DNA of 64,000 nucleotides, taken from the NCBI RefSeq assembly GCF_009914755.1, contig NC_060926.1. One strand, 5' to 3'. Below, piece after piece: positions 1-64,000 of the stretch; positions within the stretch are counted from its first letter, which is position 1, and the number at the start of each line of letters is the position of its first letter. Origin of the DNA: the human T2T-CHM13v2.0 reference genome, Homo sapiens. The notes beneath the pieces were generated by a model that was not told the origin of the DNA, did no database searches, and saw only the letters and a list, made by a program, of their open reading frames with translations. The position numbers and the translations under genes are program-made.

Positions 1-1269
1 GTTCTCACTTTTTCCATTTGACAAATCTGGTGACTCTTCCACAGAGCTACATTTTATCAGCTACTGCCTCCTGGTATTTCCTTCCTCTGCCTGTTCCACT
101 TCAACAAGCACCTCGAGGCTGCAGAATTTCTTTCTGGGCTCTACATCATTTACAAAAGAGGCTTATTACTCTCTGCATCTAGTGTGTTTGGCCCAGTGCC
201 AGAGAGATCTGCCAAGCCTTCCTTCTCTTCCTCCTCTTCCCCAGCCCAGCCTCTTCCTGGAGTTCCTTCCTGGGACCTGCAGTGCCAAGTGCTGGGGGAG
301 ATGAGGGAGTGAGTGGCCTTTCAAGTCCCTCAGGCCTCCAAGGCAGAAGGTGAAGGTTACTTGCGGGGATTAGCTGAAAACAGAGGAGCCTGATTTGGGA
401 CAATGCATTAATTCCCTGAAGAGAGTTTATCACAGGAGCTACCTCCAAAAAGTCCCACCTGCATAGGGATCTGCAGCTAGCCCTGAGAGGAAAACATATC
501 CCAGCAGCCATGCGAACTGAAAGAGTCTTTCCTTAAAAGGGAAGTGACTCTTGGCTCAAAACCTTAGGGCTCCCTTTATGGGTCCCCTCGCATTTCTTCC
601 TAGTGTGGAATACCCAGCCACACAAGGTGAACGAAGGGTTATCATTCAGAACAGACACTATTGTTTCACTTGCCACAGCACCTCATTTATTTAAAAATAA
701 TGATCTAAATACAAAGAGTAGCCATCCTCTTGAAAACCAGACACACATCCATAATGACCAGCGGGTGCACAGGCCTGGGCTTGAAGGAAGGAAATCATCA
801 GAAACAACAGGATAATGCTCCTCCCTCAGGGCATGGGTAGTGGTGAGCATTTTCAAGGTGAGGTGGACGACATTCAATTATTATTTATAGACCCAGTGGG
901 GAGGGCTTTGGGGCTGCTGGGAAGCCTGTGGCAGCCGGGGACAGCACGGGCTTTGTTTGAGCAAAGATACCTATGTCCTGGGTATTGGGATGGAGTACCC
1001 GCCCCAGGCCAGCAGCTCCAGTGCACGCCCAGGAGGAGGCTTCCTCTTGCTGGCCTCTTAAACATGGCTTGCGATAGCAATAGTTGTGCCTTCTTAGAAT
1101 GTGCAGCAGTGTGCTTAGGAATCCTGGGTGTCTCTGAACCATAGCTGCCCAGAAAAGAACTTCAACATGCACCCTTTGTCCTAGGCCAATCTCTACTTCC
1201 ATTTCAAAATCCACAGACCTCCGAATTGGGTCCCTCCTCTGCAGTCTGAACACAGTGGGTATGTCTTTA

Positions 1270-1430
1270 TTTATCACCCTCCATATTGTATAAGAATGAT
1301 TGGATCAGGTGTCTGTTTCCCTTACTAGAGAGCAGAGTCCTTAGAAGTAGGCACCTGATGTTAACTCATATTTGTAGATCCTGTGCCTGGCACACATAGG
1401 TGCTCAATTAATAGTTCATGAATCGATTTG
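1270..1430 (+). mobile_element. L2 LINE 3' end fragment
   Basis: GTGCCTGGCACACATAGGTGCTCAATTAATAGTTCATGAAT resembles the L2 3' terminus. Confidence 0.65.
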
Positions 1431-1480
1431 TGGAGTCTGTCTTTGAAAAGCTCATTTTAAAACATTCCAAATGATGGTGA

Positions 1481-1806
<326 letters not shown>

Positions 1807-1808
1807 TG

Positions 1809-2162
<354 letters not shown>

Positions 2163-2257
2163 TAGGTCATCAGGACCTCAGATGGGGTTTGTTAGTATTA
2201 TTTGATACAATGATTATCACAATGGAAATTTCTTACGTCTTCAACACTTCACAATTT

Positions 2258-2596
2258 ATTATTTATTTTTACTTATTTATTTGTTTATTTATTTTTGAGA
2301 TAGAGTCTTGCTCTGTGGCCCAAGCTAGAGTGCCGTAGCCTGATCCTGGCTCACTGCAGCCTTGAACTCCTGGGCTCAAACAGATCCTCCCACCTCAGCC
2401 TCCCAAGTATCTGAGGCTATAGGTACACACCACCATGCCCTGCTAATTTTAAATTTTTTTTTTGTAGAAACAGGGTTTCTAAACATACAAAAATTAGCAT
2501 GTTTCCCATGCTAATTTCAAACTCCTGGGCTCAAGTGATCTCCTGCTTTGGCCTCCCAAGTGCTGGGATTACAGGTATGAACCACCACGCCTGGCC
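2258..2596 (-). mobile_element. AluJ-like element with (TTTA)n tail
   Basis: Reverse Alu; TSD-like ACTTCACAATTT / ACTTGACAATTT. Confidence 0.92.
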
Positions 2597-2709
2597 TACT
2601 TGACAATTTCAAACCCTTTCAATTTTATTGTCACATATTATCATGTGTACTTCTTATCTGTATGTCTGGGGAGACATATTTTTAAATCTTATAAAAATCA
2701 GATGACCTT

Positions 2710-3294
<585 letters not shown>

Positions 3295-3304
3295 TCATCA
3301 GCAA

Positions 3305-3530
3305 TATACAGTGCTTACCAAGTGCCAGGCACTGTTCTGGGTGTTTGCACATATTAACTCACTTGATCCTCACAACCACCCTATGAGATAGGGGCTCTTA
3401 ATATTTCCATTTTACAGATGAGGAAAAATGAGGCATGCAGAGAGTAGGTAAATTGCTCAAGATTGCACCAGCAAGTGGTAGACATTGTCTACTATTTCTT
3501 GAATTTCTGAAACTCAAGAGCAAAACAGCA
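3305..3530 (-). mobile_element. MIR SINE
   Basis: GTGCCAGGCACTGTTCT...ATCCTCACAACCACCCTATGAGATAGG...CCATTTTACAGATGAGGAAA (MIR core). Confidence 0.85.
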
Positions 3531-3719
3531 ATGATAATATTGGCAAAGAATGGGGTCATCTGCTGCCACCAAAACCCACTTTCCCTGGCCCCCTTTCTGA
3601 GGTGCAGCCCATTTATTTCTTGAGCCAATCCTTGAGTTTGGCAGGGCCCTTCCTGTCCACACGATGAACCTGGTTTGTGGCACTGGCCCCATGTATCCAA
3701 ACGGTCCACCGTGGACAGA

Positions 3720-3845
3720 GGGTCATGGTTAAGATCTGGGATTTCAAATCAGACAAACATGGGCTGGACTTCTGGTTCTGTCCATTCTCAGCTATATGAT
3801 CTCTGAGCCTTAGCTTTACCATCTGTAAAATAGAGATAACAGCCA
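3720..3845 (+). mobile_element. MIR SINE fragment
   Basis: CTGAGCCTTAGCTTTACCATCTGTAAAATAGAGATAA (MIR core). Confidence 0.7.
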
Positions 3846-4766
3846 TGTCTGTGCCTCTGTGGCCTTTCATGTCAGCAGCTTTTTGCCCACCCCACACCCC
3901 TCACACAAGACGAGGCCCTTGAACTAAACAGACACTGAAAGGAAGGCAGCCTGGAGGCCTGTGGAGCTCCCTGGCATGATTGGAGCCATTGTTCTGTCGC
4001 TGGGGAGGGCCTTCTGGAAGAGAGGGCAGAGGGCTGCAGCACCTTTGGTAGACATCTGCCTCAGAGATTTCTTCTGCCTTGCTGTTTGGAGACATAAGCT
4101 TTTCCTTCAGAGGGTGAAGTAAGTGGAGATGAAAGAAGCTACTTCATGGAAACAACAGTTGTGACTGGCAGGAGGGCTGGCAAGAGGCCTGGAAGTAGGC
4201 TCAGCCCAGGGTTGTGTCCCTGGGGTGCACCTCAGAGAACTTGGGCCAACAGCATGCTCTCTGTTTATTCAGGAGTTTCCTCACTGAACCCTCTGAGGAA
4301 ACAGCTTTGTAAGGAAAGGGAAAACATATGGGTGAGACAAGGTACTCAGTGGCCCAATGGAGCCCAAGTGGCTGCCTACAAATTGGCTCCTACCTTGATA
4401 CCGAGGGGGAGAGGATCCCTCCGGTTCCTGCCCTGCATGGGCTCAGGGCCAGTTGTATAGTGCCAGGCCCTTGTGAGTGGCTGGCCTATGGCCACTGCCT
4501 TCTGGGAGACCTGGTACCTTTAGGGAGGTCCATTTACTCTTCCAGGCCTTTCAGGCCCCTTCAGTCGTTTCTGAGAGGCATTAACTTGCCTGTTTGTAAC
4601 AGAAATATCCATCTCTTCACTCACTTTGCTCCACCTCTTCTTCATCCTTGGTGGGAAGAGGTTTTAAAAGCATAAAAATATACCAAAATTATGCTGTGAA
4701 ATGTTATAATATGAGCAGGCGAGACGTTTGTTTTTCTAATGAGGGCTTTACTTGGAAAAAAGAATT

Positions 4767-5062
4767 GGCTGGGCGTGGTGGCTTACACCTGTAATCCCAG
4801 CACTTTGGGAGGCCGAGGTGGGTGGATCGCCTGAGATCAGGAGTTTGAGACCAGCCTGGCCAACGTCGTAAAACCCCGTTTCTACTAAAAATACAAAAAT
4901 TAGCCGGGCATGATGGAGAGTGCCTGTAATCTCAGCTCAGGAGGCTGAGGCAGGAGAATTGCTTGAACCCCGGAGGCAGAGATTGCAGTGAGCTGAGATC
5001 ACGCCACTGCACTCCAGCTTGGGTGACAAGGCAAGACTTCGTCTCAAAAAAAAAAAAAAAAA
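4767..5062 (+). mobile_element. AluS (Sx-like)
   Basis: GGCTGGGCGTGGTGGCTTACACCTGTAATCCC..., A-rich linker, poly(A) tail. Confidence 0.96.
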
Positions 5063-7055
5063 TTTTATGCCACTTTCCCAGAACAAAGGGCAGACTTCAG
5101 GGACCTCATGGCTGTGAGGTCTTGGTGATGCTGGTGATGAGGTCGGTAGGCATGAACAAGGCTGAGGGTGAAAGGAGGGAGGGAGACTAAGGAAGCAAGA
5201 CTTGCTCATATTCAGAGTTTGACCCCATATGGACTGCAGTAAGTCCATCCTTACTGGAAGTCCATACTTAATGGAAATTATTTTACCATCCTCTGGGCAC
5301 TCAGCTACCTGTGATCAGCTACAGGAAACATTGGGTCCTTTCGGGAATTGGACTGTGGTGTCTAGGGGAGGATGGAACAACACGGTCTCTCTTGATTCAA
5401 CAGCCCTGGTGTCTCCCACATGTCAGCAGCATGCTTCATGCGAGAAGAGACCAAGGAGCTGAGTGCCTCACGCTCTTGCTGAGGAGACAGTGTCCACAGT
5501 AACAGTCGCAGCGATTGAAGGGCGATAGAAGTGAGAGCCTCCCGTGGGGGTGGTCAAGAGAGGCTTTATAGAGAGGCAGGTCTTCCCCTGGCCTCAAAGA
5601 ATGGCAGGACAGAAATGGAATGGGATGTAGTGCCCGGCCAGGGAGAGGATCTCCAGGGACACAGCTGCCTAGAGCTGGTTTTAAGTGTGGCTGTAGCAAG
5701 GTCTCTGAGGGAGAGCTTAACTCTGCCTTGAGATCCTTCTTTCACCATGGACTACTGGCCCTTGATCAATCAGTGCACACGACTGGACCCAGGACTCAAG
5801 GCTAAACTGAAGGGCCTGGGCCAGCCCGGGTTTTAGGGCCCAGGAGATTCTCTGGACTCTGGGCTTCTTGGCATCCTGTTATAGAAGCACCATTTATACA
5901 TTTATATTGAAAAATAAGCGCAACGGAGGGAGATCTGATGCCCTCAACAAAGCTCAGAAAGACTTTTCTGGTTGAAGAAATAAGCATTGCACACACCACA
6001 AGTGCAAAGCCTTCTGCCCAGACCCTTTGCTGGAGAGCTGTGCCGAGCAGAGGGCAGGTGGTTGTGGTGCAGGCTGGGCTGCAATTGGCTGGGCTCAGCA
6101 TGCAGCAGTGTTCCGAGAGTGTGGGTTCTGCTGGTGCCCAGATGGCTTCAGGGTGCCTGATAAACTTCTCCAGCTCTGATTTTCAGGTCTGCAACCCTCT
6201 TGCTGCCTCCTTCAAGGGCTTCCACCAGAGGCGACATAACGTGGCCTGGACTGTTCTACTCTGGGCCTCACCTCCCACTCCACCCACCTTGTTTATCTGA
6301 CCTTCTTCCCACAGGAACATTAAACCTCCCAGAAATATTAATATGTTTGATTTTTTTCTCCTTTGTAGCTATTTAAAAAATGTTCTCCTTTTTGTTTTCT
6401 CCTTTAAGAATTTATAGGAAAGAAGGATCTTGGAATGGTTGGTGCAGATAATGAGAAAAGATTGGGAGCTTGTTACAATGTCATGAGATTGGGAAGAAGA
6501 AATACTTCTTTCCCTTTGTCATTACAGCCAGTGGAGAAACAGTTTACAGCCATTCCGAGAAATGTGAACAATGTGGAGGGATTTAGGTAGCTCAGTAGCA
6601 GGGTGCATCCTATACATACCTTATAAGGTATACTGTAGAAATCTTCACCAGAAGATTTTATAAATAATCAGGAATATCATTTTGAAATGAGAGAAATGTG
6701 CCAGTAATGGATATAACACTATTTTAGCTAGGATTTGCTATGATGCCTACAGTGTACATGGCAAAGTTGGTGTCAGAACTGAGAATACTCTGGTCTATAG
6801 GATCCAAGGGGAAGAATCCAAAGAGGAAGGATTTTTCACCAGTTGAACAGTGGTCCTTGGGTCCAGTGCTTGATTCTGCTTTAATAAGACCATTATTGCC
6901 ACATTCTCCTACACTGTGGACTGTTTAGAATTTACAAAGTGTGCTTCTAAGAACACATTTAATGTGTGCTCTGATAACACATTATTCCATTTCTAGGTTT
7001 CTTTTTGAGATCTGAGCATGTTTAACTCAATTTCTTTGTGTAGGATCTGTGTTAA

Positions 7056-7408
<353 letters not shown>

Positions 7409-7428
7409 AGCAGAATCTTTTCTTTGTT

Positions 7429-8332
7429 GGGAGGAGCCAAGATGGCCGAATAGGAACAGCTCCGGTCTACAGCTCCCAGCGTGAGCGACGCAGAAGACGG
7501 GTGATTTCTGCATTTCCATCTGAGGTACCGGGTTCATCTCACTAGGGAGTGCCAGACAGTGGGCGCAGGTCAGTGTGTGCACGCACCGTGCGCGAGCCGA
7601 AGCAGGGCGAGGCATTGCCTCACCTGGGAAGCGCAAGGGGTCAGGGAGTTCCCTTTCCGAGTCAAAGAAAGGGGTGACGGACGCACCTGGAAAATCGGGT
7701 CACTCCCACCCGAATATTGCGCTTTTCAGACCGGCTTAAGAAACGGCGCACCACGAGACTATATCCCGCACCTGGCTCAGAGGGTCCTACGCCCACGGAG
7801 TCTCGCTGATTGCTAGCACAGCAGTCTGAGATCAAACTGCAAGGCGGCAGCGAGGCTGGGGGAGGGGCGCCCGCCATTGCCCAGGCTTGATTAGGTAAAC
7901 AAAGCAGCCGGGAAGCTCGAACTGGGTGGAGCCCACCACAGCTCAAGGAGGCCTGCCTGCCTCTGTAGGCTCCACCTCTGGGGGCAGGGCACAGACAAAC
8001 AAAAAGACAGCAGTAACCTCTGCAGACTTAAGTGTCCCTGTCTGACAGCTTTGAAGAGAGAAGTGGTTCTCCCAGCATGCAGCTGGAGATCTGAGAACGG
8101 GCAGACTGCCTCCTCAAGTGGGTCCCTGACCCCTGACCCCCGAGCAGCCTAACTGGGAGGCACCCCCCAGCAGGGGCACACTGACACCTCACACAGCAGG
8201 GTATTCCAACAGACCTGCACCTGAGGGTCCTGTCTGTTAGAAGGAAAACTAACAACCAGAAAGGACATCTACACCGAAAACCCATCTGTACATCACCATC
8301 ATCAAAGACAAAAAGTAGATAAAACCACAAAG
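7429..8332. promoter_or_regulatory. L1 5'UTR: internal sense promoter with YY1 site, plus antisense promoter; CpG-rich
   Basis: YY1 motif CAAGATGGCCG at about 7438-7448; many retained CpGs; known L1 architecture. Confidence 0.9.
7662..7877 (-). CDS. L1 ORF0 (71 aa, antisense), intact
   Basis: ATG at 7877-7875 on the - strand gives MAGAPPPASLPPCSLISDCCASNQRDSVGVGPSEPG...RHPFL*, the primate L1 ORF0 peptide. Confidence 0.85.
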   Translation of the reverse strand: MAGAPPPASLPPCSLISDCCASNQRDSVGVGPSEPGAGYSLVVRRFLSRSEKRNIRVGVTRFSRCVRHPFL

Positions 8333-9349
8333 ATGGGGAAAAAACAGAACAGAAAAACTGGAAACTCTAAAACGCAGAGCGCCTCTCCTCCTCCAAAGGA
8401 ACGCAGTTCCTCACCAGCAACAGAACAAAGCTGGATGGAGAATGATTTTGACGAGCTGAGAGAAGAAGGCTTCAGACGATCAAATTACTCTGAGCTACGG
8501 GAGGACATTCAAACCAAAGGCAAAGAAGTCGAAAACTTTGAAAAAAATTTAGAAGAATGTATAACTAGAATAACCAATACAGAGAAGTGCTTAAAGGAGT
8601 TGATGGAGCTGAAAACCAAGGCTCGAGAACTACGTGAAGAATGCAGAAGCCTCAGGAGCCGATGCGATCAACTGGAAGAAAGGGTATCAGCAATGGAAGA
8701 TGAAATGAATGAAATGAAGCGAGAAGGGAAGTTTAGAGAAAAAAGAATAAAAAGAAACGAGCAAAGCCTCCAAGAAATATGGGACTATGTGAAAAGACCA
8801 AATCTACGTCTGATTGGTGTACCTGAAAGTGATGTGGAGAATGGAACCAAGTTGGAAAACACTCTGCAGGATATTATCCAGGAGAACTTCCCCAATCTAG
8901 CAAGGCAGGCCAACGTTCAGATTCAGGAAATACAGAGAACGCCACAAAGATACTCCTCGAGAAGAGCAACTCCAAGACACATAATTGTCAGATTCACCAA
9001 AGTTGAAATGAAGGAAAAAATGTTAAGGGCAGCCAGAGAGAAAGGTCGGGTTACCCTCAAAGGAAAGCCCATCAGACTAACAGCGGATCTCTCGGCAGAA
9101 ACCCTACAAGCCAGAAGAGAGTGGGGGCCAATATTCAACATTCTTAAAGAAAAGAATTTTCAACCCAGAATTTCATATCCAGCCAAACTAAGCTTCATAA
9201 GTGAAGGAGAAATAAAATACTTTATAGACAAGCAAATGCTGAGAGATTTTGTCACCACCAGGCCTGCCCTAAAAGAGCTCCTGAAGGAAGCGCTAAACAT
9301 GGAAAGGAACAACCGGTACCAGCCGCTGCAAAATCATGCCAAAATGTAA
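8333..9349 (+). CDS. LINE-1 ORF1p (338 aa RNA-binding chaperone), intact
   Basis: MGKKQNRKTGNSKTQSASPPPKERSSSP...QNHAKM; coiled coil, RRM and CTD with REKG, ARR and YPAKLS motifs intact. Confidence 0.98.
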   Translation: MGKKQNRKTGNSKTQSASPPPKERSSSPATEQSWMENDFDELREEGFRRSNYSELREDIQTKGKEVENFEKNLEECITRITNTEKCLKELMELKTKARELREECRSLRSRCDQLEERVSAMEDEMNEMKREGKFREKRIKRNEQSLQEIWDYVKRPNLRLIGVPESDVENGTKLENTLQDIIQENFPNLARQANVQIQEIQRTPQRYSSRRATPRHIIVRFTKVEMKEKMLRAAREKGRVTLKGKPIRLTADLSAETLQARREWGPIFNILKEKNFQPRISYPAKLSFISEGEIKYFIDKQMLRDFVTTRPALKELLKEALNMERNNRYQPLQNHAKM

Positions 9350-9385
9350 AGACCATCGAGACTAGGAAGAAACTGCATCAACTAA

Positions 9386-13240
<3,855 letters not shown>

Positions 13241-13839
13241 ACAATGAGATCACATGGACACAGGAAGGGGAATATCACACTCTGGGGACTGTGGTGGGGT
13301 CGGGGGAGGGGGGAGGGATAGCATTGGGAGATATACCTAAGGCTAGATGACGAGTTAGTGGGTGCAGCGCACCAGCATGGCACATGTATACATATGTAAC
13401 TAACCTGCACAATGTGCACATGTACCCTAAAACTTAGAGTATAATAAAAAAAAAAAAAATTAAAAAAAAAAATAATAAAAATAAAAATAAAAAAAAATAA
13501 ATAAAAAAAAACAAAAAAAAATAAAAGAAAAAAAAAAGAATCTTTTCTTTGTCTTCCTTTTATTTAAAAAAATCAAAATGAAGCCTTTTCAGTGCAAAAT
13601 TTTCAGAAAAATAGCTCTCTTTTCCATTGCAACATTGTGCTGAGAACATGCGTGTCTTGATTCTGCCTCTACTTTTCAACGCATGGCAGCTACCTTAGTT
13701 CAGGTTCTTATCGTCTCTTTCATTATTGTAATTACATGGCTACTTTTCTTACCTCCATTCTCATTCCCTTTCCTATCCATCAGCCACACTATTGTTAAAT
13801 TGAACTTTGAAAGTACAGGTCTAAGAAAGTTGACGACAC

Positions 13840-14090
13840 ACAGCCAATGATGTGTAGAAGCAAGCAATCTCATAGATGTTGCGGGAATGAATTAGCGCAG
13901 CCTCTTCGAAAGGCAATGTAGTAATGTCTATCAAAGGTACAAGTATGGTCACCCTTTGACTCAAAGTTCCACTTCTAGGAAATTATTTTACAGATATTCT
14001 TGTACCTGAAAAGATGTACGTGTAAGGATGTTCATTACAGCATTGTTTATAATGACAAAATATTGGGAACAAGGTAAAGGACCATTGGTA
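13840..14090 (+). mobile_element. Old L1M 3' fragment (continues around 14550-14700 and 15250-15450)
   Basis: CCCTTTGACTCAAAGTTCCACTTCTAGGAAATTAT...GGATGTTCATTACAGCATTGTTTATAAT. Confidence 0.7.
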
Positions 14091-14119
14091 GGAGCTATCC
14101 AACTTGGGAGTTGGATAAT

Positions 14120-14518
14120 GGAATTTGTAAAGGCCATCTACTGGTTGCTACCCTAGTATTCATTCCCTCATGCCCCTCCTAAGTGTTGACTGGTGTTGAC
14201 CTCACTCTTATCTCCGGGGGTGGACACCAACTGGTGGAAGCCACTCACTCAATCCATCATATTTCCCTGGCCACAGTAACTGTTTCATATATAATGACAT
14301 GTTGTCTAAGTAGAATGAATCAGAATGGATATGAAATAGTTTTAGCCACATGGGTAAATCCTGGAGCTTCTGGGAGGCCTGAAGATGGAGATACTCATGG
14401 AAGCATAGCCTGCTGATGTCAAGCTGGGTGGCATGCTGACATTTGGTGAATTCCCTTTTGGTTTTGGTTTTAACTGGTGAGAAGTGAGTTGTCTTTCACA
14501 ATAAAGACCCTACGTGCT
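14120..14518 (+). mobile_element. Degenerate ERVL LTR (LTR16/LTR33-like)
   Basis: CCCTGGCCACAGTAACTG...ATGACATG pattern and an LTR-like 3' end interrupting the old L1. Confidence 0.4.
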
Positions 14519-14729
14519 AAAAAAAAAAAAAAAAAAAAAAAAAAAGCCAAGTGGCCGTGAAAGAAAATTAGGTGGATCTTCTTGTGTTCATGTGAATGAT
14601 TTCCATGATACTTTATAAAATAAAGGTATTATACTATGAATATAGAATATATTCTCTTTTATATAAATAAAAAGCTGTGAAAATGGGTGAGTGCCTATGC
14701 GTACACGTGCATGTGTGTGATGTATATAA

Positions 14730-15294
<565 letters not shown>

Positions 15295-15509
15295 TAAAAC
15301 TAGAAAGAAAGACTGCTTCTAGGAAGGGAAGACAGGGAGCTTGGTAGTAGGAGGTGGAAAGGAGGCTTATCTCCATACCCAATTTGGAGAGTGTTTAATG
15401 TTGTTACTATGTTCACAAACTGCTTTTCAAAACTAGTTTATTTAAATAAACAAAAGGAAAGCAAACGAAAAATGACAGGTTTGTTTTGTTTTGTTTTGTT
15501 TAAACCACA

Positions 15510-16010
15510 GGTTTGATCTCAGTTACTCCCTTACTTGAAGAAGGCTTCGATGATTCCTCATGGAGAAATCCCAGATACTTCTGCACATGATTCAGAGGTC
15601 CCTTACAACTGGCTTCAGCCTGCCTTCCAAGCCCTGTCTCTCGCCTCTCCCTTCCTTCACGCCGTGCTTCAGCGAGGTAGGAATGCTTGTGATTCACCTT
15701 CCAGGTCAAGATGATTGGCCCCTCGGCCTTCACATATGCTGTTCCCTCTGCTGTTCCCCATGCTGCCCCCAGGGAGCTGCCCATCACCCGCCAGGACCTT
15801 CCTGCCCTGGGTGCACCCATAGTGCTTTGTGCCTTTCTCTTTCTTGCCACTTGCCACATTTTACTGTAGTTATTTGTTTATAATTACAAATATAAACCTG
15901 CTACTCTAGGAGTAAGCTCTTTGAGGGACCTGTGTCTCCCTAGACCTACGACAGTCAGTGCTTGTGACACTATGGGAATAGGCGCCTCATAGCTGTTCCA
16001 TGAATGAATG
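15510..16010 (+). mobile_element. L2 3' region
   Basis: GGCCTTCACATATGCTGTTCCCTCTGC...GTAAGCTCTTTGAGGG...ATGAATGAATG. Confidence 0.7.
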
Positions 16011-16812
16011 GAGGTGGCTTCAGATTCCAGCTGTCTTTTTACTAAGCTGCTCTATCCCTTTCAGATTTCTTTTTTTTTTTTTTACAGCTGCAAATTTTTA
16101 TCTATTCTTTGCTTCTCTGCCCAGTAGCAATTAACCAGGTTGTAGCAGATCTAGAGTTTCCAGCTCAGCCCGGATTGTGTTTCCTTGCTCTTAGCAGCTC
16201 AGGGGAATCTTTTTTCACTTCACGAAGGATGCATCTGAGATTCAGAGCAGGTTCAGTGACCCTTTTATTAATTCTTTGTCTGCTCCGACACGCACAGTCT
16301 GTCATGAAGTATTCATCCAGTTCAGAAAATTGAAAAAGCCAGGGAGAAGAGAAAGAGAAGGGAATTTGTGAAAATAGAGTCAGTCACTTCAGCATCTATC
16401 CCACTCAGCAGTCTGTCCCCTTGGTGAGCCTCTTAACCTAGAGACTTGTTCATGAGCTATTCCCTTGGAGCCGTCTTTCCCTTTAAATAATAATCAGGCC
16501 CAGTAGAAACCTGCGATGAGTACATGAAATCAGCGAGGCTGAGACTTTCCAGGAAACAGACTCAGGGAGGCAATGGCTCACTCATTCACACAGAGGCAAT
16601 GACCAGGCTTGCCCAGGGAGGACCGAACCACCCAGGGGCTGACCGTGGCCGGGAGCATCCTAGGTGATCAGGAAGACCTGATGGTGGTTGACTGGCTGAT
16701 GGATAAGGAAAATGATGAGCCACTAAACCCATTTCTGGAGCAAGGATTGGTAGAGGGTGCTCGCTGTTGAGGTCTGGGGAAGATAAGGTGGCCAAGGAGT
16801 CAAACAGCAGGT

Positions 16813-17062
16813 TCAGGGCTGCTACTAACCTATATAGCGTCTTTGATTAAATCAGAAAAAAAGCAGCCCTCTGGGCTAAAAGGACCCCTAGAGCACAAGG
16901 CTTGCAAGTTGGAAGCACCTCTGTCCAAAGAAAGAAGGCTCATCACTCTGGGTAAACACAGCCCCATGTCGCCAGGCACCTAGATCCCGGCTCCCACTTG
17001 CCTTTTCAGTTGGTAGCCATTATATAGCACATCAACTGCACAACCATACCTGTGGCCTACAG
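16813..17062. mobile_element. MER91-like hAT element
   Basis: CAGGGCTGCTACTAACCTATA...AACTGCACAACCATACCTGTGGCC; ends similar to the 14730 copy. Confidence 0.5.
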
Positions 17063-17164
17063 GGTATCATAGCTCTGGGGGCATTTAGAAAGGAAAGGTG
17101 AGAGAAAAGTGAACTGATTATGGGTAGCAGATTATAACTACCATTGTTTAGGGTTGTTTATTTT

Positions 17165-17345
17165 TAAACTGTGGAACTCCCTATTAGAATCACCTAAGAT
17201 ACTTGACGGGTAAGAACGCATATTCCTGGGACTCACCTCAGACCAACTCGATCAGACTATTTGAATGGTGAGGTCCAGCAATCTGGATTTTTAACCAGCC
17301 CCCTAGGTGCTTCTAGTGCCCACTAAAGCTTAAGAACTGCTGGTG
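17165..17345. mobile_element. MER5-type hAT-Charlie element
   Basis: ATTAGAATCACCT...ATTTTTAACCAGCCCCCTAGGTGCTTCT...CACTAAAGCTTAAGAACTGCTG. Confidence 0.75.
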
Positions 17346-17373
17346 TAGCAACTGTTCCATCAGAAGTCCTTGG

Positions 17374-17662
17374 GGCTGGGCATGGTGGCTCAGCCTGTAA
17401 TCCCAGCACTTTGGGAGGCTGAGGCGGGTGGATCACCTGAGGTCAGGAGTTCAAGACCATCCTGGCCAACATGGTGAAACCCCGTCTCTACTAAAAATAC
17501 AAAAATTAACCAGGCATGGTGGCGGGTGCCTGTAGTCTCAACTACTCAGGAGGCTGAGGCAGGAGAATCAAGGAGGTGGAGGTTGCAGTGAGCTGAGATC
17601 GCACCACTGCACTCCAGCCTGGGTGACACAGCAAGACTCCATCTAAAAAAAAAAAAAAAAAA
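17374..17662 (+). mobile_element. AluS with a small right-arm deletion
   Basis: Alu body plus poly(A); AGGAGAATCAAGGAGG lacks GCTTGAACCC. Confidence 0.95.
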
Positions 17663-17880
17663 ATTCCTTGAGATCTGTCCATCTGGGAATCTAGAACTAT
17701 CTGACTGGACTGAGAAAAAGCCATCCATCCATTCCCTGAGCTCTGCAGTGTCCGCTCCTCACATGTCCTTGAGGCATTTCCTGGAGGTTGCTTCTCTGGA
17801 GTTTGTGGCTGATGTAATTGTTTTTCCTGGCTCTACTGCTTTGCTATTTCTAAGAAACACCTTTAGAAGTAACAGCTTTT

Positions 17881-18183
17881 GGCCATGCATGGTGGCTCAC
17901 GCGTGTAATCCCAGCACTTTGGGAGGCCAAGGCGGGCAGATCACGAGGTCAAGAGATTGAGACCATCCTGGCCAACATGGTGAAACCCCGTCTCTACTAA
18001 AAATACAAAAATTAGCCGGGTATGGTGGTATGTGCTTGCAATCCTAGCTACTCAGAAGGCTGAGGCAGGAGAATTGCTTGAACCTGGCAGGCAGAGGTTG
18101 CAGTGAGCCAACATCACGCCACTGCACTCCAGCCTGGATGACAGAGGGAGACTCTTGTCTCAAAAAAAAAAAAAAAAAAAAAA
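17881..18183 (+). mobile_element. AluSc-like element
   Basis: GATCACGAGGTCAAGAGATTGAGACCATCC; TSD AAGTAACAGCTTT. Confidence 0.96.
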
Positions 18184-18475
18184 AGTAACAGCTTTCAGGA
18201 TAAAAACTCTAGGAATCTTGAAACAGAGAGTAGTACGACTCATAATTCCACACTCACCCTTCCTTCTTTGGCTCCTCTCCTGTCTACTGGTCCTGTGATA
18301 GAGAATGTTTCAAGTTGATCCATTTTAAGGAAATTGCCTGGAGATGCTGCATTTTCATTTGGTTTCCAGCCTATATGAAAGTTAAGTTACATTTTGCTGA
18401 ATTCCAAATGTCCAGTTTGCTTTGCTGAACTGGTTATTTATGCCATTTTGAGTAATGCTTGAAATATGAATGTGG

Positions 18476-18773
18476 GGCCAGGCTTTCATGCCTATAATTC
18501 CAGCACTTTGAGAGGTTGAGGAGGGCAGAGCCCTTGAGCCCAGGAGTTAGAGATCAACCTGGGCAAAAAATGCCATCTCTACAAAAAATACAAAAATTAG
18601 CCACATATGGTGGTGCATGCCTGTAATCTCAGCTACTCGGGAGGCTGAGGCCAAGGATTGCTTGAGCCTGGGAGGTGGAGGTTGCATTGAGCTGAGATTG
18701 CACCATTGCACTCCAGCCTGGATGACAGAGCAAGACCCTGTTTCTAAAAAATAAAAAATATTTAAAAAATAAA
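18476..18773 (+). mobile_element. AluJ-like element
   Basis: Alu body; TSD GAAATATGAATGTG. Confidence 0.93.
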
Positions 18774-19049
18774 GAAATATGAATGTGATCAGCCCATGCC
18801 CAGCCATCTTTCTTTTATTTAGAGAGTTTTGCTGGATCAGTGAAATTTTAGCTGAAACCATAGTGCTTACAGCTTATGTTGCAGGCACCCACTGTTCTGG
18901 GCCACAGGTCAGTGCTTATATACCTCCCTCCCTTGGGGGATGAAGTCATTCATAGATGCTGTTCGCATTGTTGCTCTTGTGCCAAGCAAGGTACAAGATA
19001 CACTAGTGTGAGAGGTTGAGCCCATGCCCTGACTTCAGGAAATTTCATC

Positions 19050-19692
<643 letters not shown>

Positions 19693-20458
19693 AGAGGGTG
19701 AGAAAGATAAGTCCTTGATGGTCGTGAAGCAGTGTGATTACTGTTGGGACGGGGAAGGAGAGGGTGAGCTAGGAGCAGTTTGAAAGGGCCTTAACTGAGC
19801 TTTGGCAGCTAGGGAAAGGCTTCCGGGAGGAGATGATATCTACTTCAGATGATGAGTAGGAGTGAAGTGAAGAATGAGATGGTGAGGAGTGTAGGAGGCA
19901 GTGGGGCGCAGTGTGTTTGGGGAGCTTTAAGCAGTTCAGCATGGCTGTAGTGGAGTGTGGGGGAAGTGGGGAGAAATAGGCTGGAGGGGTGGGAGGGGCC
20001 AGGCCGTGCAGATGGGGGACTCTGTTTCTTTCTGCTGGGGCAAGCTATGACCTCCTTTTCCTGGAAATGGGATTGGAGTTGTTAGAGATGAATGGATATT
20101 TGGTTTCCTTTCCACCTGGCCTGGGCAACCGAGTTGGGGAAGAAATGCTCAGCAGTGCTGAGGGTGGGGAAAAGTGTTTAAATTTTTGCCCCTTTTTCCA
20201 AGGGTAGAGCTGATGAGTTAGAGCAGTTCTTACCAATGAGATGAATTCTATCTTTATGAAAGTTGGAATCTTTGGAATATTCCAAATATATTAATATTTT
20301 GAATATCTTAGGTTAAATAAGATATTAAAATTAATTTCAAATTCAAATTAATTTTAAATTAATTTGATTTCATTAAAATCTGGAATATCCAGATTTTAGC
20401 CTATTTTATTGACAGAGGAGGTGTGATTTGCAATAACAATGCTCTTAAAAAGGATTAC

Positions 20459-20498
20459 CATCATCATCATCACCATCATCATCTTCATCATCATCATC
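20459..20498. repeat. Imperfect (CAT)n microsatellite
   Basis: CATCATCATCATCACCATCATCATCTTCATCATCATCATC. Confidence 0.95.
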
Positions 20499-21047
20499 CT
20501 TTTGAAGCAAAATAATCCAAAAGGAGTAACAGGGATGACATTTAAGGTTCAGAATTCTATAGGGATGGTACAGCCCGGGTCCTAAAGCAAGGATATTGTA
20601 CTATTTTATCATCTTGTAGGGTGCAATGCATCCAGAAGATAAAGGCCAAAGATTATACATCAGAGAACCACCAGAATCTTTCTGTTCTTGCAGGGAGCAT
20701 CTTTACTCACATGGCTATAGTCACCGAAATTCCAACCGAGTAATAAACTAAATGCCTGGGTGTGGGATGTTCAGAAGTTTCACTTCTTTGTGTGGTTTGG
20801 CTTTGCTCTTAACACACAGGAAAATTGTTAGCATCTGAGAGTTCACTTGTCTGGAAATGGTTAGTTTTCACATTGCCTTCTTTGCCTTGGGGTTTCTCTG
20901 GGGGAAGGTGGGAGGGCAGATTTTGTCCAGAGCAGTTTCCCACAGATGAATGTTCTTTGGCCCTGGAAGGCTCACAGCTGCATTACTTCTACCTAAGAAG
21001 AGGAGATTCTCCAAGGAAGGGGAAGTTTTTAGACGATTGTTCATTTA

Positions 21048-21580
21048 TTCTTCCCATTTATTGAGCACTTACTATGTGCCAGGGCCTATACTAGTCACTG
21101 AGAATAGACAGATGAGTTAAAGGGGAGCCCTTACTCCACTGAGCTAATAATCAGGTCAGAGAGACTAACATAGAATGAAATAAGTTGGCTATGGTGTGGT
21201 TCAATGTTTTAGGAAAGTTATGCACAGCAAGCTCTGCAAACCCAAGGGAGGAAGACATTCAAATTCCATGTGGATGGGGGAGAAAGGGCAGGAGAGTCTT
21301 CACCTAGGAGGTAACATTTCAGCTGGGCCCTGAAATGTGAGCAGAAGAAGGTAGACACAGTGGGGAAGGCTACCCGAGGTGGTATGAAAGCACAGGGCTT
21401 GCTTGGGGAGTTGTGGGCCTGTGCATAAAGTGTTGAGGGATGAGACTGGACAGATAGGGGCTGGAAGAGCTGGGAAGAACCTGGAATGGCATCCCTATGG
21501 ATGTGGGCTTCTTCCAGGAGACTTTTCAGTTGGCGGGTGACAAGATCCAGTCTGTTTTTGAAAGGACTCCAGCAGTGCTG
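21048..21580 (-). mobile_element. L2 fragment
   Basis: TTCATTTATTC...TTTATTGAGCACTTACTATGTGCCAGG. Confidence 0.75.
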
Positions 21581-23129
21581 AAGCCTAAATGGGAGGGGAA
21601 GGAATACTCAACAGTCTGGGGCCAGGTGAGCTGGAAAACCACACCTGTCTGCAGTTCCTTCCTCCTCTCTGGAAAATGTCCAGCAAGTCCCTTGGACCAC
21701 CAGGCAAAGGTGAGCTTCTTAGAGTGGAATAACCTTCTAGCTCCTTAAACAGGTAGCCTATGGGGCACGTGTCATTGGGATTCACAGACAACTTACCCTT
21801 TGTCTGCTGATGACAGACTTTCCCTTTGTCCACACTCCATGGTTAGAAAGAGCCTTAGTCACCAAGTTGGATGGTTCATTGCATCCCACCATCCAGCCCA
21901 CTGGGGCCAAAGTTGCCTGGCCGGGGCTTGGAGAGCCTGGTCCTTTCCTGGTGCCTGTGTCTTTAGGGCTGGCTGGGAGGCTGGACTGTCTCCACTGATG
22001 TGATGCTGGCCTTTATAACAACTGCGAAGTGGCAGAAACCTTCGTGAAACGTGAAGTTTCCGTTGGCCGCCTGCCACTGTTCCCACTGCACACTGACGCT
22101 CCACCCGAGGCAGGATGCCCTGCCCTGCGGAGTGGTTGGAAGTGATAAATACATTTGTTTTTGAATTAAAATCTTTCCTGGCATGGGGAGGAAATGCATC
22201 TGCAGCTGGCCTCGTCTCACTGCTCCCCAAGCCTCCCCAAGCAGGCTGCCATGCCAGCCTGCTCTCTGTGAGCCTGGCTTTTGCACTGGAGGCCTGGGTA
22301 ATGATTACATTGGCTTACTGGAGCCCAATACTCCAAGGGCAGGGGCACTAGGATGAAAGGCCGTCGAAACAGCTTATCAACATCAAAGCTACCCTAATCA
22401 CACCACTCCAGTTATCAAAGCCCAGCCCAACCCTGCTCCTCATGTCCCTTATTATGGCAATATGCTCTGTTTATTTCCACCCTGTGAGTGGCAGGAAGTC
22501 AGATGGTCCCCAGATACCCCTCAGGAGGCTGGACACTTACCCAGCTGGTGAAGCAACATTTATTTCACTCTTCATCTGCTTAGCAAAGTTGAGCAATTGG
22601 GTGCCTTTTTAAGAGGTTTCTGTGAACTCCAAACCCCAGATGCAGCCATGATAGTAGGAGTGCCGATGGCAGGAGCAGGTGTGCCCAGGGAGATGGATGG
22701 GGTGGGTGAAACTAGGGCAGGCCTTCCCTGGCCGCTCCACAGGGCAACTGGCAGCCTGTATTGTGAGCACTCTTGTATGACACATCCATGGACAGGTGTT
22801 TGCTAAGCAACCTACATGTGCCAAGTACTATTGTCCATTTTGTGAGCGAGAAACTATAGTTTTAATTTAAGCTGCATTGTATGGTAATAATGAGGAAATT
22901 GTTTGGCTAGCCAATTCTGTTTGGTTGATACATACTGGCTAATTTCTGGGGAGACAGAAATTATGATATTAACAATCATTTGCTCTTTATTGTCCCAGCC
23001 TGGTAAGATATGTTATCCTTCGATGAAAAACACAACCCAAAAGTTTACCCTTAGTTGTCTGTTTAGGTATCACTTACAGAGGGCTGAGGGCCATGGATTT
23101 GCTGAATTAACAAACAGTATAATATTGCA

Positions 23130-23290
23130 GTTAAGATAGTTCGGTCTGGAGACACACCAACTGGGTTCAGATCCTCCCAAAGCTGTGTGACTTTGGGCAA
23201 GTCACTCCACTTTCTCGAAGCTTGGTTTCTGCATCTGTAAAAGGGAGATACGAATATGACCAACCTCATTAGGTCATTGTGAGAATTAAA
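23130..23290 (+). mobile_element. MIR SINE
   Basis: CTGGGTTCAGATCC...GCTGTGTGACTTTGGGCAAGTCACT...CATCTGTAAAAGGGAGATA. Confidence 0.85.
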
Positions 23291-23324
23291 AGAAAGCCCA
23301 AGAAAAGGTACTGAATGACTATTC

Positions 23325-23660
23325 AGTAATATTGTTAAGTGCCTACTCTGTGCTAGGAGTAATAGAGGAGAATATAGTCCCTATCTGCAGGTGTTCCAAG
23401 TCTAGTGGGAAAAATAGATATTGACACAGGATGCTAAGCATGGAAATACAGGCATGTACAAAATCCCTTCCAACTTGAGTATCTAACTTCATGGAGAAAT
23501 TGAGGAGGGATTTGCAGAGAAGGCAACCTTTAGCTAAACATTGAAGGGTGGTTAGGAGTTCACCAGATGCAAAAAGATCTGAAAGAAACTTCTGGACAGT
23601 GACAACAGCTTTTACAAAGGCAAAGATGCAGGAAAGAGCATGGCCCAATCTGGGAACTAT
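23325..23660 (-). mobile_element. L2 fragment
   Basis: AGTGCCTACTCTGTGCTAGG...AAAGGCAAAGATGCAGGAAAGAGCATGG. Confidence 0.6.
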
Positions 23661-24684
23661 AGGAACTGATAGAAGAGGAAAAATTTTTAAGGATAAAATT
23701 GTGATTTTTCATAGAATTATAAATTGTGTATCAAATATTTTATTTAACTCAATTCATGAGAAAACAAGTAAGATGTTAGAAATAGTTCAAAGAAAAATCC
23801 AAAGAACGCTCATATATAGGTGATCAGAAATGCTGAACAGAATTTAAAATAGATGCAAAAGTGGTCCATATCTACAGGGCAATAATTTACTGCATCTTGA
23901 GGGATGCATTTACACATTTAAGGCCAAAAATCATTTGCATCACTTTCACTAATTTATAACTTCTAGTAATAAAATATAAAATAGCACGGAACAAGGGAAA
24001 TTGAAGACAGCCTAGTAGGGAGCATTGGACCGGACACCCAGGAATCTTTTCAATTTCACACTTCAAAGTCTTCCACGATTTTTCCTGACAGAGTGGATTC
24101 TTTTTATTGGAGAACCAGAGGGCAGGGTGGGGAGGGGATGAGAGGGAATTGAGGCCTGAACTGTGGGTGGGGACCAAATCACAAGGAGCCTCGCTGGCCA
24201 TGCTGGGGAGTCTGAGTTTTATTCTGCAGCCCACAGTGTGAAGGATGGATGCGGTGGTGCTGAGGCTGGAAGACTGGGCCCAGGGGAGAAGTGAGGAGGT
24301 CCTGAACCAAGGTGGCAAGAATAGAGATGGAGGCATGGGGTTGAACTGGGTATGAAGCAAAGGGGATGTCCAGGGTGTCTTAGGTTTCAGGAGGAGAGGT
24401 ACATGACCAGGTCATTTGAGGGGGCTCTAAGGAAGAGCTTTTCTTTATGTGCACCCCAAGGGTGATGTTTTCTTGGGAGGCCTTCATTGCATTTGTTAGA
24501 AATTTGGGAGAAGGAATTTTCTTATAGGTAGCTTTCCTGGAAAAGAATGTACATCTTGATTTTCTCTCTTGGTTTATCTAAATACTCTGATTTCCAAAAT
24601 ATACCAATTTCTATCCCAAATCCATTTGGATCTCTTGATTCAAATAAAGAGATTGGAATGTTTTCTCTAATTGCCCCTGTAAAT

Positions 24685-24730
24685 ACACACACACACGCAC
24701 GCATGCATGCACGCACGCATGCACGCACCC
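24685..24730. repeat. (CA)n/(CACG)n alternating purine-pyrimidine tract
   Basis: ACACACACACACGCACGCATGCATGCACGCACGCATGCACGCAC. Confidence 0.9.
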
Positions 24731-24992
24731 ACCGTATCCATTCTCCTCCCTTCTCTGTGACTTCCCCAAATGGTATCAGCTGGTTCCCTTGTCCTCTGTC
24801 CTGATTGGGTTTGGTGCCTGGAGAGTGGGATGAGAGACAGGTTAGAGTTGTATTTATTTCGCCAGCCTCTGCCTGCTTTGGTGTGGTGCTGGCACAGCTG
24901 TGGTGGTCTCTGACGACAGCTGTTGCTGGGCTTCAGGGCTCAAGTAGGCTCCACAACACCTTCTTTTCCATCTCCTCTCAGGCTTAGGGGTA

Positions 24993-25138
24993 TGTTATGG
25001 GTGGAATTATGTCCCACCCAAATTCATATGTTGAAGTCCTAACCCCCAGTACCTCAGAATGTGATCTTATATGGAAACAGGGTCGTTGAAGATGTAGTTA
25101 GTTAAGATGAGGTCATTCTGGGGCAGGGTGGGCCCCAG
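24993..25138 (+). mobile_element. MLT1 (MaLR) LTR 5' fragment
   Basis: TGTTATGGGTGGAATTATGTCCC...AAATTCATATGTTGAAGTCCTAACCCCCAGTACCTCAGAATGTGA. Confidence 0.85.
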
Positions 25139-26339
25139 TCTTTCCTTATGAGAAATGTTATGTTCCTGGTCTTTATATGCTTATCTGAGTTGTTTTGTAT
25201 TGGAATTGTTGTTTACGTAAACTTGGGAGTATTATTATAGAGAACAGTTTGCATTTTTTTTAGCCCACAACTACTGTAAATGGCAGCAGGCCAGAGCAAG
25301 AGATGGTAGTAGAAAACACACACACAACCCTACTGTTGCTTTCCAGGGTGGCAAAACTCTTGCACGTTAATGCCTACAGTCTGGGTGACTTCCTGGGCAA
25401 GCTAGGCCCTCATACTTCCATCTCCATATTGGGACCACATCTGTGTAGGGGCCTTCACCTTAAGCGCCAGGAAAAGCAATATTAGATCTAACTAGACACA
25501 CTTGTCTGTCTCCAGCCTTAGCGTATTAGAAGGGCTTGTTGTATGCTGTGGAGTGTCGCATTCCAACGGCCACTGCAAGTTGAAGACACAAGTATCTCAT
25601 TATCCCACAGCCCTTTTCTCTCTCCTTCACGCTAGTGTCTGAACAAAGGTTAGACTGTATTCTTTGGCTGGGTTTCCAGATTTCTCCTCTGACCAGTAGA
25701 GAATGAAAAGATCTCTTCTTAGCTTAGTAGTCTCATTTATTTTCTCCACTCAGGAAAAGACACATCACCAGTTAATATCAGAGGTGATAAAGTGACACTT
25801 GGGCAAGGTCATACAAATGGCAGATGTCCACACTGTTAATTTTCTCAGAGCTGAAATGCCACCATCTGTTCTTTTAAATGTGTGTGGCACTTCGTATTTA
25901 AAAGCCTGTTCAACATATCTCATTCTAGAACTTTCTGTCTACAGAATGTTGTGCCAAACAGGTGGGTCTGTGGTGGTAGGAGAATCCTCACAGCAGTACA
26001 ATACAGCAGTACAATGAAGTTTACAATAGAAATTTCTTCCATATTTGGACTTAAGCCAGCTTTCCCAGCAGTTTTCAAAATAGTTCTAGTCATAAAAACT
26101 CTCTCAGCTATCAGAGTAACATTGATCCTGCCCCTGTTTACCAGGCAGCTTTGCCCTGGCCAAGGCATTCCCTGATATATTAATATAAATGTTATAATAA
26201 CCAGGCAAATACTTTTTATTTTTACTTTTTATTTTTGGCAGATGATTCTGGCTTTCAATTTTGAAGAGTATAATAACACTCCATTTATTTATGTATATTT
26301 ATTTTTGATAAATAATAAATTAATAAAATAATAAATATG

Positions 26340-26636
<297 letters not shown>

Positions 26637-26651
26637 CAAAACTCTTTTTTA

Positions 26652-26654
<3 letters not shown>

Positions 26655-26698
<44 letters not shown>
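26655..26698. repeat. (TG)22 microsatellite occupying the tail position of the next Alu
   Basis: Pure TG run joined directly to the reverse Alu 3' end. Confidence 0.97.
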
Positions 26699-26699
<1 letters not shown>

Positions 26700-26977
26700 C
26701 AAAGTCTTATTCTGTCACCCAGGCTGGAGTGCAGTGGTGCAATCATGGCTCACTGCAGCCTTGAACTCCCGGACTCAAGTGATCCTCTTGCCTCAGCCTC
26801 CTGAGTAGCTGGGACCACAGGCGCATGCCATCATGCTGGACTAATTTTTTAACTTTTTGTAGAGATGGAGTTTCACCATGTTGCCCAGGCTGGTCTTGAA
26901 CTCCTGGCCTCAAGCAATCCTCCTGCCTCAGCTTCCCAAAGATCTAGGATAACTGGCATGACTCACTGCATCTGACG
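26697..26977 (-). mobile_element. AluJ-like element
   Basis: Reverse Alu, GCAGCCTTGAACTCCCGGACTCAAGTGATCC. Confidence 0.92.
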
Positions 26978-27461
26978 CTAAAATTCCTTTTAAAAGGCAG
27001 TTGGTGCTATGTCCATTTGACATTTTGAAGATGGAATGACCAAAGTGTAGAAAACCCTGGTCTTTGAAAATGCAAGTGATTCTTCACTCAGCAAATAGAT
27101 CCAGTCCCTCACAAACAAAAATTTCAGTGCAATCCAAACAAAAGTCAAATAGAAAAGTCAAAAGCATCCCCCTTTGCCCAGCCCTAACAGATCCCGTGTC
27201 CTGAGCACATGGCTCAGTTCTCATGGCTGTGGCTCAGCCACACCGGCCAAACCCAGCACCATTGGGGGTCCCTCCCCAGGCCCCATTTGCATGCCAGGGG
27301 AGAGACTGGCTTGTTCTGTGAAGACATTGTCTATTCAGGAGCTGAGGCTGTGCCCCTCTTCTGGTGGCTCCTGGATTTACCTCAGCCCAGTCTCGTGTGC
27401 GCCAGGGGTGGAGGCAGCAGCAGGCTGCACCAGGCTCTTGCACCTTCTTCACATATTTACA

Positions 27462-27920
27462 CAGTGGACTCATTCCTTGTGGCTGCCATGACAAATCACT
27501 ACAAACTTGGTGGCTTAAAAACAACTGATGTTTCTTCTGTCACAGTTCTGGAGTCCAGATGTCCGAAATCAAGGTATTGGCAGGGTTGGTTCCTTCTGGA
27601 GGCTCTGAGGGAGAAAGCACCCCAGGCCTCTCTCCCAGATTCTGGTGTTTGCTGTCACCCCTTGGCCTTCTTTGGCTTGTAGATGCATCACTCTGATCCC
27701 TGCTTCTGCCCTCACACAGCCTTCTCCTCCACATGTATCTACAAATTTCCCTCTTATAAGAATACCGGTCACTGGACTAGAACCCACGCTAATCCAGTGT
27801 GATCTCAAATTCACCTGATCACATGTGAAAGACCCCATTTCCAGACAAGGCATATTCACAGCTACCAGGAGTTAGGCTGTCAACATAACTTGCAAGGGGG
27901 ACACAGTTACACCCAGTACA
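27462..27920 (-). mobile_element. MLT1 (B/C-like) MaLR LTR
   Basis: GGCTGCCATGACAAATCACTACAAACTTGGTGGCTTAAAAACAAC...CACAGTTCTGGAG...AAATCAAGGT. Confidence 0.88.
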
Positions 27921-28310
27921 CACATCACAGCCTTTCTAAACAGCCACAGCATTTTAGAATTGAAGAATAATTTCAAACGTGTCCAAGAGTCAAATCCTGC
28001 CTCCCCACCCTCCTGGGTTAGGTGCTGATTACATTCAATCTGTTTCCTTATCAGCAGGGTGTGGAGGACAGTAGTGCCTGCCCTGTGAGTTTATGTGAGG
28101 ATTAGCTGGGGCAATACACATGAAACAGCGCCTGGCACAGAGCAAGCTGCAATGATGTTACATAATCTTCTAACAGTCTCCAGATAGGTGCAGTCAGCCT
28201 CACAGAAACCAGTCGGTGCTCCATAGGATCCTTGACAAGAAAAAAATGACTTTCATGCTGGTCTGGAAAACAGAATTAAGCTTTTGGGATCAAGAATAAG
28301 TGCTAGTCAG

Positions 28311-28483
28311 GACCAGGCACAGTGGCTGATGCCTGTAATCCCAGCACTTTGGGAGGCTGAGGCAGGCAGATCATGAGGTCAGGAGATCGAGACCATCCTG
28401 GCTAACACGGTGAAACTCCGTCTCTACTAAAAATACAAGAAAAATTAGCTGGGTGTGGTGGCAGGCGCCTGTAGTCCCAGCTA
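28311..28483 (+). mobile_element. AluY/Sc-like element, 3'-truncated, no tail
   Basis: GAGATCGAGACCATCCTGGCTAACACGG; ends at GTAGTCCCAGCTA. Confidence 0.93.
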
Positions 28484-28684
28484 GCACAAAAGAAGCTGCT
28501 GGCTGCCCAACCAGTTTGTACTTTCCTTGTTAACAGGACCCCTGAGTAGTCCAAGATGCCTTTGCTAGCAGGGCTGGCTAGTGACATCCAAGCAGTAGGG
28601 ATGGGGGCTTCCAAGACCACTCTTTAAAGGAAGCCTATTCATCTGACAGGGCCGTTTTACAACCAACCTACCACCACAATCCAG

Positions 28685-28686
<2 letters not shown>

Positions 28687-28722
<36 letters not shown>
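28687..28722. repeat. (GT)18 microsatellite
   Basis: Pure GT run. Confidence 0.97.
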
Positions 28723-28725
<3 letters not shown>

Positions 28726-29289
28726 CTTTCATCTAAACACAGGGCAGGTTGGTTAATCTTTGAAATCCCAATTAGGAGCCTATCTTCCAGGGCATGGTGA
28801 ATACATTTGCAGGGCTCTGCTTGGAGTCCACTCTCCAGACATGGCTGAAGACCACCACTTGAATCTTCACATGGTCTGTTAATTAGCATAAGAGATTTTC
28901 ATGGACAAAATGTGGGTTGGCTACAGATATTGTAAAGGTAAAGGCACCTCTCCCCCTGCATTAATGTGGTATTAGAATGAGATGGCCAGCTTAACCCCCT
29001 TTGCAGCGGTGTTGTGGAAGGGGCCTTAGTTGTGTTCTGTGCCCCAACAGATAGCAGAGGATTCAGTCACTAATGCCACTGGAATTTGAACTGACTCTGC
29101 TGCTGGAGCTTATATGTTTTTGTGCCTGCTTATTCATAAATGTTGGTATGTGTGGCAGAATTCTGAATGAAATCTGCCTTCATTTTCACACACCTCACAG
29201 TGAGGTCATTGGGGAGGGGAACTGTGGCTTTTATAGACCTCTAGCTATTGAAGATGGCCATTATCTGCCAAAAATGAACCTGACAGATG

Positions 29290-29800
29290 TGAATAGCCAA
29301 ATTGACTTAGGTCAGTTGTCAGCAGCCTGGCCACCATGTTTGGATGGGCAACTGTCCCACAGTTGTGATTACTTAGAGCAGAAGGGGATATTGGTCTAAG
29401 CAGTGGCAATGGGTTCCTTCTCCTGCCAGTTTGGAATTCAGGCTGAGAAATAGGAGTCTCAGGCACTACTTACTGCTGAAGTGGAGGGAATGTAAGCCCA
29501 CGAGTGATGAGGAGGACATGTGGATGGCCAGGGAAGAAAGATGGTCTGCCGAGAGAAAAAGAGGGAGTGCACATGCAGGCAGGGATAGAGACCACGGGGC
29601 CCCACCAAGAGGGAGGGTGTGAGGGGCGGGAGTGAGGCTGCAGGGAGCTCCCGTGGCTCCTGCTGGCTTTCTGGTTCTAGGTTTTCAGCTCCTTGGGATC
29701 ATCTGACTGGTCTTCCTGCCCTGAGGTTCCAGGATACACTCCTCTATCCTACAATAAATGACTCCCTGTTATTGATTAAGTCAGTTGTGCCCATCTGAAC
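29290..29800 (+). mobile_element. Degenerate ERVL LTR (LTR33/LTR41-like)
   Basis: CTTCCTGCCCTGAGGTTCCAGGATACAC...AATAAAT...CCC 3' pattern. Confidence 0.4.
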
Positions 29801-31289
29801 TCATTCAGGTGACCCTAATGAAGGCAGCACTAAGATCAGAGAGCAGAGGTCACTTGGGGCCAGTTTTGTCAGGTTTAAAGAAGTAAAGACTCTGAAGGTA
29901 CACAACATAGTCAGCATCCAAGGTAGAAAACGTGCACACCTATGGCTTGCTTCATGGGAGAATAAATTAGTGGAAATATGTTTACTAAAGAGAGTAGTTT
30001 TGATTATGTATTATATTAGAGTACATAGTTAAGTCATCTACTATGTAAGGTCCCAGCTTTCTTTTCTCTTGATGTAATTAGCTATTAGGTTTATGTTAAG
30101 CCTTATTGCTGTTTTGTTTTGCTTTTTAAATCCATCAGCATTTAAAGAAAAGAAAAAGCTGGGCTATAATGGAGAGAACACGAAAGATTAGGCTGTGTTG
30201 AGAACACCAGATTCTTACTAAACACCTACTCTGGGCAGCCTGGTATAGTGGAAAGCACTAATTCTGAGCTGAGAGGCCCACGTCAAGTTTTGGTTTAGTC
30301 TCTTCCTCAGAGTTCTCAGGCAAATAATTTCATCTTGTTTGGGCTTTTCTAGATTGTCTGTAAAACAAAGGGGCTGGAGTAGATATACTTTAAGATCTCC
30401 TGTAGCTCCTAAGGGCTATGATGTAGGATGTGCTGGGCATTATGCTATATTCAGTGGCCAACAGAAAAATGGGGACAATCCCAGGCCCTCATGGAGGTCA
30501 ATGTTCAGCAGGTAAAATATGCATACAACCTTATTTAGTTTACAAAGAGGCAAAACACTACAGGAAAACATTTAACTTCCTCCAATAATTGTTGACTTAA
30601 AATACAAACTTAAATACCTTTGAAATTGGATGCTGAGAGGTTGATCATCTAAGTAAAGAAAGATCATCTAAAATAAAGGTAAGGCAAGGGCCCAAGAATA
30701 CCTCCTCTTCACAGTTAGGGACCTTAGTTTCCCTTCTTTCTGTATTCCTAAAAATAAATAACCAGATAGAACTCTTTTACTTCCCCCCACCCCAAATCAC
30801 CACATTTAACTTTTCAAATGGGAGAATCAGCCATTTAATGGAAAATCTGAATTTCGCATGGAGGATGAAACATAATAAAGGGAGAATTAAATCACAAGGC
30901 ACCAAACAAGTATCTTCTGCCCCCTTACAGAGACTAGGCCCCTTTTTTGTAGAATTCATTTGAAAAATGGGGTAATGTGTGCCTACCCCACTTGCTTATT
31001 ATCATGAACATTATCTTTAACACAATAGGCAATTTAATTCTGTTAATGATAATTTAATAATTTACAAAAAAAAATTTAATGCACAGGAGCCCTCCTTTAT
31101 CCCCAATTTTTACATGAAGAAATGAGGCCCAGGGAGGTGAATCAGTTAACGTAAGGCCACACATTTGGTGCCTGGCAGATCCAAGGTTAGAACCATCCGC
31201 CTATATAAGCCCAGAAAATCCAGTGGACTCCATGGACTACAGGCAAGCAGATTTCTGGAGAGCACGTGTGAAATCTACATAGTGGGACA

Positions 31290-33150
31290 AAGCTTATGAT
31301 TAAACATGGCAGACCTAAGCTTCTGCCTTCCAAAACCCCAACTAAAAATTCTAGTAGAGGAATAAAAAGGTACTAGTGCACAAAACCAGATACCAACTAA
31401 AAATTCTAGTAGAGGAATAAAAGGGTACCAGTGCACAAAACCAGATACCCTGGAAGAGGAGCTACACAGATTTTGAATTGGCTCCATGGTGTAGACAGAT
31501 GGAAAGCAGGTGGAGGGGTGGTGATTGGTTTAGTCTTCAGAGGGCATTCCAAGGAGGAGTGTGCCATACCCACCCCTTTTCCTCCCAGCAGAACCTCAGA
31601 AAGGTTGAGGTTCTGGGGCACCAAGTGCTGCAGGAGGCAGGAAGGAGTTTGGCAACTGAATGCAGGGGGCTGCTTAGAAGTCTGGAATTAGATCCCTAAG
31701 TGTTCTCCCCGACTGGGCAACCACACAATTCCTCTCCCTCCCCTTCCTCTGCCACCTGCTTGCATAAGGCTGGAAGTTTTTCTCTAGAGATGTGGAACCA
31801 AAAAGGCTATGAACATAGCCACATTAGCACAGAGGAGGGCAGGAGTGAGGTTTGGAGCTGGTACTGGGGGAAAGTGAAAGTCAGCACTGACAATGATTGA
31901 ATGGAGATGATGACCCCAGCTAGCCCCTGCCTCTTTCGCAGCCAGGCAGGCATCCTCTCCAGCCAGAGAGCAGGGATTCTGTCTGCCATGGGGGAACTGA
32001 GCTGCAGACAGAAGACCGACTAAAGTCCATTTGGGGCCCTACTCTGAAAAGGCTGCCTCAGTATTAGGTTTCTGTCAGTGAAATTCACCAGCTCACAAGC
32101 CTGCCCACGTGTCTCAAAGCAAACCCATGAATCAGAGTTTTGGATCTTCGTCTTCAATAAGAATGGGCATGCGAGGGCCACCTGATTCTGGAGGAAAGAC
32201 TTCAACATAAAAGAGATCAAAATCATTCAAATGGGAAAAAATACTTAGGAGAAACAAACAATGAAAGGGAACAGAAGTAACCTTTATAAACATACAAAAA
32301 CTTATTTGATATTGGTAGGGAGATAAGAGAGGGTGCTGTACCCGTGAATCCAGAACAGGATGCTTTAATTCAGGAATCATCAAAGGACAAGAAAGAAAGG
32401 TCTTAAAAGCCCTAAAAAAAAACACACACACACACACACAACAACAACAACAACAAACTCCCAGAAAAATGAACAAATGAACAAAAAAACATGGACAACA
32501 GGGAAGACATGATAAGAAAATGAAAGGATTGGTCCTGGAGGGCTAACATTCACCTAAGAGGAATTCCAGAAAGACAAAATAAAGAAAATGAAAGTGAAAG
32601 AATGGGCAAAGAAATATTACCAGAATATTTCCTGTGGATTTGAAAAGATCCATGCCAGCTTATACCACTTTGGAATTTCAGAAACCGTGAATGAAGAGAA
32701 GACCGTAAACATTTCCCTAGACGGATAAAACAGGTTCTGTTCAGAGGAACAGAAAGTAGAAGGGCACAGGATTTCTCAGTAGCAACCCTGCACACCAGAA
32801 GGCAAAGGAAGTAAAATGATAGTGCACTCCTGTCCTCAGCATTGAGCAATTATCTAATAATGGAAACACAGAGGATAGATTTAACCAAAAATTATAATTT
32901 ATCTATATCGAGAGAATAGAGGGAGGCAAAATATGGAGGAAAGTGTAAGAAAGAGTCTCCTAGCCTAATGGGAAGCTTATTGATGTCCCTACTGGATAAA
33001 TCAATAGCAGCACAAGCATTTTATTTAGAAATTTGAAGGAGAATATAAGAAACAGCTGAAAGGGGACAGGTCAGGGGAGGAAAGCAGGAGACTGGCTTTG
33101 TCTGTTCCATGATAAGACTTGGACTTTCTAAATCACTTGCATGGACTACA
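31290..33150 (+). mobile_element. Ancient HAL1/L1M ORF1-like remnant
   Basis: A-rich decayed ORF1-like text (GATAAGAGAGGGTGCTGTACCCGTGAATCCAGAACAGGATGC; AACATTCACCTAAGAGGAATTCCAGAAAG). Confidence 0.6.
31338..31449. repeat. 55-bp tandem duplication (2 copies, 2 mismatches)
   Basis: CCAACTAAAAATTCTAGTAGAGGAATAAAA(A/G)GGTAC(T/C)AGTGCACAAAACCAGATA x2. Confidence 0.95.
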
Positions 33151-33543
33151 TGATAAGATCCCTGTAAGGACTTTGAAGAAAAGATTCCTTTTTTAAATTC
33201 CCTGATCTGATTGCTTCGACTTCTTGGAGGACGCAGACTGACCCTCGCTGTCTTACAACCTCTTCATTAATAGGGGATCTGGGTTCCCCTCTCTTGGGGG
33301 TATAGGACTTGTCTCTTGGAACAATGAGAAAAATAAGACTCCGCTGGGGCTTTATGCCTACGCTTACACAGGCAGATAAAATACATGAACTTTGTTCATT
33401 GTTCTCATGGGGATATTTACAGAGTTCTTTTCCCTCTTGCTGTTTATCTTTTGGCTGGGGTTCTAAGCGGAATGGACTCAGGTGGTGAGTAACGGCTGAA
33501 TCTCATTGTTCCCCTCCCTTGGTGACACACCCTGAGCCTGTAA

Positions 33544-33955
<412 letters not shown>

Positions 33956-34640
33956 GATTTTTTTTTTCTTGACATTAACATGAACGTGGGTTTGTAAAAA
34001 TCAATGCGGGACAAATATATTATGAAGAATGAGAGCTTAGGAGTTAAATGTAATGGAAATAAATCCTTGGAAAAGTTGGAGTGAATGAGTGGGGGAAGCT
34101 AGGTTAGGCAATGAACTACTGTGGTTCTCTACTGCTGTTTTGTTTTGGTTTGTGTTTTGGATTCTAAGCTATGAGAATCTTCCAATTTAGATTTTAATAG
34201 ACCTCTTAGAAGTGCTATAGCTCAAGGAAAAGAAGGATATATTCTGCCGATTCTATCTCTTTGGAGTTTGTGTTCTCAAACCTACAAGCAGTGTCTCCTT
34301 CCTGTAAATCACAAATTCCTGCAATGCCTCATAAAAGGGTCATCTTCCTTGGACCTTTTATCTGGTGGGAGCTGTGTGCACCACTGAAGGGGAGGAAAGG
34401 AGGATGCTGCCAACAGTGATCAGTGACCTTCGGGAGAAGCAGAGGCCACGGACCTCCCAGCAAAGGAGTGGCCCTCTGCCAGGACACAGGGCTCCCTGCC
34501 TTCTGCCTCGGCTTCCTTCTCCTCCCCTTGGTGCTTCCTTTCTTTTCCCATTAGGGCTTGAAGTCCATTTTCACCTGATTAAGGGAAGGAGCCCTCACAG
34601 ACTGCACCTCCCAGGAATGGCCTAGGCTCCACTCCATGAG

Positions 34641-34780
34641 CTCCCTCCCTCTCCCTCCTCTGCCACCACCTCCTCCTCCTCCTCCTCCTCCTCCTCCTCC
34701 TGCTCTTCCTCCTGCTCCTTCTCCTCTTTTTCCTCCTCCTTTTCTCTCTCTCTCTCTCCCCCTCCCTCCCCCTCCTTTTT
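34641..34780. repeat. Polypyrimidine (CCT)n low-complexity tract
   Basis: About 140 nt of almost pure C/T with a (CCT)n core. Confidence 0.93.
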
Positions 34781-36439
34781 ATAAGATCTAATAAATACAT
34801 TTTTCAGTTAACTGCTGAATCCTTTAAGGAAAATAGATGTGTACCTCTATAGTTTTGTTGAGACTAGGGGAGATGGGGAATTTATATTTCCTCAACATGT
34901 TTTATTTACAATCCTCCTGGTGCTTGAGAAGAAAAACACATGAAGACTGCCCTTGGATAAGATCTGTGCTGAGTTTAATCAAGTGCACTCCAGTCTAGCT
35001 CAGCCTTAAACCAGAGTGTGTGGGAGCAGAACTTGCGGTGAAAGCCACATTTGATTAAGAACACTCATTAACATTTGAAAAGCAAATCCGTGTCTCCACT
35101 GGGCTTCTACATGTCTGATTTCAAGAAGCTTATCCAGGCCCTGACTTTCTCTTCCAGAAGACCCCTCTCATGACTGTTTCTGCATCTGCCAACAAAATTA
35201 ATCGCCCTCATCTCTTGCACACTGACAGTCTAGAAGATTCTAGAAGATGCTGGTTTTTTTTTGGTGTTTACCACAAACAAAAGGCCAATGCTTTCAGCAG
35301 CTGCCCAGCCAGAGGGGTTTCGGAGTAAGTTTCAACAAATCCAAGTTGAATTACAGGCCACCTTCTCTCTCTGGGGCTGCCCAGTCTTCTTATCAGTAAC
35401 CTCAGCTTCTGAGGCCAAGTAGGGTATTTTACTTGTCAAAGTAAGTTTGCTTCCTTAAGAAAAAAGGAGAAACAACGCACCACTTTCTTACCTGATGGGA
35501 AAATAAATCTTCAGTTTGCAGTTTGGGGAAAATGGTATGGTATTTACATCTTACAGAGTTTTATGTTGCATTTACAGTATTGCTTACAGAATGCAAAAAT
35601 TTTCTTGTTTCTTACTTAATGCAAAGAAACCAAGGACAAGAGAAGTTCCGTCCCATTCAGTTCATACAATAGTATTTCTTAAACATAACTGGCATCAGGA
35701 TTACCTGGGATGCCCAGGCATCCTGATTCCATAGGACCCCATTTAGAGAAACACTGACCCTTGTAAGTGTCACAAAATTGGAAACGGCCTTGAAGCTCCT
35801 GGGTCCCACCCTTCATTCTACAGAGGGAAGACTAGTCCAGAAACCTGAAGAGGTTCTCCCAGGCTCCTATATCCCACACAACTCCTGCTGCTCACCAGAA
35901 GCAGAATCAGGCCCAGATTTTGGTCCTGGGCCCTCTAGGTGTCCTGCCCTGCCCAGCAGCCCTGGCTGTTCTGCAACCTCATTTATTTCCTGCTCTCTTC
36001 CTCTCGCCCCTGCCCCACAGTTGCTTCCTCCTCCCTGGTCCCTGTTCTTAGTCTAACCAGAACCCTTAACTTGGGTCTTTCCTTTTCTCTGATCTCCTGG
36101 CCCTGCCCATCTTACCATCCTTTCTTATGTTCTACAAATTTGCATGGCATTGAAGTGATGAGAGCCCTCTTTCTTCTACCTGGTGAACTCCTACTCATTC
36201 TCAAAACCGAACTCAACTTTTATTTTCTTTACATTTTTTTGAGACACTGTCAAACTCAGTTAATTTGTCCCCTCTCCTAAAATTTTATATGAAAATGGTA
36301 TTTATCTAGACAGCACTGTATTTAATTAATTTTTGTTTGGCTTCTAGTGGCTTCTCCACTAGAGCATGAGCTCTTTGAAGGCAGGCACCCTACCCTAATA
36401 GATCACTCTATCGTTGTATTCCTCCATGACTAGCTATTC

Positions 36440-36765
36440 TGGTTAAGTATTGTTGTAGGGGGAAGAAAAACTCAAAACTTTAGTGTCCTAAAACAAAAAA
36501 TATCATTTAATTGGTACATGAATCTACAATGTGGGCAGGGCTCAGCAGGGATGGCTCATCTGTGCTCCACGCAGTGTCAGCTGGGGCAGCTCCAATGGGG
36601 CTGAAGTATCTGCTTTCAAAATGTCTTACCCACCTGGCTGGCAAGTTTTTGCAAATTGTCAGTTTCTCTCTGTATGGGTTTCTTCACAGGGCAGCTTGGG
36701 CTTCCTCATACGATGGTGTCTGGGTTCTAAAAGTAAGAATCCCTGGAGAAAAGGCCAAATGTCTC
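36440..36765 (-). mobile_element. Old MLT LTR
   Basis: CAAAACTTTAGTGTCCTAAAACAA...GGGCAGGGCTCAGCAGGGATGGCTCATCTGTGCTCCAC...CAGCTTGGGCTTCCTCA. Confidence 0.7.
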
Positions 36766-37056
36766 AAACCTTTGCAGCACCAGAAAGAGCAGTAGCTCCT
36801 GAGGGATTCTAGATTAGATTTCTTGAATTTTCTCTTTTAGATAGTTATCTATTGTTTTCTCAATTGTTTTGGATATATGAAAGTTTTCATACAATTGGGA
36901 AAGAAATGGATTCAGAGAATCCCAAGATACATTCCCTTCTTATTCTGAGACACCAGTGTGTAGGCCCTAGGGATGAAAGGAAGACTTACTTTTAACAGTA
37001 TTCCCTTTTGTACACTTCAGGTTTAGCACCATGTACAAATCATATACAAGTATCTA

Positions 37057-37383
37057 TTTTTTTTATTATACTTTAAGTTCTAGGGTACGTGTGCACAACG
37101 TGCAGGTTTGTTATATATGTATACGTGTACCATGTTGGTGTGCTGCACCCGTTAACTTGTCATTTAGCATTAGATATATCTCCTAATGCTATCCCTCCCC
37201 CCTCCCCCCACCCCACAACAGGCCCCGGTGTGTGATGTTCTCCTTCCTGTGTCCATGTGTTCTCATTATTCAGTTCCCACCTATGAGTGAGAACATGTGG
37301 TGTTTGGTTTTTTTGTCCTTGCGATAGTTTGCTGAGAATGATGGTTTCCAGCTTCATCCATATCCCTACAAAGGACATGAACT
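37057..37383 (-). mobile_element. 5'-truncated L1PA (PA3-PA5-like) 3' end
   Basis: TTATTATACTTTAAGTTCTAGGGTAC...AATGCTATCCCTCCCC; TSD AAGTATCTATTTTTT at 37048 and 37391. Confidence 0.95.
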
Positions 37384-37449
37384 GTGGCATAAGTATCTAT
37401 TTTTTAAGTGTTTAAATTAGAAAATGAAATTTAAATAAAAATTGTACAT

Positions 37450-38005
37450 AATGGTCATGATGGCTGCAACTTTCAAATGTTTCAGAAAGAATAGTAAATG
37501 TGTATGAAGATTATGTACCTATGTATACATATACACATACACAGAGAAAGAGAACGAGGCTGGTTGCAGTGGCTCATGACTGTAATCCCAACACTTTGGA
37601 ATGCTGAAGCAGGTGGATTGCTTGAGCTCAGGAGTTGGAGACCAGCCTGGACAACATGGTGAAATGCCACCTTTACAAAAAGTATAAAAAATTAGCCAAG
37701 TGTGGTGGCGCATACCTGTAGTCCCAGCTACTCGGGGGGCTGAGGGCAGAAGGATCACTTGAGCCCAGGAGGTGAAGGCTGCATCGAGCTGAGACTGCAC
37801 TACTGCACTCCAGCCTGGGTGACAAAGTGAGACCCTGTCTCAAAAAAAAAAAAAAAGAAAAGAAAAAGAAATGAGAAAGCAAGTGGGCAAAATGTTAACG
37901 GTAGGTGAATCTGGGGAAAGGGTGCACATGTGTAGTTAGTGCTATTATTCTTTGTGCTTGCAAGTTTTCTGTAAGTTTGACATTTTCCAATAAAAAGTTT
38001 TCAAA
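37450..38005 (+). mobile_element. Old L1M 3' end split by an Alu
   Basis: GGCAAAATGTTAACGGTAGGTGAATCTGGG...GCAAGTTTTCTGTAAGTTTGACATTTTCCAATAAAAAG. Confidence 0.75.
37558..37870 (+). mobile_element. AluJ-like element
   Basis: Alu body with GGATCACTTGAGCCCAGGAGG and an A tail. Confidence 0.93.
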
Positions 38006-38354
38006 AATCACGATAAAATGAAAGTGGGCCACAGCTGCTGGGCGACCAGCATAATGGCTTGTTTTGGGGAAGGAAGAGTGTTCTGAGCCATTCTCTTTGT
38101 TACTTGCTTGATACAAATTTAGGTTTTCATTCACAGACCCTTTTAAAATCATTTCCTGGAGCAAATTCTTTGATGAGTTTAACAATAACAATAATTAGAG
38201 AGAAAATCATGGTTAATGCAATAATTATCTCAAAATTGGCAGCATCAAGTTTAGCAGGTGACATCATGAACAGTTCTGTGAACTTTGAATGTGTTGAACT
38301 TTGTCTCCTTGGTTTTTAAATGGCAAATTCCTTAAGAGAGGAAAGGAAACTTAC

Positions 38355-38490
38355 ATTTACTTAGCATTTCCTAAGACAGGCACTGTGCAAAGGGTTCTAA
38401 GTAGATTATCTCATTTATTGCTCTCAAAACCCCATCAGACAGATGTTACCATTCCCGGTTTTACAATTCAGGAAATGGAGACTCATGCAG
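38355..38490 (-). mobile_element. MIR fragment
   Basis: CAGGCACTGTGCAAAGG...TATCTCATTTA...CCCGGTTTTACAATTCAGGAAATGGAG. Confidence 0.7.
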
Positions 38491-39502
38491 TGGTTGTCTC
38501 AATGCTGATGCTCTTGGCTGCAAGTAAGAAACTTCCATTTGACTAACTCAAACAGCAAGGGTGTTCATTATCTCACATGACACAAGTCTGGGAGCAAGAA
38601 GAAAGGATTGAGTACATGCCAGGGATTCTGCTAGCCCCAGCAATATGAAGATGAGTAAGACCTAGCTCCTGCTCATGGGGAACTCACATAGGGATAGAAA
38701 GGTAGGCAGATCCACAGTCTGTGGATTTGTTCATAGTTCACCATTAGCTGGTAGTCTATCTTTATTTTAATAGGCACATGTGATTCTTATTAAATGAACA
38801 CATGGCTTACAGACAGCTATTAAATAAGTCATTGCTTTTTAAGAGAAATATTTATTTGTGCTTCAAACCAATGATGTATTTTTTCATCAAGATTAATAAT
38901 ATTTCTGTATATCTACATATGACTTTATTGGCTTGCATTTTGCATAATCTTACATCATCTTGCTTTTTTGGCCTTATTTGCAAACAGGGCAATTTTCTGA
39001 TCGTAAGAATCATGTTCGTGTTAGATCAAAAAAACAGTTTGAGTCATTTTAACACTTTTATTATGAGAAATATTTTTAAAATAAGTATTTCATCTATTTT
39101 ATTGCAGATAATTCTTTCCTTTGCACAAAAACTGTTATTAGTCTCATGAAAAATAGATGTGTTTAGAACTAGCGCCATGATACATCACTGACATTCTTCA
39201 AAAGTTCACATCTGATATCCCGTTCAAATTCTTGGTTTTTTTTCTCATAGTTTTCTACAAGCCTCTCTTTATTAGACTCCAGCTTTTGTTGTTTCCTACT
39301 TTTTCTTACACTTGTGTTGTAGAAAGCACATTGGATTAGCAACCAGGAGACTTTAATACTAGTTTTAGTTTAGTACAATTTGTTCTGCAGTTTGGCCTCA
39401 GCTTAATAAAACAAGACATTTGACCTGGGTCAGAGATGAAAAAAAAATTTTTTTCCTCCCTGCAGCTCTAACTCTGATAGGTAGTAACTGCCTGAATGAC
39501 TT

Positions 39503-40500
39503 GTTTGCATTTCCAGGATAAATCCTATTTGGTCATAATGCATTGTCCTTCTTATATGTTATTGGATTCAATTTGCTAAAATTTTGTTCAGAATTCTTGA
39601 GTCTTATTTATGAAGAATATGGGTCTGTAGTTTTCTTGCAGTGTCTTTTTCTGGATTCTGTTATTGTACTAATTCTGGCCTCATGCAGTATTGGAAAGTA
39701 TTCCTTTCTCTTTACTTTTCTGGGAGAGTTTGTGTAGAATTGGTATTGTTTTTTTCTTAAATGTTTGGTAAAATCCCCAAGTGAAGGAATTTGAGTCTGG
39801 AGCTTTCTTTGTGGGAAGATTTTAAACTACAAATTCAATTTATTTAACAGGGCTATTTAGGTTATCTGTTTCTTCTTGAGTAAGCTTTTTTAAGTGGGAC
39901 TAGGGCAGTATTTGGTCTATGGTTAATGTCACCCAGTGCCAAGTGAAGGCCCTTTTGAGTAGTCTACCTGATACCCTGTGAGTTATGAGGTCTGGCTAGT
40001 GAGAACAGGCATTGTTCCCAGCCCTAGGTGAGCTCCCTGTACTCCTTATTCCTTAATTATTTCAGGTAATTCTTTCCTACTGTCAGGCAGTTTCTTCTCA
40101 TTTATATCGAACAAATAGTCAACTGAATATTTAGGGGGATCCTCTGCAGATTTCCAGAGTCCTCTCTGCAGCTCTCTCCTCTCTGGTATTCCACCCTGTG
40201 AGCTCTAGCTACCTCGGCCTCCCCAGTTTCCTCTACTCAGAGAGACAGCTGACTCCATCTGGGTTTCTCCTCCTTGCACTGTGGCCTGGAAACTCTCTCA
40301 ATGCAGTAAGCTGGGAAAATCTTAGGGCTCACCTCATCTGTTATCCCATCTTTCAGGGATCACTGCCTTTCATTGCCTGATGTCCAATGTCTTGAGAACT
40401 GTTGTTTCATATATTTTGTCTGATTTTTTCGTTGTTTGGAGTAGAAGAATAAGTTCAGTTTCTGATCCTCCATCTTGGTCTATAATGGATGTCTCCAGAT
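39503..40500 (-). mobile_element. Old L1M fragments (ORF2 part and 5' part)
   Basis: TTGCATTTCCAGGATAAATCCTATTTGGTCATAATG...TTGGATTCAATTTGCTAAAATTTTGTT typical of antisense L1. Confidence 0.8.
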
Positions 40501-40670
40501 TGGATAATTTTTACAAGTTCATTTAAAATTGTGATTCCAGACCTCCAAAATCACCTTCTTTGGGTGATTTTTAGATAGACTTTGGTTACTTAAATTCTGT
40601 TTTTAATTTTGTGTTTGACAGTTTCTTCATTCTAATATCTGCTGTCCTATAGATAGGTTTTGGCATTCTG

Positions 40671-41534
40671 CTTGCTTCAGAAAAATCCAAAGCACTTCCA
40701 CCTGTCTCTGTGTGTCCCCTGGCATGGAGGAGGGCAGACATCCACCATGTTCCACAGATGACCCTTCTGAGGCGAGAGGAGTATGTGATTTGTTCAAGGT
40801 AGAATATTTCAGTAGTAGCAGAATTCTAGAAATTGATTAAGGTACTTGACCCTTGGGTCAGAGAACTGAGCCGCCCTCTTTCTGCATAAAGTCACCTTTT
40901 GGGTACCCAGGACATTTTAATCTTGTTGGCATTCAGTCTGCAAATAAAGCTGACTCATAAGTATATCCATTAAACACATTTTAAAAAGAATACTTGGAAG
41001 TTTCCTATCCTGCTGATGTCTAAAATTTCAAAATCAACTAGTCATTTATTTGGGTAAAGCAATCCTCTTCTAAGCATTTCTTCCATAATCCAGTTGCATC
41101 TCAGGGAAATAATGTAAGTTAACATTCTATTTTAATTAACTACTTAGATTTTTTTTTCTCCTACAATAACAGGAACAGGTGAAAACCCTCATGTCAGTAA
41201 GCAGGGTATAAAAGGTGGGGAAAAGTGTCCGGAGATGGCTTTACCTGTGAGTCAGCTTTATTTGCACACTGAATGCCAACAAGATTAAAATGTCCTGGGC
41301 ACTGAAAAGATGACTTTTTGCAGAAAGAGAGTGGCTCAGCTCTCTGACCCAAGGAGTAAATCACCTTAATCAATTTCTGGAATTCTGTTGTTACTGAAAT
41401 GTTCTACTTGCACAAATCACATACTTCTCTGGCCTCAAAAGGGTCATCTATGAATCAGGGTGGATGTCTGCCATCCTCCGTGCCAGAGGACACACAGAGA
41501 CAGGTGGAAGTGCTTTGGATTCTTCAGAAGCAAG
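40671..41534. repeat. Long inverted repeat of unrecognised sequence (300-bp arms, 264-bp spacer)
   Basis: 40671-40970 is the reverse complement of 41235-41534 at about 85-90%; perfect blocks of 34 bp (40684-40717) and 32 bp (40906-40937). Confidence 0.96.
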
Positions 41535-41860
41535 ATGCAGACACAAAATATGTGTAGGATGCATTGTCAGCTTTTTGCTCATGATTGGAACAAGGCTGCA
41601 GACTTAATTATCAAGTTTCATCCCTCTGTCAATGGATGAAGAGTCATCTTGGGGACAAGAACAAGATCTCATTTAGTTATCTAGGTATTTTAGATGACAC
41701 TTGGTTTTTTAAGGAAGGGATGATTTTTGCATTCCTGTGGACTTCTTTCTGAAGTCAAGCTGAAATGAAGTCTCAGAATCCTCATGTCATTTTGTTTTCT
41801 AAACAAGTAAAGTGGAGGTCAATGGCTCCAGGGACCTTTGCCGCACAAAAAGAAACACCC

Positions 41861-42172
41861 GGCCAGGTGCAGGGGCTCACGCCTGTAATCCAAGCACTTT
41901 GGGAGACCGAGGCAGGTGGATCATCTGAGGCCAGGAGTTCGAGACCAGCTTGGCCAACATGGTGAAACCCTGTCTTTACTAAAAATACAAAAATTAGCTG
42001 GGCGTGGTGGCAGGTGCCTGTAATCCCAGCTACTCAGGAGGCTGAGGCAGGAGAATCGCTTGAACCTGGGTGGCGGAGGTTGCAATGAGCCGAGATGGTG
42101 CCATTCTACTCCAGCCTAGGCAACAAGAGTGAAACTCTGTCTTAAAAAATAAATAAATAAAAATAAAACAAA
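41861..42172 (+). mobile_element. AluS
   Basis: Full Alu; TSD-like AAACACCC on both sides. Confidence 0.95.
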
Positions 42173-42539
42173 TTTTAAAAAACACCCCATATTTGTGCTC
42201 CCAAAGTGGTCACTAAACTTTGAAATCCATCTCACAGGGTTTGGTGGGGTGGGAGTGGGGGGGAACTAAAATTCCATATGGAAAGGAGGTGGAAGGTGGT
42301 CCATGAGTCTCTGGTTTTAGATATCCTTCATGGGCAATTATCCTGTCTACTATTGGGGCTTGATGAGGTAAGGTGAAGTCAGGGCAGAAGAAATGGACCC
42401 CTGCCTCCAAGAAATAATCTTAGTCATTAAGTTAGCATTTTCACAATCTTTTACCTTTTTTTGACAGAGATCTAGAAGACAAGACCCAGAGGACACAGGG
42501 AGCACAATTATTCCATACTGTAAGGCATAATTGAGTCAG

Positions 42540-42710
42540 ACTCACATTGATGTACATCACTTTCGCTGGGGCACTTTTGTAAAACATCAGATTTCCAGCC
42601 ACTACTCCAAGAGATTCTAATTCAGAAAGGCTGGGAGAGGGCCCTCAGTCTTCATTTTTAACAAAGACCCAGTGTTTCTGATGTCTACCTCACTTTTAGA
42701 AAGATTGACA
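42540..42710. mobile_element. MER5-type element
   Basis: AGATTTCCAGCCACTACTCCAAGAGATTCTAATTCAG...CATTTTTAACAA. Confidence 0.6.
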
Positions 42711-42825
42711 TAGGTCTTTTAAGCTACAGTCAGTGACTCTACTGGATGGTCCAAGTGTTTCCTAGGAGAGAAGCTTTTCAGGAAATGGGAGAACTGTAAT
42801 CATTGAGGCACAAAAGAATAACTGA

Positions 42826-43243
<418 letters not shown>

Positions 43244-44844
43244 TCAGGCGTGGGCCACTCCAGGCTCTGGGTGACACAGACAATGTTAAGATGGTGCAGG
43301 TGTCACAGAGAATCAGAATACCCTCTGTCTTAGTAGGAGGACTTGGAACTTGATCACGTTTATCCGCCAAACAAAAACAAGACCTGTGACTGAAGTCACC
43401 AGCGGCCAAACTTGTACAGCTGTCCCACAAAGAGAGGTGGCAGCAAGGGCAGCCAGAAAGTCATGGGAGAGCCCTGCCTGTGGATAATGAGCCAGGGTGA
43501 GGTCTGAGCTTGGCAACCTTTCTGCTGGGCACTCGTGAAGCCTGTTGGCAAAACCTCGTGTGCTGGAGCTGGGAGCTGGGCCAGGCTGGCCTGTTCTATT
43601 AGATTGGGAGACAAAGAAAAATCTAGCCAAGGCTAGAAGGTCTTACTTTGGCCTAGGGTCATTTTTTGGCGACCACACTAGGCCTTGGTTTCATATGGAC
43701 ACGGAGGGAGCTGTATTAGAAGGGAGCTCCCTGAGGGTCCTCCATGCCTTCTTGTTCTGCGATTGAATGAAATAAACAGGACAAAGTCCTTGGTGAACTG
43801 GAAGCTGCTCCTTATGTGCATATTTTTGGGTCCCCAACGTGATCTCAGGGCACCTTGCTATTCAATAGGCATCATACACTTCTTTGGACATGTGTTGGGA
43901 GGCAATGAGGGCAACCCTCAGAACATGCGGTAGCGTGAGTGGTGCGGTGTGTGAGTCTATGTGTGTCTCTGAATGTGTGTGTGATTGTGTGTGTTTCTAA
44001 CCTAGTTTTGCTCATGAGGAGCTGCCAACAGGAAGAAGGAAGGATTATTTTGCCACAAGGAGAGCTTGAGTTATACAAAGAAATCCCTTTTTAATGCAGT
44101 TGCTGGATTTTGTTTCCAGGAATACAGGGCCTTACCCAGGCTTTGTAGCTCCTGCTCTAGTTCCTGCCACCCCCACCCCTGCTCACACACTCTTGTCACC
44201 CAGACAATTGGCCCTTGTCCCCTCAACAATTTTATTCATATGGATCCTCAAACAGGTTCCTTTCTCATGGCTCTTCCATGAAAATCTCTGAACCACACTT
44301 GAGACCCTCATCGGCCAGGAAGCCACTCAGGGCCTCTCTGGCTTCTCTTGCAGGCTCTGTTTGTTTCCGCATCATCTGAGGTGCAATGGTAAACTCTTCC
44401 CAAAGCAGTCTTGCCTCTTCTAGTGACTATTTGCTCAGGCTGCCGTCTCTTTCGCTTGCTGCTATCAAGAAGGGCCTTTAAAAATACTTTCTCCCAGGAA
44501 AGATGTGTCAGGCTGAGCCTGGCATCAGTGGAGTGGCTGTGGACTTTCTGGGGAGATGAGGTAGGGTGAGGAAGGGGAGAGGCGATGCTACTCAGGCCTT
44601 GTAAGGACCAGAGAGCAGAGAGGAGCAGAGCCTGAGGCAGAACAAGGGTAATGGATGGGCTTTGCAGGTCTGGGCAAATCAGTTTAATGTTGCTGTGGGT
44701 TTGTACTATCATCAGAGGTGTTATGAAGTCCAGCAATTTAAACATACTTGTTTTACGCTATCTTCCATAGCCAGAAATGGCTTATGGATTATTGACTGTT
44801 TTTGATTATCTACATCTGTTTTTATATGAACCGGGGCATGTTTA

Positions 44845-45320
44845 TGCTCAGGTCCTCATCAAGACTATTTGGGATGTAACAGCAAATGTACCTGAGCCAG
44901 GGGAAGAAGAAAGGGGGAATGTCTCATAGGATACAAGGCTGTGTCACGATGGTAGGAATGTTGCCGAGGCCCCACAGGAGTCCAGAACCAGAAAGGACAG
45001 AGCATCCGTGGGCAGGGCAGCCATCTTCTCAGTCTCTGTGGATAGGGACACACGGGGTCTGGTGACTCTGTCTCTTGTTCTATTTGTCCTCCTTTTTCTT
45101 CAGAGATATAGATGGCCTACATTGCCTGGGTTTACAGGTGCTCTGAATCACAATTCGATTCTCAGGAGAGAGAATTTGGCTCAGCTTGGTTAGGTGTCCA
45201 CTCCTGGTCCAACTGTCTCTGACAGAGCGGGGAATAGGTGATGATGTGTAAATATGGCCACTGGATGCCATAGCTGTGGGAGGAGGTAGTTCTCAGAGAA
45301 AGCAGGTCACTGTGGGCTGG
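44845..45320 (-). mobile_element. Old MLT1 LTR
   Basis: TCAGGAGAGAGAATTTGGCTCAGCTTGGTTAGGTGTCCACTCCTGGTCCAA pattern. Confidence 0.55.
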
Positions 45321-46231
45321 AGAGATATCCCAGATGTGTCTATTATAGCTGTTCAAAAATACGTGTAACCTCTGCATGCCTTTTTCTTTCTCTCTTAATA
45401 CCCACATTAATAATTTGTTCAGTTGGTTTCTCCTCCATGCTGAAAGTTCCTGGAGGCCAGGGATTTGGTCTGTCCAGTGCTAGAAGCCAGCAGGTTGACT
45501 TATACAATGTTCTGCATCTTATGAGAGTTTGCAATAGAGAATATAAGCAGGATATTTAACATCTTTTCAAACTTATGCTTCACCAAGATTAGACACATCT
45601 TGTTCTGTTCTAAAATTTAGAATCGGTAGAATTTTAAAAGACTTGTGATTCACACAAGGATGAGACTTGTTCCTAGTCCAAAATTACAATAATATTGTAA
45701 GAGGCTTTCTCTGATACTAATCTAGGGGAAAAGGGCAGCTGTTACTAGTAAGAATGTTATGAGTTTCCCCATCTGGTGGCCAGGTTCAAGGACTTCACAT
45801 AACGACCTGTACCTGGAGAAATTAAGTAATAAAGAAACTAGGAGACATGCTTTTGCGGGAATTGTTGGCAGAGCTGAGACACAAATGAGATCCTCTGCTC
45901 AGATCTTGTGCTCTGGCCCCTCGTGGGTATCAGTGCAGACAAGATTGTGTTGTGGGATGTTCCTCATAGACACAATGCCCTCATAGGCAAGAAAATCAAC
46001 TTTGGGGCTGCTTGCTCTTGCAAACTGTGTGACCTTTCTAATACAATACAACCCCCAGGCAAAGAGAGTTCCATTTTAGAAAAAAGACCAAATTATCGCA
46101 GCAAGCAATATTATATCACTAAAGTTGACCAAAGTTATTTGACCTTAAATATTTGTTCCCTGTAACCACTTAAAGGAGCAAGATACTATAGAGGAATGAG
46201 TTAAGCTCCATATAGCTGAGAATACACTGAT

Positions 46232-46294
46232 AAAGTTGTTGATGGCTTTTTTTTTTTTGTCATTGGGTGGTTCTCTTGCAAAAGTTGTTGATGG

Positions 46295-46344
<50 letters not shown>

Positions 46345-46365
46345 TCATTGGGTGGTCATCTTGCA
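46232..46365. repeat. Tandem duplication of a roughly 49-bp unit; copy 2 carries (TA)22
   Basis: AAAGTTGTTGATGGC-[T12 or (TA)22T4]-GTCATTGGGTGGT..TCTTGCA x2. Confidence 0.95.
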
Positions 46366-47480
46366 GGTTGCTTCTGTCAAAAACCTTTGTGTTAAATTCT
46401 AATATTTGAGTTGTAGGCTTGGCTTATTGACCCTGTTCAAGAGAATAAATGCATATCAGTTCCACAGAAGGCAAATTTAGATTCAGACAGCCTTAGGTCA
46501 GATCACAGCCCCTGAACATAACTGTGTATAGCAAAAGGCTGATATCAAGCTCTGTGCTGATAAGGCAGGTATCTGTCTTGTCCCTAGCACTACTCCTGCA
46601 TCTGGAACCCCTAGCACACTAACCCAAGGATATGCTGACATGTCTCACTCACTCCACTATCCAGCTCACCTAAGTGACCTCAGAGGTGTGTGCTGATCCT
46701 GGAGATGAGTCGTCGTCCCTGTCCCCCGCCTGTCCTGGAGGCACGCTGGAAAGCCACAAATAGGCCTTCGTAGCAGCAAGAGGCAGCAGAACAGCACCAC
46801 TGCAATGTTGTCATCACTCTTGGTGTCTCAAGCTCCTTCCATACTCAGCCCCTCTCTTCAGGTTTGGGTCCTTCAAGCTGATTCTCAAGTGTGTCCCCAG
46901 TGATAAGAGCCAGAGGTGCTGCTGTCTTCATTGCAGCAATTTTAAGGCAAGTCAAGAGTGATTCAGGTTCTTTCTGTTGATAGAAGGTTGTGAGGAAGAG
47001 GTATGGCAGGCACTGTGAGGGGCTGACCTTGAGGGTATCTGGAGTAGGAATGTTGTATACAGCTTGTGTGCTCAGGAGCAGGCAAAGGGAAGATAAACAG
47101 AGATGAAGGTGTAGTTGGTCAGGGCACAGTGATCCTCCCTAACGACCTCCATCTCTTTAAACCCTATCATCAGCATCTTGAGGCAGGGAAGGGCTTGAAA
47201 TGTCATACAGTCCAGTAACCTACCCGATACTGGTATGCTATCTATTCCATACCTGTAGTGGAATACTTCCAGGGGTGGGCAACTCAATAACTTCCATAGC
47301 AGTCTGTCTCTGGAGACGATAGCTAGAAAGTGCTACATGTCCAAAAGTAGGGGAATGGTTGAATGTGTAATGTCCATGTGGGATATTATGCAGCTGCTGA
47401 AAATAATATCTTCAAGGAATTTGAAAATGATATGTAAAGATACTATAAATGCTAAGTGAGAAAACCAGGAACTAAAACTA

Positions 47481-47857
<377 letters not shown>

Positions 47858-47897
47858 GACTAAGCTAATCTGTGGGTTGAATCACAGGTAACTTTGT

Positions 47898-48690
47898 TGT
47901 GGTAGACACTGTTGGGGGCAACTGAAAAGCCATCTCCTTATCCTTGCTAATCTTCTATTGTATAGGCTGGAAAAGCAGATAGTTTTTTTCTAGCCTCTCT
48001 TGCAGCCAGAATTGGCCATATAACCCAGTGTGGCCAATGAAATATACAAGGACATCTGAGAAATTATTTTCTTTTCTTTTTTTCTTTTGAGACAGGATCC
48101 CATTGTTGCCCAGGCTGGAGTGCACTGGCCCAATCACAGCTTACTGCAACCTTGAAGTGTTAGACTCAAGTAATCCTTCCACCTTAGCCTCCCCGGTAGC
48201 TGGGACTACAGGCGCTCGCCACCACACTTGGTTAATTTTTGTATTGTGTGTAGAGACAAGTTTCTGCCATGTTGCCCAGGCTGGTCTTGAACTCCTGGGC
48301 TCAGGTGATCCACCCACCCTGGGCTCCCAAAGGGATAGGATTACAGGCATGAGCTGCTGCTTTGCCTGGCCCAGTTATTTTCTTTTCTGACAAAATGATA
48401 GCACCATTAAGGAAAAGGTCCTCTTTGCTACCTTGGCTACCCTCTCGCTGTCACCCTCCTCCCTCACTTTGAGTGCAGACTTGTGCTGTTAGAACTTCAG
48501 CAGCCATCTTGTGACCATGAGGCCACAGACAGAAGGATGAGGCCAACACTGAGGATGGTGGAGAAGAAGGTTGGAGAGCCTTAACCACAGGTTACTTCTA
48601 GGCTTCTTTTTAAGTGGCAAAAATTTTTCTTTGGTTAAGTCATTATTAATCAGGTTTTCTGTTACTTACAGTTAAATCAATACTAATGGG
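47898..48690 (+). mobile_element. MLT1 (G/H-like) LTR split by an Alu
   Basis: TGTGGTAGACACTGTTGG...CAGCAGCCATCTTGTGACCATGAG...GGTTTTCTGTTACTTACAG. Confidence 0.75.
48066..48374 (-). mobile_element. AluJ-like element
   Basis: Reverse Alu; TSD TTATTTTCTTTTCT. Confidence 0.92.
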
Positions 48691-48853
48691 CACATCGGGT
48701 TTCTTCATTATACATTACTCTAATTTCTCCCTGAAGTATCCACTCACTGTCCTGAGTTCACTCCTCAGAGCCAGACATGACAAGCCCAGTCTTTCTCCAT
48801 GCAGGAGAATTGTAGATGTTTATAGAGAATTCTTGAGTCACTCTGAAGCTTAT

Positions 48854-49267
48854 TGATATGGTTTGGATGTTTGTCCCCTCCAAATCTCATGTTGACATGT
48901 GATCCCGAATGTTGGAGGTCATGGTGGAGCCTGGTGGGAGGTATTTGCTTCATGGGGGCGGATCCCTCATGAACAGCTTGGTGTGCCCTCCCAGTGGCAA
49001 TGCCTTCCCTTCATGTGAGATTTGATTGTTAAAAAGAGTCTGGGATTTCCTCCTCTGTCTTGCTTTCTCCTCACCATGTGACACACCCGTTCCCTGTTTG
49101 CCTTTCACCATGATTGTAAGCTTCCTGAGGCCCTCACTCCAGAGGCAGATGCTGGTGCCATCCTTCTTGTACAGTCTGCAAAACTGCGAGCCAAAATAAA
49201 TCTTCTTTCCTTATAAATTACCTGGTTTCACGTATCCCTTTTTAGCAATGCAAAATGGACTAATACT
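48854..49267 (+). mobile_element. MST (MSTA/MSTB) MaLR solo LTR
   Basis: TGATATGGTTTGGATGTTTGTCCCCTCCAAATCTCATGTTG...AAAATAAA...AATGGACTAATAC. Confidence 0.92.
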
Positions 49268-50544
49268 CTTGTCTTCTCCAGCTAAACAGCACTATTCCTA
49301 CATTATGCAGTCCGGGGTTGTGTGAATCACGCTAGCCATTTATTCTCTGAATGCACTCTGGTTTGCATCCTTCTAACTGGACGGTAGGCAGACCTGAAGT
49401 TGATATTCCAGGGGTCTAACCAGGAAAAATGGAACTGATTACCTATTCCCTCCTTTGCATCTCATTTTTCTATCAGAACAGCTTCAAATTCAGCTTTTCA
49501 GGTGCCCTCATCTGAGTTAAACCCCTGACCCATTTTCATGTGTTTTGCATGGACAGTTTGTTTTATTTTGGTTTATTTATTTATTTTTCTCAAGTGCAGG
49601 ACATTCCCTCATCCTTATTAAGTTTTCTCTTATTAAATTCAGGCTGGCATTCTAGCTTGTTGAGACTTTTGGGGATTGTAATTGGGTGTTTGCTGTTCCT
49701 TTCAGCTTCCTGTCCTCCACAAATCTGATAAGCATGCCTCCTCTGTCTTCATTTCAACTCCTTGATAACAAGTGCAACCCAGATGTCAGTTGACGTCACC
49801 CTGTCCTTTGAGATTTAAAATAAAATTAACTCGAGCCCCTGTCACACATCCTGTGGGAAGTCGGAGGCCTCCTCCCAAAGATCTTTGCAAAGCTTCAGGG
49901 CTTTCATGGCCACTTGTGGTTCCAAGGCCTCCTCCAGCTGGCCTTGGGCTCACACACACCCCACCTCTGGCTGCTCTCCTCTTCAGCCCATGCCAACCAG
50001 ACTCTTTCCTTGATTTCTTTAAGGAAACTGCTCATATAAGACATGTGGGTGTGTGGTAGACTTCACTCAAGACGTGCAGATACAGGGTGCATTTGGAGTG
50101 AAGTCGTGGTTGCACAACATGTACTTACATTCAAGTTATTAGGTATCCTTTTTCTGTCCTGGAAAGCTCCTCAGTAATAACAGCACCAGGACCTTCTCCC
50201 TAGCTTCCTTTTTCCAGGTGCTCCTCAAAACTGCCCAGAAACCCAGATCCCAAGTTTTCCCATTAACAGCCCTTGCCCTGGTCAGGGTTTGGGGAGGAGA
50301 GCGGGCAATGGGAAACATAAGGGTAGACCCTGGGCAAATTTGTGAAGGAGTGTTTAAGATGCCCCCAGCCTTCCTTTTTAATTCAAGAGTAAATAGTAGA
50401 TTGCATTTAACCCAACATAATCAAAATGTGAGAAAATATATTCCTGTTGTTTAAGCCAGCCAATCAGTGGTATTTCGTTATGGCAGTCCTAGTAAACTAA
50501 TGTGACATGTGGTCAACATAAAATATATATATATATGTTAAGGA

Positions 50545-50957
50545 GTATAATGGGTTGAAATGTGGTCCTTCAAAAGTTGTGTCCATGTCCTAACCCCTGG
50601 AACCAGTGAATGTGACCTTATTTGAAGAAGGGTCTTTGCAGATGTAATTAAATTTAGGATCTCAAGGTGAGATCATCCTGGATTATCAGAGTGGGCCTTA
50701 AGTCCAATGACAAGTGTCCCTATAAGAGAAGAGGAGGAAATACAGAGACAGAGAGGTAAAGGCCAAGTGCAGACAGAGGCAGAGATGGGAATTATGCAGC
50801 CACAAGCCAGGGAATTCCTGGGGGCGTCCAAGAATTAGGAGGCTCTGTTAACATCTTGGTTTCAGACTTCTGGCCTCCAGAACTGGGAGAGAATAAGCTT
50901 TTATCATTTTAAATTACCGAATTTGTGGTTGTTGCAGCAGCCCTGGAAAACTAATAT
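50545..50957 (+). mobile_element. MLT1 (B/C-like) LTR
   Basis: GAATGTGACCTTATTTG...GGGTCTTTGCAGATGTAATTAA...GACTTCTGGCCTCCAGAACT. Confidence 0.88.
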
Positions 50958-51049
50958 GAGGAGGGATTTTGTGTTCTTTGTTCATTCTTTGAAACGTGGT
51001 GCATATTTTTTATTTCTAGCACAGCTCAATTCAGAATAGCCGCATTTCA

Positions 51050-51440
51050 TGCCAGTTTATTTGGGAAGTGATCCCAGGCAGTTGGAGTGAGGGAAGGGAT
51101 GGAGTCATAGGGCAGGAGGCCAAGATGCACGGTCAAGTCTGCGCCAGCACACCCACCCCTCCCTCATGCAGTTCACTTTTATGTCCTTGTGCCCACAATG
51201 GCCAGCACCTTTCAGGTACAAGGGGGCTCCTGGGGCTGTCACTCAAGCTGGAGTTCCCTCCCAGGGCGGCAACCGTTTCATCCATGTGAAACTCAGAGCC
51301 ACCTGTGCAGTCTCCCTCAGGGTGCTGGCTGGTGATCCGAGCTGAGCCCTGTGGCTGGGAGGCTGGGAAGTTTCCCCAACGATGTCCACATCCTGCCCTT
51401 CCCAAGATGGAGGATCCGTGTCCACATTCCCACCATTCTT
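51050..51440. mobile_element. LTR16-like ERVL LTR
   Basis: AGTTTATTTGGGAAGTGATCCCAGG...GAGTGAGGGAAG. Confidence 0.45.
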
Positions 51441-51446
51441 TCCCTC

Positions 51447-52186
<740 letters not shown>

Positions 52187-52802
52187 CTCCTTCTGGTTTC
52201 ACCTCATTATCAGACCCAATGCCCCTGGGCTTTACCTGGAATCTGTGGTCTATTTATTTCTCTAAATCTCTATATTTAGTTTCCTCATTTGTAAAATAGG
52301 GGCCATCATATTTATTTTACAGTGTTGTAAGGGTTAAATGTGATAAAATATGAGGCCATGCTATACAATATGAGCTGGTGTTCTTGTTGCTTCCCACCAC
52401 CACCCCCTGCCCTTCATACACCCTGACTAAGAGGTGGGACAAGGCTAGCTGGTTCCTGGAATCTGTCACCAGCACCGAAGTAGCCAAAACAGACAGTGTG
52501 ACATAAATCTAAGATAAAATTGGATTTTTCTAAAGGGAATCCACCAAGGAATAAAGTTAGACTACCCAATATGCAAAACTATAGAAACAGATGAGTGTGT
52601 AGGATCCCTATAAAGATTTTAACATAGGAAGAATGAGTGCAGGTAGGCTTGGCTGGCATGTGGCTATAAAGTTTGCCCGGGGTTAGCCCATTCCCCTTGC
52701 TTCCATCTTGCCTGCCTCACTTCCCTAATCCCCTAGTGTGGGGTCATTGGCTGGTGCTCATGGCCAAGCTCAGTTCTCCAAATCCTGTGGCCTCATGCAT
52801 AG

Positions 52803-53291
<489 letters not shown>

Positions 53292-54400
53292 AATTAAGTC
53301 TCCATTTTAATCTGGTGTAACTGGGCCCATTCTCCTACCCTCACTAGCAATATGAAAGATTGGAGAGGAGAGGGGAGCACCTGATAAGGCCTTGTATGAG
53401 GAGGCGTCTCTGAAAGCCTTGGGTTGCTTTGCTGTCTTCCCTGCGCTGGGGTAGAGTAGAAAGAATTAGATGATGGGGGAATTTACTGCAGTATAAAAGC
53501 ATAAACCTTTGGCCAACATGAAGATTTTCTTAATCTGATTAGGTGCCTGGCATTCAGAATCATTTAATGCCTATTGTACAAAATGAATAAAAATGTGCTG
53601 AACTTCAGCTGCTTAATAGAACAAATAAAATTATAATTTAGTAGGCTAATACATCACAAGGAATGGGGCTGTTTCTCTTTGGGGAATCTAGAGACCTGTG
53701 ATTCAGAGTTCTGAGTCGAAAGACTGATTTGAACACTGAAGAATCCATAACAACAGATAACAAACAGGTCAAAATCCAGCAAAGGGCGTGCTCACCCTTT
53801 CCCAAATTCCTCCTCTGTTCTGGTATTTACCATATCTGGAACAACGTCAGAACCCTAGTTCTGATGATATTTTTATAGGATTGACTGGAATGGCAATTAC
53901 CCTAGAATATTTAACTTTTATTATCCCAGCAATTCCATCTAGAATATATAAAAAGGCAGGAGAAACTGCACTCAACTCCACCTTCCCATTGCTAATTTCC
54001 TTCCTTTCTAGTCAGTTAATAGGTCTCAAGAGGCTGTGTTAAGACAGTATGTTCAGAAGCTTTCAATTTTTTAAATTCTGTTTGAACATTTTCTACCCAA
54101 TCTATAATATCGCTTCTCCAACAGAAAAGCAACAATTATAACATGGCTATGGCTTTTCTTTGAAAAGGAAAAAGAATGGGGTGGGAGCAAGGGTGGGGCA
54201 GAGAGGGGCACGTGGGCTTGAAACTAAGTGAAGACATGTGTGGCCAATACAGATTCGCAGAGAGGCAGCTGGGAATATGCTAATATCCCATCTCTCCTGT
54301 TCAGTGCCATCTAGCTCCTAGCGATGGGGAAGAGGCGGGAATGCCTGTCATTAATCTGCTGAAAACTACACCTCAAAGATCATCTTGAACTTGATGTTGA

Positions 54401-54777
<377 letters not shown>

Positions 54778-55029
54778 GAACCCAAGGATATCAATGGGTT
54801 TAAGCTATGGGCACCTGATTCCTGAGCACTGCACAAAGACACTGTCACAAAGACACTTAGGCAAAGACAAGTATTACTTCAACACTATGGATTTCACAAC
54901 CATGGACAGCCACAGAAACCTGTTGTTTGAATGTTCATTGACTAAATACGTGTTAAGAATCCCCTAGCTGGTCAAACCTATTTGGGCTTTTTCTGCCTTC
55001 TTTGCTAAATTCAATATCCAAGGACATTT

Positions 55030-56002
<973 letters not shown>

Positions 56003-56223
56003 TCTAGGTCCTGTAATGTGCTTTTGTTATTTTCATAACTACGGCAAGCAACGCTTTTTTAAACACATATTTATTTCCAAGTGAAAGTAATAGAAAATAG
56101 GAAATTCATTTGATCAGTTAGCAAACTTTCATTGAATATTCACTCACTCTACAATAGATCCTATGGTAGGTCTAGGGATTCAAAAATTAATTAAGACGTA
56201 ATTGTTGATTTCAAGGAATTTCT

Positions 56224-56555
<332 letters not shown>

Positions 56556-56829
56556 CTTCTACTAGGAAAAGAAAAACAAACCAAAGAAAGAATAAATAAT
56601 ATGTGCTATAGTGGAAACCATGTTACATTCCTCAGGGTAAAAGGCTAAGCAGCTTTAACAAACAGACCCAACAATTCTGTGGCTTAAAGAAACAATGAAT
56701 TCATTTATCTTGCCTAACAGTGAGGGTGGGTAGGCAGGATGCCGTACACAGTCATTGAGGAATCCATATTGCTCCCCTTCCACCCAAAGACTTTGTCCTT
56801 CTCTGCATGACTGAGGTAGATTAGATTAT

Positions 56830-57235
56830 TGCTCAAAAATAGTTATTTCCTCCCCTAAACCTCTATAAAAGATGTTTTGTGCTCCTCCTCTTGAATTTGG
56901 CCTCCACCATGTGACTTGCTTCGGCCAAGGCAAGGTTGGGAGCAAGTGTGGCTCAAGCAGAATTTTGACATGTGCTTGCACAGCTAGGCTCACCCTCTGC
57001 CATCCCTGCCATCACAGTAAGAAGTTGCCCTAGGTAGCTGCTGCCCCTTCAGCTTGGGTCTCAAAATGAACACTTGTGGAACAGATCAGAACTCAACCCC
57101 AGCAAGAGTCAGGCCCTGCCAGACCCATAGCTTGAAGCAAAGGCACTTAGCCAACTCTCCAAGAGAAGAAATGATTCTTGTTTTAAGCCTGGGTTTTAGG
57201 GTGGCTTGTTACCTAGTGCTAGCTCACTGATGCAA
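56830..57235 (+). mobile_element. Old MLT1 (I/J-like) LTR nested in another MLT fragment
   Basis: CCATGTGACTTGCTTCGGCCAA...GCTGCCCCTTCAGCTTGGGTC...GTTTTAAGCC. Confidence 0.6.
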
Positions 57236-57314
57236 TGGTGAGCACTGGGTTTCATAATACATCCATGTTCCAGCTCACAGGAAGGGGACAGAGAGCAGAA
57301 AAGCAATGCAGTGA

Positions 57315-57785
<471 letters not shown>

Positions 57786-59811
57786 AGGGAGAATGGATTT
57801 TAGGGGCTAGCTAGCAGTACGTGCTACATGCAAACAATGACCGAAATGGAGAGGTGAAAGGGACCATCAGAAGACATTTCTCAGAAAAACAAAATACTTT
57901 GGTTGAGGCCTGGGGGTGTGGAAAAGGCAGGGAGAAGCATTCCAGGCAGAAGAAGCAGTGCACACAAATGGGAAAAATACACGGGAAACTATGGCTTGAT
58001 GAGGGGCGGTAAAGAGATTGATGTGATTGGAGTGGCATCGATGGTGCTGGAAGGAGAGCCGGTGTAAGCAGAGGCCTAGCATGATTAAGACATTTGGGCA
58101 GCTGAGAGGGCACATAGTTTGTTTTACTTGACTTTCTATCCTGATAGATCTTTATGATCGTTACATGGTCACAGAAAAAAATAGAACTGAGGCAAAAGTT
58201 TTATAATGTGCCAGAGCTGGTTGTGTGCACCTTCTCTGTTCTATCTGACTTGTTTTCTCCTAGGAAATGGGAGGTGGGCATGTGCTTCCACCTGGGTGCC
58301 CCCATGTCTTTGACATGGTCCTCACTCCTGCAGCTTCAGGAACCACAATGCACCTTTTCCAGCTTTCTGCATTGCCAATTCAAACTTCCACCTTCCTTTC
58401 TCCAAATGCTGTCTGGGAAGCACATACATTTTTCTCCCCACTTCTCTATCTCCTAACTTCCATGCAGAAACTAAACGAAGTCAGAAGATTACCCTAGACC
58501 AAGAAATGGAGATTATAATTTTCAACACCTTAATTGTTGAACTGTAGAAATGCTATAATGCAGCCTGGTATGTGGGGTTCATTATGTGGGAATCATGTCC
58601 TGGACAGGTGGATGGATGAACTCTCTAGTCCATTATTAGATATTAGCCCTGTCTCTCGATAAGTTCATTATGTTGTGCCTTGTCTGTTTTGGACTCTCTG
58701 TTTCTGCTTGCTTCCTTTCTCAGTCTTGGCTAACAGAAGCTGGAGCTCACATTTTATGTGGCTTCCTGGTCTTTATTCCTTTCAAGAGCTCTCCACAGGG
58801 CAGGGCTTTATAGAGATATGAAATGTATGTGGTGTCAGCAGAACCCAGTCCCAGATGTCCCAATGCTGGAAGACTTCTATCAGGCAGGTGCTGCGACGCG
58901 TCTGCTTCACTTAGGGCCTGATACGTTGCAGATGTCCTAACATTTGCAACCATCAGCATGAAGTCCAGATACTATCACTCAGGATTCCTAAACTCATCTT
59001 CTCAACACTTATAAAACTGCCCAATCTTCAGTATGCTAAGCCAGCGGCATTAAGCAAATGGGGAAAATAAAAGCTCCTTTTAAGCACATTATTTTCTACA
59101 AGAAAGCTATTTTCCATGTGAATTTTTGGAAAAGTTCCCCCTGACATAATGTGCCTGCAGCTATGCCAGGAAGAGGGAGTCGAGAAGCAGCCCTGCTGTC
59201 GGTGCCTTCTATAAGCGTTTTGGAAGAAACTCCTGGAATCTGGCTTTCAGATAACACAATGGGTTGGCTTCTTCTGATGATTCTTGGCGGCACCCGAGGA
59301 AGCAGAAGAAAGTGGGTTGCTTCTTGGGGGCTGATGGTGCAGCAGTGGGAACTCTAGTCCTTCCGGTCCTGGAGGTGTCCTAAGGGTCACCCGACAAATC
59401 CCTCTGCATAAGGAGGGAGGCAGCCCAAGGTGATTCCTCACCCCTCACTGATCACTCTGTGGCCCCTGAGAGCTGATTGGACTAGGAGAAGACCTGACAA
59501 AAGGGCCGCTGATCTATTGGCTGGCCCGTCAACAGAGTTCACCCAATGGGGATAAGGATAGAAACCACCTGGACCAATCAAAGCCCTTTCTCTCAGGATT
59601 TGACTGTAGTAAAGCATCCCGTAAAGCAAACAAACCTGAAGGAAAATAGGGACAGAGTGAGTGACTGTATCTCACACTGCTGGAGTCCTGGAGTAGGAAC
59701 CCATGAACTCCCATCACTGAGCTGACAGAGAAATAACCCGGGGGCCAGAGCTGCATAACATTCTAGTCCAGGGCTCTAGCCAGAAAACAGGAAGGACGGC
59801 AAAAGCTCCTA

Positions 59812-59935
59812 CAGCACTTGCTGTGTGCCAGGCACCGTTCTGAGCACTTTACCTATGTGATCTCATTTAATCCTCACAATAATTCTGTGAGGTAGGTGCT
59901 TTTTATCATTCTGTCTTTACGAGGAGGAAATTCCA
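59812..59935 (-). mobile_element. MIR SINE
   Basis: GTGCCAGGCACCGTTCTGAGCACTTTACC...TCTCATTTAATCCTCACAATAATTCTGTGAGGTAGG. Confidence 0.88.
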
Positions 59936-59948
59936 AAGAAACTACCTA

Positions 59949-62265
59949 TAGGCATGCCTCGTTTTACTACCTTTTGCTTTATTGTGCTTCACAGATGCTG
60001 TGTTTTTTGCAAATGGACGGTTTGGGCAACTCTTTGTGGAGCAAGTCTATCGGTGCCATTTTCCCAACAACATGGATTCACTTCATGTCTCTGAGTCACA
60101 TTTTGGTAATTTTCTCAATATTTTGAACTTTTCATTATTATTATATCTATTATGGTGATCTGTGATCATGTCTTTGATGTTACTATGGTAATCGTTTGGG
60201 GGTGCCAAGACCTGTGACCATGTAAAATGGCAAACTTAATTGCTGAATGTTGTGTGAGTTTTCTGACTCCTCCATAAATAGGCTGTCCCCCCACCCCCAC
60301 CCCCCCACCATATCTGTTCCTCTCCTCAGGCCTCCCTATTCCCTAATTAGCAATTAGGCTAATTAATAATCCTACAATGGCCTCTGAGTATCTGAGTGAA
60401 AAGAAGAGTCACATATCTCTCATTTTAAATCAAAAGCTAGAAATGATTACGCTTAGTGAGGAAGACATGTCAAAAGCTGAGAAGGCTAAAAGTTAGGCCT
60501 CTCGCACTAAACAGTTAGCCAAGTTGTGAATGCAAAGGAAAAATTCTTGAGGGAAATTAAAAGGGCTACTTAAGCAAACAAACAAATGATAAGAAAGTGA
60601 AACAGGCTTATTGCTGATATGGAGAAAGTTTTTGTGGTCTGGGTAGAAGATCAAACCAGCCATAACATTCCCTTAGGCCGAAGCCTAATAATCCAGTGCA
60701 AGGCCCTAACTCTCTTCAATTCTTTGAAAGCTAAGAGAAGTGAGGAAGCTGCAGAAGAAAAGTTAGAAGGTAGCAAAGGGTGATTGACGAGGTTTAAGGA
60801 AAGAAGCCATTTCCATAACATAATAGTGCAAAGTGAAGCAGCAAGTGCTGATGTAGAAGCTGCAGCAAGTGATCCAGAAGATCTAGCTAAGATGAAGGTG
60901 GCTACACTAAACAATAGACTTTCAATGGCAAAAACTGCAATTACTTTTGTACCAGCCTAATAGAAGAAATTGCCTTTCACTGGAAGAAGATGCCATCTAG
61001 GACTTTCGTAGCCAACGAGAAGTCAATGCCTGGTTTCAAAGCTTCAAAAGACAGGCTGACTGTATAGCTAGGAGTTAATGCATCTGGGTACTTTAAGTTG
61101 AAGCCAATGCTCATTGCCATTCTGAAAATTTTTGAGCCCTTAAGAATTATGCTAAAACTCCTCTGCCTGTGCTCTACAAATGGAACAACAAAGCCTGATG
61201 ACAGCACATCTGTTTAAAGCATGGTTAGCTGAATATTTTAAGCCCACTGTTGAGATCTACTGCTCAGAAAGAAAGATTCCTTTCAAAATATTACTGCTCA
61301 CTGACACTTTACCTAGTCACCCAAGAGCTTAATGGGTATGTACAAGGAGATTAATGTTGTTTTAATGCCTGCTAACACAACATCCATTCCATGGACCGTG
61401 GATCAAGGAGTAAATTTGACTTATTACTCAAGAAATACATTTTGTAAGGCTATAGCTGTCATAGACATTTCTCTGATATATCTGGGCAAAGTAAATTAAA
61501 AACATTCTGGAGAGGATTTACAGTTCTAGATGCACTTAAGAGCATTCATGATGCATGGAAAGTCAAAATATCAGCATTAATAGGAGTTTGGAAGAAGTTG
61601 ATTCCAACCCTGATAGATGGCTGAGGGGGGTTCAAGACTTCAGTGGAGAAAATAACTACAGATGTGGTAGAAATAGCAAGAGAATTTGAATTAGAAAGGG
61701 ACCCTGAAGATGTGATGAAATCGCTGCAATCTCATGATAAAACTTTAACAAATGAAGAGTTGTTTCTTATGGATGAACAAAGAAAGTTGGTTTCTTGATA
61801 TATAATCTATTCCTGGTGAAAATGCTGTGAATGCATTGTCGAGATGACAACAAAGGATTTAGAATATTACATAAACTTAGTTAACAAAATAGCTCCAGGG
61901 TTTGACAGAATTGATTCCAATTTTCAAAGAAGTTCTACTATGGGCAAAATGCTATCAAACACCATTGCATGCTACAGATAAATCTTTCATGGAAGGAAGC
62001 GTCAGTCAATGTGGCAAACTTCATTGTTATCTGATTTTAAGAAATTGCCACATCCACCCCAATTTTCAGCAACCACCACTCTGATCAGTCGGCAGCCATC
62101 AACATTGAGGTAAGACCCTCCACCAGCAAAAACATTATGATTCACTGAAGGCTCAGATGATTGTTAGCACTTCTTAGCAATAAAGTATTTTAAATTAAAA
62201 TGTGTACGTTTTTTAGACAAAATGCTATTGCATACTTACTAGACTAGAGTATAATGTAAACAACT
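59949..62265 (+). mobile_element. Tigger1 (TcMar) DNA transposon, near full length, decayed transposase, right end missing
   Basis: TA + TAGGCATGCCTCGTTTT left TIR; AAATCAAAAGCTAGAAATGATT, GAAGATCAAACCAGCCATAACATTCCC and GATCAGTCGGCAGCCATCAACATTGAGG match Tigger1; many stop codons. Confidence 0.93.
60924..60960. mobile_element. Half MADE1 (Hsmar1 TIR) inside Tigger1
   Basis: AATGGCAAAAACTGCAATTACTTTTGTACCAGCCTAA followed by TA matches the right half of MADE1. Confidence 0.85.
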
Positions 62266-62500
62266 TTTTTTTGAGACAGGGTCTCGTTCTCTCACTCAGG
62301 CTGGAGTGTGGTGGCGTGATCTTGGTTCACTGCAACCTCTGCTTCCTGGGCTCATGCGATTCTCCTGCCTCAGCCTCCTGAGTAGTTACAACTACAGGTA
62401 CGTGCCACCAGGCCTGGCTAATTTTTGTATTGTTTTTGTAGAGGCAGGGTTTTGCCATATTGCCCAGGCTGGTCTTGGACTCCTGGGCTCAACCAATCTG
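62266..62500 (-). mobile_element. Alu lacking about 50 nt of its 5' head
   Basis: Reverse Alu ends after CCTGGGCTCAACCAATCTG. Confidence 0.92.
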
Positions 62501-62619
62501 ACTTACTTTTGTAAAATGCAATAAAATTAATGACCTGGGAAAATAAAATAGGTAAAACAGGTATATAAAGTACATTCCCAATTTTTAAATTATTAGATTC
62601 AATAAACATAAAATTACTT

Positions 62620-62672
62620 ATTTGTTATATGTGTGAATTTGTTATATGTGTGAATTTGTTATATATGTATAA
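62620..62672. repeat. 17-bp minisatellite, about 3 copies
   Basis: ATTTGTTATATGTGTGA x2 plus a degenerate third copy. Confidence 0.9.
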
Positions 62673-62735
62673 TGTTATCAAGGTTTCTAAACTGCCACTT
62701 TCTGTACTTACCTTGCAGTAGACTGGTAACAAATA

Positions 62736-63547
62736 TGTAAGCACTTGACAGATTTTTCTTGCCTGCTGCACAGAAAAGCCAATTCACTGAGACAGAAGTA
62801 TTGCAGTAAAGAAAGAATGTAATAAATTCAAAGCTAGCCAGCTGGAAAGTTGGGAGCTTATTACTCAATCAGCCTCCCTGGGAACTCAGAGGCTAGGATT
62901 TTTATGAATAATTTGGTAGACAGAGGGCTGGGGAATGGGTTCTGCTCACTGATTGGGGATGAAATTATGAGCGTGGAAAATGGTCCTTGTATGCTGAATT
63001 AGCTTCTGGGTGGGAGCCACAGGACCATGGGAAAAATTTAGTTATCAGTCTCAGGTCCAGGTAAAGTCAGTCAGTCACAAAAAAGCAAAAATCTGAAAAA
63101 CATCTCAAAAGACCAATCTTAGGTTCTACAATAGTGATGTTATCTATAGAGGCAATGGGGGAAGTCACAAATCTTGTGAATTCTGGCCACGTGACTCCTG
63201 AGCAGTAAGGGATTATAGAAAAGCAAGCTGGGAAACAATGGTTGGTTATTGTTTAACTATGCCTATATTTTAGCATAATTCAGGCATCTCTCATTAGCCT
63301 AATCTTGTGGCCTTTCATTACTCCTACAAAGGTGGTTTCAGTCCCTAAACAAGGAGGAAGTCAGTTTTAGGGAGGGACTATTATCATCCTTTCTTCAAAG
63401 TTAAACTATAAACTAAATTCTTCCCATGGCTAGCTTAGCCTATGCCCAGGAATGAACAAGGAGAGCCAGCCCTTGAGGCTAGCAGCAAGATTGAGTCAGC
63501 TATGCTGGATTTCTCTCACTGTCATAATCATTGCAAAGGTGGCTTCA
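62736..63547 (-). mobile_element. Solo ERV1 LTR of the LTR8 family (LTR8A/8B-like)
   Basis: TG...CA termini (TGTAAGCAC / GCAAAGGTGGCTTCA); 4-bp TSD AATA; internal AAACTATAAACTAAATTC and GCCCAGGAATGAACAAGG. Confidence 0.85.
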
Positions 63548-63920
63548 AATAGATTTCAAAGACACTTTGGGTAGTATTGTGCTAGATAATATCAACCCTT
63601 TCTTTCAGTGTCAGTTAAGATATCACTTCCTCCCAGAGGTCTTCCTGACCACCCTTCCCCACCCCACATCTGAACTAGGTGGTCTCATAGAATCCTGTGT
63701 GTCCCCCTATCAGAACACGAATCAAACTGTGTTTGAAATGGGTCTGCCTTGCTGATTTGGGGGTGCTGCCATTGCCTCTAAGTGTGTCAACCTTTTGCAA
63801 ACATTCAGGGCTCCAAAGTCAGTAGTCATCACAATCCCTTCTGTAAACCAGTTGGCCAAAGGAGGTAAGTCTGTATGTGAAGGAAGAAATGCTGTTTGTC
63901 ATTAAATTTAAGATGTCTTA

Positions 63921-64000
63921 ATACAAAAATTAGCTGGGCATGGTGGCGGATGCCTGTAATCCCAGCTACTCAGGAGGCTGAGGCAGGAAAATCGCTTGGA
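63921..64000 (+). mobile_element. Alu right arm (5'-truncated), runs off the window
   Basis: ATACAAAAATTAGCTGGGCATGGTGGCGGATGCCTGTAATCCCAGCTAC. Confidence 0.93.

What the first reader, a model, noticed from the sequence alone, without database searches (positions are those of the whole stretch)
40671..41534. Long inverted repeat of apparently unique DNA: candidate hairpin-RNA locus or unannotated foldback element
Seen: 40671-40970 and 41235-41534 are reverse complements over 300 bp, about 85-90% identical by hand alignment with few indels. They include uninterrupted 34-bp (AATCCAAAGCACTTCCACCTGTCTCTGTGTGTCC) and 32-bp (CCCAGGACATTTTAATCTTGTTGGCATTCAGT) blocks, and weaker similarity extends outward to about 40644/41560. 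The arms match no Alu, L1, LTR or MER consensus I recognise, unlike every other inverted pair in the window. Established: closely spaced long inverted repeats are unstable in DNA, and if transcribed they form dsRNA that can be a substrate for ADAR, Dicer (endo-siRNA) and PKR/MDA5. Inference: this is (a) an old local inverted duplication, possibly homogenised by arm-to-arm gene conversion, (b) a selected long hairpin RNA, or (c) an uncatalogued long-TIR transposon. Many mismatches are transitions, but I see no clear G-U bias toward one strand, so RNA-level selection is not shown.
Basis: partly seen in the sequence, partly recalled or inferred. Interest (0 to 1): 0.8.

Follow-up and report, generated by a model that had tools for sequence, protein, structure and literature searches.

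The report
Old inverted duplication in lncRNA intron
A real 300-325-base inverted repeat of otherwise single-copy human DNA that looks like an old local inverted duplication drifting neutrally, not a transposon and not a demonstrably selected hairpin RNA.

Summary
Arms 40671-40970 and 41235-41534 are 88% identical reverse complements. A weaker extension reaches 40645/41559 (P about 0.02). The spacer is 264 bp and is not palindromic.

The arms are unique DNA. Each arm finds only itself and its partner in the 3.1-Gb T2T genome (2 of 2 candidates). The spacer and the right flank are single copy. The same tool finds 965-4977 candidates at 68-83% identity for an old repeat 100 bp to the left. This excludes a transposon family and two independent repeat insertions.

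I found no target-site duplication, no transposase-like reading frame and no Rfam family.

The arm differences look neutral:
- core transitions to transversions 23:12;
- all 3 CpG sites differ between arms;
- G·U-compatible changes 12 against 12 on the two strands;
- 35 of 47 differences would break pairing on either strand.

Core K2P is 0.129, which implies roughly 30-65 Myr.

Best reading: a one-off local inverted duplication in an early anthropoid ancestor. An intronic + strand transcript would form a roughly 320-bp, 89%-paired duplex, a plausible ADAR substrate. Function is not shown. The finding is real but ordinary.

The parts
40645..40970 (+). Left arm of the inverted repeat. The secure core is 40671-40970; 40645-40670 is a weaker outward extension.
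   Evidence: Searches give the alignment, one search gives 88% over 300 nt, and one search gives P about 0.02 for the extension.
40971..41234 (.). 264-bp spacer (the loop of the hairpin). It is single copy, 33% G+C, and not self-complementary.
   Evidence: 1 of 1 genome candidate is the spacer itself. G+C 0.333, and the inverted alignment of the spacer halves has P=0.61.
41235..41559 (-). Right arm, the reverse complement of the left arm. The secure core is 41235-41534.
   Evidence: 2 of 2 genome candidates are this arm and its partner.
40684..40717 (+). 34-bp block identical in both arms; its partner is 41488-41521.
   Evidence: the pattern with up to 3 mismatches has exactly 1 forward and 1 reverse site in the genome, and the reversed control has 0 and 0; longest run 34, P=0.17 under random placement of the differences.
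40906..40937 (+). 32-bp block identical in both arms; its partner is 41268-41299.
   Evidence: second-longest run 32, P=0.015 (post hoc). Coordinates read.
40943..40948 (+). AATAAA hexamer 22 nt before the inner end of the left arm. Its mirror image is at 41257-41262 on the - strand, so both point into the spacer.
   Evidence: Sequence. AATAAA frequency gives about 3% chance of one in the last 30 nt of an arm. No poly(A) tail was seen and the per-arm target-site duplication tests were not significant.

Best explanation
This is a one-off local inverted duplication of about 300-325 bp of unique intergenic/intronic DNA. A single rearrangement made it. The likeliest routes are a replication template switch to the opposite strand and back, or a staggered-break inversion that left the 264-bp spacer between an original and its inverted copy. 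From the arm divergence, the event falls roughly 30-65 Myr ago, in an early anthropoid or primate ancestor, if there has been no gene conversion. Since then the two arms have diverged neutrally and independently. The repeat has no selected function. It lies in an intron of the predicted + strand lncRNA LOC107985960 (hub annotation). As a by-product, a primary transcript through it would fold into a roughly 320-bp duplex that is about 89% paired, with a 264-nt loop. That duplex is a plausible nuclear ADAR substrate but is too mismatched to be a strong MDA5 ligand. What is shown: the repeat, its uniqueness, the absence of transposon hallmarks, and the neutral-looking difference pattern. What is inferred: the mechanism of origin, the date, transcription and editing.
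For: Copy number:
- The left arm finds 2 of 2 candidates, itself and its partner. The right arm does the same.
- The 34-mer with up to 3 mismatches has 2 sites; the reversed control has 0.
- The spacer and the right flank are single copy.
- There is no other match in the 64-kb window.

Sensitivity controls with the same tool:
- An Alu-like masked piece gives 1974 candidates.
- The old repeat at 39504-40542 gives 4977 and 965 candidates. Scored copies of that repeat are 70-78% identical; scored copies are 68-83%, with one 35-base match at 86% (E 0.57).
- A family as old as or older than the arm divergence would therefore have been seen.
- 0 of 11 fetched copies of that repeat resemble 40543-41843.

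Neutral pattern:
- The core has 299 aligned sites with 23 transitions and 12 transversions, p=0.117, K2P=0.129.
- All 3 CpG sites are present in one arm only.
- Differences are evenly spread over the core (chi-square P=0.71).
- G·U-compatible transitions are 12 and 12 on the two strands (binomial P=1.0).

No transposon hallmarks:
- The best direct repeat across the outer flanks is no better than shuffles (P=0.96).
- Per-arm tests give P=0.46 and 0.15.
- 0 of the 7 longest of 17 stop-to-stop frames reaches a Pfam cut-off.

Precedent for the mechanism: template-switch mutations create inverted repeats in one step, and more than 50,000 are inferred in genic regions on the primate-to-human lineage (PMC10710096, passages read).
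Against: - No outgroup genome was available, so the single-copy ancestral state, the date, and which arm is the copy are all untested.
- Template-switch events described in the passages I read of PMC10710096 are tens of bases long (28 bases in the example). These arms are about ten times longer, so the mechanism is an extrapolation.
- I found no junction microhomology.
- Two perfect runs of 34 and 32 bp are somewhat more than random placement predicts (second-longest run P=0.015).
- The outer 26 columns are more diverged than the rest (10 of 26 against 37 of 301, Fisher P=0.0013).
- Both of those tests are post hoc, but they leave room for patchy gene conversion or local constraint.
- I could not run Dfam or RepeatMasker. 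A very old, very diverged repeat ancestry of the duplicated segment is therefore not excluded, though it would not change the duplication reading.
Confidence: 0.7

Rival explanations
1. The inverted repeat is much older than its 12-13% arm divergence suggests. Intermittent arm-to-arm gene conversion (concerted evolution) has kept the arms similar.
For: The second-longest perfect run of 32 bp has P=0.015 under random placement of the differences. The outer 26 columns are about three times as diverged as the core (Fisher P=0.0013), as expected if conversion tracts rarely reach an edge.
Against: Both tests are post hoc. The longest run of 34 is unremarkable (P=0.17, simulated mean 27.7). Differences in the core are evenly spread (chi-square P=0.71). 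The inner edge shows no excess divergence (last bins 1 and 4). Eight of the 9 substitutions in the outer 26 columns are transversions, which fits poor alignment or weak homology rather than old homology.
Confidence: 0.12
2. The locus is a selected long hairpin RNA. The transcribed repeat would be processed into endo-siRNAs or miRNA-like RNAs, or would serve as an ADAR or RNA-binding-protein scaffold. The two perfect 32-34-bp duplex blocks would be the functional parts.
For: The RNA folds into one long helix at -517.8 kcal/mol, z = -32. It lies on the sense strand within a predicted lncRNA intron (hub annotation). Its features match or exceed the medians of the 4,597 edited non-repetitive dsRNAs of dsRNAscan. 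It has 327 columns, a 34-bp contiguous stretch, 89% pairing and a 264-nt loop. The medians are 144 bp, 30 bp, 87.5% and 509 nt (PMC11838218 Table 1). The second perfect block is nominally longer than expected (P=0.015).
Against: Wobble-compatible changes show no strand asymmetry (12 against 12). Thirty-five of 47 differences (20 transversions, 12 transitions that are wobble only on the other strand, and 3 gaps) disrupt pairing on either strand. The ts:tv ratio and CpG decay look neutral. No Rfam family reaches threshold: 10 matches at E up to 10 in 39500-42700, 3 of them inside the repeat at 14-18 bits against gathering scores of 55-90. No sequence elsewhere in the genome resembles the arms, so there is no trans target of the kind that fly hpRNA loci have. 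An AATAAA near the inner end of each arm could end transcripts before the second arm is made.
Confidence: 0.06
3. The element is a foldback or long-TIR DNA transposon, or a MITE-like element, present as a single surviving or uncatalogued copy.
For: The architecture fits: long terminal inverted repeats around a short AT-rich core, about 915 bp in total.
Against: A complete T2T genome has no third copy of either arm or of the spacer. The search detects neighbouring families at 68-83% identity. There is no target-site duplication (P=0.96). None of the 7 longest of 17 frames shows a transposase-like match. A family active 30-65 Myr ago should have left many copies at about 6-7% from its consensus.
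Confidence: 0.05
4. The arms are two independent insertions of the same known interspersed repeat in opposite orientation.
For: This is the usual origin of roughly 300-bp inverted pairs in human DNA. More than 90% of the dsRNAs predicted by dsRNAscan are repetitive (PMC11838218).
Against: Only 2 copies exist in the genome. The Alu-like control gives 1974 candidates with the same tool.
Confidence: 0.01

Closest known systems
Non-repetitive intramolecular dsRNA-forming inverted repeats catalogued genome-wide by dsRNAscan (bioRxiv 2025, PMC11838218; passages and Tables 1-2 read)
   Same: Both are inverted repeats of non-repeat DNA within 10 kb. Under that pipeline's scoring (+3, -4, -12, G·U counted as a match) this one scores 712 against a threshold of 75, and it is 89% paired against a 70% filter. 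The catalogue should therefore already hold it (inference). Its length, contiguous stretch, pairing and loop size resemble the 4,597 edited non-repetitive members more than the 492,832 unedited ones.
   Different: At about 320 bp it is more than twice the median length of even the edited class (144 bp). Whether it is listed, edited or conserved is in supplementary tables and a browser that I could not open.
Template-switch mutations that create hairpins in one step (Proc Natl Acad Sci 2023, PMC10710096; passages read)
   Same: [quoted passage not shown] Such events are frequent on the primate lineage and lie in introns.
   Different: The described events are tens of bases long (fragments of 15 nt or more; 28 bases in the example). 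These arms are about 300-325 bp and lie 264 bp apart. No ancestral state is available here to show the event.
Inverted Alu pairs (IR-Alus), the main human ADAR substrates
   Same: Arms are about 300 bp, identity is 85-90%, and the pairs are intronic. The predicted duplex energy is in the range quoted for edited repetitive dsRNAs (median -410.8 kcal/mol, PMC11838218 Table 1; here -517.8 for arms plus loop).
   Different: The arms are single-copy DNA made by one duplication, not two retrotransposon insertions. The RNA can pair only with itself, not with thousands of other transcripts.
Drosophila hpRNA loci and mouse-oocyte hairpin endo-siRNA loci (PMC10317233 and PMC8728187 seen as abstract or passages; the rest recalled)
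   Same: Both are long inverted duplications able to form hairpin RNA hundreds of base pairs long.
   Different: Those loci derive from, and are complementary to, a target gene elsewhere, and they have small-RNA evidence. These arms have no other homologue in the genome, and no small-RNA data could be consulted.
Human long inverted repeats of Wang and Leung, for example inverted GSTM exons in a primate GSTM5 intron (seen only as citations and passages in the Lirex paper PMC5414712; the original papers are not held)
   Same: Both are primate-age intronic inverted repeats of non-transposon DNA found by genome scans.
   Different: The GSTM5 case copies exons of a paralogue. This one copies anonymous local DNA and has no coding frame.

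Membership tests
Local (segmental) inverted duplication | Exactly two copies, adjacent, in opposite orientation, with no other copy in the genome | tested here: met
   2 of 2 candidates each; 2 sites and 0 in the control; no other match in the window.
Local (segmental) inverted duplication | Copies diverge as neutral DNA (ts:tv near 2, CpG decay, even spread) | tested here: met
   The core has 23 transitions and 12 transversions. All 3 CpG sites differ between the arms. Spread is even at chi-square P=0.71.
Local (segmental) inverted duplication | Single-copy ancestral state in an outgroup | not testable with these tools
   No other mammalian genome is held; the genome search covers only this assembly and prokaryotes.
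Foldback / long-TIR DNA transposon or MITE | Multiple dispersed copies | tested here: not met
   There is no third copy of either arm or of the spacer. The same tool finds 965-4977 candidates for a neighbouring old repeat.
Foldback / long-TIR DNA transposon or MITE | Target-site duplication flanking the termini | tested here: not met
   The best direct match between the outer flanks scores 7 against a shuffle mean of 8.8, P=0.96.
Foldback / long-TIR DNA transposon or MITE | Match to a curated consensus (Dfam/Repbase) | not testable with these tools
   No repeat library is available. The hub's list of masked stretches does not include the arms, but that mask is nearly all Alu-like or L1.
Retrocopy (one arm a retroposed RNA 3' end) | Poly(A) tail and target-site duplication around one arm | tested here: not met
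   AATAAA lies 22 nt from each inner end, but no A-tract is visible after either arm in the printed flanks. Per-arm TSD tests give P=0.46 and 0.15. No parent locus exists.
Selected structured RNA / hpRNA locus | Long stable hairpin | tested here: met
   -517.8 kcal/mol, z = -32.
Selected structured RNA / hpRNA locus | Substitutions biased to keep pairing on the transcribed strand | tested here: not met
   12 against 12 wobble-compatible transitions, and 35 of 47 differences disrupt pairing on either strand. With one species this is a within-locus proxy, not a covariation test.
Selected structured RNA / hpRNA locus | Homology to a target gene in trans | tested here: not met
   No other genomic match at E up to 10 or E up to 0.001.
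Selected structured RNA / hpRNA locus | Transcription, small RNAs or A-to-I editing from the arms | not testable with these tools
   No expression, small-RNA or editing data are available. The only information is the hub annotation placing the repeat in a predicted lncRNA intron.
Known RNA family (Rfam 15, including miRNA precursors) | Score at or above the family gathering threshold | tested here: not met
   0 of 10 matches in 39500-42700 reach threshold. The 3 inside the repeat score 14-18 bits against 55-90.
Long, highly paired dsRNA (putative MDA5 ligand as defined in PMC11838218: >300 bp and >96% paired) | More than 96% of nucleotides paired | tested here: not met
   292 of 327 columns pair when G·U is counted, which is 89%. 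The length criterion is met.
Recombinogenic palindrome / long inverted repeat | Short spacer relative to arm length and high identity | tested here: inconclusive
   The thresholds quoted in the Lirex paper from Lobachev et al. are a spacer under 20 bp, or an arm-to-spacer ratio above 16 for strong effect. They are not met: the spacer is 264 bp and the ratio is 1.2. Lirex's own looser rule (ratio at or above the mismatch rate) is met, 1.2 against 0.12 (passages).

The most novel reading that the evidence does not exclude
The locus is a primate-specific, single-copy hairpin gene born by one inverted duplication inside a lncRNA intron. The transcript would form a duplex of about 320 bp that is edited by ADAR and/or diced. 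The two perfectly preserved 32-34-bp duplex blocks would be kept by selection, or the arms by gene conversion, because they yield functional small RNAs or bind a dsRNA-binding protein. This would be a rare mammalian counterpart of fly hpRNA loci, but without a trans target.
Probability: 0.06. Interest if true: 0.55.

Novelty: new member of a known kind. Interest (0 to 1): 0.25.

Why it matters
Unique-sequence inverted repeats of this length are much rarer than inverted Alu pairs. They give a dsRNA whose origin, editing and processing can be assigned to one locus without multi-mapping ambiguity, so this one would be a clean reporter for intronic dsRNA handling if the host lncRNA is expressed. 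It would also be a datable example of a large template-switch or inversion-associated duplication. As it stands, nothing points to a function. The kind is already covered by genome-wide catalogues of inverted repeats and predicted dsRNAs.

Tried and rejected
- **Profile search of the genome.** I built a sequence-only covariance model of the two arms. I used plain DNA queries instead, with sensitivity controls.
- **Retrocopy idea.** The prompt was the AATAAA 22 nt before each inner end. I rejected it: no poly(A), no significant per-arm target-site duplication, and no parent locus.
- **Whole-element target-site duplication, outward extension beyond 40644/41560, and a palindromic spacer.** All were negative.
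- **Coding or transposase origin.** I scanned the 7 longest (61-79 aa) of 17 stop-to-stop frames of 35 aa or more. None reached a Pfam cut-off. The one weak hit was CTLH at E=0.24, 11.9 against 26 bits.
- **Membership of the neighbouring old repeat (39504-40542).** 0 of 11 other copies extend into the arms.
- **Rfam.** Nothing reached threshold.
- **Literature on the locus.** LOC107985960 appears in 2 papers, a peptide table and a GWAS table, neither about this repeat. A search on six coordinate prefixes found 0 papers. Wang and Leung 2009 and Warburton 2004 are not held.
- **NCBI's repeat mask.** I did not use it as evidence of uniqueness. Its 20 listed stretches are nearly all Alu-like or L1, and it misses the old repeat next door.

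Full report
**Observation**

The repeat finder reports three contiguous inverted segments covering 40671-40970 and 41235-41534, at 90%, 81% and 89% complementarity. BLAST within the genome search gives 88% over all 300 bases.

I aligned 40645-40970 against the reverse complement of 41235-41559. The alignment has 327 columns: 280 identical, 44 mismatches and 3 one-base gaps. In the core (columns 27-327), 264 of 301 columns are identical.

The two perfect blocks of 34 and 32 bp exist. They lie at 40684-40717/41488-41521 and 40906-40937/41268-41299.

The outward extension to 40645/41559 is weaker. Sixteen of 26 columns are identical, and 8 of its 9 substitutions are transversions. It beats shuffles and genomic decoys only at P about 0.02. 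I treat 40671/41534 as the secure outer limits and 40645/41559 as the probable ones.

Nothing pairs beyond these limits (P=0.58), and the 264-bp spacer is not itself palindromic (P=0.61). As RNA, 40645-41559 folds into one long helix at -517.8 kcal/mol. Twenty shuffles give -237.6 +/- 8.7, so z = -32.

**Is the DNA unique?**

The window's own complete assembly (3.1 Gb, 24 contigs) can be searched.
- The left arm gives 2 first-look candidates, both scored: itself and its partner.
- The right arm, queried separately at E up to 10, gives the same 2.
- The 34-base block with up to 3 mismatches has one forward and one reverse site; the reversed-pattern control has none.
- The spacer and the 299 bp to the right of the repeat each find only themselves.
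- A sensitive BLAST of the element against the 64-kb window finds only the self and inverted-self alignments plus two 31-base matches at E=0.52.

These negatives mean something only if the tool can see repeats, so I ran controls.
- A masked 211-bp piece, shown to be Alu-like, gives 1974 candidates.
- A 3.95-kb query spanning the locus gives 4977 candidates. Of the 43 matches among the 40 candidates scored, 1 is the query itself and 2 are the arm-partner pair. Another 38 fall on 39504-39892 and 2 on 40134-40472. The 40 matches on the repeat are 70-78% identical.
- The 752 bp left of the arm gives 965 candidates. Thirty-nine of the 41 non-self matches fall within about 39990-40479 at 68-83% identity.

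The search therefore reaches old families at about 70% identity, and it finds none for the arms.

That old repeat runs colinearly over 39508-40542 in one fetched copy. None of 11 fetched copies resembles 40543-41843. The arms are therefore not part of it.

I could not compare the arms with Dfam or Repbase consensus sequences. The hub's mask list is not informative about old repeats. Its 20 entries are nearly all Alu-like or L1, and it omits the old repeat just described.

**Transposon or retrocopy hallmarks**

I found none.
- The best direct repeat between the outer flanks is worse than the shuffle mean (score 7 against 8.8, P=0.96).
- Treating each arm as a separate insertion gives P=0.46 and 0.15.
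- Seventeen stop-to-stop frames of 35 aa or more overlap the element. I scanned the 7 longest against Pfam and none reached a cut-off; the one weak hit was at E=0.24.
- Rfam at E up to 10 gives 10 matches in 39500-42700, none at gathering score. The three inside the repeat score 14-18 bits against thresholds of 55-90.

One curiosity is an AATAAA 22 nt before the inner end of each arm. It suggested that an arm might be a retroposed RNA 3' end. There is no poly(A) tract and no parent locus. The chance of such a hexamer in the last 30 nt is about 3%.

**How the arms differ**
- In the core there are 23 transitions and 12 transversions over 299 aligned sites, giving p=0.117 and K2P=0.129.
- All three CpG dinucleotides in the alignment are present in one arm only, as expected from methyl-CpG decay.
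- Differences are spread evenly over the core (chi-square P=0.71).
- Transitions that would leave a G·U pair number 12 for a + strand RNA and 12 for a - strand RNA (binomial P=1.0).
- On either strand, 35 of the 47 differences (20 transversions, 12 transitions, 3 gaps) would break a pair.

This is what two neutrally drifting copies look like. It is not what a helix under selection looks like.

Two observations are not fully neutral-looking, and both are post hoc. The second-longest perfect run (32) has P=0.015 under random placement, while the longest (34) has P=0.17. The outer 26 columns carry 10 differences against 37 in the other 301 (Fisher P=0.0013). They leave some room for patchy gene conversion or for a mis-set outer boundary.

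**Date**

I used recalled mammalian and primate neutral rates of 1.0-2.2 x 10^-9 per site per year, which come from established knowledge and not from a tool. With these, K2P of 0.129 between the arms corresponds to 64, 43 and 29 Myr at 1.0, 1.5 and 2.2 x 10^-9. Each arm is then about 6-7% from the ancestral sequence, similar to what I recall for the older AluS subfamilies. This predicts that the duplication is present in apes and Old World monkeys and perhaps New World monkeys, and absent from non-primate mammals. No other mammalian genome is held here, so the prediction is untested.

**Mechanism**

The best-supported reading is a single local inverted duplication of unique DNA. Replication template switching is a documented one-step source of inverted repeats. 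More than 50,000 such events are inferred in genic regions on the primate-to-human lineage (PMC10710096, passages read). The described events are tens of bases long, not hundreds.

A staggered-break inversion is an alternative route to the same structure. It would leave an original and an inverted copy flanking an inverted 264-bp segment. This model is recalled, not checked here. I found no junction microhomology and cannot tell which arm is the copy.

At the DNA level, the 264-bp spacer and 12% mismatch put the repeat far from the strongly unstable class quoted in the Lirex paper (spacer under 20 bp, arm-to-spacer ratio above 16). It does pass that paper's looser 'recombinogenic' rule. I therefore leave its stability open.

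**RNA consequence (inference)**

The hub annotation places the repeat in the intron between exons 15511-15676 and 59995-60105 of the predicted + strand lncRNA LOC107985960. A primary transcript would form a duplex of about 320 bp, with 292 of 327 columns paired when G·U is counted (89%). The longest perfect stretch is 34 bp and the loop is 264 nt.

Under the scoring of the genome-wide dsRNAscan survey this repeat scores 712 against a threshold of 75. That catalogue should already contain it.

Its features resemble the survey's 4,597 edited non-repetitive dsRNAs (medians 144 bp, 30 contiguous bp, 87.5% paired, loop 509 nt). They resemble the 492,832 unedited ones less (75 bp, 14 bp, 75%, 1407 nt). 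It fails the survey's definition of a putative MDA5 ligand, which requires more than 300 bp and more than 96% paired (PMC11838218, passages and Table 1).

The inner AATAAA sites might end some transcripts before the second arm is made.

**Literature on the locus**

LOC107985960 occurs in two papers, once in an HLA-peptide table and once in a blood-pressure GWAS table. Neither concerns this repeat. LOC105373742 and LOC124906094 occur in none. A search on six coordinate prefixes found nothing. I therefore found no description of this repeat in print within the library searched. Catalogues such as LIRBase require arms longer than 400 nt (PMC8728187) and would skip it.

**Verdict**

This is a real but ordinary structural relic. 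It is a new instance of a known kind, of modest interest unless comparative or RNA data show constraint, editing or small RNAs.

Noticed in passing
window 39504-40542: An old interspersed repeat lies about 100 bp left of the inverted repeat. It has thousands of genomic relatives: 4977 and 965 first-look candidates, with scored copies 68-83% identical. It is colinear over 39508-40542 in locus L014. It is absent from the hub's list of masked stretches. I could not name the family without a repeat library.
   Followed up: partly
window 40943-40948 (+) and 41257-41262 (-): An AATAAA hexamer lies 22 nt before the inner end of each arm, so both point into the spacer. It could act as a cryptic polyadenylation signal on either strand and limit hairpin formation. 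The chance of one hexamer in the last 30 nt is about 3%.
   Followed up: partly
window 40645-40670 / 41535-41559: The outermost 26 alignment columns are about three times as diverged as the core (10 of 26 against 37 of 301) and rich in transversions. Either the true boundary is near 40671/41534, or the edges escaped homogenisation.
   Followed up: partly
window 41250-41264 and 41567-41579: By eye, a 13-15-base direct repeat lies on the + strand. One copy is at the inner end of the right arm and the other just outside its outer end. I did not test it statistically. It does not fit a simple fold-back priming scheme that I worked through on paper.
   Followed up: no
window 37047-37386 and 13128-13453: A masked 340-bp piece is an inverted 88.7% copy of the 3' part of the 6.5-kb masked block 7105-13585, which is L1-sized. 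This is another inverted pair in the window, but made of repeat DNA and 23.6 kb apart.
   Followed up: no
window 41859-42188 and 42818-43130: Two Alu-like elements lie in direct orientation just right of the repeat. The first gives sub-threshold Rfam matches to SRP RNA, mir-1268 and mir-1285, as Alu-derived sequences do.
   Followed up: no
hub mask list, whole window: The hub lists 20 masked stretches. The 18 stretches of 211-467 bp other than 37047-37386 each have 28-86 other matches within the window and so behave as Alu-like. The other two are the 6.5-kb block 7105-13585 (39 other matches) and 37047-37386, whose single match lies in that block. The mask behind the '24 in 100' figure therefore mainly marks young high-copy repeats. 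It should not be read as evidence that unmasked DNA is unique.
   Followed up: yes
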